IMG/VR virus record: IMGVR_UViG_3300035102_000507
DNA: 64,000 nucleotides
Direction: 5' to 3' (one strand)
Origin: a virus
Shown: in pieces, positions 1 through 64,000 of the stretch
Numbering within the stretch: position 1 is the stretch's first letter
How the letters are laid out: each line of letters begins with the position of its first letter
Program-made: the position numbers and the translations under genes
Notes under the pieces: generated by a model
Database searches by the model: none
Told to the model about the DNA's origin: nothing
Seen by the model: only the letters and a program-made list of their open reading frames with translations

Positions 1-2509
1 GGTCGGTGCGCAGACGCTTGAGCGCCAGCTCCGCACCGTCCCGGGCGGCCCGATTGCTGGCCGCCTGAATCAGCGCCATGTTTTTTTCGGACACGTCGCC
101 CGCGACATGTACGCTGGAGTCGATGTTGAAGACCACGCCGCCACTGCCGCCCGAGCCGCGAATGGTGACAGGGATGGTGCGACCGTCCGGAAGCGGCACA
201 TGCGCCTCCTTGCGGTAGCGACCTTCGGAAACCCATGCCAGCTGCGGGCCGACGGAGACGCCGCCGTTGGCGTAGGCGGCATCCGCGCCGGCGAGTTCGG
301 TGGACTGGTTGCCGCCCCCGGAGGCGTCGCCACCGCTGAACAGGTCTCCGAAAAAGCTGCCCACGCCGGAGGCAAGGCTGCTGGTCAGCGGCTTCATGAC
401 GTTGATGCGAAATATTTCCTGCGCCACCTGCTTCACCAGATTGGTCAGGTCGCTCAGGTCTCCTTTCATATTGAAAACCATGTCGGTGCCGAGCTGCTCG
501 ACGCGGCGAAACGCTCCTTCGTAAACGTCCGCGATGCTTTCCGCGGCGGTCTGTGAATAGCGTTCGTATCGCGACGCCCCGAGGATGAGCCCGTCAATCA
601 TGCTGTCCGACTCCGCCAGCTGCATTTCGTGCTGACGCTTTTGCGCTGCGGCCCGTTCGTCCTCGATCTGGAGAATCTGCTCGGAAGCCCAGCGGTTCAC
701 CTTCACCTTGTCGGCCCCGGCCTGCTCAAAGCGCTTGGCTTCATCCTCGATGAGCTTTACTTCGTAGTCGTATCTGCCCAGAGACATGCGCTGATACTCG
801 ACATTGAACTCGGCCAGCACCTGCTTGCGCTGCTCCAGTGCGGCCTTCTGCGCGGCCAGCGCGCTGGCGCTCGGTCCGGACCGTTCCACGTTGGTGGGAG
901 TCGGCGACGGATCGGGGGGAGGGTCGTTGGTGGGGGCGGGGGTGTCCCTGTCTGCCTGCCCGCTGCGGTTGTCCAGCACCCGGAAGTCATGTTCGGCCTG
1001 CCGGCGCTCTTCACCGGCCTTGCGGCGCATTTCGGCCAGCCTGTCGGTCAGGCGCTTGATCCGCGCTTCCGACTCGGCAATCTGTTTGCGGATGGCGGGG
1101 CCTTGGGTTTCCAGGGACTGGCCGCTCAGCTCGGCCAGCCGCTTGCGGCGGTTGGCCAGAAAGTTCATCTCCTGCCGCATGACGGCATTGATTTTATCCC
1201 GGTCCGTGACCTTCTTGCCCTCGTCAAAGGTGTCCTTGATCTGACCGATGGCGGCGGAGACAAGCACAATGGCGGCCCGGGCCTTGGCCCCGCCCACGAT
1301 GGCGCCGATGAGGCCGATCTCCTGCACCACGTCGGGCAACTGGTTCCATCCCGTGATGGTTTTGTCGAACACCCTGCCCACGATCTCGGCAAAGTCGCCG
1401 GCGTGGCGGGCTGCACCGCCGAGCGTGGTCACGAGCTTGTCGCCGTTCTGGTCCAGCCAGTCGGACAGGCCGTTCAGGGTCTGCTTGAGGTCCGGCGCAA
1501 TGTCCTCGCCCAGATCAAGCATGGTGGCGTCGAGGGTATTCTGGAAACGTTCGCGGCTGGCTTCGAGTGTTTTTTCAAATGAATGCCACGCTTTTGCTGC
1601 TCGTCCCTGCCGGTTCTCCATTTCCTGAAGAACCTGATTGAACTGAGAAAACTCGTCGGCGAGCATGGGGGCCATGCCGGTCAGGGCCTCGGACGATTCG
1701 AACAGACGGCCCATGCTCATGCCGCTGGCTTCGGCCTGCTTCTTGATCTGAAGCAACGCCCCGGCAAGGCCGTATTGCTGGACAAGAGCCTCGCCGCTGG
1801 CCACCCCCATGGATTCGAGCAGATCCCGCATGCGCTCCTGCGGCTTGATCAGTCCCATCAAAATGGCGCGGTACTGAGTGGCGGCCTGCGAGGTGGTTCC
1901 GGCGGTCTGGGAAATGGCTGCCAGCGCCGCGCCCATCTCTTCCGCCTTGACGCCGAGCAGGCCGGAGATGGCAGCCACGTCGCCGATGACCGGCACGAGC
2001 TCCGCGAAACTGGTCTGCCCCTCCTTCTCGATGGAGAACAGCAGGTCCGCCGCGTCCGAGGCATCCCGGAACTCGCCTTCCAGACCCTTCATGACCTTGG
2101 TGAGCGCCTTGATGGTCTTGGACTGCGAAACGTGCGCCCCTTTGGAGGACTGCGCCGAAGTGGTGAGCATCTCCATGGCGGCGGCCGGTTCCTTCACCCC
2201 CGCCGAGATGGTCTGGTAGTATCCCTGCACCAGCTCGGTCATGGTGCCGAGCGAGTGCGGCAGCTCGCCAAGCTGCGAGTCGATTTCCTGCAGCGACTGG
2301 TCGGTGACCTTGGACATGTCGCGCAAGCTCACCTCGTACTGCTCGAACCGCTGGGTCACGTCCCGCAGGAACATGGCGCCGCCCGCAGCCACGAACGCGT
2401 TCTGCAACGTCATGGCCCGGCGCGTGAGCGCATCAACGGCCAGCCCCGCCTTGCGGAGCTGGCTCGTTGCCATGTCTTTTGCGCTAATAATTATCTGAGT
2501 TTCCGGCAT
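1..2509 (-). CDS. Tape measure protein (TP901-like core), 3' end outside the window
   Basis: Translated by hand from ATG 2509 (GGAGG RBS): MPETQIIISAKDMATSQLRKAGLAVD...; Ala/Gly-rich and helical; frame open where spot-checked; missing from the ORF track, consistent with running off the edge. Confidence 0.85.
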   Translation of the reverse strand, partial: MPETQIIISAKDMATSQLRKAGLAVDALTRRAMTLQNAFVAAGGAMFLRDVTQRFEQYEVSLRDMSKVTDQSLQEIDSQLGELPHSLGTMTELVQGYYQTISAGVKEPAAAMEMLTTSAQSSKGAHVSQSKTIKALTKVMKGLEGEFRDASDAADLLFSIEKEGQTSFAELVPVIGDVAAISGLLGVKAEEMGAALAAISQTAGTTSQAATQYRAILMGLIKPQERMRDLLESMGVASGEALVQQYGLAGALLQIKKQAEASGMSMGRLFESSEALTGMAPMLADEFSQFNQVLQEMENRQGRAAKAWHSFEKTLEASRERFQNTLDATMLDLGEDIAPDLKQTLNGLSDWLDQNGDKLVTTLGGAARHAGDFAEIVGRVFDKTITGWNQLPDVVQEIGLIGAIVGGAKARAAIVLVSAAIGQIKDTFDEGKKVTDRDKINAVMRQEMNFLANRRKRLAELSGQSLETQGPAIRKQIAESEARIKRLTDRLAEMRRKAGEERRQAEHDFRVLDNRSGQADRDTPAPTNDPPPDPSPTPTNVERSGPSASALAAQKAALEQRKQVLAEFNVEYQRMSLGRYDYEVKLIEDEAKRFEQAGADKVKVNRWASEQILQIEDERAAAQKRQHEMQLAESDSMIDGLILGASRYERYSQTAAESIADVYEGAFRRVEQLGTDMVFNMKGDLSDLTNLVKQVAQEIFRINVMKPLTSSLASGVGSFFGDLFSGGDASGGGNQSTELAGADAAYANGGVSVGPQLAWVSEGRYRKEAHVPLPDGRTIPVTIRGSGGSGGVVFNIDSSVHVAGDVSEKNMALIQAASNRAARDGAELALKRLRTD

Positions 2510-2840
2510 CGTTCCTCCGGGCCATCCGGTTCAGTTCGAATTGCTCCAGGTGCTTGAGTCTGCGAAAAACCCCGGCATCCACGTCCAGTGGCGGGTCCTG
2601 TCTTTCGGCCACCCAATCCACGGCGGGCCAGTCCAGCCCGACAGGGCCCAGCGGCCCGACCCGCCACTGGTTGTTGCAGTCTATCCAGAGGCGCCAGACC
2701 GCACGGTTTTCGGGCATGAGCTCCGGGCTGTCCGCGCGGACCTCGCATTCGGCGCACTCTGCGGCGGTGCCGTTACATGTGTCGCAGTATGCAGCTCGGT
2801 CCGGGTCCGCGACCCAACGCCAGACCGCTAGGAGTTTTCC
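2484..2840 (-). CDS. Tail assembly chaperone gpT-like extension (-1 frame)
   Basis: The -1 frame is open from GGAAAAC (2840-2834) through ORF 2484..2717 (LLAVWRWVADPDRAAYCDTC...PENRAVWRLW...GLDWPAV). Confidence 0.75.
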   Translation of the reverse strand, partial: GKLLAVWRWVADPDRAAYCDTCNGTAAECAECEVRADSPELMPENRAVWRLWIDCNNQWRVGPLGPVGLDWPAVDWVAERQDPPLDVDAGVFRRLKHLEQFELNRMARRNDAGNSDNY

Positions 2841-3100
2841 GCCAGCTCGGGCAGGGTGAACGTGTGGCGCTGGGTCTCGGACACCAGCAGCATGACGTCG
2901 CGGTTGGACTGGCGGATCTCCTCGAACAGCTCCTCGCCGTACAGATTCTCCACCATGCGCCGCACGTTTTCGCGCGCTTCGAGCACATCGAGTTCGGCCT
3001 CGTCCTCACGGCGGCGCAGGATTTCCGTGGCCTCGTCAAAGCCGAGCCCCTTGAGCTCAACGGTCTTGCCGCAGTCCGGCAGCAGAATGGTCTTGGGCAT
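2828..3100 (-). CDS. Tail assembly chaperone gpG-like
   Basis: 90 aa, between tail tube and tape measure, ends GCG GAA AAC TCC TAG. Confidence 0.75.
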   Translation of the reverse strand: MPKTILLPDCGKTVELKGLGFDEATEILRRREDEAELDVLEARENVRRMVENLYGEELFEEIRQSNRDVMLLVSETQRHTFTLPELAENS

Positions 3101-4507
3101 CTATTCCTCCCAGGTCTTGATTTCGTTGCGCAGCCGCACCACGAGCCCGCTGCCTTCGGAGGCAACGTCGTGGAAGGCGCTGTAACTGAATTCTTCCTTC
3201 ACACCCTTGGGCCCGGAGATGGCCGGGGTGTTTCGCTGATACAGGCATTCGGGCAGCAACAGGGACAGCTGATAGCCGTTGTTCACCAGCAGGATTTCCA
3301 GCCGCTTGCGGTCGCCGGTGTTCGACGCTTCAAGAAACCGCGTATCCTTGAACAGGGCGGTCATCTGTCCGGACAGCGTCATGAGGCCCTCGGAGAGAGA
3401 GCCGCGACGGCCGTCGGCGCCGATGGTGTAGCCGTCCTCGGTGTCCAGATCGTTGGACACGTCCAGCGAAAACGTCTTGAGCCGGTCGGCGAGCAGCACG
3501 CCGTCTTCGAGAATCCGCGCCTGACGCTGCTGGAATTTGTGCAGCGGCAGGCGGACGGCGGAGGCGTCATAGGGCTGGGTGGAGTCGCTTTCGCCACGGC
3601 CGACGATATCCAGACTGGCGGACATGGCGCCGGATTCGCCCACGCTCAGGCCCAGCGAGTTGAGCTTGAGGCCTTCGCACACGGCGTAGAGCGGCAGGTC
3701 CGGAAAAGCCTTCTCAGCGAGGAAGCTGGGCATGTCGTCAACCACCACATAGGTGTGATCGAAGAAGCCGGCGCTGGCGGTCGGGGTGTCGTCGAACGCT
3801 TCTTCGACGTAGGCGGCCGTGATCACGATTGCATCCAGACCGGATCCCCGACGCACGACGTGCGTGCCGTCATAATTGACCGTGCCGGAGATGACGACTT
3901 GCGCGCCGACCGGCAGGCCGTGCCCCTTGCTGGGCAGCGCCACCGTGCCGTCGCCGCGATCCGCCGCATCGCCGAGCAGCGTCACGACCCGGGCCAGCTG
4001 GACGGTTTCGGTACCGTCAAACACTTCGGCGGCATACGGGGCGGCAATCACCAGTTCGTTGTCCGTGGTCTCGGTGGCCAGCGAGTACGCGCCGTCGTAG
4101 CCGGTGGTGCCGGAGATGAGCACGGGAGCGCCTGCCGCAAGGCCGTGTCCGGTGGCGGGCAGGCCCACCTTGCCGGAGCCTTTGTCCACGGCGTTGCCCG
4201 CGTCCAGCGTCAGGGCTGGGACGGGCTCGGTGGCCGGCAGGCCGAACAGGCCGCGCAGCCAGATGCCGAAGGAATGCGCGTCAACGGGGACGTCGGCGCT
4301 GCCGCGCTCGTCGGTGAGCCCTTCGTCCGGCGCCACCGGGTTGCGTGAGCCGGTCAGGATTTCGTCCGGCGTCTGGTCGCGCGACTCGGCCACCTCAAAT
4401 GATCGGATCGGGACCCGAAACGCCCTCTTGACGCCGGGCCGCACGCCGTAGGTGGCTTCGAAGTCCACCGTCACCGCACTTTTGTATCCTCTTGCCTGTC
4501 TACCCAT
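3101..4507 (-). CDS. Major tail (tube) protein with two inserted beta-domain repeats
   Basis: 468 aa, upstream of the chaperones; tube-like N and C termini; internal duplicated GHGL..G..V.ISGT..YDG motif. Confidence 0.7.
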   Translation of the reverse strand: MGRQARGYKSAVTVDFEATYGVRPGVKRAFRVPIRSFEVAESRDQTPDEILTGSRNPVAPDEGLTDERGSADVPVDAHSFGIWLRGLFGLPATEPVPALTLDAGNAVDKGSGKVGLPATGHGLAAGAPVLISGTTGYDGAYSLATETTDNELVIAAPYAAEVFDGTETVQLARVVTLLGDAADRGDGTVALPSKGHGLPVGAQVVISGTVNYDGTHVVRRGSGLDAIVITAAYVEEAFDDTPTASAGFFDHTYVVVDDMPSFLAEKAFPDLPLYAVCEGLKLNSLGLSVGESGAMSASLDIVGRGESDSTQPYDASAVRLPLHKFQQRQARILEDGVLLADRLKTFSLDVSNDLDTEDGYTIGADGRRGSLSEGLMTLSGQMTALFKDTRFLEASNTGDRKRLEILLVNNGYQLSLLLPECLYQRNTPAISGPKGVKEEFSYSAFHDVASEGSGLVVRLRNEIKTWEE

Positions 4508-4516
4508 AGTGTCCTC

Positions 4517-4954
4517 CTAAATGGTGTTGTCCTCGACCACCTCGAAAATCAGGTGGCGTTCAAAGAGATGCTTGCCCGGGCGCGAAGTCTCTCCCTCCCA
4601 GGACGATGGTGCGGCTTCGCACCCTTCCAGCGCATCAAGCGCCAGCGATTCGAAGCGGCGGATCAGGCCGTAGCCGCGAACCTCGTATCCGTTCGCCAGT
4701 TCGTCGCGTTCACGGCAATTCAGGCCGAGCGCCATCAGCACGGTCCTGCGGGCCGTGCTGCGCTCGAAACCGTCGCGGTCGGCGAACGGGACCAAGGCAA
4801 TGTACGGCGCATCCCCGCTGCCGTGGGGCGCTCTGGGATCAAAGCCCAGAATCAACACGGGCTCGCCGCCGAGCGTGTCCCGGCAGAAGTCCTGCAGCGC
4901 AGGAGAATCCTGCAATGCTGCGACCCATTCTTTGGCGATTTCGTAGCTGTCCAT
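4517..4954 (-). CDS. Putative tail terminator / neck protein
   Basis: 145 aa, immediately upstream of the tail tube gene; called from position only. Confidence 0.45.
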   Translation of the reverse strand: MDSYEIAKEWVAALQDSPALQDFCRDTLGGEPVLILGFDPRAPHGSGDAPYIALVPFADRDGFERSTARRTVLMALGLNCRERDELANGYEVRGYGLIRRFESLALDALEGCEAAPSSWEGETSRPGKHLFERHLIFEVVEDNTI

Positions 4955-4957
4955 GCG

Positions 4958-5629
4958 TTACCTCAGAGCGAAAGCCCGGCTGGATTTGCCGAGGTAGTAG
5001 GAAATCTTCTGCTCGATCCGTTCGAAAATCTCGTCGCGTGACCCCTCGTAGACCGGGGTGATCAGATCGCGGGGCGGGCTCTCAATGGTGTCCTCCGCCG
5101 GAATGGGCAGCCCGGCCGCGCCGAAGAACCGCCGCATCTTGTCCGTGACGCGCGTGCTGAAACCGCGCTGCAATGACCACGCGCGGCGGGCCGCTGCCGG
5201 AGAGAGCCAGCCCACGCGCACGCGCATGAGCCGCTTGTCGCGGCGGTAGCCGACGGCCTTGACCAGCTGGCCGTATGCGTGGGTGGCGGGTTGCCGGAAG
5301 TGTCCCTTCGCATCATCGAGAACGCGCTGCTGCTGAATCTCGGACAGTTCGGGCCAGTTCTCGCCGGGCGGATCCTCGTCGTAGACCGTGTTCTTGATTT
5401 CCTGCTGCAACCACCAACCCGCAGACCCGAGAGCGCGGTTGAACTCGGACGGGAAGGTGCGCACCAGAAAAGCCATGAACGGAGCCGTGGTGTCCCGGAT
5501 GGCCACGCGGGCCCCGCCCCGGTGGGACGAGTAAAAGGGGTAGGTCCGGAGCACGGTCTTGCCCTGATGGCCCTTGACCGGAAAACGTACCGTGCCTTGG
5601 TATCCCTCGAAATCGCTCCAGCTGCTCAT
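4958..5629 (-). CDS. Putative neck / tail completion protein
   Basis: Basic, about 223 aa from ATG 5629 (MSSWSDFEG), in the neck module. Confidence 0.45.
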   Translation of the reverse strand: MSSWSDFEGYQGTVRFPVKGHQGKTVLRTYPFYSSHRGGARVAIRDTTAPFMAFLVRTFPSEFNRALGSAGWWLQQEIKNTVYDEDPPGENWPELSEIQQQRVLDDAKGHFRQPATHAYGQLVKAVGYRRDKRLMRVRVGWLSPAAARRAWSLQRGFSTRVTDKMRRFFGAAGLPIPAEDTIESPPRDLITPVYEGSRDEIFERIEQKISYYLGKSSRAFALR

Positions 5630-5973
5630 GCCGGACTGCTCCCACGTTGTTCGGCCACGCAGCGCAGGCGCCACCATATCGGCGTCGATGTGCGGGGCAG
5701 GGCATCCACCTGACGGATTTCGTACAGCCGGGTTTCGAACGCGATTTCGTCGCCGTACACGGGAGGTTCGGGATGATCCGACACGGCGAGGCGAAACGAA
5801 GCGTGGTGTCCCAATCCGTCGAACAGGTCGGCATCGAACCCCGACGGGGTGGAGCCGAACCCGAAGACGGTGACCACCGCACGGGTGGGCACCGCTTCAC
5901 CGGTCTCGGCCACGTAATCGACCGTGCGGCCGCATTCGTCGAGCATGGACCGGGCATGGTCTGACGTCAGCAT
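5626..5973 (-). CDS. Putative head-tail joining protein (FII-like)
   Basis: 115 aa with beta-rich character and a 4-bp overlap with the next gene; called from position. Confidence 0.5.
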   Translation of the reverse strand: MLTSDHARSMLDECGRTVDYVAETGEAVPTRAVVTVFGFGSTPSGFDADLFDGLGHHASFRLAVSDHPEPPVYGDEIAFETRLYEIRQVDALPRTSTPIWWRLRCVAEQRGSSPA

Positions 5974-5977
5974 GGCG

Positions 5978-6178
5978 TCAGTCCTCGCGTTCCGAGACAG
6001 GCAGCTCTTCCAGATCGGGCAGGGCTTCCAGCTCGCGGGTACGGGCGTTGTATTCCTCGGGCGTCGGCACGGTGTAGCCGTCGTCGGTCAGGGCTGCGGC
6101 TATCTGGGCGAACGTGGCCCCGACCCTGAGCGCGCCCTTGATCATCAGCAATACTTCCATGGTCCTGTCCTCCGACAT
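5978..6178 (-). CDS. Hypothetical protein
   Basis: 66 aa, GGAGG RBS, fits the operon. Confidence 0.6.
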   Translation of the reverse strand: MSEDRTMEVLLMIKGALRVGATFAQIAAALTDDGYTVPTPEEYNARTRELEALPDLEELPVSERED

Positions 6179-6182
6179 TGTC

Positions 6183-6758
6183 TTATCCTCCGAGGATTCG
6201 GTTCATCGCCGCCTTGGCCTGCGTCAGCAGGGACCGGGCCTTGTCCAGCAGGGCGGGCCAGTCTCCGGGACGCGTGCGGGAGTACCGCCACGTGTCTGTG
6301 GCGTTGCGCAGCAGCACGAGGACGGTCTTTGTCCGGTTGAGCAGCGGGGCCACATCCGTCTTGAGCTGTTTGCGGGTGTCGGGTTCGACCTGCGGCAGCA
6401 GCTGGCGGTATTGCGTATCGACACTTTCAAAGGCCGTGGTGATTTCGTCGGTCACGGCCACGGCCTGTTCGTGAGGCGGCAGGTTCTTGAGCGCGCAACC
6501 GGACAGGGCGGGGCCCAGCGTGACGATAAGAAGCACGACGCCGAGTCCGGTCTTGTCGGGCTTGCCCGCCACCACCTTGTCCCTGGCCTTGATGCGGCCG
6601 TAGATCGTCCCGACGGTGGTCGCCACGGCTGCCAGCAGCGTCAGGATTTTTTCCAGCTCGCCCGCCTGCACATCGAGGCCGAACAGGCTGAACAGCAGCA
6701 CGCCCATTCCGGCGAGGCTGGAAATGACGGTTTTCGATTGCAACAGATTCTTTTGCAT
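6183..6758 (-). CDS. Membrane protein: holin-like N-terminus plus internal lipobox (spanin-like candidate)
   Basis: MQKNLLQSKT...TIYGRIKA holin-like segment, then hydrophobic stretch ending LSGC; TGATG-coupled to the endolysin gene. Confidence 0.5.
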   Translation of the reverse strand: MQKNLLQSKTVISSLAGMGVLLFSLFGLDVQAGELEKILTLLAAVATTVGTIYGRIKARDKVVAGKPDKTGLGVVLLIVTLGPALSGCALKNLPPHEQAVAVTDEITTAFESVDTQYRQLLPQVEPDTRKQLKTDVAPLLNRTKTVLVLLRNATDTWRYSRTRPGDWPALLDKARSLLTQAKAAMNRILGG

Positions 6759-7300
6759 CAGACCTCCTGCAGTCTGCGGTTGAGCTCGGTGACGCGTCCC
6801 GTCCACCCGAGCAGGTATTTCATGCTTGCGGGCCGCTTCCGGCAGATGTCCCGGTAGTGGTCCATTCGGTTGAGCAGCAGGTCCTTGGCCAGCAACAGCG
6901 AGCGGGTGCGGGAGTTGCCGACGTAAAAGTCCATGGTGCCGATGGTGCGGGTGCCGGTCACGCCGTCCACCACCAGCGACGGGACTACCTCGCCGTCGAT
7001 GAACAGGGCGTTGATGCTTCGCTGGAGGATCCGACCGGCCGGACGGAGACCGAGGTTGACCGCCGTGTCGAACATGACCAGCGCCACATGGGCGGGCATC
7101 TGGTCGCAGTTCTGGGCGTGCCAGTAGTCGCGGCGGTAAATCTCCTTGGCGCCCGCACGGGTCAGGGCCGCGATATCCACGTCGGGGTACGCCCGCGCGG
7201 AGATACCGAATTTGGTTTCCCCGCCCGGATCGTCCGGGTCGTTCACATAGCCGCCCTCGTGCTCAAGCACGAAGGTGAGTGCGCATTCGAGACTGTTCAT
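6758..7300 (-). CDS. Endolysin, glycoside hydrolase family 108
   Basis: EGGYVNDPDDPGGETKFGIS signature; C-terminal segment resembles PG-binding 3 (Y.LGW..R). Confidence 0.9.
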   Translation of the reverse strand: MNSLECALTFVLEHEGGYVNDPDDPGGETKFGISARAYPDVDIAALTRAGAKEIYRRDYWHAQNCDQMPAHVALVMFDTAVNLGLRPAGRILQRSINALFIDGEVVPSLVVDGVTGTRTIGTMDFYVGNSRTRSLLLAKDLLLNRMDHYRDICRKRPASMKYLLGWTGRVTELNRRLQEV

Positions 7301-7773
7301 AAAGCCCTCCTGGGATCGCCGGAGTCCCGGCAGTGGCGCAGCCGCTCCATGAGCCATGCGGGCAGACGGATGCCCAGCGCGGCGAGATGGTCCGCTGCGG
7401 AGAGAAATTCGTTGATGGCCAGATACGCGATCATCAGATCCCGCGCGGGACTCTGGAGCCAGCTCGTGGAAATGGCCAGGTCCAGCACGTGGGCAATGGC
7501 GACGGCGATGACGTAGAGCAGAAACTTGCCGATGCCCTTGCGCATCTTCGCCAGCGACAGACGCCTTTCATAGAAGGCGCGCGAAAAGCCCAGCAGATAG
7601 TCGGCGCAGAACAGAATCGTAAGGGCGCCGAACGGCAGGTCGAACCCGCCGAGCAGCCAGCCCACGACGCCGAGGCAGGTGCCGCCGATGGCCTTGAGCC
7701 CGAACTGATCGGCAACGGGAGCGCAGAGGGCGCGCAGGGTGAGGATGGCGTCGAGGAAACTGTCGCTTTGCAT
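7297..7773 (-). CDS. Phage holin (holin_4_1-like)
   Basis: Several TM segments; DY..G..RA...LS..KMRKGI.K and INE..S...HLA..G...P.WL motifs. Confidence 0.8.
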   Translation of the reverse strand: MQSDSFLDAILTLRALCAPVADQFGLKAIGGTCLGVVGWLLGGFDLPFGALTILFCADYLLGFSRAFYERRLSLAKMRKGIGKFLLYVIAVAIAHVLDLAISTSWLQSPARDLMIAYLAINEFLSAADHLAALGIRLPAWLMERLRHCRDSGDPRRAL

Positions 7774-7790
7774 GACCGCTCCGGGGTTGC

Positions 7791-7832
7791 CCCCGCCTGC
7801 GGACCATGGGGGTGACGTGTCCGCAGGCGGGG
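7791..7832. repeat. 14-bp inverted repeat hairpin between the capsid and lysis genes
   Basis: CCCCGCCTGCGGAC / GTCCGCAGGCGGGG with a 14-nt loop. Confidence 0.8.
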
Positions 7833-7844
7833 ATGGTACGGAGG

Positions 7845-8177
7845 TTAACCCTTGTCGTCGGAGGTCCCGTTGGCGAGCTGGGCTTCCAGCCCCTTGGCGT
7901 ACTCCACGGCCTCGTCCAGCTTGGCTCTCAGGTCCTCGTTCTCGACCTTGAGGGTTCTGGCGGATTCGTTGGCACTGTCGAGCTTGGCCTTCATTTCAGC
8001 CGCCTCGGCGGACATGGGGGGAGTGGCCGGATCGTCCTCGCCGGGCAAAGCGGCCAGCCCTTCCTTGAGCAGGCGGTCGGCCTCGCTGACGGGGATGGGG
8101 TGGACCTTACCGGCGGCGTACTTGCGCTCGCCGTCGAACAGGGTCGCGAGCAGCTTGACTTTCTTGGTTTTGGCCAT
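7845..8177 (-). CDS. Hypothetical capsid-associated protein
   Basis: MAKTKKVK... 110 aa directly after the major capsid gene; coiled-coil C-terminus. Confidence 0.65.
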   Translation of the reverse strand: MAKTKKVKLLATLFDGERKYAAGKVHPIPVSEADRLLKEGLAALPGEDDPATPPMSAEAAEMKAKLDSANESARTLKVENEDLRAKLDEAVEYAKGLEAQLANGTSDDKG

Positions 8178-8179
8178 GG

Positions 8180-9181
8180 CTACACCACCTTGTTGTACAT
8201 GAACGCGCCGGGGTTCTTGGGCAGCGGCACCGGGCGGGATTCCATCAGGACGAACAGCGCGGAGGGGTCGTTCTCTTCGTACGTCTTGACGAACTTCTCG
8301 CAGGGGCCGGGGCACTTGAGGTCGTTGGGCAGGCCGAACTCAATGGAGTTGTCGGAGCTGCGGCTGCCGGCCACGGCATAGTCCGGGTGCAGCAGCTGCT
8401 TGGCCACGCCGTCCTCCTGATACGTGCCGCCGTAGACGTAGATGTCCACGCCGTTGACGTTGCCCTTGTACAGGCTCTTGACGCGGGGCGAGAGTTCGCC
8501 CACGTCAAGGCGGCGGTTGTCGAGCTTGTCGGCGATGCGGTCGCGGAAATGCTTCCACGCGTTCGTGCCCAGCACCACGGTGTCCATGCCGCAGCTGGAG
8601 GCTTCGAGGATCACGTTGTACCAGTCCTCGAACTGGCCCTCGGGATCGGCGCCGGGGTCGGACCACAGGGCGGTGCCGGACAGGGCCAGCTTGTTGTCGG
8701 CGGGCATGAGGTAGTCGATGTGCACCTTGGCGTCTTCGCCGGAGAGGGTGATCTCGCCGGTCAGGGCCATGGCGCAGTACAGTTCGTAGGTCAGCTCCAG
8801 CCGGTCGTCGAGGTTCTTGAGGTCGGCGGCCAGCTTGGCTTCGACGCGGTCCATCGGAGCGCCGGGGCTGCTGGGCGCGGTTCCCGGAACCTTTTCCTTC
8901 AAAAGGTCCGCTCCGGAATAAGGCAGTTTGGGGCGCAGCCGGGGAGCCTTGACGATGCGGCTTTCCCGAGACGTGGCGTCCACGACCTTACCGCGCGAAA
9001 CCTCGGAGACGACGGGAATAACTTCCTTGCCGCCGACCACGAGCTCCAGTTCCACGGTATTGGTCTCAAGCGCATTGCGCTTGCTGAAAAACAGTTCCTT
9101 GAACAGTCCCGGGAAATGCGGGAACCGCTCCACCACACCCATCATGGTGTAGATGTCGAACGGGTTGTATACAAAAGTCAT
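8180..9181 (-). CDS. Major capsid protein, lambda gpE family
   Basis: 333 aa, follows gpD-like gene; F..LFF..., E..CAMALTG.I and ESRPVPLP motifs. Confidence 0.9.
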   Translation of the reverse strand: MTFVYNPFDIYTMMGVVERFPHFPGLFKELFFSKRNALETNTVELELVVGGKEVIPVVSEVSRGKVVDATSRESRIVKAPRLRPKLPYSGADLLKEKVPGTAPSSPGAPMDRVEAKLAADLKNLDDRLELTYELYCAMALTGEITLSGEDAKVHIDYLMPADNKLALSGTALWSDPGADPEGQFEDWYNVILEASSCGMDTVVLGTNAWKHFRDRIADKLDNRRLDVGELSPRVKSLYKGNVNGVDIYVYGGTYQEDGVAKQLLHPDYAVAGSRSSDNSIEFGLPNDLKCPGPCEKFVKTYEENDPSALFVLMESRPVPLPKNPGAFMYNKVV

Positions 9182-9190
9182 CGCATCCTC

Positions 9191-9562
9191 CTAGATCACG
9201 AACAGGCCCACGCCGCGAAGCTGGGCGATGGCGGTTTTCTTCTCGGCTTCGGTGATGCCGTCGGGCCAGATCAGGCCGTCTTCAAGCATCTCGCCGTGGA
9301 TGTAGACGGGTGCCGCCTCGTCGCCGGCTGCGGGAACCGTGACGTCCATGGCCAGAACGCAGACAGCGGCATCGCTGCCGTCCGCGGCCGCCGGATCGAG
9401 CTGCACGTGTTTGTCCTCGGCGGTGATCACTCCGAGCACGGTGCCGGATTCGAGCGTGTACTCGGCTCCGGTGGACTTGAGCTGCACGCTGTCCATGATG
9501 GGCTGATGGTCGCCCACGAGCCTTCTGACAACGCGGGATATGGATTCGACGCCGTAGTTCAT
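9191..9562 (-). CDS. Head decoration protein, lambda gpD-like
   Basis: 123 aa; GTVLG..., A..VLA.D, VY..GE....LIWP motifs. Confidence 0.85.
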   Translation of the reverse strand: MNYGVESISRVVRRLVGDHQPIMDSVQLKSTGAEYTLESGTVLGVITAEDKHVQLDPAAADGSDAAVCVLAMDVTVPAAGDEAAPVYIHGEMLEDGLIWPDGITEAEKKTAIAQLRGVGLFVI

Positions 9563-9570
9563 GTCTCCTC

Positions 9571-10035
9571 CTAGCGGGTTGCGTGCTTGACCATGCGGTC
9601 GATACCGGCCTCGCGGGCCGCCTCTGCGTTGTCAGCGCGTGCGCCGCCCGGGTCCACGTTGTCCTGCATGGCGGCATGAAGGCCCTGCAGGATGGAGGCG
9701 CGAGAGTCTTCGGGCTGCTGCGCGTCCGGGTCCTGCTTGGCCGGATCTTCTCCGTTCTGCTGCGGCCCGTCTTTCTGTGGGATGACACCGAGCGCCGTGA
9801 CCTGTTCAGCGGTCAGGCCGGCTTCGACGCAGGCCTTGATGCGGGCGCTTGCCTTTTCGTCGAGCAGGGCTTCGACAATGCTCATGACGCGTTCGGTGGA
9901 ATCGGTGGCGGCCTTGGTCACCGCCTCGTCCAGCTCCTTGCGAACCTTGGCCTGTTCGTCCTGACTGACGCTGGCCACGATTTCGCGGACCGCCTCGGGG
10001 TATTCGGCCCGCAATTCCTTTGCCGTTTTGCTCAT
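9571..10035 (-). CDS. Nested in-frame scaffold protein (Nu3-like)
   Basis: Internal GGAGG RBS before ATG 10035 (MSKTAKELR), in frame with the protease. Confidence 0.6.
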   Translation of the reverse strand: MSKTAKELRAEYPEAVREIVASVSQDEQAKVRKELDEAVTKAATDSTERVMSIVEALLDEKASARIKACVEAGLTAEQVTALGVIPQKDGPQQNGEDPAKQDPDAQQPEDSRASILQGLHAAMQDNVDPGGARADNAEAAREAGIDRMVKHATR

Positions 10036-10833
10036 GGTCTCCTCCTTGATGAGTTTGATGAGCTGTTCCTTGGGCATGATGCCCTTCACCAGGCCGAGTC
10101 CGAGAGCGTCCTCAGCTCGGAAAACTTGTCCGTCCGCCCAGTCGTTCGCCTTTTCCGGGGCCAGCCCCATGTTCTGGGCGACGGTCTCCACGAACAGGCG
10201 GTAGTTGCCGTCAAGGCTGGCCTGCATGCAGTCGCGCGCTTTCTGGCTCAAGGGTTCATCGGGGTTGCCCAGCGCCTTGTATGCACCGGCGTGGAGCCAG
10301 GTGGGGGTGATGCCCACCTTGTCGTTGAACTTGCTCCAGTCCATGTGCAGGCGGAGCACGCCGATGGAGCCGACCGAGGCCGTGGGGGCGCTGGCGTAGA
10401 CGCGGCCGCCGGCGCTGCCCACCCAGTAGGCCGCGCTGGTCATCTGGCTGTTGGCCAGCGAGTAGACGGGTTTGACCGCGTTCGCTTCGCGAAGATATTC
10501 GCCAAGCTCGTACACCCCGGCCACGGTCCCGCCCGGGGAGTCCGTGTCGAGCAGAATGGCGTGGACGGAATCATCCCCCAGCGCCGCCGCAACGGACGCG
10601 CGAATGCCGCTGTACGACTGACGGAACCACGAGCGCGGCGAGAGGCTGCCCGTGACGGGGATCACGGCCACGCCGCCATCCACCTTGTAAGGCACCGTTT
10701 CCGCATCGCTTCCCGGAAAAACCAGCGATGCCGTTTCCTTGTCCCGGACGGCGTGCAGGACTCCGGCAAGAGCGTCTTCGGTGATGGCCCACGACGAGCC
10801 GAACAGGTCGGTGGGATCAGGCTGCATTGTCAT
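9571..10833 (-). CDS. S49 prohead protease / scaffold (lambda gpC-like)
   Basis: DSPGG, SAAYW and VGSIGV motifs; C-terminal scaffold-like region. Confidence 0.9.
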   Translation of the reverse strand: MTMQPDPTDLFGSSWAITEDALAGVLHAVRDKETASLVFPGSDAETVPYKVDGGVAVIPVTGSLSPRSWFRQSYSGIRASVAAALGDDSVHAILLDTDSPGGTVAGVYELGEYLREANAVKPVYSLANSQMTSAAYWVGSAGGRVYASAPTASVGSIGVLRLHMDWSKFNDKVGITPTWLHAGAYKALGNPDEPLSQKARDCMQASLDGNYRLFVETVAQNMGLAPEKANDWADGQVFRAEDALGLGLVKGIMPKEQLIKLIKEETMSKTAKELRAEYPEAVREIVASVSQDEQAKVRKELDEAVTKAATDSTERVMSIVEALLDEKASARIKACVEAGLTAEQVTALGVIPQKDGPQQNGEDPAKQDPDAQQPEDSRASILQGLHAAMQDNVDPGGARADNAEAAREAGIDRMVKHATR

Positions 10834-12292
10834 CTTCCTCCTTCAGACCGGCCTCATGGAGACGCTGTTTTTCGCGCTTGCGCTGGTCCACGGTGTCTTC
10901 CCAGTCCTGCCCCTGTTCGGCGGCCACGTCGGCCAGCGTGAAGATGCCGGCATCAAGGCCCTTGATGTAGGACACGACTTCCTTGACCGGATCCACGTAG
11001 CCCCGGGCCGGGCCGATCCAGCGGGCGCGCGTCCAGAGCTGACGGGCGTCGTAGAAGTCAGGACCGGAGCCGGTGGACCACATGCCGCGCAGGAAGGCCT
11101 CCTCGATCACGCAGTTCCAGCAGATCTGGGCGAAGTGGGCGCCGGCGTGGGCACGGTAGATCTGGAACATGCGCCACGCTTCGAGCATTGCGGCACGGGC
11201 GCTGGAATAGTTGGATTCGGAAAAGTCCTTGCTCAGGACCTCGTAGGGGATGTTCAGGCTGGCGCTCATGGCGCGCAGGACCACCTTGGAAAATTCCACG
11301 AAGTTGGGGCCGGGAATGTTGGAGGAAAGCGTGCGGGCGTCGTCGCCCGGGCGGCCATAGAGGACCTGTCCCGGGGCGTATTCCTGCACCAACGGATATT
11401 CCTCAGCTTCGAAATCCTGTTGACCGCCGAGTGCGGGCAGGGTCGGCGGACCGCTCTGGGACGAGATGAACACCGGGAATGATGCGGCGATGATCTGGCC
11501 GATGAGGCTGTAGTCCAGTGCCGTGTCAAGCTGACGATGCAGTTTTGCGCCAGAGGAAAACACGCTGCGGCCTCGGTACATCTCCGGCTGGGTGTAGCGG
11601 TAGCAGTGGATGAATCCGGGCCAGTGCCCGCGCCGGGCCGGAACCCGCTCGAAGTCCGGCGAGCTCAGGGTGGCGGCGGGCGTGCCTTTGGGCGGGTTGC
11701 CTACCCAGTACGCCACCGGACGGCCGTCGTCGTCGATCTCCACGCCGTCGATGATGTCGGTTCGCGTCTGCATGTTTGCGGGCGTCGCCACGCGCTGAGG
11801 GTGCAGGTCGAGCAGGCAGAACCCGAAGGTCCTGCCGGGCGCCTTGGACATGCGCGGCAGGAAAACGGAGTCGCCGAGCGACAGCATGGTGGAGATGTTC
11901 ATGAACTGCAGGTCGCCGAACGTGGCGAGTCCGCGGCTGTGGGATTCGGTCTGCCACAGCTCGAACGCGGCTTCCATGTCGGCCTGGATCTGCATGGCCT
12001 CGTCTTCGGGGATGCCGAGCAGGCGGTAGGGGAGGGAGGACTGTGCCCGCAGCCCCCGGCCGATCACGTTGGCGGCTGTGGACTCGATGGCTCCGGCCGC
12101 GAACGGATCCGACTCGACGAGCTCCTCGGCCCGGCGCTGGATCAGGCTGCGTTCCGTAGCCTCTTCATGGGGGGAAATAACTTGATGCGGCGCCCAGCCT
12201 GTGTATCCCGTACCGTAGCGACCTGCGGGACGACGAACCGGACGGCGGCCGCGCGGTCGAATTGCGGGAGATTTCAGCTTGCGAAAGCTCAT
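10817..12292 (-). CDS. Portal protein, lambda family
   Basis: 491 aa; N.IG.GL, SESNYSSARAA, W..P....VDP.KE motifs. Confidence 0.92.
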   Translation of the reverse strand: MSFRKLKSPAIRPRGRRPVRRPAGRYGTGYTGWAPHQVISPHEEATERSLIQRRAEELVESDPFAAGAIESTAANVIGRGLRAQSSLPYRLLGIPEDEAMQIQADMEAAFELWQTESHSRGLATFGDLQFMNISTMLSLGDSVFLPRMSKAPGRTFGFCLLDLHPQRVATPANMQTRTDIIDGVEIDDDGRPVAYWVGNPPKGTPAATLSSPDFERVPARRGHWPGFIHCYRYTQPEMYRGRSVFSSGAKLHRQLDTALDYSLIGQIIAASFPVFISSQSGPPTLPALGGQQDFEAEEYPLVQEYAPGQVLYGRPGDDARTLSSNIPGPNFVEFSKVVLRAMSASLNIPYEVLSKDFSESNYSSARAAMLEAWRMFQIYRAHAGAHFAQICWNCVIEEAFLRGMWSTGSGPDFYDARQLWTRARWIGPARGYVDPVKEVVSYIKGLDAGIFTLADVAAEQGQDWEDTVDQRKREKQRLHEAGLKEEDDNAA

Positions 12293-12513
12293 CGCACGGG
12301 CCTCCCCGCAACGATGGTCAATCCGCCGGGCTTGCCGTCGAGCTTGTTCAGCTCGTCCTCGGCATAGTCGAGCATACTGCGCAGCGCTCGGATGCTGGCC
12401 AGCGTGTAGCTCTCGCCCTCGATCTCCACGGTCTGACCCGCCGCCACGCGCCTGAGTGCGCTCTTGTAGACGCCGATCAGCTCAACGAGTTCCTGTCTGG
12501 TCCATACGCTCAT
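12289..12513 (-). CDS. Head-tail joining protein gpW-like
   Basis: 74 aa just upstream of the portal with a 4-bp overlap; GQTV.I.GE.YT.A motif. Confidence 0.8.
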   Translation of the reverse strand: MSVWTRQELVELIGVYKSALRRVAAGQTVEIEGESYTLASIRALRSMLDYAEDELNKLDGKPGGLTIVAGRPVR

Positions 12514-12548
12514 GCCCCGGAGCTTGATGCTCGCGGCCTGTGATTGTC

Positions 12549-12575
12549 ACGGAACAGACGGAACAGACGGAACAG
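12549..12575. repeat. Tandem 9-bp repeat (ACGGAACAG)x3 plus a partial fourth copy
   Basis: Read directly at 12549-12575; about 36 bp upstream of the gpW ATG. Confidence 0.9.
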
Positions 12576-12580
12576 AACGG

Positions 12581-12625
12581 AAAAATATTCGGGGCTGACA
12601 TGGATATCCATGTCAGCCCCGAATA
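12581..12625 (-). terminator. Perfect 40-bp palindrome plus U-tract ending the ktr operon
   Basis: TATTCGGGGCTGACATGGAT|ATCCATGTCAGCCCCGAATA at 12586-12625, followed by TTTTT on the minus strand. Confidence 0.7.
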
Positions 12626-12656
12626 GTATGTCAGGTTGAAGGAGAACGCGTGCTCA

Positions 12657-13307
12657 TCAAAGCTCAAGAACATCTCTGGCATGCCCGAGTATGATGAGAA
12701 CATCACCATCGCAAAGGGGTCTGCTGGCGTCCGGTACAAAGCTAAAATGACCTTCACCACAATACTTAATCGCCACCACCTGAACATTGTGTTTGTTGGT
12801 CAAGTTTAAATCGACCAGTGTTCGTCCAGCCCACTTTGTGACAACCAGCTCCCGCGTCAGGACATCCTCACCCAAGTCCAAATAATCCATTATGCCGGGA
12901 ACTGCCAGCTTGTGGGCAATCTGCTTTGCGACAAATTCCTCGGGAAAGACGACAAAGCTGACCCCAAGGCGCTGAAGAACTTTTTCATGCTGTGCGCTGA
13001 CAACTTTAACCCAAATATTGTCAACACCAAGCTCTTGCAGGTTCAAAACGGTTAGTATGCTGGCTTCCATTGATTTCCCAATGGATACGATTACTTGATC
13101 AAGTTCGTTGAAGCCAAGTTGTTTCAGTACGGCTATGTCGGTCCCGTCCGCTTGGTAGACCTGAGGCATGATGTTTCGTACTTTTTGAACATTTGATTCA
13201 TGTCTATCGATGGCGATGACCTCTTGCTTGAGGTTGAGAAGCGTTTCCGCAAGTGCACCGCCAAATTTTCCAAGTCCGATGATTCCGATTTGTTTCATCC
13301 TACTCAT
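12657..13307 (-). CDS. ktrA: Ktr/Trk potassium uptake regulatory subunit (RCK_N + RCK_C)
   Basis: IGIIGLGKFG Rossmann motif, AID, QADGT, PE...A; AAGGA RBS before ATG 13307. Confidence 0.9.
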   Translation of the reverse strand: MSRMKQIGIIGLGKFGGALAETLLNLKQEVIAIDRHESNVQKVRNIMPQVYQADGTDIAVLKQLGFNELDQVIVSIGKSMEASILTVLNLQELGVDNIWVKVVSAQHEKVLQRLGVSFVVFPEEFVAKQIAHKLAVPGIMDYLDLGEDVLTRELVVTKWAGRTLVDLNLTNKHNVQVVAIKYCGEGHFSFVPDASRPLCDGDVLIILGHARDVLEL

Positions 13308-13320
13308 GTGGCATCCTTGA

Positions 13321-14682
13321 TTAGCCCAAAGGCAGGCTGTCCTGAGGCAAACGATATTTTGGGAAAGACTGCCAGCTCTGCAATGCCGCCAGCATCCACA
13401 CTGGACCAAGACGGCCGACGAACATCAAAACTATCAGGACACCCTTGCCAAAGCTGGAGAGAGTGTCCGTGATCCCCGTCGAAAGCCCTACCGTTCCAAA
13501 TGCGGATACGACTTCGAACAGGGTGTCGAGGAAATGCCCTCTAACCATACTATGAGGCATGTCTCCCCCTTCGCTCACTTCAAGCAAAAGCACAGCCCCC
13601 GCCACAAGTGCCAAGGCAAAAATTAAGAGTGTTAAGGCTCTGTTCAGGGAAGCCGCGTCAAGGGCGAAGCGCCCGATTCTCGCCTGAGAGCCGCCACGAA
13701 CCTGTGATACGATAAATGCAAAGATTGCCCGGAAGGTGGTGGTCTTGATGCCGCCGGCGCACGACCCCGGAGAACCGCCTATGAACATGAATGCCAGCAT
13801 GAAAACAAGAGTGACATTGGTAAGACCGCCGATGTCAACGGTGTTGAACCCTGCTGTCCTGCAGGTCACTGAATTGAAGAAGGCAACAAGCATTTGGGTT
13901 GAAATGTCCAAGTCGTTTTGGCCGCCATTGTGCTCCGCCAAAAAGAATATGACTGCGCCTCCCAAAAGAAGAAATGCTGTTGTTTTCAGGACAACACTCG
14001 TGTGCCAACTGAAGAAGTAGGCCCCTGTCCTTGGTTTTCTCCCGGAAAGAATACCAATGGCCTTGGAAGATACTTCGTGAAGGACATAAAACCCCAGGCC
14101 TCCAAGAATGATCAGTAGCATGAAAACGGTATTTACAGACCAGTCTGCCTGCCACTGTGTAAGGCTGTCCGGCTGTAGCGCAAATCCGGCATTGCAAAAG
14201 GCACTGACAGAATGAAATGCCGCCGACCAGACGGAAAAATTGGCGTCGGTAAGAAAATATAGGCAGGCCGCGCCAGCCAGTTCCAGGCCGAATGCCCCGA
14301 GGACTATCCTCAGCAGAAAGGATTTCAGGCTGAAGCCGGGGTCATGAAGGAGGGTGTTACTGACAGCCATCCGGTCTGCCAGTGAAACATGTCTGCCAAG
14401 AAGGTACATGACCAAGCTGGTGTAAGTCATGACGCCAAGCCCACCAAGCTGGATCAGAATCAAAATGACTGCTTGGCCGTATTGGGAAAAAACGCTCCCG
14501 GTATCCACAACGATAAGCCCGGTAACGCACATCGCTGACGTGGCCGTAAAAAGGCTGTCCAACCATGACAACTCGGCTCCGGGATGGGCCGCGTCAGCGT
14601 GAAGCAGCACGGTTCCAAGCAGTATCCCGGCAAGGAAGAAATATATGGGCAACCAGAACGGCTGAAGCGGTTTGAAGCGCAT
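13321..14682 (-). CDS. ktrB: Ktr/Trk potassium uptake membrane subunit
   Basis: Four pore-loop motifs: TSAMCVTGL, SAFCNAGF, TCRTAGF, SAFGTVGLS; LMFVGRLG near the C-terminus. Confidence 0.92.
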   Translation of the reverse strand: MRFKPLQPFWLPIYFFLAGILLGTVLLHADAAHPGAELSWLDSLFTATSAMCVTGLIVVDTGSVFSQYGQAVILILIQLGGLGVMTYTSLVMYLLGRHVSLADRMAVSNTLLHDPGFSLKSFLLRIVLGAFGLELAGAACLYFLTDANFSVWSAAFHSVSAFCNAGFALQPDSLTQWQADWSVNTVFMLLIILGGLGFYVLHEVSSKAIGILSGRKPRTGAYFFSWHTSVVLKTTAFLLLGGAVIFFLAEHNGGQNDLDISTQMLVAFFNSVTCRTAGFNTVDIGGLTNVTLVFMLAFMFIGGSPGSCAGGIKTTTFRAIFAFIVSQVRGGSQARIGRFALDAASLNRALTLLIFALALVAGAVLLLEVSEGGDMPHSMVRGHFLDTLFEVVSAFGTVGLSTGITDTLSSFGKGVLIVLMFVGRLGPVWMLAALQSWQSFPKYRLPQDSLPLG

Positions 14683-14779
14683 GCGGCGAGTTCTACGCCG
14701 TAGGCCTGCCGCTTGCAAGTTCTAAATTACCGGTTGTTCGGCAGCGAAGGCACGGCTCGGACCGTGTTGTATGTGATAG

Positions 14780-14977
14780 TTAGTCTTCAGACATTTGCTG
14801 TCTGGATTTCTCCATAAATGTCTGGATGTCGGAAAGAGGAACTCGGATCCCGCGAGGGCCGACTCGGAAAGCCTTGGGGAATTCCCCTTTGTTGATGAGT
14901 TCATAAAACGTTGTCTTGCCGATGTTCAACATCTTGCAGACCGTCTTGTAGTTCAGAGCCGGATCCTCGTGCGTCAT
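14780..14977 (-). CDS. AlpA/Xis-family winged-HTH protein
   Basis: 65 aa, MTHEDPALNYKTVCKMLNIGKTTFYELINKGEFPKAFRVGPRGIRVPLSDI; GAGGT RBS. Confidence 0.85.
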   Translation of the reverse strand: MTHEDPALNYKTVCKMLNIGKTTFYELINKGEFPKAFRVGPRGIRVPLSDIQTFMEKSRQQMSED

Positions 14978-14979
14978 GA

Positions 14980-16965
14980 TTACCTCGAAAACCAGGTTGG
15001 GCGCGTCCCCACCAGAGAACCTTGTCTGGCCGGGCGGGCTGTGGGTTGTTTGGGGGCGGAGCCGGGCCGCTTGAGGAAGGGACCGCCGAGCGCATACCAT
15101 GCGGCCCTCGCGTACACCTCGCAGTCCCAGTAATGGTTGTCCTTGTGGTCCGGACAGAGCCAGACGCGCTTTTCCTCGTCGAACCATTCCGCGCAGAGCT
15201 GCTGGGCGTAGTCCTGAGACGTGTCCGCGTGCAGGTGGAACATGCCCGGATCGCCCGGTTCGATGGCCATGGCCGCAGCGAGGTCGTTCTTGAAAAAGGT
15301 CGTGTCGATCTGCATGAGGCTCAGTCCGCCCGGGATGCGGCTCTTGGTGCCGGGGTAGTATTCGATGTCCGAATACTTGACCGGCGTGGCCGCCAGATAC
15401 TGCTTGCCCTGAATGGGCATGATCTTGCCCCGGTGCCCGGCGCAATACTGGTAGACTTCGCGCGTCCGGTCTCCCATGGCATCGATGAGCGTCAGCCGGA
15501 TGGGGTGCACGTTGCCGTCGGCGTCCCGGTATTCCGAGCCCCAGAGCACGGACGTCAGGTCCTCGAAGGTAACGACCTGACCGGCACGCACCAGCCAGCT
15601 CTCCCAGTTCTCTCCGTAGGCAAACGCGCGTATGGAGTAGTAGAAACCGCGCTTCTGGGTATCCACGCCGGCCACGAGCCCGGCGATCAACGACCGTTCG
15701 CCTTCGGGCGTGGCGGGCACGCGGCCGCGTGGACGGCTGTCGCACAGTGCCAGTATGCGGTCTTCGTCGCGCTGGATCTCGTACTCCTGCCACGGCTCCG
15801 CCTTGATGGCGTTCATGAAGTGACGCAGGTGGGCCATGCGCTGCCGGTTCTTCTTGTCGTTTCCCTTGAGGAACCAGTAGACGCATTCGGACAGGGAGAC
15901 GAAGGTCGAAAGCCACGCCGGGATATGGAACGCCACGGACTTGGGTTCGGCCTGCCGCAGATGCTGCGCCAGTTCCATGCCCGTGGACTGCTCTCGCCAC
16001 TGCCCGGCGCGCACCGCGCGGTCGCGCGCCGAGTCATCCCAGAATCCGCCGCAGTGGGGACATTCGTACCAGGCAAGGGCCTTGTTCTTGATGACTTCGG
16101 GGTTCCGCTCGTCTTCGGGAAATTTGATCTGGTCGAAGGCCATGACATGGAACATGCCGCACTCGGGACAGCGCACCCAGAACTCGAAGCGGGCCACCGC
16201 GTTGTTCCACGCCAGCCAGATCGGCCCGTCCTCGGTGGTCGGGGTGCTGATGCGCCAAACCTTCTTGTTGTAGCGATAGGTCGTGGTGCGGGCCAGCGCC
16301 AGCGATATGGGGTCGGCCTCGTCCTTGCTGGTCAGGCGCGGATACTTGTCCACTTCATCCAGCACGAGATAGCGGATAGGGCGGTTCCCGAGTCGGGATA
16401 CCGACCGCGCCCATGCCATGTAGAGCGGCATGCCCACGAGCTTGAGCTTGATCCCGGTCTTGTCGTTGTCGCTGCCGGACAGCAGGTCGCGGAGCTCCGG
16501 GGATTCCTCGAACATGGGGGTGATGCGTTCGCGGTTGTTGTCCTTGGCCGTTTCAATGTCGGGATAGACGAACATGCCAGGGCCCGGGTCGAAGCTGGAG
16601 GCGTAGCCGATGCAGTTGTTGACGAACTCCGAACCGCCGACCTGAGGGGACTTGATGACGGCCACGTCCTGTACCGCCGGGTGAAAACTCGATTCCATGA
16701 TGCCCGTCAGGTAGGGCGTGCGCGAGTTGCGCCACGGTCCCGGCTTCGAGCTCATCGACAGGACGCGGGCGTGCTCGACCCACTTGCTGATGGGTTCGCG
16801 CCGACGCTTGCGCATGACCTTTCGCACCTGATGCCCGAGCCCGAATCGGTGGCGCTGCGCCTCAAGGCACAGGGTCCGCACGGACTCGGGCAACCAATCG
16901 GGCGGAGTGACGCGCACCCGGCGGACCTTGTTCTTCTGCTTCTGCGGGGGGACGGGTTTAAGCAT
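14980..16965 (-). CDS. Terminase large subunit, lambda GpA family
   Basis: KSPQVGGSE Walker A, LVLDEVD Walker B, ISTPT, CPECG..CPHC zinc motif, GVDTQ, NHYWDC. Confidence 0.95.
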   Translation of the reverse strand: MLKPVPPQKQKNKVRRVRVTPPDWLPESVRTLCLEAQRHRFGLGHQVRKVMRKRRREPISKWVEHARVLSMSSKPGPWRNSRTPYLTGIMESSFHPAVQDVAVIKSPQVGGSEFVNNCIGYASSFDPGPGMFVYPDIETAKDNNRERITPMFEESPELRDLLSGSDNDKTGIKLKLVGMPLYMAWARSVSRLGNRPIRYLVLDEVDKYPRLTSKDEADPISLALARTTTYRYNKKVWRISTPTTEDGPIWLAWNNAVARFEFWVRCPECGMFHVMAFDQIKFPEDERNPEVIKNKALAWYECPHCGGFWDDSARDRAVRAGQWREQSTGMELAQHLRQAEPKSVAFHIPAWLSTFVSLSECVYWFLKGNDKKNRQRMAHLRHFMNAIKAEPWQEYEIQRDEDRILALCDSRPRGRVPATPEGERSLIAGLVAGVDTQKRGFYYSIRAFAYGENWESWLVRAGQVVTFEDLTSVLWGSEYRDADGNVHPIRLTLIDAMGDRTREVYQYCAGHRGKIMPIQGKQYLAATPVKYSDIEYYPGTKSRIPGGLSLMQIDTTFFKNDLAAAMAIEPGDPGMFHLHADTSQDYAQQLCAEWFDEEKRVWLCPDHKDNHYWDCEVYARAAWYALGGPFLKRPGSAPKQPTARPARQGSLVGTRPTWFSR

Positions 16966-17497
16966 CGCTGAAAATCACCTCCAGACTGCCGCTTGTGGCC
17001 AGCTGCGTCAGTTCCTCGTCAAGGATGGAGTCCAGCAGCTTCTTCAATTCGTGCTCACGTTCAGGGTCTCCCCGGACCGCCTCGATGAGTCGGGTCGCGT
17101 CGTCCTGAAAACGTTGCTTCACCAGCGACTTGATGGCGGTGACCACGCCTGCCATTTCCAGATAATGGTCCTCGCGGGGGATGTGCTTGCCTTCTAGAAT
17201 CTCCAGTTCGCGCGCCTCTCTCTGTTGCCGCTGCTCCTCTCGGAGCGTGCTGGCGATGAGCTTGCGCTGCTGCCATTCGTCCACCGGAAAATCGTCCGCC
17301 TCCTTCTCGGGAGGGACGTCAAGAGACTTGAGGGTGGTGGCGTACTGGCGCAGCGAGGCGGGGGGGATGGTATTGTCCGGCAGGACCTCCACGGTCCCGG
17401 CATTACAGTCCTTGTAGAACTTGGACTTTCCTATCTTGTAGCGGGAGCTCAGCCAGCGAAGAGCCTCGGCCTTGGTGAGGTGATCCGGTATGTCCAT
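16958..17497 (-). CDS. Terminase small subunit
   Basis: 179 aa overlapping the GpA start; N-terminal HTH-like and coiled-coil regions. Confidence 0.75.
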   Translation of the reverse strand: MDIPDHLTKAEALRWLSSRYKIGKSKFYKDCNAGTVEVLPDNTIPPASLRQYATTLKSLDVPPEKEADDFPVDEWQQRKLIASTLREEQRQQREARELEILEGKHIPREDHYLEMAGVVTAIKSLVKQRFQDDATRLIEAVRGDPEREHELKKLLDSILDEELTQLATSGSLEVIFSDA

Positions 17498-17576
17498 GCG
17501 TCACTCCTTGGGTTCTTCGCGATTCATAGCGGCTGGTCGGTCTGAGACTCAACCTTTCTGCGTATCTGTCGTGAAG

Positions 17577-17614
17577 AAAACAAAAGGCCGGCGACGCAGG
17601 AAGCGTCACCGGCC
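17577..17614 (-). terminator. Intrinsic terminator after the BRO gene
   Basis: GGCCGGTGACGC-TTCCT-GCGTCGCCGGCC followed by TTTTGTTTT on the minus strand. Confidence 0.8.
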
Positions 17615-17642
17615 TGTGAAGGCGTGGGTATGAATTCGGCGG

Positions 17643-18437
17643 TCAACCGCCACCGGCGGTGGGAACGAGGTTGTAGAATACGCGGCTGGTTGGCGAAACC
17701 TGCACCACGCCGGGCACCCGCTTGAGGTGACGCCCGAAGGTGTTGTGGCTTGGAACAGCGTCATGCTCAATGCCCTGTTCCTCACGACACCAGTCAACAA
17801 ACCGTTTGTACAGGTGGATGGCCTGAGTCTTGAGTCGTCGCGGCATGGTGCCTCGGACGACGTCTACCACCTCGTAATGTGCGGCTATGAACTCTCGCAC
17901 CAGTTCCCCCGGACCGTCCGACGTGCCATGGGGTTCTCCGGCGGGATCGCTCTTGGCGCTGAACAGGTGGCAGAACTCGGCGTACAGGCGTTTCACGTCG
18001 TCTTCGCAGCCATCGCCGAGCTTGGCGGTCTGCACGGCGGTATGCATGGCCTGAGCGCGAAGCGCTGGTTTGAGTCGCAATGACGCGCAGGGGATGGCTC
18101 CCGCGTGACCGGCAGCTTCGTATCGCCCCTGTCTGCGGATGGCCGGGAGCACCTCGGAAGTGACCCACTTGCGGAAGCGCCTTGCTTCAGGCTTGCGGGA
18201 GCGAAAAACCAAGCCATAAAGCCCAGACTCGGAAATGATGTTCACTTCCTGCCTTCCACCAAGGGTGTCGGTATTACCGACCCCCTTTTCATCATCGTCT
18301 AAACGTGAAAGAGCATCGCGTGGATTACCAATATCAAGCACCCCACAAATATCCTTCGCCACGAACCACGGCTCGTCTTCGCGCATGACCACCCGCACCG
18401 CGTCGCCGTCAAAATCGAACGGAATCACGCTACTCAT
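17643..18437 (-). CDS. BRO-N domain antirepressor
   Basis: F.FDG..VRVV...EPWFVAKD.C.VL, ISESGLY.L.FRSRKPEA..F.KWVTSEVLP.IR. Confidence 0.9.
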   Translation of the reverse strand: MSSVIPFDFDGDAVRVVMREDEPWFVAKDICGVLDIGNPRDALSRLDDDEKGVGNTDTLGGRQEVNIISESGLYGLVFRSRKPEARRFRKWVTSEVLPAIRRQGRYEAAGHAGAIPCASLRLKPALRAQAMHTAVQTAKLGDGCEDDVKRLYAEFCHLFSAKSDPAGEPHGTSDGPGELVREFIAAHYEVVDVVRGTMPRRLKTQAIHLYKRFVDWCREEQGIEHDAVPSHNTFGRHLKRVPGVVQVSPTSRVFYNLVPTAGGG

Positions 18438-18711
18438 GGGCAGCCTCCCTTGAACGGGCGACGGGCTTCTCTGATGTGGTGCAGAGGGCGATCGGTCCGA
18501 ACTGCTCCTCGATGGCCTCGAAGGTCTCCGCAAGCCTGTTCCAGTGCTTGTCCACCATTTCGCCCAGCAGAACGCGAACGCTTTCGACGTCTGCCTCGCT
18601 GCCCCGCAGGGTGTCCCCGAGGCATTGCAGCGGCTGGATCAGGCCGTACAGATACATGTCCAATGATTGAAAACGGTGGTGCGGGCTGTCGTAGATGTCT
18701 TTTTCGCCCAT
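18430..18711 (-). CDS. Hypothetical protein, first gene of the antirepressor operon
   Basis: 93 aa, AAGGAG RBS overlapped by the antisense target site. Confidence 0.65.
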   Translation of the reverse strand: MGEKDIYDSPHHRFQSLDMYLYGLIQPLQCLGDTLRGSEADVESVRVLLGEMVDKHWNRLAETFEAIEEQFGPIALCTTSEKPVARSREAAHE

Positions 18712-18757
18712 GGTGGCAACTCCTTGTGTTTTCTAATGCCCCCCACGAAATATGGAA

Positions 18758-18831
18758 GCCGGGAGTTAGAACCCCACAAGGCAGGGCTGGGTATTTTAGG
18801 CCGAAGCCTTGGACATTTCCCCACTCCCGGC
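18758..18831 (-). ncRNA. C4-like antisense RNA (prophage A)
   Basis: GCCGGGAGU/ACUCCCGGC closing stem, AGGC-UUCG-GCCU hairpin, loop GCCUUGU and GUUCUA complementary to the upstream (18930-18946) and downstream (18722-18735) sites. Confidence 0.7.
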
Positions 18832-18959
18832 AAATATTTTGGATACATTGCGCCCAGTAGATCTGAAAGACAAACAAGGCAATGAGCTATGGGCACAAAA
18901 AACCGCACTCTGACGGGGTGGCGGCGTCCGCCTTGTGGAGTTTCTACGCTCCGTAGCAA

Positions 18960-18990
18960 ACAACTCGCCACAAACCGTCATGGATGTCAA
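18960..18990 (-). promoter_or_regulatory. Putative promoter of the c4-antirepressor operon
   Basis: TTGACA at 18990-18985; TTGACATCC...GGTTTGTGGCG is conserved with the locus at 52344. Confidence 0.5.
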
Positions 18991-19000
18991 GAAGGAAGGT

Positions 19001-19369
19001 TCAGTCGTCCTGCACAGGACGGTTTTGCCCCTCAAGTTTCTGATGACAGTGTTTGCAAAGAATAGCGTCCTGTCGAATCGCTTCACGACAGAAAGGGCAT
19101 CTGTATGTGGGTGGACCTGTCGTGCTCGGTTTATTGGACACCATTGCGCCTATGAGGCCCCAACCGTTCGAGCCGCCCCCCAAATTTTTCCCGCAACGGT
19201 CGCATCGCCATGGCTTCTTCTCCATAGAGGTGGACCCCCAAACCAGTATCCAAAGCCCGCATGTGAGCACCGAGAGCAAAAGGTGAAGCAGATGATTTGG
19301 TGTGTGCCGGGTGATTTTTACGTGGTCTTCACATTGCGGGCAGTATGCCGTTGAAGATTCAATGCCCAT
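19001..19369 (-). CDS. LITAF-like membrane-anchored zinc-binding protein plus zinc ribbon
   Basis: CPQC - NHLLHLLLSVLTCGLW - CDRC, then CPFC...CKHC. Confidence 0.65.
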   Translation of the reverse strand: MGIESSTAYCPQCEDHVKITRHTPNHLLHLLLSVLTCGLWILVWGSTSMEKKPWRCDRCGKNLGGGSNGWGLIGAMVSNKPSTTGPPTYRCPFCREAIRQDAILCKHCHQKLEGQNRPVQDD

Positions 19370-19467
19370 GGTTACCTCCCATGTCGTTTGTGTGAAAACG
19401 CATGAAAGATAGAATAACGCGTATTGCTTGGCAATCCGAATTCGGGAGGGTGCCCAGTCAGGCAGGG

Positions 19468-19998
19468 TTATTGCTGTTCCGATTCAGCCTGTTCCGTCGG
19501 TGTCGGTTCGGCGGTATGGTTGGGGGGAGTGTCGTTTTTGCCGTTACGCCGGGTGATGAAAATACCGACAACGGAAGCCAGCGTTGCGCCGCAGAGAACG
19601 ATGCCCCATCCGGGATGTCCTGCGTGGATGGAATAAGCCCCGGCCGCTATAGCCATGGTGCAGAAGAAAAGCGCGAACCATTGGCCGCGAGCTTCGGCTT
19701 TGCGTTCGTCCCGGACGTCGCTCGTCTGGGCCGAGACAACCGTGGATTCGATTTCGTGGCGGTGGCTTTGTTCCTTTTCGGCCATGGCGATGATGCGTTC
19801 GGCCGTGCCGGGAGCTATTTGCTCATAACGGTTCAGGGTCTCCGGGTCGGGGATCGGCCCTTCGTAGTGAGTTACCTGCTGAGCCATCAACAAGGAGTGC
19901 TGTCCCTCGCCGCCCGAGGATTGAGAAGACCCCGTCCCGCCTTTCTGGACGGTGGACGGGGCCTTTTTGCTCTTTTGCTCTTTGTTACGATTAGACAT
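19468..19998 (-). CDS. DUF2335-like membrane protein
   Basis: GP.P.PE.L..YE.I.PG.AERII.MAEKEQ.HR motif plus two C-terminal TM helices. Confidence 0.8.
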   Translation of the reverse strand: MSNRNKEQKSKKAPSTVQKGGTGSSQSSGGEGQHSLLMAQQVTHYEGPIPDPETLNRYEQIAPGTAERIIAMAEKEQSHRHEIESTVVSAQTSDVRDERKAEARGQWFALFFCTMAIAAGAYSIHAGHPGWGIVLCGATLASVVGIFITRRNGKNDTPPNHTAEPTPTEQAESEQQ

Positions 19999-20224
19999 GA
20001 TGTTGCTGTCGTATTGCTTTCCGGATGTCGTTGCCGACCTTCTCGTAGTCAGTTCGAAGCCTCTCGCCATCGGACAGGCTGAGCCGTTCGGCCGCCATCT
20101 TGTCAAGCTTGACTCGACTCGGTCCCTTTTTCCTGTGTGCAAGGACAACCATCCCGCCAAGTGCGGTAACGAAAAATCCTAACAGGTTACGGGTAGGCAT
20201 GGAATCACGCTCCAGATTATGCAT
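19991..20224 (-). CDS. Small protein paired with DUF2335
   Basis: 8-bp overlap with the next gene; D.E.L..D...VG.D.R.AI motif; start could be 20200. Confidence 0.6.
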   Translation of the reverse strand: MHNLERDSMPTRNLLGFFVTALGGMVVLAHRKKGPSRVKLDKMAAERLSLSDGERLRTDYEKVGNDIRKAIRQQHHV

Positions 20225-20311
20225 GAAAGTTGTGTGTGACGTCCAATGACTATCAAGTAAAGCACAAATTCGAAGGGAGTCAAGTCCGGTTTTCTGTGGA
20301 CACTTTGCACG

Positions 20312-21736
20312 CTATTCGTGCGTCAGCGTCATTTCCCACTTCTCCACGATCAATTCCGGCCAATAGAATTCGATGACCTCGAAGACGCGGACCGCCAGGG
20401 AATCCACTTCTTCTGCCAGCTCCGGGTTTTCGCGGATCCACCGCGCGTCAGTCAGTTCCACCCACTGCATCGACCTGTCGGGCAATGAGCAGAGCTTGAC
20501 TGGGCAACGCGGATAGAGTTCGCGAAAGCGGATGAGATCGTCAGCCAAAGCGTCGCCCATGAGGCGCCGGACGTCCTCGACCGCCTGACGAAACTTTTTC
20601 TCTTTCGGGGATTCTTCTGGATGAGAGGGTGAGGGGGGAGCGCCGGTCTTGCGCACTCCCGCCTTGCGCTCAATGATGGCGCGAAGTCCCGGCGAAAGGG
20701 CTGCGGAGACCCATGCGGCGATGTCTCCGCCATGGTCCGCGAAATACTCACCCGGATCTTTCCCTTGTGGCACCGGCCACCGTTTGACCCGGCCGCCGTA
20801 CGTGGCTTCCCACCACTCATATGCTTCTCGGGCCACGCGCTCTTCGGCGTCCAGAGCCACAAGGATTCGGCGAGCCTGCAACAGCGCTTCGTGCATCTCG
20901 CTGTCGGGCTTGATCTTGACGGCCGTCATGGCGCAGACCCCTATGTCGGAACCGCATCGTTCTGCCACGAGGTAGGCGTCGAGCTCGCTCTCCACCACAA
21001 CGAAGACAGGGGAGTCCGGATTGATCAGAACCGGACGGTTCTTGCTGCCGTCCACCATGCAGTATTTGGGGCCGCTTTCGTCATCTGCGCGACGGATGCG
21101 CAACCGGACAAGTTCGTCGCCGGCAAAGCGGCACAGGACAAGCCCTTTGCGGATCATCAGCTTCCGCTCGCGTCCGTCCTCCCAATACTTGGCCGGGAGT
21201 CCCCACGCCGCCCTGGGGCGATACGCGCGCTTCGGGTTCCAGCCGATGGCGAACCGTTTGACCGCATTGGCATCCAGACCTCGCTGAGATGCCAGCCATT
21301 CCAGCACGTCGGGATGATCCCATATCTTGCGGCGGCAGAACTCGAAGAACTTGTACGCCTGACGCTGCCACCTTCGACGGGGAGATTCCCCCGGCGAAGG
21401 CGTCCAGACCTGTCGCTTTGGACGGGGCTTTCGGTCCGCCAGCTCCATGGGCTGATCCGCAGCGTAGCGGTCGCGAAAGGCGCGGAAGCCATCACCGGAA
21501 TCCTCGTCCATGCCGTTCACCACGTTGAATACGCCGATCAAATCCGAGCTGTGCTGACACCCATGGCAAACTGCGTCGTCACGGTCCGGGTAGTAGCGGA
21601 ATGCGCCGAGTGTTTCCTCGCCGTGGAAAGGGCATCGGGCAAGGATGTAACTCCCGCAATCCTTGGAGTCCCGAAGGAGCCCCATGGACACCGACCGGCA
21701 ACCGTCCGGGCCGAGCCAATCAAGGGCTTTACCCAT
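20312..21736 (-). CDS. CHC2 zinc finger / Toprim DNA primase
   Basis: CPFH.E...C.GC zinc finger, VVESELDA and ALDAE Toprim motifs. Confidence 0.85.
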   Translation of the reverse strand: MGKALDWLGPDGCRSVSMGLLRDSKDCGSYILARCPFHGEETLGAFRYYPDRDDAVCHGCQHSSDLIGVFNVVNGMDEDSGDGFRAFRDRYAADQPMELADRKPRPKRQVWTPSPGESPRRRWQRQAYKFFEFCRRKIWDHPDVLEWLASQRGLDANAVKRFAIGWNPKRAYRPRAAWGLPAKYWEDGRERKLMIRKGLVLCRFAGDELVRLRIRRADDESGPKYCMVDGSKNRPVLINPDSPVFVVVESELDAYLVAERCGSDIGVCAMTAVKIKPDSEMHEALLQARRILVALDAEERVAREAYEWWEATYGGRVKRWPVPQGKDPGEYFADHGGDIAAWVSAALSPGLRAIIERKAGVRKTGAPPSPSHPEESPKEKKFRQAVEDVRRLMGDALADDLIRFRELYPRCPVKLCSLPDRSMQWVELTDARWIRENPELAEEVDSLAVRVFEVIEFYWPELIVEKWEMTLTHE

Positions 21737-21786
21737 TGCCGCCCCCCCTTACCTCACAGGATTTCCGCGCAGAGGTCTGGTTCCTC

Positions 21787-22040
21787 GACCTTTGAGACCT
21801 TGGGGTGACGATTCTCACCGCTGGAGTCACTCGAAAAAGTGACGTATTGTTGGTGCGTTGCGGCTTTGAAGTGACCTTGCAGACCCTTTTGCCGTGATTT
21901 TTCCCTCTTTTGGCTCTCTTATTGTTAATAAATGATTTTCCTTTTCTTCTGAAAAGGTCTCTAAGATCATTAGAGTCAAAAGAAGAAGATAAAATCAAAG
22001 TCGTTACAGCTGCTTGGAGGTTGCTGCCGACAATGACCTT
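21787..22040. other. Candidate replication origin (AT-rich core with GACCTT repeats)
   Basis: Visibly AT-rich 21890-22010; GACCTT at 21787, 21796, 21873 and 22035, and inverted at 21954. Confidence 0.4.
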
Positions 22041-22059
22041 TCTGTGACCATCGGTGATC

Positions 22060-23661
22060 CTATTCATCATGGACGGCCTTCCAGTAGTCTTCGGTCACAG
22101 TGAAGCCGAGGTAGTGCACCACGCTCGACTTCTTCGAGTCCGTCTTGCTGATCCCGGGCGTTCGCTGGACGAAAGCGGTCATCTCCCGGCCCCACTTGTT
22201 GGAGCTCCACAGGTACCGTTTCTGCTGTACTCCGGATTCAAGCGCCCAGACCTTGAACGCTGTGTACAGATCCGAGGACTGGATTCTGCTCTGTTCGTTT
22301 TCAATGCAGACCTCGCGGAAAAACTTGAGGCAAATGTCCACTTCATCCCGGTAGCCCGTGGTGGCTTCCTTGACGGCCTGACTCCACTCAAGATGCCCGT
22401 CGGCTTGCCACTTCTGACAGCCGTCAACGATCCATCGCAGGATACCGGGGAGCTCCTGCGTCAGCTCCAGCTTCAACTTCGGGTTGTATGGACGCTCGAA
22501 ACTCTGCCGCGGGTTTTCCACGAAGGAGAGATTGAAAGGGACCACCCGGCAGCGTGACCAGAACGCGGTCTCCTTGGCCGAAATGCCCGGGCGATGGTTC
22601 GTCAGCAGGAACAGGGAGTGTGTGGGTGGAAACTTGATCGGTTCCTTGGCGTGCGGGGCGCGACACCAGACCGTATCCCCGCCGGCAAGAAACTTGACTG
22701 CGGCCGCGCTGAATCGGCGGTTTTCCTCGGTCTCCGATCCCCATATGACGCGCTTGCCGTAGAGATCGTACAATGATGCTGACGGCGCGTCCGGGTTCTT
22801 GGGCACGCCACGATCGAGCAGCATTTCGGACTGGATCGGCGAGGCGTAGTCACCCAACACCTGAAACAGCGTTTCCAGCATGGTGCCCTTACCGTTCTGG
22901 CCATGTTCGCCGTAAAACAGATGGAACCGGTTGATGTTCGCCAAGCCAGTAATGGAGTAGCCGAACACCTTCTGGATATATTCGATGGTCTCCACATCAC
23001 CGTCGAATATTTCGAGAAGGAACTGTTCCCAGGTATCGCACTTTGCGTCCGGGTCATACTCGGCTGGGCTGGCAGTGCGGATGTAGTCCTGCGGTCGCCC
23101 CGGCTCCAGCTCGAAGGTTTCGAGGTTGATGACGCCGTTGGCGCAGGCGAAGCGCAGCGGGACTTGATCCCATTCCCCGTGGAACAGGAAGTCGTCCATC
23201 GTCTTGGCAAGCGAAATGATAGATCGCTTGCGCGTGATCTTCTTGAGAGAGTCGGCGCGGCTCTTGAAGCGCTTCTCCCATTTTTCGAGGCGGTCACATT
23301 CATCTCCGTCGCTCGTTTCTTGCCGCCGCTTCTGGTATCGCCACATGGCGCGGGTCCATTCCTTGACCAGATCGCGAGTGCACGAAAGGACCTGTTCGCC
23401 GTATAGCCGGCGCCATGAATGGTCCTCAAAGCGGTACCACGCGTCCTCGCGGTAGTCGTAAACAAGACGGCCCTCGAAGATCCTCCGGAACAGGTCGGCG
23501 TCGCCGTCCTGATCCTCCCAGAAACATTGCTCATAGAACCGATCGGTGATTGGCTCTTTGCCACTGGGATTCGCACTACCAAACTCCCGCTGCTCGTTTT
23601 GAGCGCGTTCTGTGACAGCTTTCTTAATTTCTTCTGGGTGTTGCGGCTGAGAATTAGGCAT
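22060..23661 (-). CDS. P4/D5-family primase-helicase (SF3)
   Basis: G.HGQNGKGT Walker A, N.RP and VVPF motifs, D5_N-like region. Confidence 0.9.
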   Translation of the reverse strand: MPNSQPQHPEEIKKAVTERAQNEQREFGSANPSGKEPITDRFYEQCFWEDQDGDADLFRRIFEGRLVYDYREDAWYRFEDHSWRRLYGEQVLSCTRDLVKEWTRAMWRYQKRRQETSDGDECDRLEKWEKRFKSRADSLKKITRKRSIISLAKTMDDFLFHGEWDQVPLRFACANGVINLETFELEPGRPQDYIRTASPAEYDPDAKCDTWEQFLLEIFDGDVETIEYIQKVFGYSITGLANINRFHLFYGEHGQNGKGTMLETLFQVLGDYASPIQSEMLLDRGVPKNPDAPSASLYDLYGKRVIWGSETEENRRFSAAAVKFLAGGDTVWCRAPHAKEPIKFPPTHSLFLLTNHRPGISAKETAFWSRCRVVPFNLSFVENPRQSFERPYNPKLKLELTQELPGILRWIVDGCQKWQADGHLEWSQAVKEATTGYRDEVDICLKFFREVCIENEQSRIQSSDLYTAFKVWALESGVQQKRYLWSSNKWGREMTAFVQRTPGISKTDSKKSSVVHYLGFTVTEDYWKAVHDE

Positions 23662-23993
23662 GGGAAAAGGCTCCTGAGGTAGCACAGGTGGGAAGGGCGG
23701 TTACACGAAAGGCACCACGGAAAACGCGATTCCATTTTCCATTCCATTTCGGAGATAACCCCGCGCGAGAAGCCCGAGATGAGAGCGACCCCTGCGGGCT
23801 CTTCGTGGCGAAGGACCCGTAATGCCTAGAGGCGGCACTCTCGGCAGAGTGACCTTTTGCGAAGTCTTTTAAAGAAAGGGGGGAGGGGAAAGGGCATGCG
23901 ACCAGCCTCCTGTTCGAAGTGGATGCGGTCGCTACCGCGCCCGCGTTTTTTTCGCACGCTGTGCAGTATGAAAAAGGGCGGTGTTCGCTCAGT

Positions 23994-24011
23994 GGGTAGC
24001 TATAGGGTAGC
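23994..24011. repeat. GGGTAGC direct repeat (candidate arm sites of the prophage A integrase)
   Basis: GGGTAGC-TATA-GGGTAGC about 50 bp from the tRNA core. Confidence 0.45.
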
Positions 24012-24053
24012 AAAAAATAAAACGGCCGCATGCAGTAATGCATGCAACCGTTT
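24012..24053 (-). terminator. Terminator downstream of the tRNA 3' end
   Basis: AAACGG..GCATGCA-GTAA-TGCATGC..CCGTTT hairpin with a T-tract on the minus strand. Confidence 0.55.
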
Positions 24054-24061
24054 GATTTTCT

Positions 24062-24111
24062 TGGTGGAGACGAAGAGATTTGAACTCTCGACCCCTGCCT
24101 TGCGAAGGCAA
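24062..24111 (-). pseudogene. 3' half of tRNA-Ala(CGC): att core at the prophage junction
   Basis: Reverse complement TTGCC-TTCGCAA-GGCAG GGGTC GAGAG-TTCAAAT-CTCTT CGTCTCC ACCA; no D-arm or 5' acceptor strand upstream. Confidence 0.85.
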
Positions 24112-24135
24112 GGGCTTACATCTCAAACGCTGTAA

Positions 24136-25254
24136 TCATTGAATCTTTTTTTCGTCAGTAATACAAAAATCCCCCGAAAAGGCTGATTTTGTATTACCAC
24201 TTTGTATTACCAAGTCCGGGACCGCGTTTGCCGCTGCCTTTCGCTGCTTGTCGAGCACGTGCTGGTAGTGTTTGTGGATCATGGTCGTCGTGCTGTGACC
24301 CATATTCTCAGAGAGTGCCTTGAGGTCTGCGCCGTTTGCCAGCGCCTCGGTCGCATGAGCGTGGCGGAGGTCGTAGGGGCGAATCCGGCGGGTGATGCCA
24401 GCCCGCTCAAGTGTCGCCTTCCATGCCTTCTTGATTTTCTGGACAGGCCGCCCCTTCCAATGGACCAGATACTCGGCCCCGATCTCTTGGTCTTCTGCCC
24501 ACCACTGCTCAAGGGCTGTGACGAGGCTGCCCTTCAGGGGGATATCTCTCCACGGCATTTCTGCGTTTTTGTCTGCCGACCAGATTCGCGCCACTTCTCT
24601 GCCGAAGTCTACATCGGTCCACTTGAGACGGAACATCTCCGATGGCCCTACTCTGACGCCGAGGGATAGGCCGAGGATGATAACGCGCTGAATGTGCGGA
24701 GCGGCCACGGCGAGCATGGATTGCAATTCATCCGTAGTCGGCGGCGGTATTCTCTCATCCGTTCCGCGTGGGCAGGTGAAGCGCTGGATGGGATTTGCTC
24801 CGATGAGCTCGGCGTCTTCTGCCCAGTTCATGGCGGCTTTGACAATGCCTACCTTTCGAACGATCCCGTTCATTTTTAGGCCTCGGTCACGCAGAGCTCT
24901 CACAAGTTGCCTCATGTGCGACTTGCTCAACTCAGAAGCCGGGACCATGCCAATCTCCGGCAACACTGCCTTGAGGTGATAGATGGTGTTCTTGAGGGGC
25001 TTGGGCTTAAGCTGGCGATCTTTCAGGTATGCCCACACGATAGCCTCGACGGTCAGGTCATCCCCGGACGCCTGAACTTCTTCTTCTGGCGCGAGCATTT
25101 CCGGCTCGAACTCCAGCCAGTGCCTGACTTGGCTGTCGTGCTTGCGGGCATCGCGCAGCGAATCAAAGTGCTGGGTCTGGATTTTCTTGGTGTAGGGGTT
25201 GCGCCAGTATACCCGGTAGGGCTTTGAGCGCCGGTTGAGCTTCTTGATCGCCAT
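24136..25254 (-). CDS. int: Tyrosine integrase
   Basis: GVR..E, RPYDLRH and GHS...M...Y catalytic motifs; N-terminal arm-binding domain. Confidence 0.95.
   Translation of the reverse strand: MAIKKLNRRSKPYRVYWRNPYTKKIQTQHFDSLRDARKHDSQVRHWLEFEPEMLAPEEEVQASGDDLTVEAIVWAYLKDRQLKPKPLKNTIYHLKAVLPEIGMVPASELSKSHMRQLVRALRDRGLKMNGIVRKVGIVKAAMNWAEDAELIGANPIQRFTCPRGTDERIPPPTTDELQSMLAVAAPHIQRVIILGLSLGVRVGPSEMFRLKWTDVDFGREVARIWSADKNAEMPWRDIPLKGSLVTALEQWWAEDQEIGAEYLVHWKGRPVQKIKKAWKATLERAGITRRIRPYDLRHAHATEALANGADLKALSENMGHSTTTMIHKHYQHVLDKQRKAAANAVPDLVIQSGNTKSAFSGDFCITDEKKIQ
24157..24212. repeat. Integrase arm-type repeats TTTGTATTAC inside the int 3' end
   Basis: TTTGTATTACCA at 24188 and 24201 (direct); inverted copy at about 24157-24168. 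Confidence 0.65.
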
Positions 25255-25263
25255 GGTTGCGAT

Positions 25264-25539
25264 TTACTGCTGTGTCGGCTTGCTTGTCAACTCGGCTACG
25301 AGGTCGTCCGCCGATTTCCCGGCGAAGAGAGAGCCTTTCGGCGCGGTAGGTTTGCGCTTGCGCTTTGGTTTGCGGGTGCCCTCGATGGCATTCAGAACTT
25401 CGCTCTTGTACCACCGCAGCCCGAGGCCTCGGCCTCTACCGAGGTTTACGGGCTGCACCTTGAGGCGGTCCAGCACGTTGCGGGCCGCTCCGGGTGTGGT
25501 TCTGAGGAGGTCAGCGACCTCGTGGGTGGTCAAGAGCAT
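25264..25539 (-). CDS. Excisionase-like HTH protein
   Basis: LLTTHEVADLL..T...RW motif, directly upstream of int. Confidence 0.75.
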   Translation of the reverse strand: MLLTTHEVADLLRTTPGAARNVLDRLKVQPVNLGRGRGLGLRWYKSEVLNAIEGTRKPKRKRKPTAPKGSLFAGKSADDLVAELTSKPTQQ

Positions 25540-25659
25540 ATTGATTGGTGTTCCGTGGTTAGCCTCTGGTTTTGATCATCCCAGGAAGATGTGCCCCGAT
25601 TTCCCCTAAAGTCATGAATGGACTATAATGAGTTTTTAACCTTTTGCCGTGAGGTGAAG

Positions 25660-25821
25660 ATGGAAAGCCTTTGGGATTCATATTTTGAGGAACTGATTGT
25701 GTGTCTGACAATTTATGTCCTTAGAAAGGGTTGGAAGCTGCTATCCAGTTTTAGAGTAAGCGGCACAAGCAGCGAAAAATGTGTCAAAATTTCAAAATAC
25801 CGGATTATGTTCCTCAAGTAA
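25660..25821 (+). CDS. Small AT-rich hypothetical protein
   Basis: TATAAT at 25624, GAGGTG RBS, 53 aa with a hydrophobic segment. Confidence 0.35.
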   Translation: MESLWDSYFEELIVCLTIYVLRKGWKLLSSFRVSGTSSEKCVKISKYRIMFLK

Positions 25822-25915
25822 GTGATGCTTTTGCCCCTTTAGACCTCGCTTTTATGCAAGAGCCGGGTTCCCCAGCCCGGAGAACGAACCGGGGAACCCG
25901 AAGGGGAGGGGAAAT

Positions 25916-26113
25916 TTATTCGACCGAGTCTTCATCAGTTGATTTCTTCGGGCATGGCCTGAAACTCCCTGCCTCCAGCGGACAACCCTTTTCCTCATGT
26001 TCGTCGTAGCACTCCACACAACAACACGGCTCACCGTCTTCATCGTGCCGAGTCCAGTACAGGGCCGTCATGGTATCGACCGGCGTTCCGCAATTTGCAC
26101 AAGGGAATCTCAT
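25916..26113 (-). CDS. Small Cys-rich zinc-finger protein
   Basis: MRFPCANCG...CCCVEC. Confidence 0.5.
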   Translation of the reverse strand: MRFPCANCGTPVDTMTALYWTRHDEDGEPCCCVECYDEHEEKGCPLEAGSFRPCPKKSTDEDSVE

Positions 26114-26121
26114 GTAAGTGT

Positions 26122-26220
26122 TTAGTGGCCGCACAGAGAGCAGAGCCATTGCCCCTGAAACATCCGTATCTCATCGTCCCAATACGGGGCCTCATATCCG
26201 CAGATTTCGCAACAAACCAT
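26122..26220 (-). CDS. 32-aa zinc-finger miniprotein
   Basis: MVCCEICGYEAPYWDDEIRMFQGQWLCSLCGH; AGGAGG RBS; below the ORF-track cutoff. Confidence 0.55.
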   Translation of the reverse strand: MVCCEICGYEAPYWDDEIRMFQGQWLCSLCGH

Positions 26221-26241
26221 AGTGCCTCCTGTTCTCATGAA

Positions 26242-26550
26242 CTAAGACATTTTCAGCAGAGACTTGAAATCCTCTGCCGTTGCAGGCCGGAACTTGCCCA
26301 CGAATGTGGGGGCGTCATCATGTTCGGGCCACCCGTGACCTTCCCACACGTACATCCCCGGCTCCTTGGGCGGAATCTCGCCCATCAGGTCATCTACGAA
26401 ATCGCATGACCCGACAGAGATTTCTTCCTTCCAAAAATTGTACTCCCCGTCCTCGGTGTCACCGCCGCTATGAGAAACGACGATTGCAGTTCTATCTGCA
26501 CCGACAGCCACAAGCGCGGACAGGTTGTCGAAAATGATTCGTGATTCCAT
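26242..26550 (-). CDS. Hypothetical protein
   Basis: 102 aa in the early-left operon; PG.Y.WEG motif. Confidence 0.65.
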   Translation of the reverse strand: MESRIIFDNLSALVAVGADRTAIVVSHSGGDTEDGEYNFWKEEISVGSCDFVDDLMGEIPPKEPGMYVWEGHGWPEHDDAPTFVGKFRPATAEDFKSLLKMS

Positions 26551-26572
26551 TCTTCGCTACCTATTTTGAATA

Positions 26573-28393
26573 CTATGCGGCCGCTGTTTCGGCCGTTCTC
26601 AACTCGACATTGGCGCGGACCAGAGCGGCAGCCATGGGCGGGCAAACCGAGTTGCCACACATGCGGACCTGGTCGGTCTTGGTCATCTTGTTGCCGTCCG
26701 CGTCGTGGTCGATGATGTATGTGTCGGGAAATCCCTGTGCACGGTAAAGTTCGCGGGGTTGGAGCATACGCATGCCAATGTCGGCAATGACGTATTCCTC
26801 ACCCTCGACAGTCACGAGTCCGAACCGGTCCTGTGCCGTAACAGTATGCATAGGCCCGCCTGCCTCTTGCCCGATCCCCTGCCCGTAGTATTTGCAAAGA
26901 AATGCCCGCACTTCGGCATGATGGAGTCCGCCGGCTGAAACTGTATGCAACGGTTCATCGGTCGGCTGGCCGACATTGGTGCCGCGCATTTTGACGAGGC
27001 TTGAAGAAACCACGGAGTTGTGGTCGCGAGTCGTAACAGTCGGCGCAGGCTTGTCTAGGTCCGTGCCGACAACTCCGGTGAAATGTTTGGCAAGGAACCC
27101 GGAGACAAGAGCGTGTTTCACCCCACCGGCCACCGCCGTGCCGAGCGGCTTGTCCAGGCCCGGCACGCGAGGAGATTGTCCCTCTCGCTCCCCGTAGCCC
27201 GTCTGAATGAGCGTAGGAGAAACGAGGCCGAATCTGTTCTCAGTCGGGACCGTTCGCATGGGGGCTTGGATGTCCGGCAGGCGCATAGCCTTGGAACCTT
27301 TGCCTGCATAATGAGCCTCCAGGAAAGGAAACACCACGGCGAAATGACCGCCCTTGACCTGGGCGCATTGTGTCCGCAGCGGGTCGGCGGCAGCCATGTT
27401 GCGCTGGTTGGAACTGTTGGCATGCTCCGTGAGGTATGGAGCAACCAAGGAAAATCCGGGGTCTTTGGTCACAGTCTGCAAAGGCTCGTCCACGCCCTGC
27501 CCGCGAAAGCAGTTGTAATAGCTGGCCGTGTGGTTGGCCTTCACGATAAACGGTTCTGCCGCTTCCAGAACGTACCGCTTGATCCCTTCCGCAATGCGTT
27601 TGAGCGTCTTCTCGGCCAAGGGACGCTTGGCACGGACACCGTACTTCTGGAAAACATCCTCCGATGCATCGAAGATGGACGGGCAGGGGATTGACCAGTC
27701 GATGCAATCCGCAGCGGTTCGCCATGGCAAGAGCTCGCCGGACTGCACGGCTTGGCCCTTGGGGTCGCCGTGCGTCGGCTCCGGCCATGCGATGGGCTGA
27801 CCGTCGCAGCGGGCAATCAGGAACAGACGCTTGCGGATGGTGGGAGCGCCGTAGTCGCATGCCCTGAGCTCTTTCCATTCGACTCTGTATCCGGCCCGGC
27901 GAAGGCGATTGATGAACTGGCGGAAGGTGTCGCCCTTGGCCGTTTCAATGATTCGGCCTCGACTGTCCAGAGGCCCCCAAGTAGTAAACTCCTCGACGTT
28001 CTCCATGATGATGACGCGGGGCCGGACTTCGGGAATCCATTTGTCCACCAGAACCATGGCCAGTGAACGTATCTTGTCACACCTAATGGGTGCGCCGCCC
28101 TTGGCCTTTGAGAAGTGGGTACAGTCAGGCGATGCCCAAAGTAGCCCGACCGGGCGGCCCTTGGTCACCCATGAAGGCGACACCGACCAGACATCATTCG
28201 TGAAGTGGACGGTATCCGGATGGTTGGCCTTGTGCATCGCCACGGCCTTGGGGTTGTGGTTCACCGCAGCGGCAGGGTTCTTGCCGGTCGCAATGCGGAT
28301 GCCCTCGGATGCACCGCCGCCACCGGCGAACAAGTCCACCACGATCTCGTCTTGGGGCGCGCCGCCAGCTGTCATATCAAAAAGGTTTCGCAT
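26573..28393 (-). CDS. C5 DNA cytosine methyltransferase with a long repetitive variable region
   Basis: DLFAGGGG (motif I), SPDC (IV), ENV (VI), PTIRKR (VIII), GNSV (X). Confidence 0.92.
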   Translation of the reverse strand: MRNLFDMTAGGAPQDEIVVDLFAGGGGASEGIRIATGKNPAAAVNHNPKAVAMHKANHPDTVHFTNDVWSVSPSWVTKGRPVGLLWASPDCTHFSKAKGGAPIRCDKIRSLAMVLVDKWIPEVRPRVIIMENVEEFTTWGPLDSRGRIIETAKGDTFRQFINRLRRAGYRVEWKELRACDYGAPTIRKRLFLIARCDGQPIAWPEPTHGDPKGQAVQSGELLPWRTAADCIDWSIPCPSIFDASEDVFQKYGVRAKRPLAEKTLKRIAEGIKRYVLEAAEPFIVKANHTASYYNCFRGQGVDEPLQTVTKDPGFSLVAPYLTEHANSSNQRNMAAADPLRTQCAQVKGGHFAVVFPFLEAHYAGKGSKAMRLPDIQAPMRTVPTENRFGLVSPTLIQTGYGEREGQSPRVPGLDKPLGTAVAGGVKHALVSGFLAKHFTGVVGTDLDKPAPTVTTRDHNSVVSSSLVKMRGTNVGQPTDEPLHTVSAGGLHHAEVRAFLCKYYGQGIGQEAGGPMHTVTAQDRFGLVTVEGEEYVIADIGMRMLQPRELYRAQGFPDTYIIDHDADGNKMTKTDQVRMCGNSVCPPMAAALVRANVELRTAETAAA

Positions 28394-28414
28394 GTATTCT
28401 CCGATGTCGCAGAA

Positions 28415-28774
28415 CTATCGATCGGTTACCTTGCGCAGCTTCGCTGCCATAATTTTGCAGTTGTCGACCCATCCTGAACATTCGCAACACCTGGCGCACT
28501 CGCAAGCGTCGTCAAGGTAGCCGCGTAAGCGCTTGTTCTCCGCAACTAGCTTGCGAATGACTTGCGGGTATTCAGCAAACCCTCCATCCGGACGGATTCC
28601 CAGTTCAATAAACGCATTCATGATAGGGATGAGCGCGTTATGGTCTAAGGCTGCCCACTTCCGCTCAGACTCCAACTCAGCCCGCAGTAGCCTGTTCTCC
28701 TTCGAGAGGGCCGCCACGCGGTTGCGCAGTATGCCCCTGGCGAGGTGGCGTCTGGTCTCTTCTGCGTTGTCCAT
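28415..28774 (-). CDS. Hypothetical protein
   Basis: MDNAEETRR... with a GGAGAG RBS; coiled coil plus C-terminal Cys cluster. Confidence 0.55.
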   Translation of the reverse strand: MDNAEETRRHLARGILRNRVAALSKENRLLRAELESERKWAALDHNALIPIMNAFIELGIRPDGGFAEYPQVIRKLVAENKRLRGYLDDACECARCCECSGWVDNCKIMAAKLRKVTDR

Positions 28775-28840
28775 CGTCTGCTCTCCTTGTTGCTTCGCAA
28801 TCATCCCGCAGGGCACGAGGTTCGCGCCCTGTGCGGATGG

Positions 28841-29998
28841 CTACGCGGCCTTTCTTTTGATGGTTACAGAGTCATCACCGCAGGATACCGTGACGCTGGT
28901 TCCCTCTTGCGCGAGCCCGAGCAAGCACTCCCGCAAGCTCTGGAAGCTGCCGAAGTCGTGGCCGACCTGCTCGACATAGTGGACGATGAGGTGCTGGAGC
29001 ATCCCGAACGCCTCTTCGATGTTGCCGATTTGGATCAGCATGGCGCCGGCGACGTCCTCGGCGTCCAGATGGGTGACAGGGGGGATAGTCACGGAGTTGA
29101 TGCTCGGCAGCGACTCGCCAAGCAGGTCCATGTATGCCAATTTTTCCACGCCTTCGTCGACGTAGCGCTCGAAGGAGACACCAGCCTGCACAACCTGCTT
29201 GCCGCTCTGCACGCCCTGAATGATCTCCATGAACTCGCCTTCGGCCTCGCCGGAGACGCTCGCCGCGATGGACTCGTGCGCGTCGGCGATAGTGATCTTG
29301 TCCTCGATGTAGGCGACGAAGTTGGTGTCGTAGACGTGATAGTCGTTGCCGCTGGCCCGCTCCTTCCAGAGCCACGTCAGGAACCCACGCACAAACTCCG
29401 AGCGGGACGCGATGTCCTCGACCATGGGGAGCATGTCGCAGAGCTCGAACGGGGCGAGTGTGTACTCGGGGCCAAACGCCGCGTTGAAGACGTTTTCAAC
29501 CCTCGTGAGGGCGGTCTTGGATTTGTCCGTCACAAAGACCAGGTCGGTTTTTGTGTTCCAGATCACATCCACGACCTTCGGGACCGGGGGCATGTGGGCC
29601 AGCATGCGCAGTTTGACCTGCTCCTTGATCTCCTTTTTGCGTTCGCGGGAGACGAAGTTTTTCCCCTGATCCCTGTTGCGTTCCAGTTCGGCATCAACCG
29701 CGTCCTCAAACTCTTTATTGAGGGCTGCGGCCGGGACCTTGCGCTCGTCGGCCCGGAGTGAAAATACGATGTACTCATCAAACTCCGTGTTGGCGGGACC
29801 GAAGTTCGTGGAGCGGTAGTTCTCGAAGGTCGCTGCGCCGAAACTGTGTTCGACTGATCCCGACTCGGGCCCGATGGGGCTGAATGCGACACGAGCCAGC
29901 TTGTCATAGCTACGGTCTCCGATATCCAGCACTCCCTGGTCACTCTTCACGGCCCTGAAAACCGTCAGGGGATGTGTTTTGAAAAGTCTGCCCATCAC
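28841..29998 (-). CDS. rdgC: RdgC-family recombination-associated protein
   Basis: LR.DERKVP.A.L, SRE.KKEIKE.V...L motifs; adjacent to recT/recE. Confidence 0.75.
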   Translation of the reverse strand: MMGRLFKTHPLTVFRAVKSDQGVLDIGDRSYDKLARVAFSPIGPESGSVEHSFGAATFENYRSTNFGPANTEFDEYIVFSLRADERKVPAAALNKEFEDAVDAELERNRDQGKNFVSRERKKEIKEQVKLRMLAHMPPVPKVVDVIWNTKTDLVFVTDKSKTALTRVENVFNAAFGPEYTLAPFELCDMLPMVEDIASRSEFVRGFLTWLWKERASGNDYHVYDTNFVAYIEDKITIADAHESIAASVSGEAEGEFMEIIQGVQSGKQVVQAGVSFERYVDEGVEKLAYMDLLGESLPSINSVTIPPVTHLDAEDVAGAMLIQIGNIEEAFGMLQHLIVHYVEQVGHDFGSFQSLRECLLGLAQEGTSVTVSCGDDSVTIKRKAA

Positions 29999-30084
29999 GT
30001 CCTCGCTTCTGGGGGTTGCGGCTGACCGGGGCCATGTGGGGGCAGTCCCCGGCCAGCCAGGTTAAGGGATGAGGGTACGGAGAT

Positions 30085-31023
30085 TTATGCAAACACGGCT
30101 GCCGGATCGGCACCGCTAGCGAGCTGCATATAGGCATCAGCCAGAGCCTGGCGTTCCTTACGGGCCCACTGTCCGTAGCTCTTACCGACGAGCTTGGTCA
30201 TGTCCTGCTCGGTGATGTCGTAGCCTCGGAGCCATTCGAAGAGGGCTTTCTTGCGGTCGGCGGCGCTGAGGCCGAGGTATTCCTCGCCGAGCTGCTGTTC
30301 CGCGTCCTGTTCTTCGGCGGCCGGTTCGGGCTGCGGGTCGGGGGTGCTGGGCTGTTCCTCTGCGGAGGTATCCACGATGGTCTCGTTCAGGTCTGCGGCA
30401 GTAGGGGCAGCCATTTCCGTAGCCGTGTACGTCCCGTCTTCGGAGCGGTGCAGGTCCACGGTCTCGCGGATTTCGTCGGCGGTGTGGAGACCCATGGCGA
30501 TTTCCGGGGCATAGGCTCGGATGAACCACGCTGCGGCCCGGTACATCAGCATCTGCTGGGGCATGGTCTGCCACTTGGAACCGCTCTTATTGTACCAGCC
30601 TTCTTTTTTCGCCAGTCCAATGGACACCCACGAGCCCTTGAGTTCCTCGCCGCTTTCTTTTTCGACCGCCCATGCTCGGCAGGCCCAGCCGTCCGTGCCT
30701 TCTTTGCCCTTGAACTCGTAGCGGAGTGCTGAAAATTTCGGGTTGTTGTTGAACGTCGCGATCAGGAATTGCGCGGACCATCCGGGAGTGCCGTGCACGA
30801 CATACAGGTTCTGCATGACCATGAGCGGGTCAGCCCCGATGCGCGCGGACATGTTCAGCGCGATCATGCAGTTCGGCGCGTTGCCGCGAAACCGTTCCGG
30901 GACGAGGTTCGACGCGGCCAGATCGACAGAGATTTTCTTCGCCAGGGCGTATGAGTTGCTGTCAAGCATCCCTACGCTTACGGCCTGCGTCATTTCGGTC
31001 CGCTCGGCGGGTACATGGGTCAT
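30085..31023 (-). CDS. recT: RecT/Redbeta-family single-strand annealing protein
   Basis: VP..F.G...NC.IA, V.HG.PGWSAQF, W...PQQML.YRA motifs; TAATG-coupled to the exonuclease. Confidence 0.75.
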   Translation of the reverse strand: MTHVPAERTEMTQAVSVGMLDSNSYALAKKISVDLAASNLVPERFRGNAPNCMIALNMSARIGADPLMVMQNLYVVHGTPGWSAQFLIATFNNNPKFSALRYEFKGKEGTDGWACRAWAVEKESGEELKGSWVSIGLAKKEGWYNKSGSKWQTMPQQMLMYRAAAWFIRAYAPEIAMGLHTADEIRETVDLHRSEDGTYTATEMAAPTAADLNETIVDTSAEEQPSTPDPQPEPAAEEQDAEQQLGEEYLGLSAADRKKALFEWLRGYDITEQDMTKLVGKSYGQWARKERQALADAYMQLASGADPAAVFA

Positions 31024-31847
31024 TATGCTGCCTCCTTCTTCGCCGCCCACCTGGGCAGGCTGATTTCTTCGATTAACTCCGAGTATGCGGGCCAATAGTT
31101 AGCGGCCTTGCACTCGGACAGTTTGACCATGAGGTCATTTGCGATCATCTTGCCGACCTGAATCATTTCGTAGTCAGCTAGGTAGACGCCGACCGCGTAG
31201 GGCGGTTCTTTCTCCTGAGCGATAAACACGAAGCTGGTGGGCTCGACGATATCCGCACCGCTCTGTCTGATTGCTGCCGCGCAACCGTCCAAGTAGTGGC
31301 CTGCTGAAATGTGGTATCCGTAGTTCCAGATTGCCTTGGCAAAGGCTTCGGGACTGGCGTCGGTCGTCGACTTATAGTCGATGATTATGCCGTCATGGCG
31401 CCAGAAGTCCGGACGGCACTTGCCAAACTCTCCGCTGCGCTCGTCAGTCCAGTAGGCCGACACTTCCGCCTGTCCAGCCCCGGGGACGAGCAAGGCTTTT
31501 GCCTTGGGGTGCGAGTGCACCTGTTCAACCATTGCCATGATGGTTTCGGCCTCGGACTTTTTGATGAGGTCCATGCCCTCATGCTCGGCAGCGAATTCTT
31601 TCCACTCTTTGCGATTCTTGGCGCAGTCAGGACCGACAGCTACGGTGGAGTCGAACTTTTCGGGCTCAAGCACCGCCGTGTGAATCAGTTGCCCGAAGCG
31701 GAGCGCGTCGGTCTCTTTGCGCTGCTCAGCCATGTACGCACGGTAGTGGGCCGGGCTTTGCCGCAGCTTCTTGAGGGCCGTAGAAGACGCGCCGGGGCTG
31801 GCGTGGTACTCGGCGTTCGGGATGTCGTGGTAAATACCAGGACGCAT
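31023..31847 (-). CDS. RecE-like PD-(D/E)XK exonuclease (DUF3799 / ExoVIII type)
   Basis: Y..I.N.EYH, G...H..VLEP, KCRPD, DYKST, Y..S..HY motifs. Confidence 0.85.
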   Translation of the reverse strand: MRPGIYHDIPNAEYHASPGASSTALKKLRQSPAHYRAYMAEQRKETDALRFGQLIHTAVLEPEKFDSTVAVGPDCAKNRKEWKEFAAEHEGMDLIKKSEAETIMAMVEQVHSHPKAKALLVPGAGQAEVSAYWTDERSGEFGKCRPDFWRHDGIIIDYKSTTDASPEAFAKAIWNYGYHISAGHYLDGCAAAIRQSGADIVEPTSFVFIAQEKEPPYAVGVYLADYEMIQVGKMIANDLMVKLSECKAANYWPAYSELIEEISLPRWAAKKEAA

Positions 31848-31849
31848 GG

Positions 31850-32305
31850 CTAGGCCGCCTCCTTCCGCATGTCCTGCTTGTCCCGGGCACGCAGGCACTC
31901 CAGAGCCAGCTCGTGGCGCCGCTCCATATGCCTGTAGTCGCTCAGTGCGTTTTGCATGGTGCCGATGCACTCCTGCGCATATTCCGGCCAGGACTCCCAG
32001 CCGGATCCGCAGGCCGGGCAGATCGCTTCGAGCGGCGTGTCGTCCACGACGTTGGTCATGATCTTGACCTCGTGGCCTTCGTAAGCGCAGTGGGGACAGA
32101 GGGCGTCCTTGCTCGCGCGGAACTTTTCGCACGCCCAGAGTCCGACCTGTTCGTCGGCGCCGATGTGGTGGTTGAGGTCGCAGACCTCGCGCTGTTCGCC
32201 GACGGGGATGAACTCGTAGCCGACTATCTTCGTCGGGCCGTCTTCAGTCTTGGCCGAGCAGTTGTGACAGTTGACGGTCGCGGGGGAGTTGAAATCGCAG
32301 GTCAT
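31850..32305 (-). CDS. Cys-rich hypothetical protein
   Basis: 151 aa with several CxxC pairs. Confidence 0.6.
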   Translation of the reverse strand: MTCDFNSPATVNCHNCSAKTEDGPTKIVGYEFIPVGEQREVCDLNHHIGADEQVGLWACEKFRASKDALCPHCAYEGHEVKIMTNVVDDTPLEAICPACGSGWESWPEYAQECIGTMQNALSDYRHMERRHELALECLRARDKQDMRKEAA

Positions 32306-32307
32306 AG

Positions 32308-32568
32308 CTACATTCCTCCGATGGCCGCGTATACGCCGAGGGCAAGCACGGTCAGGATTGCGGTCAAGCCGAAGACGGGCGGCCAGTCGGAACCGGACTC
32401 CTGCCGCTCTCGACAGCGCATGCAGTGGTCTTCGAAGATGTCTCCGCCGGGATCGGCGCAGGCGATCCGTACATACGGTTCACCGGCGGGGATTCTGCGC
32501 TTGCACTGAGAGCAGGTAACGCTCTGGGGGCTTCTCGCCCTGGTGCAGTGGATGATCGCACTTGCCAT
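32308..32568 (-). CDS. Zinc-ribbon plus C-terminal TM protein, first gene of the PL operon
   Basis: GGAGG RBS; CSQC...HCMRC and a C-terminal hydrophobic helix. Confidence 0.6.
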   Translation of the reverse strand: MASAIIHCTRARSPQSVTCSQCKRRIPAGEPYVRIACADPGGDIFEDHCMRCRERQESGSDWPPVFGLTAILTVLALGVYAAIGGM

Positions 32569-32847
32569 AGCTGCCTCCGTTGAAAGTTTGCCGGGTTCGG
32601 GGAACGCGCCCGGCTGTCGCGCTGATGGGAGCTTCCGCCTTACCCCTGGCCCCGTTTTACTGTCACCCTGACGGGCGGACACGGTGGCCCTGTCCATACC
32701 GCCCTCGGGCGGCGTCCAAAACGATGGTCTCGAAAATTGCCTCATCCAACCTTCTCCGCCCGTTCCGGGCTGGCGCAGCTCGTGGCCGCCTTTGGTGCGC
32801 TGATTTGCGGGCTAGTGCCGCGCTAGTTCCGCGCCGACTGTGACTGA

Positions 32848-32897
32848 ATGATGCCGTATGGAATTTATTGCGTCAAGAGATAAGTTCCAATTGGAAC
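32848..32897 (-). promoter_or_regulatory. PL promoter and palindromic operator
   Basis: TTGACG-17-CATCAT on the minus strand; perfect palindrome GTTCCAATTGGAAC at 32884-32897. Confidence 0.7.
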
Positions 32898-32909
32898 CAA
32901 TGGGGACAT

Positions 32910-32932
32910 AAAAAAGCCCGCCGAAGCGGGCT
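32910..32932 (-). terminator. Terminator of the cI/hicAB region
   Basis: AGCCCGC-TTCG-GCGGGCT followed by TTTTT on the minus strand. Confidence 0.85.
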
Positions 32933-32958
32933 GGGAGAGGGCGCGGAGAGAGAGGGCG

Positions 32959-33360
32959 TTAGGTGTCTTTAGTTATTCGCTTTAAAACTAGAAGTGCAGG
33001 GTGGCTGGTTGTAACATCCCCATCTTCTTCAATCTCTACTTGGAACAAGTGCTCCCCAGTTTCGCTGAATTCATATCCAGAAACCTTGAAGTCTAGCTGA
33101 AGAATCCCTTCCGTTATTTTTGTGTTGGCCGGTTCCCCAAGTTCTGAAGTTTCTCCACTTGGTGATATGTGTTTAAATCTGATGGTGGCATCAGGGATGT
33201 CATTCTTTGCAAGCCACCGTGAGGAGAGCACAAACCTCGGTGCTCTCACAGGGAACTTAGGGAATTCAGCAGTGTCTAATATAGAAACAAGAGACTGGCT
33301 CCCTGAGCCTTCCTCACGCATTGACCGTTCACACAACAGCGTCCAAAGATTTTTAATCAT
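32959..33360 (-). CDS. DUF6941-like protein
   Basis: LLCE.......G..SL..I.D N-terminal motif and G.H.F.V C-terminal motif; overlaps the hicB stop. Confidence 0.6.
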   Translation of the reverse strand: MIKNLWTLLCERSMREEGSGSQSLVSILDTAEFPKFPVRAPRFVLSSRWLAKNDIPDATIRFKHISPSGETSELGEPANTKITEGILQLDFKVSGYEFSETGEHLFQVEIEEDGDVTTSHPALLVLKRITKDT

Positions 33361-33838
33361 GTTTGTACACCCCGTAGTCGTGCAGCTTTTCCGACCTATG
33401 CCAAGAAAACTCCTCTTGCTGATCTTGACTGGAGAACAGTTCGATAGTCTTAACTAGATGAGTAATATCTTGAACCGTTGTTTTTTGGCACTGTTTGCAT
33501 TCGTGCTTTTTGTGAAGATGATTAACGACGGCGTCTTCCACCAGTTGCCCTTGTGTTTTGCCTGCCTCTATTGCGGCCATCGCGATTTGTCTATGAACCT
33601 CAGGAGTCGTACGTACCAGCATGCTTCCGTTAAAAGGCTTTTCCGGTTTCTCCCCAAGGTCCTCGCAAAATGCAATATAGTCATCAACGGCAGCGTGAAA
33701 CTCATCTTTGATTCTGGCCGGGTCGTTCGTATGAAATGATATAGAATCCTTAAGACCGTGGACGCGACCATAAATGATCCCTTCGTTAGGGTCTATTTCG
33801 ATTGTCGCAACATATTTCTTGTATTTCATTGTCGCCAT
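33353..33838 (-). CDS. hicB: HicB antitoxin with C-terminal extension
   Basis: YKKY.A.I..D, F...VDDY...C...G..PEKPFNG...VR..PE.HR motifs. Confidence 0.9.
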   Translation of the reverse strand: MATMKYKKYVATIEIDPNEGIIYGRVHGLKDSISFHTNDPARIKDEFHAAVDDYIAFCEDLGEKPEKPFNGSMLVRTTPEVHRQIAMAAIEAGKTQGQLVEDAVVNHLHKKHECKQCQKTTVQDITHLVKTIELFSSQDQQEEFSWHRSEKLHDYGVYKHD

Positions 33839-33849
33839 TGGGTTCCTCC

Positions 33850-34149
33850 TTATGTTTCTTCGAGAATCCCTGCGTTGAGTAAAAAATCGATCACATCTTT
33901 GACCTGATAATCGTGCAAAACCTTATCCCGCCCATGAGGCTTGTGGAGTCTTAGTTTGCACCCGTTCAGTGCCGCCATTATCCCAGACCCGCTTTTTGTC
34001 TCTTTCACAACTCCCTCAGCTTTCACGATCATTGCCGCCACGGGCTCCCACTCCATCGTTTTGGGGGCTGGTTTGCTGAGAAGTTTGTTGAGCGTCTTTC
34101 GGTGCTTTCTGGATAAGACTAGCTTGGCGCTATCAGAAATTGATATCAT
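33850..34149 (-). CDS. hicA: HicA mRNA interferase toxin
   Basis: KH.KTL, LNG...LHKPH, Y.VK.V..FL motifs; start reassigned to ATG 34149. Confidence 0.85.
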   Translation of the reverse strand: MISISDSAKLVLSRKHRKTLNKLLSKPAPKTMEWEPVAAMIVKAEGVVKETKSGSGIMAALNGCKLRLHKPHGRDKVLHDYQVKDVIDFLLNAGILEET

Positions 34150-34160
34150 CGCTTGGTTCC

Positions 34161-34188
34161 AATATGAAACTTTTTCAAAGTTTGTCAA
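34161..34188 (-). promoter_or_regulatory. hicAB promoter with an inverted repeat in the spacer
   Basis: TTGACA (34188-34183) then CATATT; AAACTTT..AAAGTTT inverted repeat in the spacer. Confidence 0.55.
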
Positions 34189-34214
34189 TGGTCGTGAGAC
34201 GTTTTTGGAATTAA

Positions 34215-34949
34215 CTATTTCCTACTCATATCCGACCAAGCCCAGACCACGCGGCCAATGACCGCCCGGTCAATATCACCGCCGTATTCTTCTGTGAGTG
34301 AATACAGGGTAGGGGCGTGCTCCACATTGTCCGAGTAAAAGGTCAGCATCATGTCGCCGTTCTTTTGCTTGATCGAGACCCGCTTGACCGTGACCGAATC
34401 GTCCGGCTCCCGGACAAGGAAGATGTTCCCCGGCGGGGCGAACCGGTCCTTGAAGTCATCCCGGTCCACGAGAAGAATGTCCTGGGGATGGAGGGTCGGC
34501 ACCATGGAGTCCTGACCCTTGCCGATCTCTACCGCGATGAGGTTGGTGCGGAAGCGGACAGAGTCGTGGTTCTTCCAAACGAGAACCCATGACTTGATGA
34601 AGTCATCAGGGACCATGCCTCGGCCTGCGGCCACGCTACCCTCAGCGAGCGGCACGGCTATGTAGTCCTCCGGGATCGGATTCCCCATGTCCTCCACATT
34701 CAGACGCTGTGGAGCCACGAAGCAGACGTCTTTAGCAACGTCCTTCTCGTCTTCGGGGAAAGTCACCTTTGCGCCCAGCGTTTCCAGTATGCTGCTCAGC
34801 TTACCGAAGTCCGCAACGCGAGACTTGGAAAACCATCTGGTCAGCATAGTCGGGTTTACGTCTGCAAAGTCGGCAAACTTCCGAACGCTCCCGTAGCGGT
34901 TTCTGATCTCACGCTCTACGCGCTTCAGGGTGTCATCATAAAGAGGCAT
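34215..34949 (-). CDS. CI-like repressor (HTH plus S24 peptidase)
   Basis: N-terminal HTH; G.SM.PTL...D.LLVD and V.VKR catalytic motifs; AGGGGGG RBS before ATG 34949. Confidence 0.9.
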   Translation of the reverse strand: MPLYDDTLKRVEREIRNRYGSVRKFADFADVNPTMLTRWFSKSRVADFGKLSSILETLGAKVTFPEDEKDVAKDVCFVAPQRLNVEDMGNPIPEDYIAVPLAEGSVAAGRGMVPDDFIKSWVLVWKNHDSVRFRTNLIAVEIGKGQDSMVPTLHPQDILLVDRDDFKDRFAPPGNIFLVREPDDSVTVKRVSIKQKNGDMMLTFYSDNVEHAPTLYSLTEEYGGDIDRAVIGRVVWAWSDMSRK

Positions 34950-35001
34950 CCCCCCTGATACCAGACGGAACAACCCTTGTCTTGTTCCGGACGGATTCGT
35001 G

Positions 35002-35037
35002 TTGACTGTCTCTGATTCCATATGGCATCATCTCTCC
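35002..35037 (+). promoter_or_regulatory. PR promoter (leaderless cro)
   Basis: TTGACT-18-CATCAT, then 6 nt, then ATG; spacer ATTCCATATGGCATCAT nearly identical to PL. Confidence 0.7.
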
Positions 35038-35253
35038 ATGAATATCAAAGCTGACCTGAAAAATGTTCTGGCTGAGTCCGGGTGGTCTGCCTCAAGACTG
35101 GCAGCTGCTGCCGGTGTCTCCGCGCCGGTGGTCACTCGATTTTTGAGCGGGGCGCGAGCGGGGCTTCATTCGTCGACCCTCGAAAAACTCTGGCCCTTCA
35201 TCTACGGCGACAAGCGCCCGAACCCCGAACAAGCGCCGAAGGAGGCAGCATGA
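35038..35253 (+). CDS. Cro-like HTH protein
   Basis: 71 aa, divergent from cI; LA.AAGVS...V.RFL.G motif. Confidence 0.85.
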   Translation: MNIKADLKNVLAESGWSASRLAAAAGVSAPVVTRFLSGARAGLHSSTLEKLWPFIYGDKRPNPEQAPKEAA

Positions 35254-35444
35254 AGGCTACCGTGGTCGTTGATGATTATGGAGGTCTCACCGTCTACCTT
35301 GAAGCTTCTCAGCATAACCTGACAACCGTTCTGCAATCGCTTCTAGCCCTCGGGGCCGATGTTCAATTCGGACAAACAAGTCTCGACGGTTCCGGGAAAG
35401 TCGAATGTACGGGCGAAAAGGTCCAAGGTCATGGCGAAGAGTGA
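35250..35444 (+). CDS. Hypothetical protein
   Basis: GGAGG RBS; 4-bp overlap with cro. Confidence 0.5.
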   Translation: MKATVVVDDYGGLTVYLEASQHNLTTVLQSLLALGADVQFGQTSLDGSGKVECTGEKVQGHGEE

Positions 35445-35775
35445 GTTTCTTACTACAATTTTGCCCAGGTGGAATGACTGCACCAATGTCTTGGGTCTTT
35501 CCAATGGGCTTCAGTGTGGCATTCGCCGTCTTGGGATCAAACCCGGTTAGGGTAAGGAAGTCCCCAAAAGAGGTTGTTGCCTGCTTGAGGACAACCTCTC
35601 TTTTGCCGTTGTTCGTTACATTGATCCACAGCGTTGTCCCTTTCTCGCCTTCTACGATGTCTTCCATGTGTATGGATGAAGATTCAGAGGAAATCTGCCG
35701 GTAGAGAACCACTCCAGAAAACAGCGCGGCAAGAAAGCCTCCAAGGTCGCCAATAGAAATCATAGGAGCCTCCAT
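35287..35775 (-). CDS. Membrane-anchored moron protein
   Basis: N-terminal TM helix, AT-richer, opposite strand. Confidence 0.55.
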   Translation of the reverse strand: MEAPMISIGDLGGFLAALFSGVVLYRQISSESSSIHMEDIVEGEKGTTLWINVTNNGKREVVLKQATTSFGDFLTLTGFDPKTANATLKPIGKTQDIGAVIPPGQNCSKKLTLRHDLGPFRPYIRLSRNRRDLFVRIEHRPRGLEAIAERLSGYAEKLQGRR

Positions 35776-35880
35776 GGATAAAACAACAAGAACCCCTGAC
35801 GTTAGCAGAGAGGGCCATACTCGTTACAGCTTTCCCCCTACCAGAGATGTATACTCTCTGTCCCACATTTCGGTGGGGTC

Positions 35881-36132
35881 CTAGTCATGCGCCGGCAACG
35901 CCATTTGCATACTGACGACCCTCGGCGTTTCCTCACTCGGGCCATAGCGTGCACGCAGTCGCTCCAGTGCGCTGCCGACAATCGCGTCGTGCAGCATCCA
36001 GATCGGGGCGTTCTCGTCCAGCTGCACCCGGTGAAACTGCACGTCGTCAGAGGTGACCAGCGATACCGTCGCGAGGTAGCCCCTCGCGGTCCTGCGAAAA
36101 TGAATCCTGATGTCCGCTTCTGTGTGTTCCAT
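35881..36132 (-). CDS. Hypothetical protein
   Basis: 83-aa ORF on the opposite strand. Confidence 0.4.
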   Translation of the reverse strand: MEHTEADIRIHFRRTARGYLATVSLVTSDDVQFHRVQLDENAPIWMLHDAIVGSALERLRARYGPSEETPRVVSMQMALPAHD

Positions 36133-36188
36133 GGTTCCAGAGAAACACAGGGCGGAACAAAAAAGAACCGTAAAAGGAGAGGCTGATT

Positions 36189-36647
36189 ATGAAGGAGCAG
36201 AGGCTCACAGCCATCGCTCAGAAGGCCGTGTCCAAGTCCGACATGGAGGTCAAAGAGATTGCCCCTGAGTTGGATTTAAGGCCGTCGACGGTCTACCAGA
36301 AGCTGAACCCTTACGACGAAAACGGGTTTCTCGGTCTCGATGACGCCCATCAGATAATGCTCATGATCAACGACACCTCTGTGTTGAAGGCCATGGCGCT
36401 GGATTTCGGCTATGGCCTGCACAAGATCGGGGAGTGTCCCCCGGACGGTGCGGACATGCTCGATGAAGTCTCCCAGCTCGTGGAGGCCAGCAATATGCTC
36501 GTTCAGGCGGCGAATAAGGGTATCCCCTACGAAAGGGTTTCCCCCTTGCTGGAGAGAGTGAGGAAGGAAGCCGAGGATATCTTTGTGCGCCTCCGCGACG
36601 AGCAGAAAAGCAAGCCCCGCGTCCACGACATCAAGCAGGCCGGATAG
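36189..36647 (+). CDS. CII-family phage regulatory protein
   Basis: HTH-like N-terminus, YQKLNPYD motif; typical position after cro. Confidence 0.7.
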   Translation: MKEQRLTAIAQKAVSKSDMEVKEIAPELDLRPSTVYQKLNPYDENGFLGLDDAHQIMLMINDTSVLKAMALDFGYGLHKIGECPPDGADMLDEVSQLVEASNMLVQAANKGIPYERVSPLLERVRKEAEDIFVRLRDEQKSKPRVHDIKQAG

Positions 36648-36664
36648 GCCAAGGAGGCTCGAAC

Positions 36665-36877
36665 ATGACAGGCGAATCCCTACCGCGCGAAGGCTGGAAG
36701 CAGAAGTTCGAGAAGCTGGAGCGCCAGTATATCCACATGCGCCGAAGGTGTGAACACGCCGAGAAGGACCGTGACGCGGCTCTCTACCGGCTTGACCAGG
36801 CCAGCAAAGAACTGGATGCGCTCAAGCGCAAATACGGGCTGACAGTACGTCAGGGCTCGCTGTTGAGGACTGGCTGA
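36665..36877 (+). CDS. Hypothetical coiled-coil protein
   Basis: AGGAGG RBS; coupled to the replication gene. Confidence 0.6.
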   Translation: MTGESLPREGWKQKFEKLERQYIHMRRRCEHAEKDRDAALYRLDQASKELDALKRKYGLTVRQGSLLRTG

Positions 36878-37734
36878 TGCATCGCGGGTACTACAAAGCC
36901 TGGCGCAAGATCACGGACTCTGTCTCGTGGAGCAGAGGGCTTGAATATCGGGGGTTGATGCACTCCATTTTGGCGCGCGCCAACTACAAAGCGACCCCTT
37001 TCCGCGGGGAAATGATACCCGCCGGGGCTTTTGCTGTGGTTCTCACCTCTTGGGCGGGGGAACTCGGGGTTACGAGGCAAAAACTACAGCGGATGCTGAA
37101 GACGCTGGCGGGCGACCCCGACCGCTTTATAAATGTCGAAAATGTGGGCAACCGATTTTCAATCATAACCGTTTGTAATTGGGGCGTTTATCAAGAAGAC
37201 AAAGCGCACGAGCGGGCAACGGCTGTAACGACCGATGAGCGACCAGCGGGCGACCACCGGGCGACCACCGGGCAACAGAAGAAGAAAGTTAAGAATATAA
37301 GAAACTCTCCCGGCAACTCTGACGAGCAGCCGGAAGTGAGCTGGCGGGATGAAGCTGACGGGGATGTGCTCAAGTTCGTCGAGCGCTTCCAGCAGTTCGT
37401 GGAGCAGGAGCACGGAAAGAAGGCCCCAAAGCTGAGCGATTCGCTGATCCGCAAGGGCGTGGACACCTTGGACAAGCTCATCCGGCTGGACGGGTTCGAC
37501 CTGGAGACCATCCGTGCCGCTATGCTCTGGGCGGTCAAAGACGAGTTCTGGCAAAAGAACGTGCTCTCACTCGCGGCGCTGCGCAAAAAGAACGCCGACG
37601 GCGTGATGAAGTTTCAGCAGATTCTCGCCCGGTACGAATCCGAGGCCGGTGAATCTGACGAGCCGGACCAGTTCGAAGGCTGGGTCGACTGGACGGACGA
37701 ACAAATCGCGGCATTGCCGCCGTTGGGGGGCTAG
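36877..37734 (+). CDS. Replication initiator (O-like replisome organizer)
   Basis: GY.K.WRKI N-terminus; C-terminal FW..NV.S...LRKK motif; upstream of DnaB. Confidence 0.75.
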   Translation: MHRGYYKAWRKITDSVSWSRGLEYRGLMHSILARANYKATPFRGEMIPAGAFAVVLTSWAGELGVTRQKLQRMLKTLAGDPDRFINVENVGNRFSIITVCNWGVYQEDKAHERATAVTTDERPAGDHRATTGQQKKKVKNIRNSPGNSDEQPEVSWRDEADGDVLKFVERFQQFVEQEHGKKAPKLSDSLIRKGVDTLDKLIRLDGFDLETIRAAMLWAVKDEFWQKNVLSLAALRKKNADGVMKFQQILARYESEAGESDEPDQFEGWVDWTDEQIAALPPLGG

Positions 37735-37737
37735 GCT

Positions 37738-39087
37738 GTGACGCAGTGTGCTGACGACATCCTGGTGCGCAACGTGCCGCCGCACAGCATGGAGGCCGAG
37801 CAGGCAATCGTGGGCGCTGTGCTCGCAAGGGCCGACCTGTTGGACGATCTGCGCGACACCATCAGCGCGGGAGACTTCTACTCGCCAGCGCATTCGAAGA
37901 TATTCCTGGCCATCTGCGAACTCGCTGATGCTTCTCAGCCCGTCGACATGCTGACTGTCGGGGACAAACTCAGCGCGCAGGACTGCCTCGACGAAGTTGG
38001 CGGACCGGTCTACCTGGCCGACTTGGCCGACACCATCGCCAGCCCGTCCTCGGTGAGCGCTTATGCACGGACGGTCCGGGACCGAGCTGCCCGCCGGGCC
38101 ATGGCGCAATCTGCCGCCGAGATTCTGCAGGACTCGTATTCGCTGGCCACTCCGACCGACGAGATTGCCGCGAAGGCTGCGAAGATTGCCGAAGACGGGA
38201 TAACCGGCGCTGTCGGCGATGGGTCAAGCACGGTTTCCATGGGCGACGCCCTGACCGACTTCGTGCAGTGGTGTGAGCATTCTCGCGCCGCGAAAGACGA
38301 CGTCATGGTGCCGACTCCATGGCAAGCGCTGAACCGGCTCATGGGTGGCTTCCACCCGGGCGAAGTCACAGTGCTTGCCGGGCGGCCGTCAAACGGCAAG
38401 ACCGCTGCGGCCCTCAATGTGGCGCTCTACGCAGCCCGACGCGACTGCCCCACCGCGGTAATCAGCCTCGAAATGTCCCGCCGCATGCTCTTGGCTCGAA
38501 TGTGTGCTGGAGAAGCCGAAATCGACGGGCGCAGATTCAGGACCGGGCAAATTGACGATGCCGACATGGGCAGGGTGTACCGCTGGTGCGACAACAACGC
38601 GGGCCTGCCGCTCAATATCTTCGACGGCACCGACCTCAAACCGTCAAGCTTGCGGGCGCTAACCAAGCGCTGGGTAAAGCGCTTCGGGGTGCGGCTGATT
38701 GTCATCGACTACTTGCAGCTCATCAAGCCGCAAACGCCCAACGCCTCGCGTGAGGTCCAGGTCGCGGAGATCAGCAGGGCCGTCAAAGAGATCGCTATCA
38801 ACCACGACGTTCATGTTCTGTTGCTGGCCCAGATGAATCGCGAGGTCGAGAAACGGACCAAACGGGAGCCGCAGCTGTCCGACCTGCGCGAGTCTGGAGC
38901 TATCGAGCAGGACGCCGACAACGTGCTGTTTATCCACCCGTGGAATCCGGACACGCAGATCAACACCATCCCCGTCAAGCTCAAGCTGGCAAAGGCCAGG
39001 AACGACTGCACCGGCGTTGCCGAGTTGGTCTACGTGCGGCCGCGACTCCGCTTCGCGGACCAAACCTTCGGGGGGCACGATGCATAG
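37738..39087 (+). CDS. dnaB: Replicative DNA helicase
   Basis: PPHS.EAEQ, GRPSNGKT, SLEM, IDYLQL, SDLRESGAIEQDAD. Confidence 0.95.
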   Translation: MTQCADDILVRNVPPHSMEAEQAIVGAVLARADLLDDLRDTISAGDFYSPAHSKIFLAICELADASQPVDMLTVGDKLSAQDCLDEVGGPVYLADLADTIASPSSVSAYARTVRDRAARRAMAQSAAEILQDSYSLATPTDEIAAKAAKIAEDGITGAVGDGSSTVSMGDALTDFVQWCEHSRAAKDDVMVPTPWQALNRLMGGFHPGEVTVLAGRPSNGKTAAALNVALYAARRDCPTAVISLEMSRRMLLARMCAGEAEIDGRRFRTGQIDDADMGRVYRWCDNNAGLPLNIFDGTDLKPSSLRALTKRWVKRFGVRLIVIDYLQLIKPQTPNASREVQVAEISRAVKEIAINHDVHVLLLAQMNREVEKRTKREPQLSDLRESGAIEQDADNVLFIHPWNPDTQINTIPVKLKLAKARNDCTGVAELVYVRPRLRFADQTFGGHDA

Positions 39088-39274
39088 GTTCAACCCCGAG
39101 ACAGGCAAGTTCGAAGAAGTCGATGTTCATGAGTTCGTGGAAGGGCTCCGCAGAAGCGAAGCGATCGCCGCGGCGAGTGATGACCCTTGCGAGGTCTTTC
39201 GGCATGGCGGGGACTTCGACCAGATGCTGATCGCGGAAAAACGCAAAAAGAAGGCTGACAAGGAGGTCGCATGA
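39080..39274 (+). CDS. Hypothetical protein
   Basis: 64 aa overlapping dnaB and rusA. Confidence 0.5.
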   Translation: MHRFNPETGKFEEVDVHEFVEGLRRSEAIAAASDDPCEVFRHGGDFDQMLIAEKRKKKADKEVA

Positions 39275-39663
39275 TCAAAATATCTCTCCCGTTCCCCCCG
39301 TCCACCAACACGTACTGGCGACACGTCTCTATGGGCAAGCGCGGTACCCGAGTGCTGATCAGCAAGAAAGGCCGGCAGTATCGCAGCGACGTAATCGGTG
39401 AGTGCTGTGCGGCCCAGCTTACCGGTAAGCGACTCGGCGGCCGACTGTGCGTCCAGGTTACGCTGTACGAGCCAGATCGCCGCAAGCGGGACATGGATAA
39501 TTTCAACAAGGCACTGCTCGACGCGCTGACCGAGGCTCAGGTCTGGGGCGACGACTCGCAGATCGACGACCTGCGGGTGGTGCGCGGGCACGTGGTCAAA
39601 GGCGGTCGGGCTGTGGTCGAGATCGAGGAGCTTGACCCGCTCCGGTGCCAGGAGGCGGCATGA
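39271..39663 (+). CDS. rusA: RusA Holliday junction resolvase
   Basis: PPS.N.YWR, D.R.RD.DN..K.L.DAL, DDSQID. Confidence 0.92.
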   Translation: MIKISLPFPPSTNTYWRHVSMGKRGTRVLISKKGRQYRSDVIGECCAAQLTGKRLGGRLCVQVTLYEPDRRKRDMDNFNKALLDALTEAQVWGDDSQIDDLRVVRGHVVKGGRAVVEIEELDPLRCQEAA

Positions 39664-40394
39664 GCTGCAAGTACAAAGACCAGCCCCGCGTTTGCGTGAT
39701 GAAGCTCACGATGCACCACAGGGGCACGGCATCGCATCAGACGTGCGTGCTCTGCGAGCATGGCGCCAAAGCGTGGAAAGCCGCGAAATCAACCGAAACG
39801 AAGCAGGAGGACAGCGATATGCCGAGGCGAGGACAGTGTGTGAAGTGCAAAGAGGGTCCGTATAGGCTGAACGGCCGCAGCCTTTGTGCTAATTGCGCAG
39901 CAGAGGAGAGAGGGAAGGGGAAACCCACCAGCCCAAAGCCCCACAGCGACAAGAAGACGAAGCCCGTCTCCAAGCCCAAAGAAAAGCCGGCGACGCCCCC
40001 GGCCCCTTCCGGGGTGGTCAAGTTCGAGCCGACAAAGGCCAAGCGGTTGCAAAAAACTATCACGCGGGACGGACAGCCTATTCTGGCCGTGCGCAACAAC
40101 GCTCGAGGCAAGACGTTCGCGGTCAATGCCGACGCCGTCCGAGACTTCAATATCGGGCAGGCCGGATACGTCGATTTTTACTCCGGTGATGGGGTGCTGT
40201 TTCTGCGCTTCACAGAGCGCCAGACCGACCGGGATTCGTACAAGCTTGCAGACCTGCACAAGTCCAATCGGATCATCAATGCCGCGACTGTCATCAACAC
40301 CGTCGGCATAGCGCCCGGTAAGTACGAACTCCAGCGCACCGACACCGACGGAGTGTTTTGCGTCGAATTCGTTCCCGCGAGGGAGGTGGCGTAA
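39660..40394 (+). CDS. Hypothetical protein (possible internal start at 39819)
   Basis: Cys-rich N-terminus, Lys/Pro linker; AGGAGG RBS before ATG 39819. Confidence 0.6.
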   Translation: MSCKYKDQPRVCVMKLTMHHRGTASHQTCVLCEHGAKAWKAAKSTETKQEDSDMPRRGQCVKCKEGPYRLNGRSLCANCAAEERGKGKPTSPKPHSDKKTKPVSKPKEKPATPPAPSGVVKFEPTKAKRLQKTITRDGQPILAVRNNARGKTFAVNADAVRDFNIGQAGYVDFYSGDGVLFLRFTERQTDRDSYKLADLHKSNRIINAATVINTVGIAPGKYELQRTDTDGVFCVEFVPAREVA

Positions 40395-40756
40395 TGGAAG
40401 TTTTCTTGGTGCGAGTCGCGGAGACACACGTCATCGTAGGGCTGTTTGCCGTGCCTAACATGGAAGTGCTGTTCGATTTTGTCGACGAGTTTACCGACCC
40501 ATACGGTTGCGAAGCAGCCGTAGTCGAAAGCGGCTTTGGCTTCATGTACTCCGAGGACTTCACGGCAAACAAGATCAAAGCTCTAGAAGACGAGTGCGCT
40601 GTCGGCGACTATCTCGGGCCCAAAGAGCACACCCAAAGCGTTTACGACCTGACCTTTGACGCTGACGACCCGGAGCTGACGTGGTTGCCGTTTGGGCGGG
40701 AACATTCATGGGTTTGGCGGATGGGTGAAGAGGCAAGAGAGGGGGAACCGACATGA
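40394..40756 (+). CDS. Hypothetical protein
   Basis: GGAGG RBS; acidic, 120 aa. Confidence 0.55.
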   Translation: MEVFLVRVAETHVIVGLFAVPNMEVLFDFVDEFTDPYGCEAAVVESGFGFMYSEDFTANKIKALEDECAVGDYLGPKEHTQSVYDLTFDADDPELTWLPFGREHSWVWRMGEEAREGEPT

Positions 40757-40947
40757 TCGTCCGTGGCGTTGAGATCAAGAAAGGGCTGGCCAATATCGCC
40801 GAGCACTTCGGGCGCGATGTGCGGACCGTGAAGAAGTGGCAGCGCCAGGGAGCGCCTATCTATCTCGTGGACGGGATATGGACCACCGAGACCGCCGAGC
40901 TTTGGGACTGGATTAAGGTTCGAAGGCAGAGGGAGGCGGCGGCGTGA
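40753..40947 (+). CDS. Small winged-HTH protein (Nu1/MerR-like)
   Basis: GLANIAEHFGRDVRTVKKWQRQGAP...G.W...L.DW. Confidence 0.75.
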   Translation: MIVRGVEIKKGLANIAEHFGRDVRTVKKWQRQGAPIYLVDGIWTTETAELWDWIKVRRQREAAA

Positions 40948-40955
40948 AGTGAGCA

Positions 40956-40993
40956 GTTGGAACAATTACCCATAGGTTGGAACAATTACCCAT
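40956..40993. repeat. 18-bp direct repeat GTTGGAACAATTACCCAT x2
   Basis: Copies at 40956 and 40976 (period 20). Confidence 0.9.
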
Positions 40994-41023
40994 CATGCCC
41001 GTGAATATGTTCCAAACGAACCA

Positions 41024-41058
41024 GAAGCCCCGGACATTCGGTCGGGGCTTCGTCTTTT
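41024..41058 (+). terminator. Terminator of the early-right operon
   Basis: GAAGCCCCG...CGGGGCTTC followed by GTCTTTT. Confidence 0.75.
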
Positions 41059-41075
41059 GGAACCCTGTCAACCCC

Positions 41076-41146
41076 TACATGAGGGGTACATGAGGGGGGC
41101 ATGAGGGGTACATGAGCGAACTCCGTTCAAAAAACCGGGTTATAAT
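41076..41146 (+). promoter_or_regulatory. Late promoter: four 11-bp repeats (TACATGAGGGG) then AAAAACCGGGT-TATAAT
   Basis: Repeats start at 41076, 41087, 41098 and 41109; TATAAT at 41141; no TTGACA. Confidence 0.7.
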
Positions 41147-41253
41147 GGTCACCAATCAAACGAGGGTCCGAGTTCTGCCCCGGACCGACCACCCCGGCTA
41201 CGGCTGGGAGGCACGATTTCACAGCGGGCAGGCCGGACCACCCACGGGGAACC

Positions 41254-41406
41254 ATGACGCAAGCAAATGTCCAGCATTGCCTTAACGGGTTGCACGTCCT
41301 CGCTAGACTGAGGGGGCTCGGGTTGCCGTACTCGGTGGCCTGCCCCCTCGCTCGGGCGTGGGAGCGTCTGGTGCATCCCCTGATTTACCGGAGGAAGCAT
41401 GTTTGA
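41254..41406 (+). CDS. 50-aa small protein upstream of the holin
   Basis: MTQANVQHCLNGLHVLARLRGLG...AWERLVHP; overlaps the next ATG. Confidence 0.55.
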   Translation: MTQANVQHCLNGLHVLARLRGLGLPYSVACPLARAWERLVHPLIYRRKHV

Positions 41407-41620
41407 GCTGATCGGCGTCCAGTACGTCACCACCGCCCTCTATGCGCTTACCGCGCTCGTGCTCGTGCTCGGCCTGCTGCGCTGGCTCGACAAGAGCGCC
41501 GGTCGTCCGTGGTGCAACGTCATCGACAATATCCGGGAGGACCCCCGTGCGGCAGCGCTGTACTACGGCATTCGCTTTGCTGGTGCTTGTCTGCTCGTTG
41601 GCATGGTCATGTCCAGCTAA
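41399..41620 (+). CDS. Holin-like two-TM protein
   Basis: 73 aa with two hydrophobic helices, first gene of the lysis cassette. Confidence 0.6.
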   Translation: MFELIGVQYVTTALYALTALVLVLGLLRWLDKSAGRPWCNVIDNIREDPRAAALYYGIRFAGACLLVGMVMSS

Positions 41621-42140
41621 CGCAGGCGTAGGCATTCCCAGCAAGTACGACTCCCTGATCGAGTCCTCGGTCTCCAGGTGGTGGCCGCGCGTTCCGCTCG
41701 CCGACTGGCGGTTTTGGAAAGCGCAGCTCTATCAGGAGTCGTTGCTCGATCCCGATGCCGTGTCGCCGGTTGGCGCTTGCGGTCTCGCGCAGTTCATGCC
41801 CGGCACATGGTCGGACGTGAGCCAGCGCATGGGGCTCGGAGCCGCATCCCCGTATAACGCCAAATCCGCCATCAACGCCGGTGCCTACTACATGGCCCGG
41901 CTGTACCTGTCATGGTCCGCACCGCGTCCCGACATGGACCGCTGGGACCTCGCTCGCGCATCATACAACGCAGGCATGGGCAATCTGCTCAAGGCGCAGC
42001 GTGTCGCCGGTGGCGCGAACCGTTATGCCGAGATCATCGCCGCGTTGCCAGCGGTCACCGGACATCACAGCCGCGAGACCATCACCTACGTGCAGCGCAT
42101 CCACGAGATTTACCGGAGGCTGACATGCTCGCGTCGCTGA
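41547..42140 (+). CDS. Lytic transglycosylase (SLT) endolysin with a signal peptide
   Basis: QESLLDP.AVSPVGA.GL.QFMP.TW and ASYNAG motifs; GTG start with GGAGG RBS; N-terminus ...FALLVLVCSLAWSCPANA. Confidence 0.85.
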   Translation: MRQRCTTAFALLVLVCSLAWSCPANAGVGIPSKYDSLIESSVSRWWPRVPLADWRFWKAQLYQESLLDPDAVSPVGACGLAQFMPGTWSDVSQRMGLGAASPYNAKSAINAGAYYMARLYLSWSAPRPDMDRWDLARASYNAGMGNLLKAQRVAGGANRYAEIIAALPAVTGHHSRETITYVQRIHEIYRRLTCSRR

Positions 42141-42523
42141 TCGGCAAGGTCGGCAGCATGCTCGGCGGCTCCTCAGTTTTCAAATGGGTGGGGATGGGCG
42201 TTGTCGCCCTCGTCCTCACCGCCGCGTTTTGCTGGCTCGGATGGGGCAAGGCTCAAGCCGAGGCCGAACGTGATCAGGTGCGGGCCGAGCTCGTTGCCGT
42301 GGAGGCGGCACACGCTGCCAGCGTCGCAGCTCTGCAGGACCTGCGGCAGACGGTTGAGGCACAGCGTCAGGCTCTCGCAGAGCGGGACCAGGCTATCAAA
42401 GAGATTAACGCCCAGCGCGAGGCCCTGCGTCAGCGTTGGCAGGAGGCTATCCGGAATGACGAGACTGTCCGTGATTGGGCTGACGCTCCTCTCCCTGATG
42501 CTGTGCGCAGCATGCTCCAGTAA
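42125..42523 (+). CDS. Inner-membrane spanin (Rz-like)
   Basis: N-terminal TM, coiled coil, C-terminal W.DAPLPD. Confidence 0.8.
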   Translation: MLASLIGKVGSMLGGSSVFKWVGMGVVALVLTAAFCWLGWGKAQAEAERDQVRAELVAVEAAHAASVAALQDLRQTVEAQRQALAERDQAIKEINAQREALRQRWQEAIRNDETVRDWADAPLPDAVRSMLQ

Positions 42524-42716
42524 GCCTCGGGTCGTCACCGTCCACAAGGTGGAGCGCGTGGCCCCCCCGGCACATCTGATGGAGCCGACGCCGGTGCCTG
42601 ACTGCAGCGCGGCCCGAACGAACGAGGACCTGCTCGACTGCGTGCTGGATACCCGTGAGGCGCTCAAAAGGGCCAACGCGGACAAAACGGCAATCAAGCA
42701 GAGCGTGGGAGAATAG
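42456..42716 (+). CDS. Outer-membrane spanin lipoprotein (Rz1-like)
   Basis: Lipobox CAAC; Pro-rich; overlaps the Rz 3' end. Confidence 0.8.
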   Translation: MTRLSVIGLTLLSLMLCAACSSKPRVVTVHKVERVAPPAHLMEPTPVPDCSAARTNEDLLDCVLDTREALKRANADKTAIKQSVGE

Positions 42717-42717
42717 C

Positions 42718-43011
42718 ATGGGTGAAGACGAACACCGCGAGTTGTGGGCCGCTATCCAGCAAATCAGGGCCGAGAACGCAGCGACAAATCTCGCTGTCCA
42801 GAACACGTTGGCACGAATCGAGACAATGCTGAGCGAACGATGTGAGGCGAGAGTGGAACGGATTAAGGCGATCGAAGAAAAGCAGGAGTCGCAGGACTCG
42901 CGTCTCGACAAACTGGAGCAGCTCAGGGCGCAGATCGGAGTTATAGCGGCTCTCGGTTCAATGGTCGGCGGTGGTGCAGTCGTCGTGATTTTTCAGTGGC
43001 TGGGTAAGTAG
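42718..43011 (+). CDS. Coiled-coil protein with C-terminal TM
   Basis: 97 aa following the spanins. Confidence 0.6.
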   Translation: MGEDEHRELWAAIQQIRAENAATNLAVQNTLARIETMLSERCEARVERIKAIEEKQESQDSRLDKLEQLRAQIGVIAALGSMVGGGAVVVIFQWLGK

Positions 43012-43160
43012 CGAATTTCAACCTGCGGCGCACTTCACCTTTGTGCGCCCCCGGCCACGGATACAGGCACGATGCCGGGACAGAGGCCCAAGACCCGCAA
43101 GCGCGGTGGGAAGGCTCAAAAGCAGGACCTTATCATACGCCTGTCTAATAGGGAGAAGCC

Positions 43161-43742
43161 ATGCACCTGGTTCGCCTCAAGAGTCATCAGAAGGGATTGT
43201 CTCCGGAGAAGTTCAAGGCTCTCGTCAGGAACAAGGCAAGGATGAAGCGACGCCCCACAAGGGGCGAAAGGCGCTTCAAGAAAGCCCTTGGGGTCGCTGC
43301 GTTACGATGTGTGCCACAGCGGATATTCATCAGTCCAGAAGAGGGCAAAGGATACATCGCAGATTTTTATTCTGAGGAATTGAAGCTGGTCTTTGAGGTC
43401 GATGGAGACAGCCACGCAGGGAAGTTCGCAGAGGCTTACGACGATGTCAGGTCAAGCCTGTTGGCTAAACGCGGAATCAAGGTCGTGCGGATCACCAATG
43501 ACCAGACCCTTGATCTGGACTGGACAGTGTCTTGGATCCGTTCACAGGTGCTCGTTCGCAGGCGGGAGTTGAGTGAAAGAAGTCTGTCGTACAGGCGAGG
43601 CAGGGCCGACCCGAGGGAGCAAGTGAAGACTCCCCGGGAAGAAATGGACCGCATGATGGCCGAGTTCGAGTCGAGAGGAGGCGAGGTCACGCAGTGTCCT
43701 ACCGTCGATCCAAAGGGACGAAAGATAGTCCGGCTGAAGTGA
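43161..43742 (+). CDS. DUF559 / very-short-patch-repair-like endonuclease
   Basis: YIADFY...LVFEVDG.SH...D..R...L...G.KV.R motif. Confidence 0.8.
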   Translation: MHLVRLKSHQKGLSPEKFKALVRNKARMKRRPTRGERRFKKALGVAALRCVPQRIFISPEEGKGYIADFYSEELKLVFEVDGDSHAGKFAEAYDDVRSSLLAKRGIKVVRITNDQTLDLDWTVSWIRSQVLVRRRELSERSLSYRRGRADPREQVKTPREEMDRMMAEFESRGGEVTQCPTVDPKGRKIVRLK

Positions 43743-43752
43743 GGGATAAGGC

Positions 43753-44109
43753 ATGCCACCACGTTTTGCGGAGCACAACAGTCAGCGCAGGGGAACGGCT
43801 GCCCAGCGAGGATACGACCGCGCGTGGCAGCGAGTCCGTGGCGCGTTCCTCAAGGCTCACCCTCTTTGTGTCGAATGCGAGCGTCGGGGCAAGGTCAGGC
43901 CCGCCGAGGTCGTGCACCACCTCAAGCCCGTCGAAGACTTCCCGGAGTTGAGGCTCAAGTGGTCGAACCTCGAGGGGCTGTGCCGGGACTGTCACGAACG
44001 TCATCACGGGCGAAAGGCTGGCGGTGGAGGGTGTGATGCCTCTGGATGGCCTGCATCATCCGACCATCCGTGGAACCTGAGCGAAGGGGGGCGGGGGTCA
44101 AAAGTCTAG
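43753..44109 (+). CDS. HNH endonuclease (terminase-associated)
   Basis: RGYD..W, CVEC, VHH, NLEGLC..CH. Confidence 0.9.
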   Translation: MPPRFAEHNSQRRGTAAQRGYDRAWQRVRGAFLKAHPLCVECERRGKVRPAEVVHHLKPVEDFPELRLKWSNLEGLCRDCHERHHGRKAGGGGCDASGWPASSDHPWNLSEGGRGSKV

Positions 44110-44188
44110 GGCCTTCTCTCTGTAGACCGACGGTGGAAGTTTTCTTTGTAGTTTCACGAAAAAACAGGGGTACTTTTTCGAGGCAAAA

Positions 44189-44629
44189 ATGGGCAAGCGC
44201 GGACCGAAGCCGAAGGGCAATCTCAAGGTCGTAGAGGTCGGCCAGCACCAACCGGAGCGACCGAAGCCGTTGCCGGGGATGAATACTCGGTCCCGAGCGA
44301 TGTGGCGACGGATTGTCAAAAGCGTCCCGGTCGATCATTTCTGCCCGGCAGATCTGCCCCTGCTCCGGGACTACTGCGAGGCCTATGACAGGAGCGTTGA
44401 AGCCCAGAAGGCTATTAACCGGGATGGGCACTACATCCCGACCGGCACCGGAAGCATCAAGGCTCACCCTGCGGTTGCCGTGAAGGTTGCTGCTTCTCAG
44501 TGCATGGCCCAGCTCGGCACTAAGCTCGGACTGACTCGGTCAGCCCGGCGCGGCAAGGAAAAGGACAGCGAGACGGAAAAGCCCAGAAGCAAGCGCGACG
44601 GGCTGATGTTTGGAGGCAATAAGGCGTGA
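44189..44629 (+). CDS. Terminase small subunit, P27 family
   Basis: MGKRGPKP, HPAV, LGLT.SAR. Confidence 0.9.
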   Translation: MGKRGPKPKGNLKVVEVGQHQPERPKPLPGMNTRSRAMWRRIVKSVPVDHFCPADLPLLRDYCEAYDRSVEAQKAINRDGHYIPTGTGSIKAHPAVAVKVAASQCMAQLGTKLGLTRSARRGKEKDSETEKPRSKRDGLMFGGNKA

Positions 44630-46215
44630 AGGTGTACCAGTCAGATCGTGGAGAGCGCGTTATCGAATTCATCGAGACGCTGAACATCCCGGAAGGCATG
44701 CATGTTGGGCAGCCTTTCCGTCTGCGTGATTGGCAAAAAGACATCATCCGCCGTGTCTACAACCCCGTGGACGAGTACGGAAACCGTGTTGTCCGCAAGG
44801 TCATCTACTCCGTTGCGAAAAAGAACGGCAAGACGCCGATGGTTTCGGCGATAGGCCTGACGCACCTCTGCGGTCCGGAGGCCAAGAAGAACGAGCAGCT
44901 CTACTCTGCCGCATTTCAGCGCGACCAGGCCAGCATCACGCATCGTTACATGAGCCAGATGATCGAGCTTGATGATGAGTTGTCCGGCGTTCTGAACGTC
45001 AAGGCGGCCACCAAGGAAATCGAAGCCCCGAACGGTTCAATTTTCAAGGCTCTGTCGTCTGAAGTGAAAGGGAAGCACGGCATCGGTCCAGCCCTCTTGA
45101 TCTTCGACGAGCTGGCACAGTTCGGCGCGGACAGGGAATTCTACGACACATTGATTCAGGGGCGCGGAGCGCACGAAGAACCGCTTATGTGGATCATTTC
45201 CACGCAGGCGAAAGACGACCTCGCAGTCCTGTCGCAAGAGATCGACTACGGGATGAAAGTCATGCGCGGCGAGATCGACGATCCGAGCGTCGTGTGCTGC
45301 CTCTTCGAGACGGACGAAGATGCAGACCTTGAGGACGAGGACGCCTGGAGGGCAAGCAACCCGGCCCTTGGCGATTTTCTCAGTATGGCCGACATGCGTG
45401 AAGCGGCGAAGACGGCGAAGAACATGCCCAGCGCCGAAGCAAATTTCCGCAACCTCAGGCTGAACCAGCGCATCGACTCGGCAGCTCATTTCATAACCCC
45501 CGGCACCTGGAAGGCCAACGGGGCTGAACCGGACATGTCTGTCTTTGAAGAGTGCGAGTGCGTTGGTGGACTTGACCTTTCGGCGAAAAACGACCTGACC
45601 GCGCTGGTGTTCGTTGCGGAAGACGAGAGACGGCAAATCCATGTGCTTCCGTTTTTCTGGACACCCGGCGACACCCTCAGGGACAGGGCCGAGCGGGATC
45701 GCGTGCCTTATGACCTGTGGCGAGATCAGGGATACCTCGAAGCCAAGCCGGGCCGCACCATCGATTATGGGTGGGTGGCGAAGAAAATCGCCGAGCTCAT
45801 GTCCTGGCTGAACATAAAGGGGATCAAGTTTGACCGCTGGCGTATCGACGACCTCAAGCGCGAGTTGGAAAAAATCGGGGTGGAGGTCTGGGTTGACGGT
45901 TCTGACGAGCCGATCCCCGGCGGCCTTCGCCTCGTGCCGCATGGACAGGGATTCAAGGACATGAATCCAGCGGTCGAAACCGTCGAGGACATTCTGAGTG
46001 AAGAGCGGGCGCGGCATGGTAACCACCCTGTGTTGACCTGGTGTGCGGCAAACACCCGCGTGCAGTCAGACCCGGCAGGAAACCGCAAGTTCGACAAGCT
46101 CAAAAGTACGGGCCGGATTGACGGGCTCGTGGCGATGGCCATGGCTGCAAACGGCGCGGTGAGCATCGGAGAAGTCGTTGAGCAAGAAGCAACCCAAGCT
46201 TTTGTGGAGCTGTAA
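44626..46215 (+). CDS. Terminase large subunit
   Basis: AKKNGKT, IFDE, ISTQ, GLDLS, KFDK.KS.GRIDG.VA. Confidence 0.95.
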   Translation: MKVYQSDRGERVIEFIETLNIPEGMHVGQPFRLRDWQKDIIRRVYNPVDEYGNRVVRKVIYSVAKKNGKTPMVSAIGLTHLCGPEAKKNEQLYSAAFQRDQASITHRYMSQMIELDDELSGVLNVKAATKEIEAPNGSIFKALSSEVKGKHGIGPALLIFDELAQFGADREFYDTLIQGRGAHEEPLMWIISTQAKDDLAVLSQEIDYGMKVMRGEIDDPSVVCCLFETDEDADLEDEDAWRASNPALGDFLSMADMREAAKTAKNMPSAEANFRNLRLNQRIDSAAHFITPGTWKANGAEPDMSVFEECECVGGLDLSAKNDLTALVFVAEDERRQIHVLPFFWTPGDTLRDRAERDRVPYDLWRDQGYLEAKPGRTIDYGWVAKKIAELMSWLNIKGIKFDRWRIDDLKRELEKIGVEVWVDGSDEPIPGGLRLVPHGQGFKDMNPAVETVEDILSEERARHGNHPVLTWCAANTRVQSDPAGNRKFDKLKSTGRIDGLVAMAMAANGAVSIGEVVEQEATQAFVEL

Positions 46216-46217
46216 AT

Positions 46218-47489
46218 ATGTTCGGATTCGGCAAGAAAAAGCAGACTGAAGACGAGCCTCTGCATAATGAGATCGAAGAGATTCAGAAGGGCTTCATGGC
46301 CGAGGGCGAACCATTGGGCTCCCTACTTGGTGGATTCACCACCTCCGGGAACACTGTGACCAGAGACAAGTCCATGAAGACCTCTGCGGTGTTCGCCTGT
46401 GTCCGTCTCATATCCAGCGCCGTATCCAGCGCCCCGCTCATCGTCTACCGGCGAGGCGAGGGGGTAGTGCGACAGCCTGCCCCGAATCACGCCCTTGCTC
46501 GTTTGCTCAAGTTGCGTCCGAACAGATTCATGACTGCGTCCACTTTCTGGAAGCGAATCATGAGCGACAAGCTGCTGGAGGGGAACGCCTATGCACATAT
46601 CATCCGAACCGGCGGCGGTGATCCTGTAGCGTTGTTCCCGCTGACCCCATCCCGAACCACTGTCTATTGGGCTTGGGAGCTCGGACTTCACACGAAGCTG
46701 GGGCTGGAGCGAAACCGCCTGATCTACGACACGACGTTCGAGGACGGCAGCCGGCGAGTCTTCGACCAGGACGATATCCTTCATATCCCGAACGTAGGGT
46801 GGAATGGGAAGGGTGGCATTTCCACGATCAGGGCGATGGCAAACGCAGTCGGGCTTTCACTTGCCGCTGAAGAGTCGGCGGCGGGAGTCTTTCGCAAAGG
46901 GATGATCGCTGACGTGGCGCTTGCTTACCCCAGCAAACTTTCGGACGAAGCCGCTCAGCGACTTCGGGAGCACTTCGAACGCAAGTACAGCGGCTCCGGA
47001 AACCACCATACGCCTCTCGTTTTAAGCGAAGGCGGGGACGTCAAGACTCTGAACATGTCTGCAGAAGACGCCCAGCTTATCGAGTCCCGCAAGTTCAGCG
47101 TGATCGATATCTGCCGGTTCTTCGGCGTGAACCCGGTCATGATCGGCGAGTCTGAGAAGACAAGTTCCTGGGGCTCCGGTGTCGAGCAGATGGGCCGCTG
47201 GTTCAACACGCTCACCCTCAACGAACATTTCACGACGATTGAGCAGGAACTGGAGGTCAAGTGTTTCGGTTTTGACGGGCACTTTGCGGAGTTCGACGAG
47301 TCTGAGCTGACGCGCGGCGATACGAAAACGCGCGGGGAGTTCTACAAGGTCGCTCGTGGCTCAATGCAGGAACCCGGATTCTACACCATCAACGAAATCC
47401 GCGCGGCTGAAGGTTTGCCGCCTATGGAGGGTGGAGATGTTTTGCAACGCCCTGAGAGCAGGGCCGAAGACGGAGGCGATGATGTTTGA
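46218..47489 (+). CDS. Portal protein, HK97 family
   Basis: AVFACV..IS, GNAY, G.S.I, DAQ..ESRKF, NE.RA.EGLPP..GGD. Confidence 0.95.
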   Translation: MFGFGKKKQTEDEPLHNEIEEIQKGFMAEGEPLGSLLGGFTTSGNTVTRDKSMKTSAVFACVRLISSAVSSAPLIVYRRGEGVVRQPAPNHALARLLKLRPNRFMTASTFWKRIMSDKLLEGNAYAHIIRTGGGDPVALFPLTPSRTTVYWAWELGLHTKLGLERNRLIYDTTFEDGSRRVFDQDDILHIPNVGWNGKGGISTIRAMANAVGLSLAAEESAAGVFRKGMIADVALAYPSKLSDEAAQRLREHFERKYSGSGNHHTPLVLSEGGDVKTLNMSAEDAQLIESRKFSVIDICRFFGVNPVMIGESEKTSSWGSGVEQMGRWFNTLTLNEHFTTIEQELEVKCFGFDGHFAEFDESELTRGDTKTRGEFYKVARGSMQEPGFYTINEIRAAEGLPPMEGGDVLQRPESRAEDGGDDV

Positions 47490-48219
47490 TCGAATAGTCC
47501 GCCTGCTGCGAGACAACGCAGAAGCGCGCGCCAAGGCTCCGGTCAGGGCAGAGGTGTCCGGCGATGAGGCCAGAATCTACCTGTACGACGTGATCGTGTC
47601 GGACGACTGGCTCGGCGGCGTAGGCGCCGAGAGCTTCGCGAAGAAGCTGGACGAACTCGATGTGTCGGTAATCCACTTGCACATCAACAGCCCCGGCGGC
47701 GAGGTCTTTGCCGCTCGTTCGATCGAGGCCGCGATCCGGCGGAACAAGGCCAAGGTCGTGGCGCACATTGACGGCCTTGCCGCCAGTGCCGCGTCTTTTG
47801 TGGCTGTCGCTTGCGACGAGGTCGAGATCGCAAAGGGTGGGATGCTCATGATCCACAAAGCGTGGACGTGTCGCTGCGGCAACGCGAACGACTTCGTGGA
47901 CTCTGCCGCACAGCTCGAAAAACTCGATGGGACCATGGCCGACACTTACTCCGAAAAGACCGGGCTCAAGGTAGCCAAGATTTCGGAGATGATGACTGCT
48001 GAGACTTGGCTCACGGGTTCCGAAGCAGTCGAGCTCGGCTTTGCTGACCGGGTGGCAGAGTCCAACAAGCAAGCCAGCGTGAGCGGGTGGGACCTCTCTG
48101 CGTACGAGAACGCACCCCAGCCTCCGGCTACCGCCGAAGATGAGTCCAAAGAGGAAGACGACGAAGCCGAAACCGAAGCCCGCGAGCGGAGGCTCCGGCT
48201 TATCGAATTGGCTGCATAG
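47479..48219 (+). CDS. ClpP-like prohead protease
   Basis: INSPGGEV, GLAASAAS, MIH, ETW....EAV..GFAD. Confidence 0.92.
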   Translation: MMFDRIVRLLRDNAEARAKAPVRAEVSGDEARIYLYDVIVSDDWLGGVGAESFAKKLDELDVSVIHLHINSPGGEVFAARSIEAAIRRNKAKVVAHIDGLAASAASFVAVACDEVEIAKGGMLMIHKAWTCRCGNANDFVDSAAQLEKLDGTMADTYSEKTGLKVAKISEMMTAETWLTGSEAVELGFADRVAESNKQASVSGWDLSAYENAPQPPATAEDESKEEDDEAETEARERRLRLIELAA

Positions 48220-48263
48220 CGGGTTTCCCCGCGCAAATACATCAGCTCATAAGGAGGAACCAC

Positions 48264-49493
48264 ATGGGCAAATCGATTCAGGCCATGCGGGAAGAACGGA
48301 CCGCCATCGCGCGTGAAATCCGCAACCTGCATGACAACACCACCGACTGGGGCCAGGAGGCCAAGGACAAGTTCAACGAGCTCGAAGGCAAGATCACCGC
48401 TCTGGACGAGGAGATCGATCGTTATCAGAAAGTGCTCGACCTCGAAGCCAAGAATGCCAACGTCGTCGACCAGACCGCCGACAAGCTCGGCACGACTTTG
48501 GCGACCGCCGAAGATATCCTCAATGCCAAGAAGGACGTCTACGATGCATGGCTGCGGGGCGGTGCCAAGGCGGCCCGTGAGCGCATGGAAACCTATGCGG
48601 CCACCCTCGACGGCCTCGAAGTCGCGACCCCCGCTGACGGCGGGTACACCGTGCCCGATCAGGTTGCCTCCACTCTGCTGGAGGAACTGGCCCAGATCGG
48701 CGGCATGCGTCAGGCCGCGACCGTGCTGGCTACCGCCACCGGTCAGGAAATCAGTTTCCCGACCGCCGACGAGACCAGCCAGAAAGGTGAAATGCTGGGC
48801 GAGCGCACTCAGGCCGCTCACAGCGACCCGACCTTCGGAACTAAGGCCCTGAAGGTCTACAAGTTCTCCTCGAAGACCGTCGGCGTTTCCATCGAACTCT
48901 TGCAGGACACCACCATCGACCTTGAAGGCTTTATCCGCCGCGCCCTGGTCGACCGCCTGTCCCGCATCACCGAGGATTACTACCACGACGGCACCGGCTC
49001 CGATCAGCCTCAGGGCCTCCTGACTGCGGCCACGCAGGGCAAGGTCGGCGCATCCGGGCAGACCGCGACCGTCATCTACGAGGACCTGCTGGACCTGATC
49101 CACGCCGTCGACCCCGCTTATCGTCGTGGCGGCTCCTGCGGGTTCATGTTCAACGACACCACGCTGGGCGGCATTCGCAAGCTCGAAGACGACTACGGTC
49201 GCCCGCTCTGGCAGCCCAACGTCGTCGAAAGCGAGCCGTCCCGTATTCTCGGCTATCCGTACTGGGTTAACCAGGAAATGGCCGACATGGCCGCCAACGC
49301 GAAGTCCATCGTCTTCGGCGATCTGTCCAAGTTCATCATCCGCGATGCCATGGACATCCAGCTTCGCCGCTTCGACGATTCCCGCTATGCCGAGTACGGC
49401 ATGGTCGGCTTCCTCGCCATGATGCGTTCCGGTTCGGCGCTCATCGCTCCGTCCGGCTCCTGCGTGAAGTATTACCAGAACGCCGCGTCCTAA
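48264..49493 (+). CDS. Major capsid protein, HK97 family
   Basis: N-terminal delta coiled coil; GGY.VP, G.G..QP.G, GRP.W, FGD. Confidence 0.95.
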   Translation: MGKSIQAMREERTAIAREIRNLHDNTTDWGQEAKDKFNELEGKITALDEEIDRYQKVLDLEAKNANVVDQTADKLGTTLATAEDILNAKKDVYDAWLRGGAKAARERMETYAATLDGLEVATPADGGYTVPDQVASTLLEELAQIGGMRQAATVLATATGQEISFPTADETSQKGEMLGERTQAAHSDPTFGTKALKVYKFSSKTVGVSIELLQDTTIDLEGFIRRALVDRLSRITEDYYHDGTGSDQPQGLLTAATQGKVGASGQTATVIYEDLLDLIHAVDPAYRRGGSCGFMFNDTTLGGIRKLEDDYGRPLWQPNVVESEPSRILGYPYWVNQEMADMAANAKSIVFGDLSKFIIRDAMDIQLRRFDDSRYAEYGMVGFLAMMRSGSALIAPSGSCVKYYQNAAS

Positions 49494-49541
49494 GCGCGGC
49501 AGAAGGGAGGGGTTCCGGCCCCTCCCGAATAAGGAGGCGAT

Positions 49542-49730
49542 ATGCCCAAGATCATCGTTGAAGAGCCGTTCCGGTTTTCCGAGGACACGACCACCGTACG
49601 CAGCTTCGAGCCTGGGGAACACGAGGTGTCCGCTCTCTGTGCGAAGTACGCCGAGAAGCACCATGGGGCGGAGATTGTCGGAGAGAAGAAGCCCGCCAGA
49701 AAGCCCGCCCCCAAGAAGGACGCCAAGTAA
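49542..49730 (+). CDS. Small capsid-associated protein
   Basis: 62 aa with a Lys/Pro tail; AGGAGG RBS. Confidence 0.6.
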   Translation: MPKIIVEEPFRFSEDTTTVRSFEPGEHEVSALCAKYAEKHHGAEIVGEKKPARKPAPKKDAK

Positions 49731-50230
49731 TGAAACGGCTGCTTGTGATAGGCTCGGCTCCGTGCCTCCGGCGCGACCTCGCGAACTTGTACCTGCCCGC
49801 GTATGACGTGATGGCGGTGAACCGCGCCGCGCTGCGCGTGGTCGAGCCTATCCGGTGGCTGGTGACTTATCACCCAACTGACATGATCAGCGAGGACTGG
49901 CCGGGCCTGCGTCGCCGGTTCGGAGGCAACGACGATTACCAGATCGTTTTGCACCGCCGCAACCAGTGGGCAGAGCGCTTGTATGGCGACCGGGTGCAGT
50001 ACGCCACTCACCGCCCCGGGCGGACCGGCTCGTCCGCGCTGCTGGGTGTCTTCCACGGCATCCACCTTGGCTACACCAACATCACGCTTGCCGGCTGTCC
50101 GTTGGTCGAGGGGTATGCGACTTTTCAAGGGGGGTGGGAATCCGCGCGCGATGAGCTCGCAGCGGTCAAAACCCGCTCCCTCTCCGGCTGGACGAAAACT
50201 TTTCTGGAGGGATTGCAGTGCAACGCTTGA
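49730..50230 (+). CDS. MAF_flag10 / sialyltransferase-like Rossmann-fold protein
   Basis: LVIGSAP, D.MAVN and GSSA..G...G..LGY..I.LAGC motifs. Confidence 0.5.
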   Translation: MKRLLVIGSAPCLRRDLANLYLPAYDVMAVNRAALRVVEPIRWLVTYHPTDMISEDWPGLRRRFGGNDDYQIVLHRRNQWAERLYGDRVQYATHRPGRTGSSALLGVFHGIHLGYTNITLAGCPLVEGYATFQGGWESARDELAAVKTRSLSGWTKTFLEGLQCNA

Positions 50231-50805
50231 AACTGATTGCCGGCCCCGAGTGTGAGCCTGTGACGCTGGACGAAGTGAAAGCACAGCGTGCACGCACCGA
50301 CTCCCTCGATGATGCGTATCTGGAATCGTGCATTGCGGCCATGCGTCAGCATGCCGAGGCCGAGACAGGCCGTCAGATGGTGACAGCCGTTTACGAGCTC
50401 ACGGTCGAGGCATGGAACCCTGCCGCTGCAATTGAGCTGCCGAGGCCTCCGCTCCAGTCCGTGGAGAGCATCACCGCTGTCGCGGACGACGGCACCGAGG
50501 CGGTGGTTGATCCGTCTGCCTACGAGGTTGTGGCGGATACGATTGTAGGCTTCGTCAGGCCCGCGCCGGAACAAGTGTGGCCGGAGGCACGAACACTGGT
50601 GATCCGCTTCTCTGCGGGATACCCGACCGTCGGCAGCCCGGCCACGGCAACCACGCCGGAGCCCATCAAACAGTGGATGCTGGTGAGGATCGGCACGATG
50701 GACGAATACCGCGAGGCCGTTGTTTCCGGGACAATCGTGGGCAAACTGCCGCGTGATTTCGTGGATGCCCTGCTTGACCCCTACAGAATCCCCTGGGTGG
50801 TGTAG
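50218..50805 (+). CDS. Head-tail connector (gp6-like)
   Basis: EPVTLDEVK, LP.PPLQSV.SI, P..IKQW.L motifs. Confidence 0.85.
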   Translation: MQRLKLIAGPECEPVTLDEVKAQRARTDSLDDAYLESCIAAMRQHAEAETGRQMVTAVYELTVEAWNPAAAIELPRPPLQSVESITAVADDGTEAVVDPSAYEVVADTIVGFVRPAPEQVWPEARTLVIRFSAGYPTVGSPATATTPEPIKQWMLVRIGTMDEYREAVVSGTIVGKLPRDFVDALLDPYRIPWVV

Positions 50806-50808
50806 GTC

Positions 50809-51129
50809 ATGCGCGCAGGAAAACTCAGGCACATCATCACCATCCAGCGGCCCACCGACACCCGGAACGACTACGGCGAAGTTGTCGAGGGTTGGGAAGA
50901 CGTCATTACTACGCGGGCCAGTGCGGAGCCGTTGCAGGGCAGGGAGTATTTCGCGTCGCAGCAGGTGCGCAGTGAAACGACCACCCGTTTCCGCATCCGT
51001 TGGCCGGGTATGCCCATCACGCCGGATATGCGCGTGATGTTTGAAGGCCGGGCTTACGACATTGACAGCGTGATCGACCCCAATGAGCGGCATCGTGAGC
51101 TGCACGTCATGGCGGTCGAGAAGAAGTAG
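50809..51129 (+). CDS. Head-tail adaptor / head closure protein
   Basis: MRAGKLRH.I.IQ, RE.FA.QQ, F.IR, MRV.F.G..Y.I. Confidence 0.9.
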   Translation: MRAGKLRHIITIQRPTDTRNDYGEVVEGWEDVITTRASAEPLQGREYFASQQVRSETTTRFRIRWPGMPITPDMRVMFEGRAYDIDSVIDPNERHRELHVMAVEKK

Positions 51130-51152
51130 AAAAGCCCCGCCGGAGCGGGGCC
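51130..51152. terminator. Hairpin between convergent genes
   Basis: AAAAGCCCCGC-CGGA-GCGGGGC. Confidence 0.6.
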
Positions 51153-51184
51153 ATGGTTCTTTGATAGTCGAATAGGGTATCGGG

Positions 51185-52078
51185 TCAGATTTTACCCGCA
51201 ATCTTCAAGGCCTGCTCCGTCTGCTTGGCTGTTTCGCTGTAAACCTCGGCGGCGACGCCCATCAGGTTATAGCAAAGCCCCATCAGGCGGTAGTAGCCTT
51301 GGAGGTGCAGGTTCATCGCGGCCTTGTTTTCCTTCGAGCCGTATTCAGCCGTCCTGATCTTGTAGCGCATGTCCTCGAAGTGGTGGCGCTGGAGCGTCAG
51401 GAATGAGTCTTCTTCGGTCTTGTAGAGGTCAAGCTCCCTGCTGAACTCCAAGAGGTCGGCGCCCGAAAGCGTCGGGGGAGGGGCCGGGAGGGCCTTGGGT
51501 TTCTGGTTTGCCTTGGCGACAACGGCGTCAATGCGTTGCTGGAGGAAGTCACAGGCCTCGCGCACCTGATCGACGGTCAGGTCGTCAACGGTCGTCACGC
51601 CGAACTTGGCGTGGATGAGCTTCCATGCATCACGGAAGGAGAGCGGGGCAAGGCCGACGTAGACCGCGACCAGGTCCTTGAGGGGGCGGCGGTCTGCTTT
51701 AGTGGAGAGGGCGCAGTGGTAACCACCTGTCTGCCGGATGGACGGCAAGACTTCCGAGGCTACCCAGTTGGTGAACCTATCGGCTTCCGGCTTGTTGGAG
51801 CGAAACGCCAGCTTGTAGACAGCGGGCTCCGAGATGACGGTGATCGGCGAATAGAGCCCACCACGACCTGTCTTTTTAGGGGGACGGAGTTTCCGCACCC
51901 CTTTCCATTCGTCAGGGACGGAAGCAAGCGTGTTGCTACGCCAGGCAATATCCAACGCGGAACAAACATCCTTCGCCACGAACCAAGGCTGTCCCTCGTC
52001 GTAGACGGTGCGGATAGGGGTTTCGTTGAAGCTGAACGGGGTGACAGCGGCACAGTCGGCTTGGGCGGTGTTAGGCAT
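51185..52078 (-). CDS. BRO-N domain antirepressor
   Basis: F.F....IRTV...QPWFVAKDVC, ISEP.VYKL.FRS.KPEA..F..WV..EVLPSIR. Confidence 0.9.
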   Translation of the reverse strand: MPNTAQADCAAVTPFSFNETPIRTVYDEGQPWFVAKDVCSALDIAWRSNTLASVPDEWKGVRKLRPPKKTGRGGLYSPITVISEPAVYKLAFRSNKPEADRFTNWVASEVLPSIRQTGGYHCALSTKADRRPLKDLVAVYVGLAPLSFRDAWKLIHAKFGVTTVDDLTVDQVREACDFLQQRIDAVVAKANQKPKALPAPPPTLSGADLLEFSRELDLYKTEEDSFLTLQRHHFEDMRYKIRTAEYGSKENKAAMNLHLQGYYRLMGLCYNLMGVAAEVYSETAKQTEQALKIAGKI

Positions 52079-52123
52079 GATGCCTCCTACTGTTTCTCTA
52101 GTGGCATCACCGAAATGAATGAT

Positions 52124-52197
52124 GCCGGGAGCTAGAACCTCAGTAGGCGAGGCTGGCTATTTTGGGCAAACGCCTTGGACATTTCACCACTCCCGGC
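52124..52197 (-). ncRNA. C4-like antisense RNA (prophage B)
   Basis: Same 74-nt scaffold as 18758-18831; loop GCCUACU in a CCUC/GAGG stem is complementary to AGUAGGC (52285-52291) and to AGUAGG over the BRO RBS (52086-52091). Confidence 0.7.
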
Positions 52198-52352
52198 AAC
52201 TTGGGTGCGAATATACCATGCCTCATGGTAGGGCCACAATGGGCAAGAGGCATGAAAAAGCCCCGGCTGTCGGGCGGGATGACCGCCTACTGGAGTTTCT
52301 AGGCTCCGTGCAGTCACCACGCCACAAACCGGGGCGGATGTCAAGGGGAAGG

Positions 52353-52688
52353 TTAGTTGCACAGGTGAAGGCCTTTTTGGATTAGTGGCATAAGGTCTCT
52401 ATTGGTGTAGTCACGGGCCTTTCTGTGTGGGTTCCCCTCGGCATCCTTTAGATTGGCGCGGTCGAACCAAGCCATAGCTTGCCCGTTGATGGCATATGTG
52501 TACCCATCAGAGCCGTTTATCCATACGGCCTTCCGTCCATTCCCGAGGTTTTTGCAGTACAGGGTTCCGCTGCTAAAGGTGAACGGCCAAACTCCACCTA
52601 AGTTTTTTTTGTACACATGGGCAGAGTTGGCGAAAGCGGGGCCAGGGGCCAGTGTTAGGGCTAGTAGGATAAAAATAGTTTTCATCAT
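52353..52688 (-). CDS. Exported YebY/DUF2511-like protein
   Basis: Signal peptide; WPFT...G.L.C and TYAING.A motifs. Confidence 0.65.
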   Translation of the reverse strand: MMKTIFILLALTLAPGPAFANSAHVYKKNLGGVWPFTFSSGTLYCKNLGNGRKAVWINGSDGYTYAINGQAMAWFDRANLKDAEGNPHRKARDYTNRDLMPLIQKGLHLCN

Positions 52689-52722
52689 GAGGGTATCCCT
52701 ACCTTTGTTTTGTTAGGAAGAA

Positions 52723-52974
52723 TCATGAGTTGGGAGGCGGGTTTTTGGAAAACGGCGGCGGCTGTGGTTCAAGCCTCTGTTTCGCCTTAGTGGTCTGTTC
52801 AGGGATGGGCGCGTCAAACTTTTTAGCAAGCCCCTCTAGAATGGCGGTTTGCTTCCTTAATTCCTGGTTGTTGGCCTTGGTCCAACTCCAGATGAAGAGA
52901 GGAGAGAGGGCCAGCATGACGCCTAGAATGAGAAATATCAACTGGACTGCACCAATACTTAGAAGGGCTTCCAT
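52723..52974 (-). CDS. Small membrane protein
   Basis: Long N-terminal hydrophobic helix; GGAGG RBS. Confidence 0.55.
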   Translation of the reverse strand: MEALLSIGAVQLIFLILGVMLALSPLFIWSWTKANNQELRKQTAILEGLAKKFDAPIPEQTTKAKQRLEPQPPPFSKNPPPNS

Positions 52975-52984
52975 CGTGCCTCCA

Positions 52985-53350
52985 TCACGGCCTAGTAACC
53001 CACACATCAACAGGAAGGCCGTATTCCTGAATGACCCGATGCACTCGACGAACATAGCGCATGTCTTTGTCTTTCTCGATGATGAGCACGATGCCGGGGC
53101 GCCTCCCGGTGTGCGCGCCGTAGAGCAAGGCTTGCCCGATGGACTCTGCCCATTTGTTGGCAAAGTCGAACTCCACCGCGTGAGTCTCCGTGAGGCAATC
53201 GCAGCGAGTCCGGTCCGGCATGACGACCTCGGTTTGCCCTTGTTCCGCTGCGCACCACCGGTCTTGATACCAAACCTCATAGTGGAGGCGTTTGGCATGG
53301 GCCAGCGGGGCGACGGCAAGCCATGCGATGAGAAAAACAAGTATGCGCAT
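52985..53350 (-). CDS. Signal-peptide protein with a PD-(D/E)XK-like motif
   Basis: MRILVFLIAWLAVAPLAHA signal; R.DC.T...AVEFD....ESIGQAL.Y. Confidence 0.55.
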   Translation of the reverse strand: MRILVFLIAWLAVAPLAHAKRLHYEVWYQDRWCAAEQGQTEVVMPDRTRCDCLTETHAVEFDFANKWAESIGQALLYGAHTGRRPGIVLIIEKDKDMRYVRRVHRVIQEYGLPVDVWVTRP

Positions 53351-53388
53351 TGAATAGCCCGTATCAGAAAACCGCACGGGAGGGCAAC

Positions 53389-53970
53389 ATGGGCAAATAC
53401 AGCGGAAGGGGGTGGATGAGCACCGAAGTCACCGGGATGCGCGAGCTTGACCGGGCTCTTTCAGTCCTGCCGGACAACATCGCCCAGAAGGTCCTTAAGC
53501 AGGCCGTCGCCGCGGGTGCTTCGGTCATGAAGCGCGAAGCGAAACGTAGGTGCCCCAAGAGGACCGGTCGGCTTGCGAAGTCTATTGCGATGAAGTTCAA
53601 ACGCATTGGCCGTGGCTCCCGTCGCGGCCGGGTCTTTTACCAGGTCGGCCCAAAGGAAAAATACGGGCACTTGGTCGAGTTCGGGACGGGCCCGCACATC
53701 ATCAAACCAAGCGTAAATCGTCGGATCAAATTGAAGGCGCGAGGGGAAAAGGTCTCCGACTATTGGGGGCTTGGCTACAAGGGGCGTTTCGGAAAAAAGG
53801 TAAAGCACCCCGGCGCGACTGCACAGCCCTTTTTGAGGCCCGCCTTTGACGAGTCGTCTGACCAGATCATAAAGGCCATGCAGCGCAGGATCAGGACCGG
53901 CGTTGAGAAGGAAAGCCGTAAGCTGGCTCGCAAGCGCATTGCAGCGCGCAGGGCGGCCCGGAGGGGATAG
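53389..53970 (+). CDS. HK97 gp10-like tail completion protein
   Basis: G..EL...L, RTG.LAKSI, H.VEFGT, AQPFLRPAF. Confidence 0.85.
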   Translation: MGKYSGRGWMSTEVTGMRELDRALSVLPDNIAQKVLKQAVAAGASVMKREAKRRCPKRTGRLAKSIAMKFKRIGRGSRRGRVFYQVGPKEKYGHLVEFGTGPHIIKPSVNRRIKLKARGEKVSDYWGLGYKGRFGKKVKHPGATAQPFLRPAFDESSDQIIKAMQRRIRTGVEKESRKLARKRIAARRAARRG

Positions 53971-53971
53971 G

Positions 53972-54217
53972 ATGCACGGCGCCACTCTGCTAAAGAACGC
54001 CGCAGAGCCTCACACCAACAGTGACGGACTCAGGGGGCTTGAGAATATCGCATCCTATGCTCAGTACGGGGCGAAGCTCATCCCTGAGCTTGTAGAACAC
54101 CATGGCTTCCCCGCGGAGCAGTTCATGGGCAAGTGGGAATCATCAAAGATGCTGATTGACGAATGGCGGCTAAAAAGACTCCGCTCGAAACTATGTCAAT
54201 CAGTTTCTGACGGGTAA
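53972..54217 (+). CDS. Small winged-HTH protein, paralogue of 40753..40947
   Basis: GLENIA...GFP...GKW...IDEW aligns by eye with GLANIA...GAP...GIW...WDW. Confidence 0.65.
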   Translation: MHGATLLKNAAEPHTNSDGLRGLENIASYAQYGAKLIPELVEHHGFPAEQFMGKWESSKMLIDEWRLKRLRSKLCQSVSDG

Positions 54218-54285
54218 AACTCCGCAAAACTCCGCAAAACTCCGCATACGCCGGATCGCCCAAAAAGCCGGGTTATAATCTCGGC
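54216..54285 (+). promoter_or_regulatory. Tail-operon promoter: (AAAACTCCGC)x3 then AAAAAGCCGGGT-TATAAT, leaderless
   Basis: Repeats at 54216-54245; TATAAT at 54274; ATG 6 nt later with no SD. Confidence 0.7.
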
Positions 54286-54648
54286 ATGATCCTCGAAGAA
54301 TCCATACACGCTATCCTGACCAACTCCGCGTCTGTCGCCGACATTGTTGGCAACGGAGTCTACCCCATGGTCATCCCGCAGCGCGGGAAGCTCCCGGCGG
54401 TGACGTATATGCGGGTATCCTCTCAGTACGACACCTCAGTGGACGGCACGGGATCGCGCCTTACGGCTCGGGTCCAAATCGACTGTTGGTGCCGATCATA
54501 CTCGGAGGCCAAGCGCCTGAGCGAAGCGGTGCGAAACGCCATGGTTGCAGCGGGACACTTGGTCCAGTCTGAGCGCGATGGGTTCGAGGATGATCTCTAC
54601 ATTTATAGCGTTGGCATGGACTTCTCATGCCGACACAAGGAGGCATGA
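54286..54648 (+). CDS. Tail terminator (DUF3168-like)
   Basis: VYP..IPQ...LP.VTY and R.QID.W..SY.EA motifs. Confidence 0.85.
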   Translation: MILEESIHAILTNSASVADIVGNGVYPMVIPQRGKLPAVTYMRVSSQYDTSVDGTGSRLTARVQIDCWCRSYSEAKRLSEAVRNAMVAAGHLVQSERDGFEDDLYIYSVGMDFSCRHKEA

Positions 54649-54649
54649 C

Positions 54650-55093
54650 ATGAGTGGTTCCATTTCTTCCCAGGGCGTTGCGATTCTGCGCGGCGACGGG
54701 TCCGGAAGCCCGGAGAACTTCGAAAAGATTGCGGAGGTTATGAGCTTCAACGGCCCCGGTACCTCCGCCCCTGAAATCGATGTTACCAGCCTCGATAGCA
54801 CTGCAAAGGAGTACCGGCTGGGCCTCAAGGACCACGGCACCTTTTCTTTCGAGAGCATGTTTATCCCCAAAGACTCCGGACAGAAGGGGCTGCAGGCTGA
54901 TCTGGACAACCGGACCCTGCGAAACTTCCGCCTTGAGTTTCCCAAGCAGGATGAAGCCAGCACCAGCGGCACCGTGTTCGAATTCGCCGCATATGTGACG
55001 GAATTTTCTATGACCGGCGGGGTGGACGAAGTGGTCAAGGCGTCCATTTCTCTGCGCATTTCCGGCGACATCACCAAGACCCACGAGGCGTAA
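54650..55093 (+). CDS. Major tail (tube) protein
   Basis: IDVTSLDS..KEY..GL.D.G motif. Confidence 0.85.
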   Translation: MSGSISSQGVAILRGDGSGSPENFEKIAEVMSFNGPGTSAPEIDVTSLDSTAKEYRLGLKDHGTFSFESMFIPKDSGQKGLQADLDNRTLRNFRLEFPKQDEASTSGTVFEFAAYVTEFSMTGGVDEVVKASISLRISGDITKTHEA

Positions 55094-55096
55094 AGA

Positions 55097-55459
55097 ATGA
55101 ACATTCTCGACAAGGACCAGATTCTAGCGGCGGAGGACCTCAAGACCGAGGTCGTTCCCATCCCCGAATGGGGCGGCGACGTCATCGTTTCCGAGATGAG
55201 CGCAGCCGACTCCGAGCGTTGGCTGATGGAGGCCTTCGACGACGAAGGCAAGCCCACTCGGCGCAAGGCCCCCACCGTCCAGCTCGCCGCAAGGTGTATT
55301 GTGGACGAGTCCGGGCAACGTGTTTTTTCCGAAGAAGACATCGAAGCCCTGGCAAAGAAGTCCCCGAAGGCCATCGGGAAGGTCTTCTCCGCCGCGGTCC
55401 GCTTGAACGGCTTGGGCGCTATGACCGATGAAGAATCGGACGAGCACGAAAAAAACTGA
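55097..55459 (+). CDS. Tail assembly chaperone gpG-like
   Basis: L.K.QIL.A.D, V.IPEWGG; ends in the A AAA AAC slippery site. Confidence 0.85.
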   Translation: MNILDKDQILAAEDLKTEVVPIPEWGGDVIVSEMSAADSERWLMEAFDDEGKPTRRKAPTVQLAARCIVDESGQRVFSEEDIEALAKKSPKAIGKVFSAAVRLNGLGAMTDEESDEHEKN

Positions 55460-55689
55460 CCGCGCGGGCGGGGCGTAGGTATTTTGCCTACGCTTTGGCC
55501 CGCGAGCTCGGTTACGCAAACGTGGATCGCATGCTCGAAGGCATGACGGCCCGCCAGTTTGAAGAGTGGAAGGCGTTCTTCAAAATCGAAAACGAACGAT
55601 ATGAGAACAAGAGCAAGCAAGAGGCTCCGCAGCCGCATGAGGTCGCGCGATCTCTGGAGTCCTCGCTCGACACTCTGATGGAGAAATAG
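55450..55689 (+). CDS. gpT-like -1 frameshift extension
   Basis: The -1 frame is open from the heptamer through LARELG...GMTARQF.EW.AFF. Confidence 0.8.
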   Translation, partial: KKLTARAGRRYFAYALARELGYANVDRMLEGMTARQFEEWKAFFKIENERYENKSKQEAPQPHEVARSLESSLDTLMEK

Positions 55690-57834
55690 ATGTCTGCAAA
55701 TGTCGGAACTCTGTTGGTTGAAATCGGCGCGGACGTTGCTCGCCTCCGTCAGGACATGGGCAAGGTTCAGCGAACGATGAACCACAACGCTCGGAAAATG
55801 CAGCGCTCCATGGATGCGGTCGGCGTTTCCATTGCTTCTGCGCTGTCGGTCGGGGCTGCGGTTGAGTTCGGGCGAGCTGTCTTTGATGCCGGGACCAGGG
55901 CGGAGAAGCTCCAGAAAGCATTCAAGGCGATTGAAGGGGCGCAGGCCCCGGAAACCTTGGCCTTCCTCCGGAAAGAAGCCGAGCGCCTTGGTCTTGAATT
56001 TTACACAGCGTCCGAAGCCTTCAAGAGTCTTTCCGCATCCGCAAAAGGTACCGCCCTGCAGGGACAGGCCTCTCGTGATATTTTCGTCGCTGTGTCCGAG
56101 GCGGCCACCGTCCTCGGACTCAACGCCGATGAAACGAGTGGGGCTTTGCAGGCTCTGTCGCAGATGATCTCCAAGGGCAAGGTGCAGGCCGAGGAACTTC
56201 GAGGGCAGCTCGGTGAGCGGCTTCCGGGGGCTTTCCAGATGGCCGCCCGTGCTATGGGGGTCACTACCGCCGAACTCGACAAGATGCTTGAGAAGGGAGA
56301 GGTCACTGCTGAGGATCTTCTCCCGCGACTGGCTAAAGCCCTACACGAAGAGTACGGCGCGGCCGCGCAAGAGGCAGCCAAGACCGGTACGGCTGCGTTT
56401 AATCGAATGACCACCGCCTGGACCGACTTTAAGGCGTCTTTCTACGACTCGGAGTCTGTGCAGACCGGCATTGACAGTGTGACGGAGGCGCTGAAGGGGC
56501 TGACGGACGTTATCGAGGGAGACGCGTGGACCGTCGCCACGGGTGCAGGAGCCGCAGGAGTAGGCCTCATAGGTCGCGTTCTCTTCGGGAGCTGGGGCCC
56601 AGGAAAGATCGTTACGGTCATCTACGCCGTAAACGAAGGGCTTAAGACAATGGACGGCCTGTTGGGAAAGGACAGCTCCTCGCTGGGCGGTATCTGGAAA
56701 AATGCGGGGGAAGCTAGCCAGCACCTGCAGAAGTTTTTCGAGGCCTTGCCGGGTATGCTCGATGGCTCCAGAGATTTTTGGTCGGGCGAGTTGACCGAGG
56801 GGCTCGCGAAGGAAGCAAAGCGCCTGCAGGCCTTGAGCAACTCTTTTGCGAACTCACAAGGGTCACCCAAGACCAAACTCGATATCGGCGGCGGCTCCGG
56901 CGGTGGAGATTCTGACGACACCGACACCGGCGGCGGTCCCCGTTACCTCCCGAGCGGCTACGTGGGCGGCGACATGAGCGTTGTCCGTGACCGCGAACAG
57001 GTCTGGCGGAAGGCTGCAGAGAGCCAGAAAGAAGCACTCGCAGAGGTCTCGAAGGAGTACAAGCGCCTCACTATGGGCGACACTCAGTTTGCGATCGCGG
57101 AAACCCGCGCCCGCTACGAGCAACTCCGCACTATGGCAGCTGGCAACGCTGAGTTGGTCCAGCAGATCAACGAGGTCGAAGCCGCAAAGATCGCCGAAAT
57201 CCACGAAGACGCCGCCAACAAAGCGCGGACGGCTTGGGAAGAATACGCTCTCGCAGCGCAAGACCGGGTGGCCAACACCGAGGCAATGATCGCTAGCTTC
57301 GGCGGGACCATTGAAGACTCCCTGACCACGGCTTTTACCGAAGGCAAGTTTGCGGCCGAGGACTTTTTTAAGACGATCTATGCCGAGGTTATCCGCATGC
57401 AGGTGGCTCGCCCTCTGGCGGGAGCGGTCACAGGCGGGCTCGGGGGCGCAATTGAGGCGATATTCCACCATGACGGAGGCGTCGTGGGGAGTGGCGGCCG
57501 TCCGGGCTCGGTCCCTGCCGCCGCCTTCATCGGCGCCCCTCGCTACCATTCCGGCGGCGTGGCTGGGCTTAAGCCCGACGAGGTCCCGGCCATCCTGCAG
57601 CGTGGCGAAATCGTGCTCTCACGCGAGCAGGTCGCCGGAGCAGCCGCCGCAACAAGCGGCAGTGCGCCACGGATCACATTCAACCTCATCAATGAAAGCG
57701 GCGAGCCTATGTCGGCCGACCCGCCGGACATGCGTTTTGACGGCGAGCAGTGGGTCGCGACCATGGTCATGCGCGGCACGCGCAACAATACTGCTGGTCT
57801 GCGCGACTTTTTCCGAGCTGGAGGTGCCAACTAA
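55690..57834 (+). CDS. Tape measure protein
   Basis: SKGKVQAEELRGQLGERLPGA and HSGG..GL.PDEVPAILQRGE motifs. Confidence 0.93.
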   Translation: MSANVGTLLVEIGADVARLRQDMGKVQRTMNHNARKMQRSMDAVGVSIASALSVGAAVEFGRAVFDAGTRAEKLQKAFKAIEGAQAPETLAFLRKEAERLGLEFYTASEAFKSLSASAKGTALQGQASRDIFVAVSEAATVLGLNADETSGALQALSQMISKGKVQAEELRGQLGERLPGAFQMAARAMGVTTAELDKMLEKGEVTAEDLLPRLAKALHEEYGAAAQEAAKTGTAAFNRMTTAWTDFKASFYDSESVQTGIDSVTEALKGLTDVIEGDAWTVATGAGAAGVGLIGRVLFGSWGPGKIVTVIYAVNEGLKTMDGLLGKDSSSLGGIWKNAGEASQHLQKFFEALPGMLDGSRDFWSGELTEGLAKEAKRLQALSNSFANSQGSPKTKLDIGGGSGGGDSDDTDTGGGPRYLPSGYVGGDMSVVRDREQVWRKAAESQKEALAEVSKEYKRLTMGDTQFAIAETRARYEQLRTMAAGNAELVQQINEVEAAKIAEIHEDAANKARTAWEEYALAAQDRVANTEAMIASFGGTIEDSLTTAFTEGKFAAEDFFKTIYAEVIRMQVARPLAGAVTGGLGGAIEAIFHHDGGVVGSGGRPGSVPAAAFIGAPRYHSGGVAGLKPDEVPAILQRGEIVLSREQVAGAAAATSGSAPRITFNLINESGEPMSADPPDMRFDGEQWVATMVMRGTRNNTAGLRDFFRAGGAN

Positions 57835-58178
57835 TGGACAGCTTCCCGACAATCGCGGCCCCGGCCCGCATCAATTACGGTTTGTCTGACCCGTACCTTG
57901 AGGACGAATTCGAAAGCGGCGATGCTGCGGCGCGTCCGGAGTTCACGGTTCCGCGCGAAAAGCCCATGTCGCTGAGTTGGAACGCGATGAAGCCCGCTGA
58001 CCTGGCGACGCTGAGGACGTTCTACGACGGGCACCGAGGCGTGCGGTTCAGCTGGACGGACCCGGTCAGCGACGAAGCGAAGACTTGCCGGTTTGTAGGC
58101 GACTGCTTGAGCTGGAAGGTCTCGACCGCGCTGGCCGGCCACTACCAGGTGACCCTGACTATGCGGAGGGTGTCTTAG
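57834..58178 (+). CDS. Distal/minor tail protein (gpM-like)
   Basis: Follows the tape measure; L.W..M, FY....G...FSWTDP. Confidence 0.75.
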   Translation: MDSFPTIAAPARINYGLSDPYLEDEFESGDAAARPEFTVPREKPMSLSWNAMKPADLATLRTFYDGHRGVRFSWTDPVSDEAKTCRFVGDCLSWKVSTALAGHYQVTLTMRRVS

Positions 58179-58814
58179 ATGCCGAGCATCGAGAGTATCC
58201 GGGAGAGCCAACGGCAATACTCTGACCAGCCATATCTCTGGCTGCTGGAGATCAATCTGCCCAGCGGGGAGACGATTCGCATCTGCCGCAACCCGGAACA
58301 GACCGGGGAAATCGAGTGGCCCATGGGCTCAGGTCAAGTCTGGCAGGAGTTCGCGTTCGAGTTCGACGACATCGACGAGACAAGCAAGGCCGAGACGCGC
58401 CAGCTCACGCTCAAAGTCGCCAACGCGAGCGGCGTGATCATGCAGTACGTGGAAGATCTGGAGGACTGGCGCAAGGTCCACGGACGCGAGCCCTGCACGA
58501 TCCGGCTGATTGCGGTCAACGCGGGCTTGCTGGATCAAGCCGAGCCAGAGGCGGAGTTCTGGTTCGAGGACAAGGGGGTCAGCTCCCCGCCGCCCATGAA
58601 ATGGGTGATTTTCCGCGTCGGGACCATGGACGTGTTTTCGCGCTCCATCCCGCGCCGCCGCATCCTGCGCGACTACTGCTCGTGGGAGACAACGGACCAG
58701 TGCCAGCACGTAGCAACATGCGACCGGACGCTGCGCACGTGCCGGGATGTCTACAACTTTTCTGTGAACTTCGGCGGCTTCCCCGTCGTAGAACGAGGAG
58801 CGATCTATGGTTGA
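58179..58814 (+). CDS. Minor tail protein (gpL/DUF1833-like)
   Basis: C-terminal Cys cluster C.W..C...CD..L..C....NFGGFP. Confidence 0.75.
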   Translation: MPSIESIRESQRQYSDQPYLWLLEINLPSGETIRICRNPEQTGEIEWPMGSGQVWQEFAFEFDDIDETSKAETRQLTLKVANASGVIMQYVEDLEDWRKVHGREPCTIRLIAVNAGLLDQAEPEAEFWFEDKGVSSPPPMKWVIFRVGTMDVFSRSIPRRRILRDYCSWETTDQCQHVATCDRTLRTCRDVYNFSVNFGGFPVVERGAIYG

Positions 58815-59226
58815 TCTGTCCGACCTGTACCTTGCCAAGTTTGTTGACGGCGGACGCGGTGAACTCGGCCCCGACCGTTGTCCGCAGTTGGATTGCTGGG
58901 GGCTGGTCATGGCCGTGTTTGAGCGGTTTGGCGTAGTGGTCCCGGATTTCGACATCGCCGCCAACGACACCGAGGGCAAGGACGGAGCGTATCGCGATGA
59001 GGCCCGTTCGGGCCGCTGGGTGCGGCTGGCCGAGGCCGAAACCCCGTGTCTGGTCGCCATGCGGACCAGTCCGCGCGCGCCCAAGGCGACCAACCATTTC
59101 GGCGTGCACGTGGGCGGCGGCCGCGTGCTGCACATTTTCGACGCCACCGGCGTGCACGTGTCCACGTTGGGCGATGGCCCCAAGCGTGCGCCCGGCGTGT
59201 GCGGCCTCTGGAGGTTTGTGGGATGA
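58807..59226 (+). CDS. NlpC/P60 tail tip protein (gpK-like)
   Basis: LDCWGLV and H.GV motifs. Confidence 0.85.
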   Translation: MVDLSDLYLAKFVDGGRGELGPDRCPQLDCWGLVMAVFERFGVVVPDFDIAANDTEGKDGAYRDEARSGRWVRLAEAETPCLVAMRTSPRAPKATNHFGVHVGGGRVLHIFDATGVHVSTLGDGPKRAPGVCGLWRFVG

Positions 59227-61979
59227 GCAACGGCGTTCCGATTTCTGAGTCTGTGCGCGTTACGGCGCTGCACTCTCCGATTGATCCGTCCGACCGTTGG
59301 GCCGGGGAGATACCGCACCGGCCCGGCCTGCGCGTCAACGATCTGCGGCCCGACACCCTGCCGGACGTGCGGGGTTTAGACGTGGCCACGTCCGTCAACG
59401 GGCGGGTGCTGACCGCGTTCGAGGCTGAGTGCTACGCGGTGCAGCCGGGCGACTCCGTGCTGTTTAAAGTAGTGCCGCACGGCGACGATGGCGGCGGGAA
59501 AGTGCTGGGCGCGGTGGCATCCATCGCGCTCATGGTTGCAGCGCCGCATGTTGCCGGGCCGCTGACCGGAAGCATCTCCGGACTGGTGGGCGGTCTGTCC
59601 GAAACTGCTGGCGCGTTTGTTTTCCAAGGGCTCTCGGCGGCCATCGGGCTCGGCGGGGCCATGGTGATCAACTCTGTGCTGCCGCCTGCACGGCCCGACA
59701 TGGGCAATGTGCCGAGCTTGGGCAGCTCCGGGTTCGACGAGTCGCCGACATACTCGTGGAGCATCGAAGAAAATCCGACCCGGAACGGGCATCCGGTCGC
59801 CATCCCGTACGGCCACTGCCGCAACGTCACGCCGTTTTTGCTGACGCGCTACGTGTCTACCGACGGGGATAAGCAATATCTCAATTGTCTGTATCTGCTC
59901 GGAGAGGGGCCGATTGACGATGTGGATGGCGTGTCCAATATCAAGATCAACGGCAACCCCATCGAAAACTATGAGGGCGTGCAAACGGAAATCCGACGCG
60001 GCACCGGCGATCAGGCGGTCATCCCGTGGTTCAACGACGCCATTAACGAACGGTCGGTCTCCGTCAAACTGAGCGCGGGGGACTGGGCCACGTTTACCAC
60101 GGACGGTACGGCGCTGCAGTCGCTGGGTGTGGGTCTCTCGGCCCCGGGCGGGCTGTGGTACGCCAATGATGCGGGCGGGCTGAACGAGATTGCCGTGCAG
60201 GTAGAACTGCAATACCGCGCCGTCGGTGCGCTGGACTGGACGTGGTGGGACACGGTGACGCTGTCCGATGCGTCACGTTCGCCAAAGCGCCAGTACCAGC
60301 GAATCGACGGGCTGAGCGCGGATCGCTACGAGGTCCGGGCGCGGTTCGCCTCGCAGCCCGACACCGGCCCGCGATACTCCACGGATGTCTGGTTTGAGTA
60401 TCTGCACGAGATCGTGCCGGACGATTTTGCTTTTCCCCACTCCGCGCTGCTAGGCGTGCGCGCTCTGGCGACGGACCAGCTGTCCGGCAGCCGCCCGCGC
60501 CTGACCTGCGACGTCAAGCGCTCCACGGTTGATGTCTGGGACCCGGCAGCCGAGGCGTGGACCACGCAGGCCGCGAGCAACATGGGCTGGATGGCCTACG
60601 ATCTGGCCCGGCACCCCAGATACGGGGGCGGTGTCAAACTGAGTTGCATCATCCACCGAGATTTTGCCAACGCTGCCGAGTGGTGCGACGTCAAGGGGCT
60701 GGCCGGCTCTCTCTACATCGATTCCAAGATGGACCTACAAACCGCGTGGGACCACTGCGGCCTGTTCGGTCGCTTCCGGGTTGTGCAGCGCGGTACGCAG
60801 GTGGGGACCATCGTCGACCGCCCTGCGGACATGCCGGAGCAGGGCTTTGTGGCCACGGCAGCAAACATCATCAAGGGGTCGTTCGGCGTCGACTATCTCG
60901 AAAGCTCCGACCGTGCTGACGCGGTGCAGGTGACGTGGATGCACCCGGAGAAGGGGCGCGACACGGTGCTCGTCATGGGCGAACACTACCGCACCATCAC
61001 AGACCGGCAGCCCAACGTCGCCCAGATCACGCTGTTTCCCTGCAACGACCTGGAGAGTGCGATCGCTGCCGGGCGTTATTATCTCAACTGCAACAAGTAT
61101 CTGACGCGCACAGTGAGCCTGGCGCTGTCGATCGACGCGATCAGCTGCCAAGTCGGGGACGTGATTCAGATCGCCAACGACCGCATCGGTTGGGGACAGT
61201 CCGGGCGGGTGGTGTCGGCCACCACGGGCACAGTCACGCTTAACCGGCCTGTGACGCTGCTGCCGGGGACGGATTACTGGATTACTCTCACGCACCGGGA
61301 CAAGCGCGACGATGTCACCGGAGCGGCCAAGAAGGAGACCGTCCTGCTGGCCCCGGTGGGCGCGGAGACCAAGAGCGACACCGTTGCGCTGTCCACGCCG
61401 TGGGCGCATATTCCTATTGAAGGCTGCGTCTGCGCTATCTGCGATGCCGATCCGGCCGGGCGCGAGATACGCTGGTATCGCGTGACCGACATCAGCCGCA
61501 ACACCAAACATCGGCGCACGGTCAAGGCGCTGGAGTATCACCCCGAGGTTTATGAAGACGCGGGTAATCTGCCCGTGATCGACGACGTTGGGCAGCTGGG
61601 CGCGGTGTCCGGGCTGCAGGCGGGTACGTTTGATCGCACTGAGGACGGCGTGGCCAAACGGCTTGTCTCGCTGTTTTGGCGCGGCAACGCCATCGCCTGG
61701 ACGGTTTTCGTGCGGCGCGTCGGAGACCCCGCGTGGCGAGTTGCGGGTGAAACGCGGGAGCCGCAGTACGACGTGCGCAATCTAGAAGTTGGGCACTATT
61801 ATCAAATGGCGGTGTCCGCCAGCCGAAACCCGGCCGACGGCCAGGTGGTGACAGTGGACTACACGCACGGCACGCCCACCGGGCTAGTTGAGACAATCGA
61901 AGAATACAGCACGGACGCGCTCGAAATCGTCACCGGCCTGAGCGGTGGCGCCGAGACTGTCGTGCAGGAGGTTGCGTAG
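59223..61979 (+). CDS. Host specificity / central tail fibre protein (gpI+gpJ-like)
   Basis: N-terminal ubiquitin-like/TM region, IPYG, L..GEGPI; C-terminal Fn3-like region. Confidence 0.9.
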   Translation: MSNGVPISESVRVTALHSPIDPSDRWAGEIPHRPGLRVNDLRPDTLPDVRGLDVATSVNGRVLTAFEAECYAVQPGDSVLFKVVPHGDDGGGKVLGAVASIALMVAAPHVAGPLTGSISGLVGGLSETAGAFVFQGLSAAIGLGGAMVINSVLPPARPDMGNVPSLGSSGFDESPTYSWSIEENPTRNGHPVAIPYGHCRNVTPFLLTRYVSTDGDKQYLNCLYLLGEGPIDDVDGVSNIKINGNPIENYEGVQTEIRRGTGDQAVIPWFNDAINERSVSVKLSAGDWATFTTDGTALQSLGVGLSAPGGLWYANDAGGLNEIAVQVELQYRAVGALDWTWWDTVTLSDASRSPKRQYQRIDGLSADRYEVRARFASQPDTGPRYSTDVWFEYLHEIVPDDFAFPHSALLGVRALATDQLSGSRPRLTCDVKRSTVDVWDPAAEAWTTQAASNMGWMAYDLARHPRYGGGVKLSCIIHRDFANAAEWCDVKGLAGSLYIDSKMDLQTAWDHCGLFGRFRVVQRGTQVGTIVDRPADMPEQGFVATAANIIKGSFGVDYLESSDRADAVQVTWMHPEKGRDTVLVMGEHYRTITDRQPNVAQITLFPCNDLESAIAAGRYYLNCNKYLTRTVSLALSIDAISCQVGDVIQIANDRIGWGQSGRVVSATTGTVTLNRPVTLLPGTDYWITLTHRDKRDDVTGAAKKETVLLAPVGAETKSDTVALSTPWAHIPIEGCVCAICDADPAGREIRWYRVTDISRNTKHRRTVKALEYHPEVYEDAGNLPVIDDVGQLGAVSGLQAGTFDRTEDGVAKRLVSLFWRGNAIAWTVFVRRVGDPAWRVAGETREPQYDVRNLEVGHYYQMAVSASRNPADGQVVTVDYTHGTPTGLVETIEEYSTDALEIVTGLSGGAETVVQEVA

Positions 61980-61981
61980 AG

Positions 61982-62695
61982 ATGCTGCATAGAGGCATGA
62001 CCGGCGATCAGGTGCACACCCCGTTTCGGTGGATTGTAGCTGACGAGGCCGAGCGGCTGGGGCTGGCGAATCTTGTTGAATCCGATCTGTACAAGCTGTG
62101 TCTCCAGCTATCGGACGGCACGGCGTGGACGCTGATGGCCGTGACGCCGTCCGTGCAGTGGGTGGCCGCAGGGTCGTCCATCGAAAAGGCCACGCTGGCA
62201 GATATCCAGGCCGGGACGAACGATACGAAGTATATCACTCCGAAGGGGCTTGCCGATACCGGCGTCGGTCCCGCTGGAGAGATCAAGATATTTGCCATGG
62301 ACACCCCGCCGGACGGGTATCTCAAATGCAACGGGGCGTTGGTGAGCCGCACGACCTACGCGAACCTTTTTGCGGCGATTGGCGAGATTTACGGCGCGGG
62401 TGACGGCTCCAGCACGTTTGCACTGCCGGATTGGCGCGGTGAGGGGATACGAGGCTGGGACGATGGCCGAGGCGTAGACCCCGGGCGCGCTATCGGGTCG
62501 TGGCAGGCTGATCAGTTTAAAAGCCACGATCACCTGATGACAAATAATTGGTATAGCGGCAGCTCTCCCAACGACAGGGACAGCTGGTCTAGGACAGAGC
62601 GAACTGGCAATCAGGCCAACAAGTTCACCGGCAGCGCCGGCGGGACTGAAACCCGTATGCGCAACATCGCCGCTTTGATCTGCATCAAGTATTAG
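61982..62695 (+). CDS. Tail fibre with phage tail collar domain
   Basis: GEI..FA....P.GYL.CNG..VSRTTYA.LFAAIG; ETR.RNIA...CIKY. Confidence 0.9.
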   Translation: MLHRGMTGDQVHTPFRWIVADEAERLGLANLVESDLYKLCLQLSDGTAWTLMAVTPSVQWVAAGSSIEKATLADIQAGTNDTKYITPKGLADTGVGPAGEIKIFAMDTPPDGYLKCNGALVSRTTYANLFAAIGEIYGAGDGSSTFALPDWRGEGIRGWDDGRGVDPGRAIGSWQADQFKSHDHLMTNNWYSGSSPNDRDSWSRTERTGNQANKFTGSAGGTETRMRNIAALICIKY

Positions 62696-62704
62696 GAGGG
62701 CAGT

Positions 62705-63133
62705 ATGACCATTTATCATTATCACCCTGTAACCGGAGAATATATGGGGTCGGACCCGGCTGACGAATCCCCGCTCGAACCCGGCGTGTTTCTGATTCCG
62801 GCGCACGCGACTGACGTAAAACCACCGGAAGCTTCAGACGGACAGGTTGTCAGGTGGAACGGTGCTGGATGGGAGTCTGTCCCGCCGGAGCAGCTGCCGG
62901 AGGCCGACGATGCGCCCACGCCTGCGCACGACCCCGCAGAGCAAGTGCGCGCCGAACGAGATCGGCGCATTGAAGCTGTCATGTGGCGCGTGCAGCGCTT
63001 TGAATCGGAGACACGGCTGGGACTGACGCCCACCGACGATATCGCGGCGCTCGACGCCTACGTGCAGGCGCTGCGGGACGTGCCCCAGCAGGCAGGCTTC
63101 CCGGAAAGCGTGGAGTGGCCGGAGGGACTGTAG
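62705..63133 (+). CDS. Tail fibre assembly chaperone
   Basis: Y.Y...TGEY.G, PA.AT...PP, Y.QALRDVPQQ.GFP..V.WP. Confidence 0.85.
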   Translation: MTIYHYHPVTGEYMGSDPADESPLEPGVFLIPAHATDVKPPEASDGQVVRWNGAGWESVPPEQLPEADDAPTPAHDPAEQVRAERDRRIEAVMWRVQRFESETRLGLTPTDDIAALDAYVQALRDVPQQAGFPESVEWPEGL

Positions 63134-63190
63134 AAGAAAGCCACGATACTTTCACTGCCGTGGCTTTTAGATGTTAACATCGGCAGATTG

Positions 63191-63225
63191 AAAAGCCCCG
63201 GACGCTTCGTGCGTCCGGGGCTTTT
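63191..63225. terminator. Bidirectional intrinsic terminator at the end of the tail operon
   Basis: AAAAGCCCCGGACGC-TTCGT-GCGTCCGGGGCTTTT. Confidence 0.85.
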
Positions 63226-63257
63226 GTTTGTTCTTTTCAGGTTTTTGCAGAAATAGG

Positions 63258-63295
63258 TTGACAGGTAGTAGCACTGGTGCTATTACTATAGTCAA
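63258..63295 (+). promoter_or_regulatory. Promoter with an inverted-repeat operator
   Basis: TTGACA at 63258; GTAGTAGCAC/GTGCTATTAC inverted repeat over the spacer and -10. Confidence 0.6.
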
Positions 63296-63429
63296 CAAAG
63301 GGGGAAACAAAATGACCAACATCGCCAACGAATGCGAAATCAGCACCGAGACCGTCTTTTCCGGAACCAACGGCAGGGTTCCCGAAAGCATCCTCGTTTT
63401 GAATCTGATCTAAAGAAAGGAGAGCAGGA

Positions 63430-64000
63430 ATGGCTATGAAGAAAGGGACCCCGCAGTCTGTCGTAAGATTTCAGACCGACAACGATTTGCGGCCCGCAAT
63501 TGCCCGGGCAGCCAAAGCGATCCAGATCGAATCGGGGGAAAAATGCTCGGCTAACGATTTTATTCTGGCGGCGGTTCAGGAAAAGCTGGAGGCCATGGGG
63601 CTTACATCGGGGCTGAATCAGTACGCTATGAAGATGCAGAAGCAGGTCATCGCGCAGAACGGGCCGTATACGATTGTGAATCCGTACTATCTGGAGGAGA
63701 ATCAGGATTCGCAGCGGTATAAATCGCTGAGTGCGCAGCGGACGTCCTTCCTCGAATTTCATAGATACATGTTTTCGCTCTCAGACGAGCGGGTTCAGCG
63801 CTTACACCAAAATTTCAAAGACTACTTTCTTGAACAGCGTTTGTGCGAGAGTGATCACGTATATCTCGATGTGCAACTGCTTCAAGATGCGATCGCATAC
63901 CAGCTAGCGCTTCGCTCTCCGGACATGTTCGATGTTTTCGCAGTGACAAAAGAAATTTCACAATCGTGGCGGTCCAACATCAAGACTGCTATCGACTTCG
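63430..64000 (+). CDS. Ribbon-helix-helix (Arc-like) N-terminal domain protein, 3' end outside the window
   Basis: Translated by hand: MAMKKGTPQSVVRFQTD...SANDFILAAVQEKLEAMG..., open to the window end; AGGA RBS. Confidence 0.6.
   Translation, partial: MAMKKGTPQSVVRFQTDNDLRPAIARAAKAIQIESGEKCSANDFILAAVQEKLEAMGLTSGLNQYAMKMQKQVIAQNGPYTIVNPYYLEENQDSQRYKSLSAQRTSFLEFHRYMFSLSDERVQRLHQNFKDYFLEQRLCESDHVYLDVQLLQDAIAYQLALRSPDMFDVFAVTKEISQSWRSNIKTAIDF

Follow-up and report, generated by a model that had tools for sequence, protein, structure and literature searches.

Analysis of the boundary between head and tail genes in a stretch of viral DNA of 64,000 nucleotides (hereafter the window) points to a promoter which lacks a −35 element, depends on an activator and would give rise to a leaderless tail-terminator mRNA, being switched on by a wHTH protein encoded immediately upstream. 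We hold this reading, which is drawn from sequence features and their conservation, with a confidence slightly above even. The promoter would be an internal one, placed at the head/tail boundary of a temperate siphophage with a Desulfovibrionaceae-type host, and the features on which the argument turns are the following.

53389–53970, plus strand: HK97-gp10-like neck/tail-completion gene (Pfam HK97-gp10_like, 4.1e-14; PHROG_5, 4.2e-31)
53972–54217, plus strand: wHTH gene of 81 aa (P0001), the proposed activator of the tail promoter
54172–54184, plus strand: AAAAAGACTCCGC, resembling the repeat and lying upstream of the array within the wHTH gene; read from the sequence, it may be an additional site
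54194–54211, plus strand: distal element TGTCAA-N4-TTTCTGAC, within the last codons of the wHTH gene
54216–54245, plus strand: direct repeat array of three exact AAAACTCCGC units, −70 to −41 relative to the predicted start; putative wHTH sites
54259–54273, plus strand: core box CCC-AAAAA-GCC-GGGT, at −27 to −13, in place of a −35 and common to the 41-kb promoter
54274–54279, plus strand: −10 hexamer TATAAT
54286–54648, plus strand: tail-terminator gene, its ATG being the predicted transcription start
54322–54329, plus strand: downstream AACTCCGC copy in the tail-terminator gene, at +37 to +44, which may be an additional site or due to chance
40753–40947, 41076–41116 and 41129–41146, plus strand: first (41-kb) unit, consisting of a 64-aa wHTH gene, TACATGAGGGG repeats, and box with −10, respectively

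When both strands of the 64 kb were searched with up to three mismatches allowed (0.01 matches expected), the 18-nt sequence AAAAAGCCGGGTTATAAT at 54262–54279 had a sole other match, AAAAAACCGGGTTATAAT at 41129–41146, and the two agree at 17/18 nt, in keeping with the near identity to the 41.1-kb promoter reported in the initial annotation. The distance of 28 bp that had been given there between the repeats and this element is right for the start of TATAAT and does not hold for the 18-nt box, which begins 16 nt after the last repeat. The window contains just three TATAAT hexamers, at 25624, 41141 and 54274. The position expected for a −35, 17 nt upstream of TATAAT, is occupied by CCGGAT, with 1/6 consensus matches, and a scan of the 40–58 kb interval with the sigma-70 consensus returned no complete promoter; the site at 54274 combines a −10 with the absence of a −35, as is characteristic of activator-dependent promoters. 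The third TATAAT (25624–25629, GGACTATAATGAG) is found near the integrase end, without a CCC-AAAA-GGG box and ∼30 nt before an ATG at 25661 that is itself preceded by GAGGTGAAG.

The ATG of the tail-terminator gene (54286) follows TATAAT after 6 nt and has no SD-like 4-mer ahead of it, as was initially described, and SD-like 4-mers are present at 19/24 late-gene starts. The arrangement TAnnnT-N6-ATG is seen at a single one of these 24 starts and at 0.6% of all ATGs in the window, and a −10 located 6–7 nt before a start codon without SD is the spacing of leaderless genes. That 54286 is the true start codon is indicated by the alignment of residue 1 with the start of the Pfam and PHROG profiles, the product matching Pfam Tail_completion_gp17 (2.5e-14) and the PHROG tail terminator. 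Protein searches with this product yielded one distant viral locus and no match in genome contigs, and a literature search on leaderless transcripts in Desulfovibrio found nothing useful.

Upstream of these elements, the 81-aa ORF does end, as previously noted, at the first of three exact 10-bp repeats, its TAA stop codon (54215–54217) overlapping the first AAAACTCCGC unit of the 54216–54245 array. TRF assigns this array a score of 62 (period 10, 3.1 copies, 100% match) and places it among the four best of the window, two of the other three belonging to the 41-kb unit. Matches to AACTCCGC number 7 in the window as compared to 3.1 expected.

Using the contigs of the nearest homologues and a scan of viral contigs, we found the same slot upstream of a Tail_completion_gp17 gene in five more phage contigs (L016, L013–15, L064/65, L066 and L067), the wHTH proteins of which show 42–62% identity across the alignments. 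The anatomy is common to all: a wHTH gene is followed by two to four direct repeats of 10–11 bp starting at or near its stop codon, then by a spacer of ∼15–20 nt, a C-rich/A-tract/G-rich box, TAnnnT and an SD-less ATG. The distance from TAnnnT to ATG is 6 nt in the window, L016, L014, L064 and L066, and 9 nt in L067, and the −10 hexamers of the six tail units read TATAAT, TATAAT, TACGCT, TACAGT, TAAAAT and TACGCT, the fixed positions being just those three that carry most weight in sigma-70 recognition. The repeats differ by phage (AACTCCGC; CTCCGYA, four copies; CNCTCC, three; AATCTTCCC, three; TAGCTNGGT, two; CCCATAC, two), and no clear residue-to-repeat correlation was apparent among the six wHTH proteins. 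In the window as well as in L064 and L067, the proximal CTCC core nevertheless precedes the −10 by 34 nt despite different intervening sequence, and L014 can be aligned to the window without gaps from the repeats through the −10. A more distant phage without a wHTH gene (L001) shows the ordinary junction, with overlapping gp10-like and tail-terminator genes and an SD present.

The DNA sequence of the distal element TGTCAA-N4-TTTCTGAC is itself retained in L016, L014 and L066, where A/T-rich codons are used. It is coding in four phages, and the L067 copy lies past the stop codon and is non-coding, 25 nt before the first repeat, which is the same distance as in the window. The element loosely resembles an IHF-type site. 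As a further observation on these loci, the wHTH ORF of L064 (L064:2701–2761) has lost the usual stop and stays open through the three CNCTCC repeats, so that the array of putative binding sites itself encodes a 17-residue C-terminal extension.

Other members of the family precede a small terminase gene (L047) or are placed between the gene for a lambda-A-like TerL and a small gene (gpW) plus portal (L018, L045 and others), and in these TerS and TerL slots, too, repeats, box and TAnnnT follow. When 13 units were compared without gaps, with the −10 as anchor, T-12, A-11 and T-7 were invariant in 13/13 units and positions 3–5 varied; the anchors were picked by eye, by which the apparent invariance of the −10 is inflated. 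Fixed T-12/A-11/T-7 with free middle positions is the signature of a sigma-70 −10. CCC (−27 to −25), AAA (−23 to −21) and GGG (−16 to −14) were each present in 8–12 of the 13 units. A PWM built from 11 sites outside the window and run over both window strands had its top site at 54257–54279 (26.9 bits, compared to shuffle maxima of 8.5–17.6); the 41-kb site obtained 14.1 bits, which is inside the shuffle range, and no third site was detected in the window, none being seen before the gp10-like gene. By these comparisons, the repeat/box/−10 unit is a conserved cis element.

In two of the units situated between TerL and gpW/portal (L018:2806–2837 and the matching L024 stretch), an 8-bp GC-rich hairpin with a T7 run extends from within the −10 hexamer to the ATG. 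Read-through RNA would hold the whole terminator, and RNA started at the promoter would lose the 5′ arm, thereby exposing the GGAGG of the 3′ arm; a terminator overlapping the next promoter is possible at these loci.

The region is absent from the nearest genome (G001), and blastn against the phage collection gave no match; its DNA was traced to oil-field, subsurface, groundwater and soil metagenomes.

The ATG of the 81-aa ORF lies 2 nt past the stop codon of the HK97-gp10-like gene and is preceded by the SD GGAGGGGA at 53961–53967. The encoded protein has no Pfam match at E ≤ 1 and likewise none in PHROG, a word-based protein search returned the query alone, an exact look-up returned no record, and a metagenome scan with the close-family alignment gave no match. 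A full HMMER search of 1.84 billion representatives retrieved 51 homologues of 57–160 aa, the alignment of which has the consensus L.G..EI..Y...S..TV..LI...GFPA.KI.G.WES.K.LID.WR, and 24/49 aligned homologues match Pfam HTH_17 (best E 4.6e-09). In a genome scan for the family, only one Desulfovibrionaceae MAG was recovered, with the member in a different context.

The AF2 model obtained with the family alignment (pLDDT 89.7) consists of a strand (residues 19–21), two helices (23–30 and 36–44), a beta hairpin (48–51 and 54–58) and then a long C-terminal helix (59–80). The top Foldseek matches were RacA, RdfS, Tn916 and Pukovnik Xis, TorI, BldC and TerS DNA-binding domains, with probabilities of up to 0.99 and E no better than 0.05. 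Based on the AF2 model and this Foldseek ranking, the 81-aa protein is, as modelled, a MerR/excisionase-type winged-helix DNA binder. The family profile gave nothing significant against PDB sequences, with no AlpA/antiterminator chain at E ≤ 1, and a homodimer prediction scored 0.00, which is evidence for neither state.

According to the model that we favour, residual late transcription would make the 81-aa activator, which would then fire the tail promoter, and the unit would act as a relay or booster, as suggested by the translational linkage of the wHTH gene to the preceding neck gene. The 81-aa protein would bind the three repeats with one monomer per helical turn and would recruit or stabilise RNA polymerase at a perfect −10 that has no −35. 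Transcription would start at the A of the tail-terminator ATG, and the leaderless mRNA would continue into the tail operon, the downstream genes of which have good SDs and should be translatable from any transcript. That the 81-aa protein is the reader of the repeats we infer from adjacency alone.

The promoter may be real and the 81-aa protein nonetheless a repressor, roadblock or timer that damps or insulates transcription, an arrangement that we regard as unlikely. Both BldC and P2 Cox are capable of activation as well as repression. The repeats overlap the stop codon of the 81-aa gene itself, and D29 Gp36, a small MerR-like phage protein bound to GC-rich direct repeats, represses downstream genes (PMC12266134). 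Against such a role, repeats confined to −70 to −41 leave the −10, the box and the start uncovered, a promoter lacking a −35 should need help, and the strict conservation of the distance to the −10 is typical of activator contact.

The activator proposed here has one relative in the window. When the family HMM was compared to all window ORFs, two matches only were obtained, the 81-aa protein (5.5e-29) and the 64-aa protein of the 41-kb unit (P0002; 1.5e-06). Direct comparison by BLASTP gave 23% identity over 52 aa (E 0.01), and hhalign of the family against the 64-aa protein gave a probability of 92.5% (E 4.9e-07). On these alignments, the two proteins are members of the same superfamily and remote relatives rather than products of a recent duplication, so that the term ‘paralogue’ of the initial annotation is correct with respect to homology and overstates closeness. 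The suggestion of cross-regulation, made because one AACTCCG also occurs in the 41-kb promoter, fared less well: this lone copy (41119–41125, about −34 to −28) is close to chance, since the window holds 19 copies (9.8 expected), and its distance from the −10 is 16 nt shorter than that of the proximal repeat in the tail promoter.

Since an identical core is accompanied by very different wHTH proteins, some common factor must read the box, and the real switch could be this common reader, be it the host polymerase or some other protein. The corresponding alternative, in which the shared box is read by one factor (the 64-aa protein or some other product of the phage, or else a host factor or sigma) and the local wHTH protein and its repeats are accessory or serve another purpose, appears improbable to us. 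In its favour, the two promoters of the window share a 17/18-nt box with unlike repeats and unlike proteins, and the box is kept across 13 units with many different repeats; the box is centred near −20, comparable to the Lpa box of P1 late promoters, which is centred at −22 (PMC3152322). Yet a wHTH gene is found directly upstream of every unit examined, and a search for the 18-nt box in 301 genomes of the same order showed no enrichment (10 matches versus about 10 in the reversed control), a chance-level count which indicates that it is no common host promoter type. The single exact match among them, in L002, lies in unrelated AT-rich DNA.

How the activator gene itself would be transcribed bears on the model of an activator-dependent tail promoter. 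The gp10-like open frame begins with TTG at 53350, the likely start being the ATG at 53389 with the SD GGGAGGG, and a 2.2-kb block of minus-strand genes (51185–53350) separates it from the head-closure gene (50809–51129). This block comprises an anti-repressor gene (51185–52078; PHROG Ant, 1e-35) and three small membrane/exported ORFs. The hairpin at 51134–51151 has the look of a good terminator on the minus strand, and as a plus-strand terminator it would be weak. Minus-strand genes are present at the same junction in L064 and L066, and because these genes are mutually non-homologous, the junction after the head-closure gene looks like a hot spot for inserted genes. The best terminator-like hairpin of the 40–58 kb interval, with 11 pairs followed by GTCTTTTACC, is located upstream of the wHTH gene, within the coding part of the gp10-like gene (53606–53631), and may be chance or an attenuator. 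With the minus-strand block and the hairpin at 51134–51151 intervening, the gp10-like and wHTH genes probably get only attenuated read-through from the 41-kb late promoter, which would provide a plausible purpose for an internal, self-amplifying promoter. Read-through can also reach the tail genes, since there is no terminator between the wHTH gene and the promoter.

The absence of a terminator between the wHTH gene and 54286 would also suit a situation without any promoter, in which the tail genes are expressed by read-through only and the conserved elements act in RNA, for SD-independent translation initiation or as a processing site, or as a DNA site with a function other than transcription. 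We consider this quite unlikely. The box is partly dyad-symmetric and small hairpins are predicted in several loci, but the window, L067, L045 and L048 have only weak ones or none, and a hairpin role of the box was rejected given that the stems are weak and inconsistent across loci. What is conserved, namely T-12, A-11 and T-7 together with the 6-nt spacing, corresponds to a −10 element, unlike a hairpin.

Members of the family are also encountered outside the tail slot. The closest homologue of the 81-aa protein by identity (P0007, 63%) adjoins an integrase. At this locus (L012:196–2853), the integrase gene is followed by the P0007 gene and then by that of the 148-aa P0005, with overlapping stops and starts between integrase and P0007; P0005 carries two tandem copies of the P0001-type domain, and another HTH_17-like ORF comes after it. 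It looks as though the family serves another purpose at L012, perhaps as part of a small integrative element or satellite.

It is very unlikely, in our view, that the wHTH protein of the window is an excisionase/RDF or a TerS/Nu1-like packaging-site binder and its repeats architectural. The fold matches to RdfS, Tn916, Pukovnik, TorI and TerS DNA-binding domains, the integrase-adjoining homologues P0007 and P0005, and a weak match of the 64-aa relative to Nu1 can all be cited for it. The neck/tail-terminator slot, however, is conserved in six phages, the integrase end of the prophage, at around 24 kb, has no AAAACTCCGC-type repeat copy nearby, and so close an association with a −10 and a start codon serves neither excision nor packaging. 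The wHTH gene lies about 30 kb from the integrase (around 24–25 kb), the other prophage end being outside the window.

Finally, a Q/AlpA-type processive antiterminator loaded at the promoter, although suggested by the late-regulator position and by a conserved element between the −35 region and the −10, like QBE/ABE, can be dismissed as extremely improbable, because such factors require an exit-channel N-terminal segment, a sigma-dependent pause site and a downstream terminator, Pseudomonas aeruginosa AlpA being Q-like and made up of eight helices, with an N-terminal ring that sits in the RNA exit channel (PMC9371919), whereas P0001 is an 81-aa wHTH protein without exit-channel segment or multi-helix architecture, so that AlpA-style antitermination was ruled out on protein size and fold, its PDB profile search contains no AlpA, and a transcript starting at the ATG leaves no obvious room for a sigma-dependent pause element.

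Among known systems, the activator-dependent tail promoter proposed here is closest in layout to that of TP901-1 Alt, a phage activator which acts on direct repeats at −76 to −32 of the late promoter (overview in PMC3152322), compared to −70 to −41 in the window. No sequence relation between Alt and P0001 was found, and Alt serves one promoter before terS. In contrast, the unit described here is internal, lies at the head/tail junction, abuts its putative activator gene and has a predicted leaderless mRNA.

With respect to fold, P0001 is of the same class as BldC (PDB 6AMA), lambda and Tn916 Xis, RdfS, P2 Cox and D29 Gp36. Small single-domain MerR/Xis-like proteins of this kind occupy head-to-tail direct repeats about one helical turn apart, and Cox and BldC regulate promoters. 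Identity of P0001 to these proteins is, however, only 8–20%, and they act in development, excision or repression; to our knowledge, none of them is a dedicated activator of a tail operon.

The late promoters of P1 (Lpa/SspA), Mu (C) and P2 (Ogr) have a sigma-70 −10, no usable −35 and a dependence on an activator, as proposed for the tail promoter here, and several of them are likewise distributed within the morphogenetic region. The position of the P1 Lpa box is similar to that of the CCC-AAAA-GGG box. These phages employ one activator for all late promoters, whereas each promoter of the window has its own wHTH gene and repeats in addition to the shared box, and the 81-aa and 64-aa proteins are unrelated to Lpa, C and Ogr.

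The Ltr regulators of Gram-positive phages (RinA, ArpU, LtrA–C) govern a single long operon starting at terS (PMC3753634, PMC3152322). They resemble the present unit in that a small activator gene is located directly upstream of the late promoter and in that allelic protein/promoter pairs diverge together. They differ in sequence, P0001 having no Pfam or PHROG match to RinA/ArpU-type families.

Extending the model beyond the single promoter, we tentatively propose, as a possibility that we consider rather doubtful, that late transcription in these phages is a relay in which the gene for a small MerR/Xis-like activator of its own stands at the end of each morphogenetic unit or ahead of it, a phage with two units, such as the present one, thereby expressing its head and tail genes in programmed order. 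Each activator would read private direct repeats and fire the next −35-less CCC-AAAA-GGG-TAnnnT promoter, with slots upstream of TerS, in the TerL–gpW/portal interval and at the neck/tail-terminator junction; the tail terminator would then be made only from the leaderless, activator-dependent transcript. A head-then-tail cascade, such as the initial annotation envisaged, is plausible from gene order alone and needs read-through to the wHTH gene.

In textbook temperate phages, all late genes are served either by a single antiterminated transcript (lambda) or by a set of identical promoters under one activator (P2, Mu, P1). Late promoters that depend on an activator, of which one phage may have several, some with leaderless starts, are known or inferred elsewhere. 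What appears to be new, as far as sequence comparison can indicate, is a previously unannotated family of MerR/Xis-like putative activators, its conserved placement at the head/tail junction together with a predicted leaderless tail-terminator gene, and the apparent presence in a single prophage of two members of this family that differ in repeat code and share one promoter core.

Taken together, the layout common to five other uncultured phages suggests that the whole unit is probably a real switch for tail genes. As P0001 has no Pfam or PHROG match, recognition of the family would improve the annotation of many metagenomic phage contigs. If the model is true, one phage would contain two activators of one family, each with its own repeat code and both acting on a shared promoter core, which would constitute a simple, sequence-readable ordering of head versus tail gene expression. 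It would also supply orthogonal activator/promoter pairs from the poorly studied phages of sulfate reducers, and would be a further instance in which an essential virion protein is translated from a leaderless mRNA.
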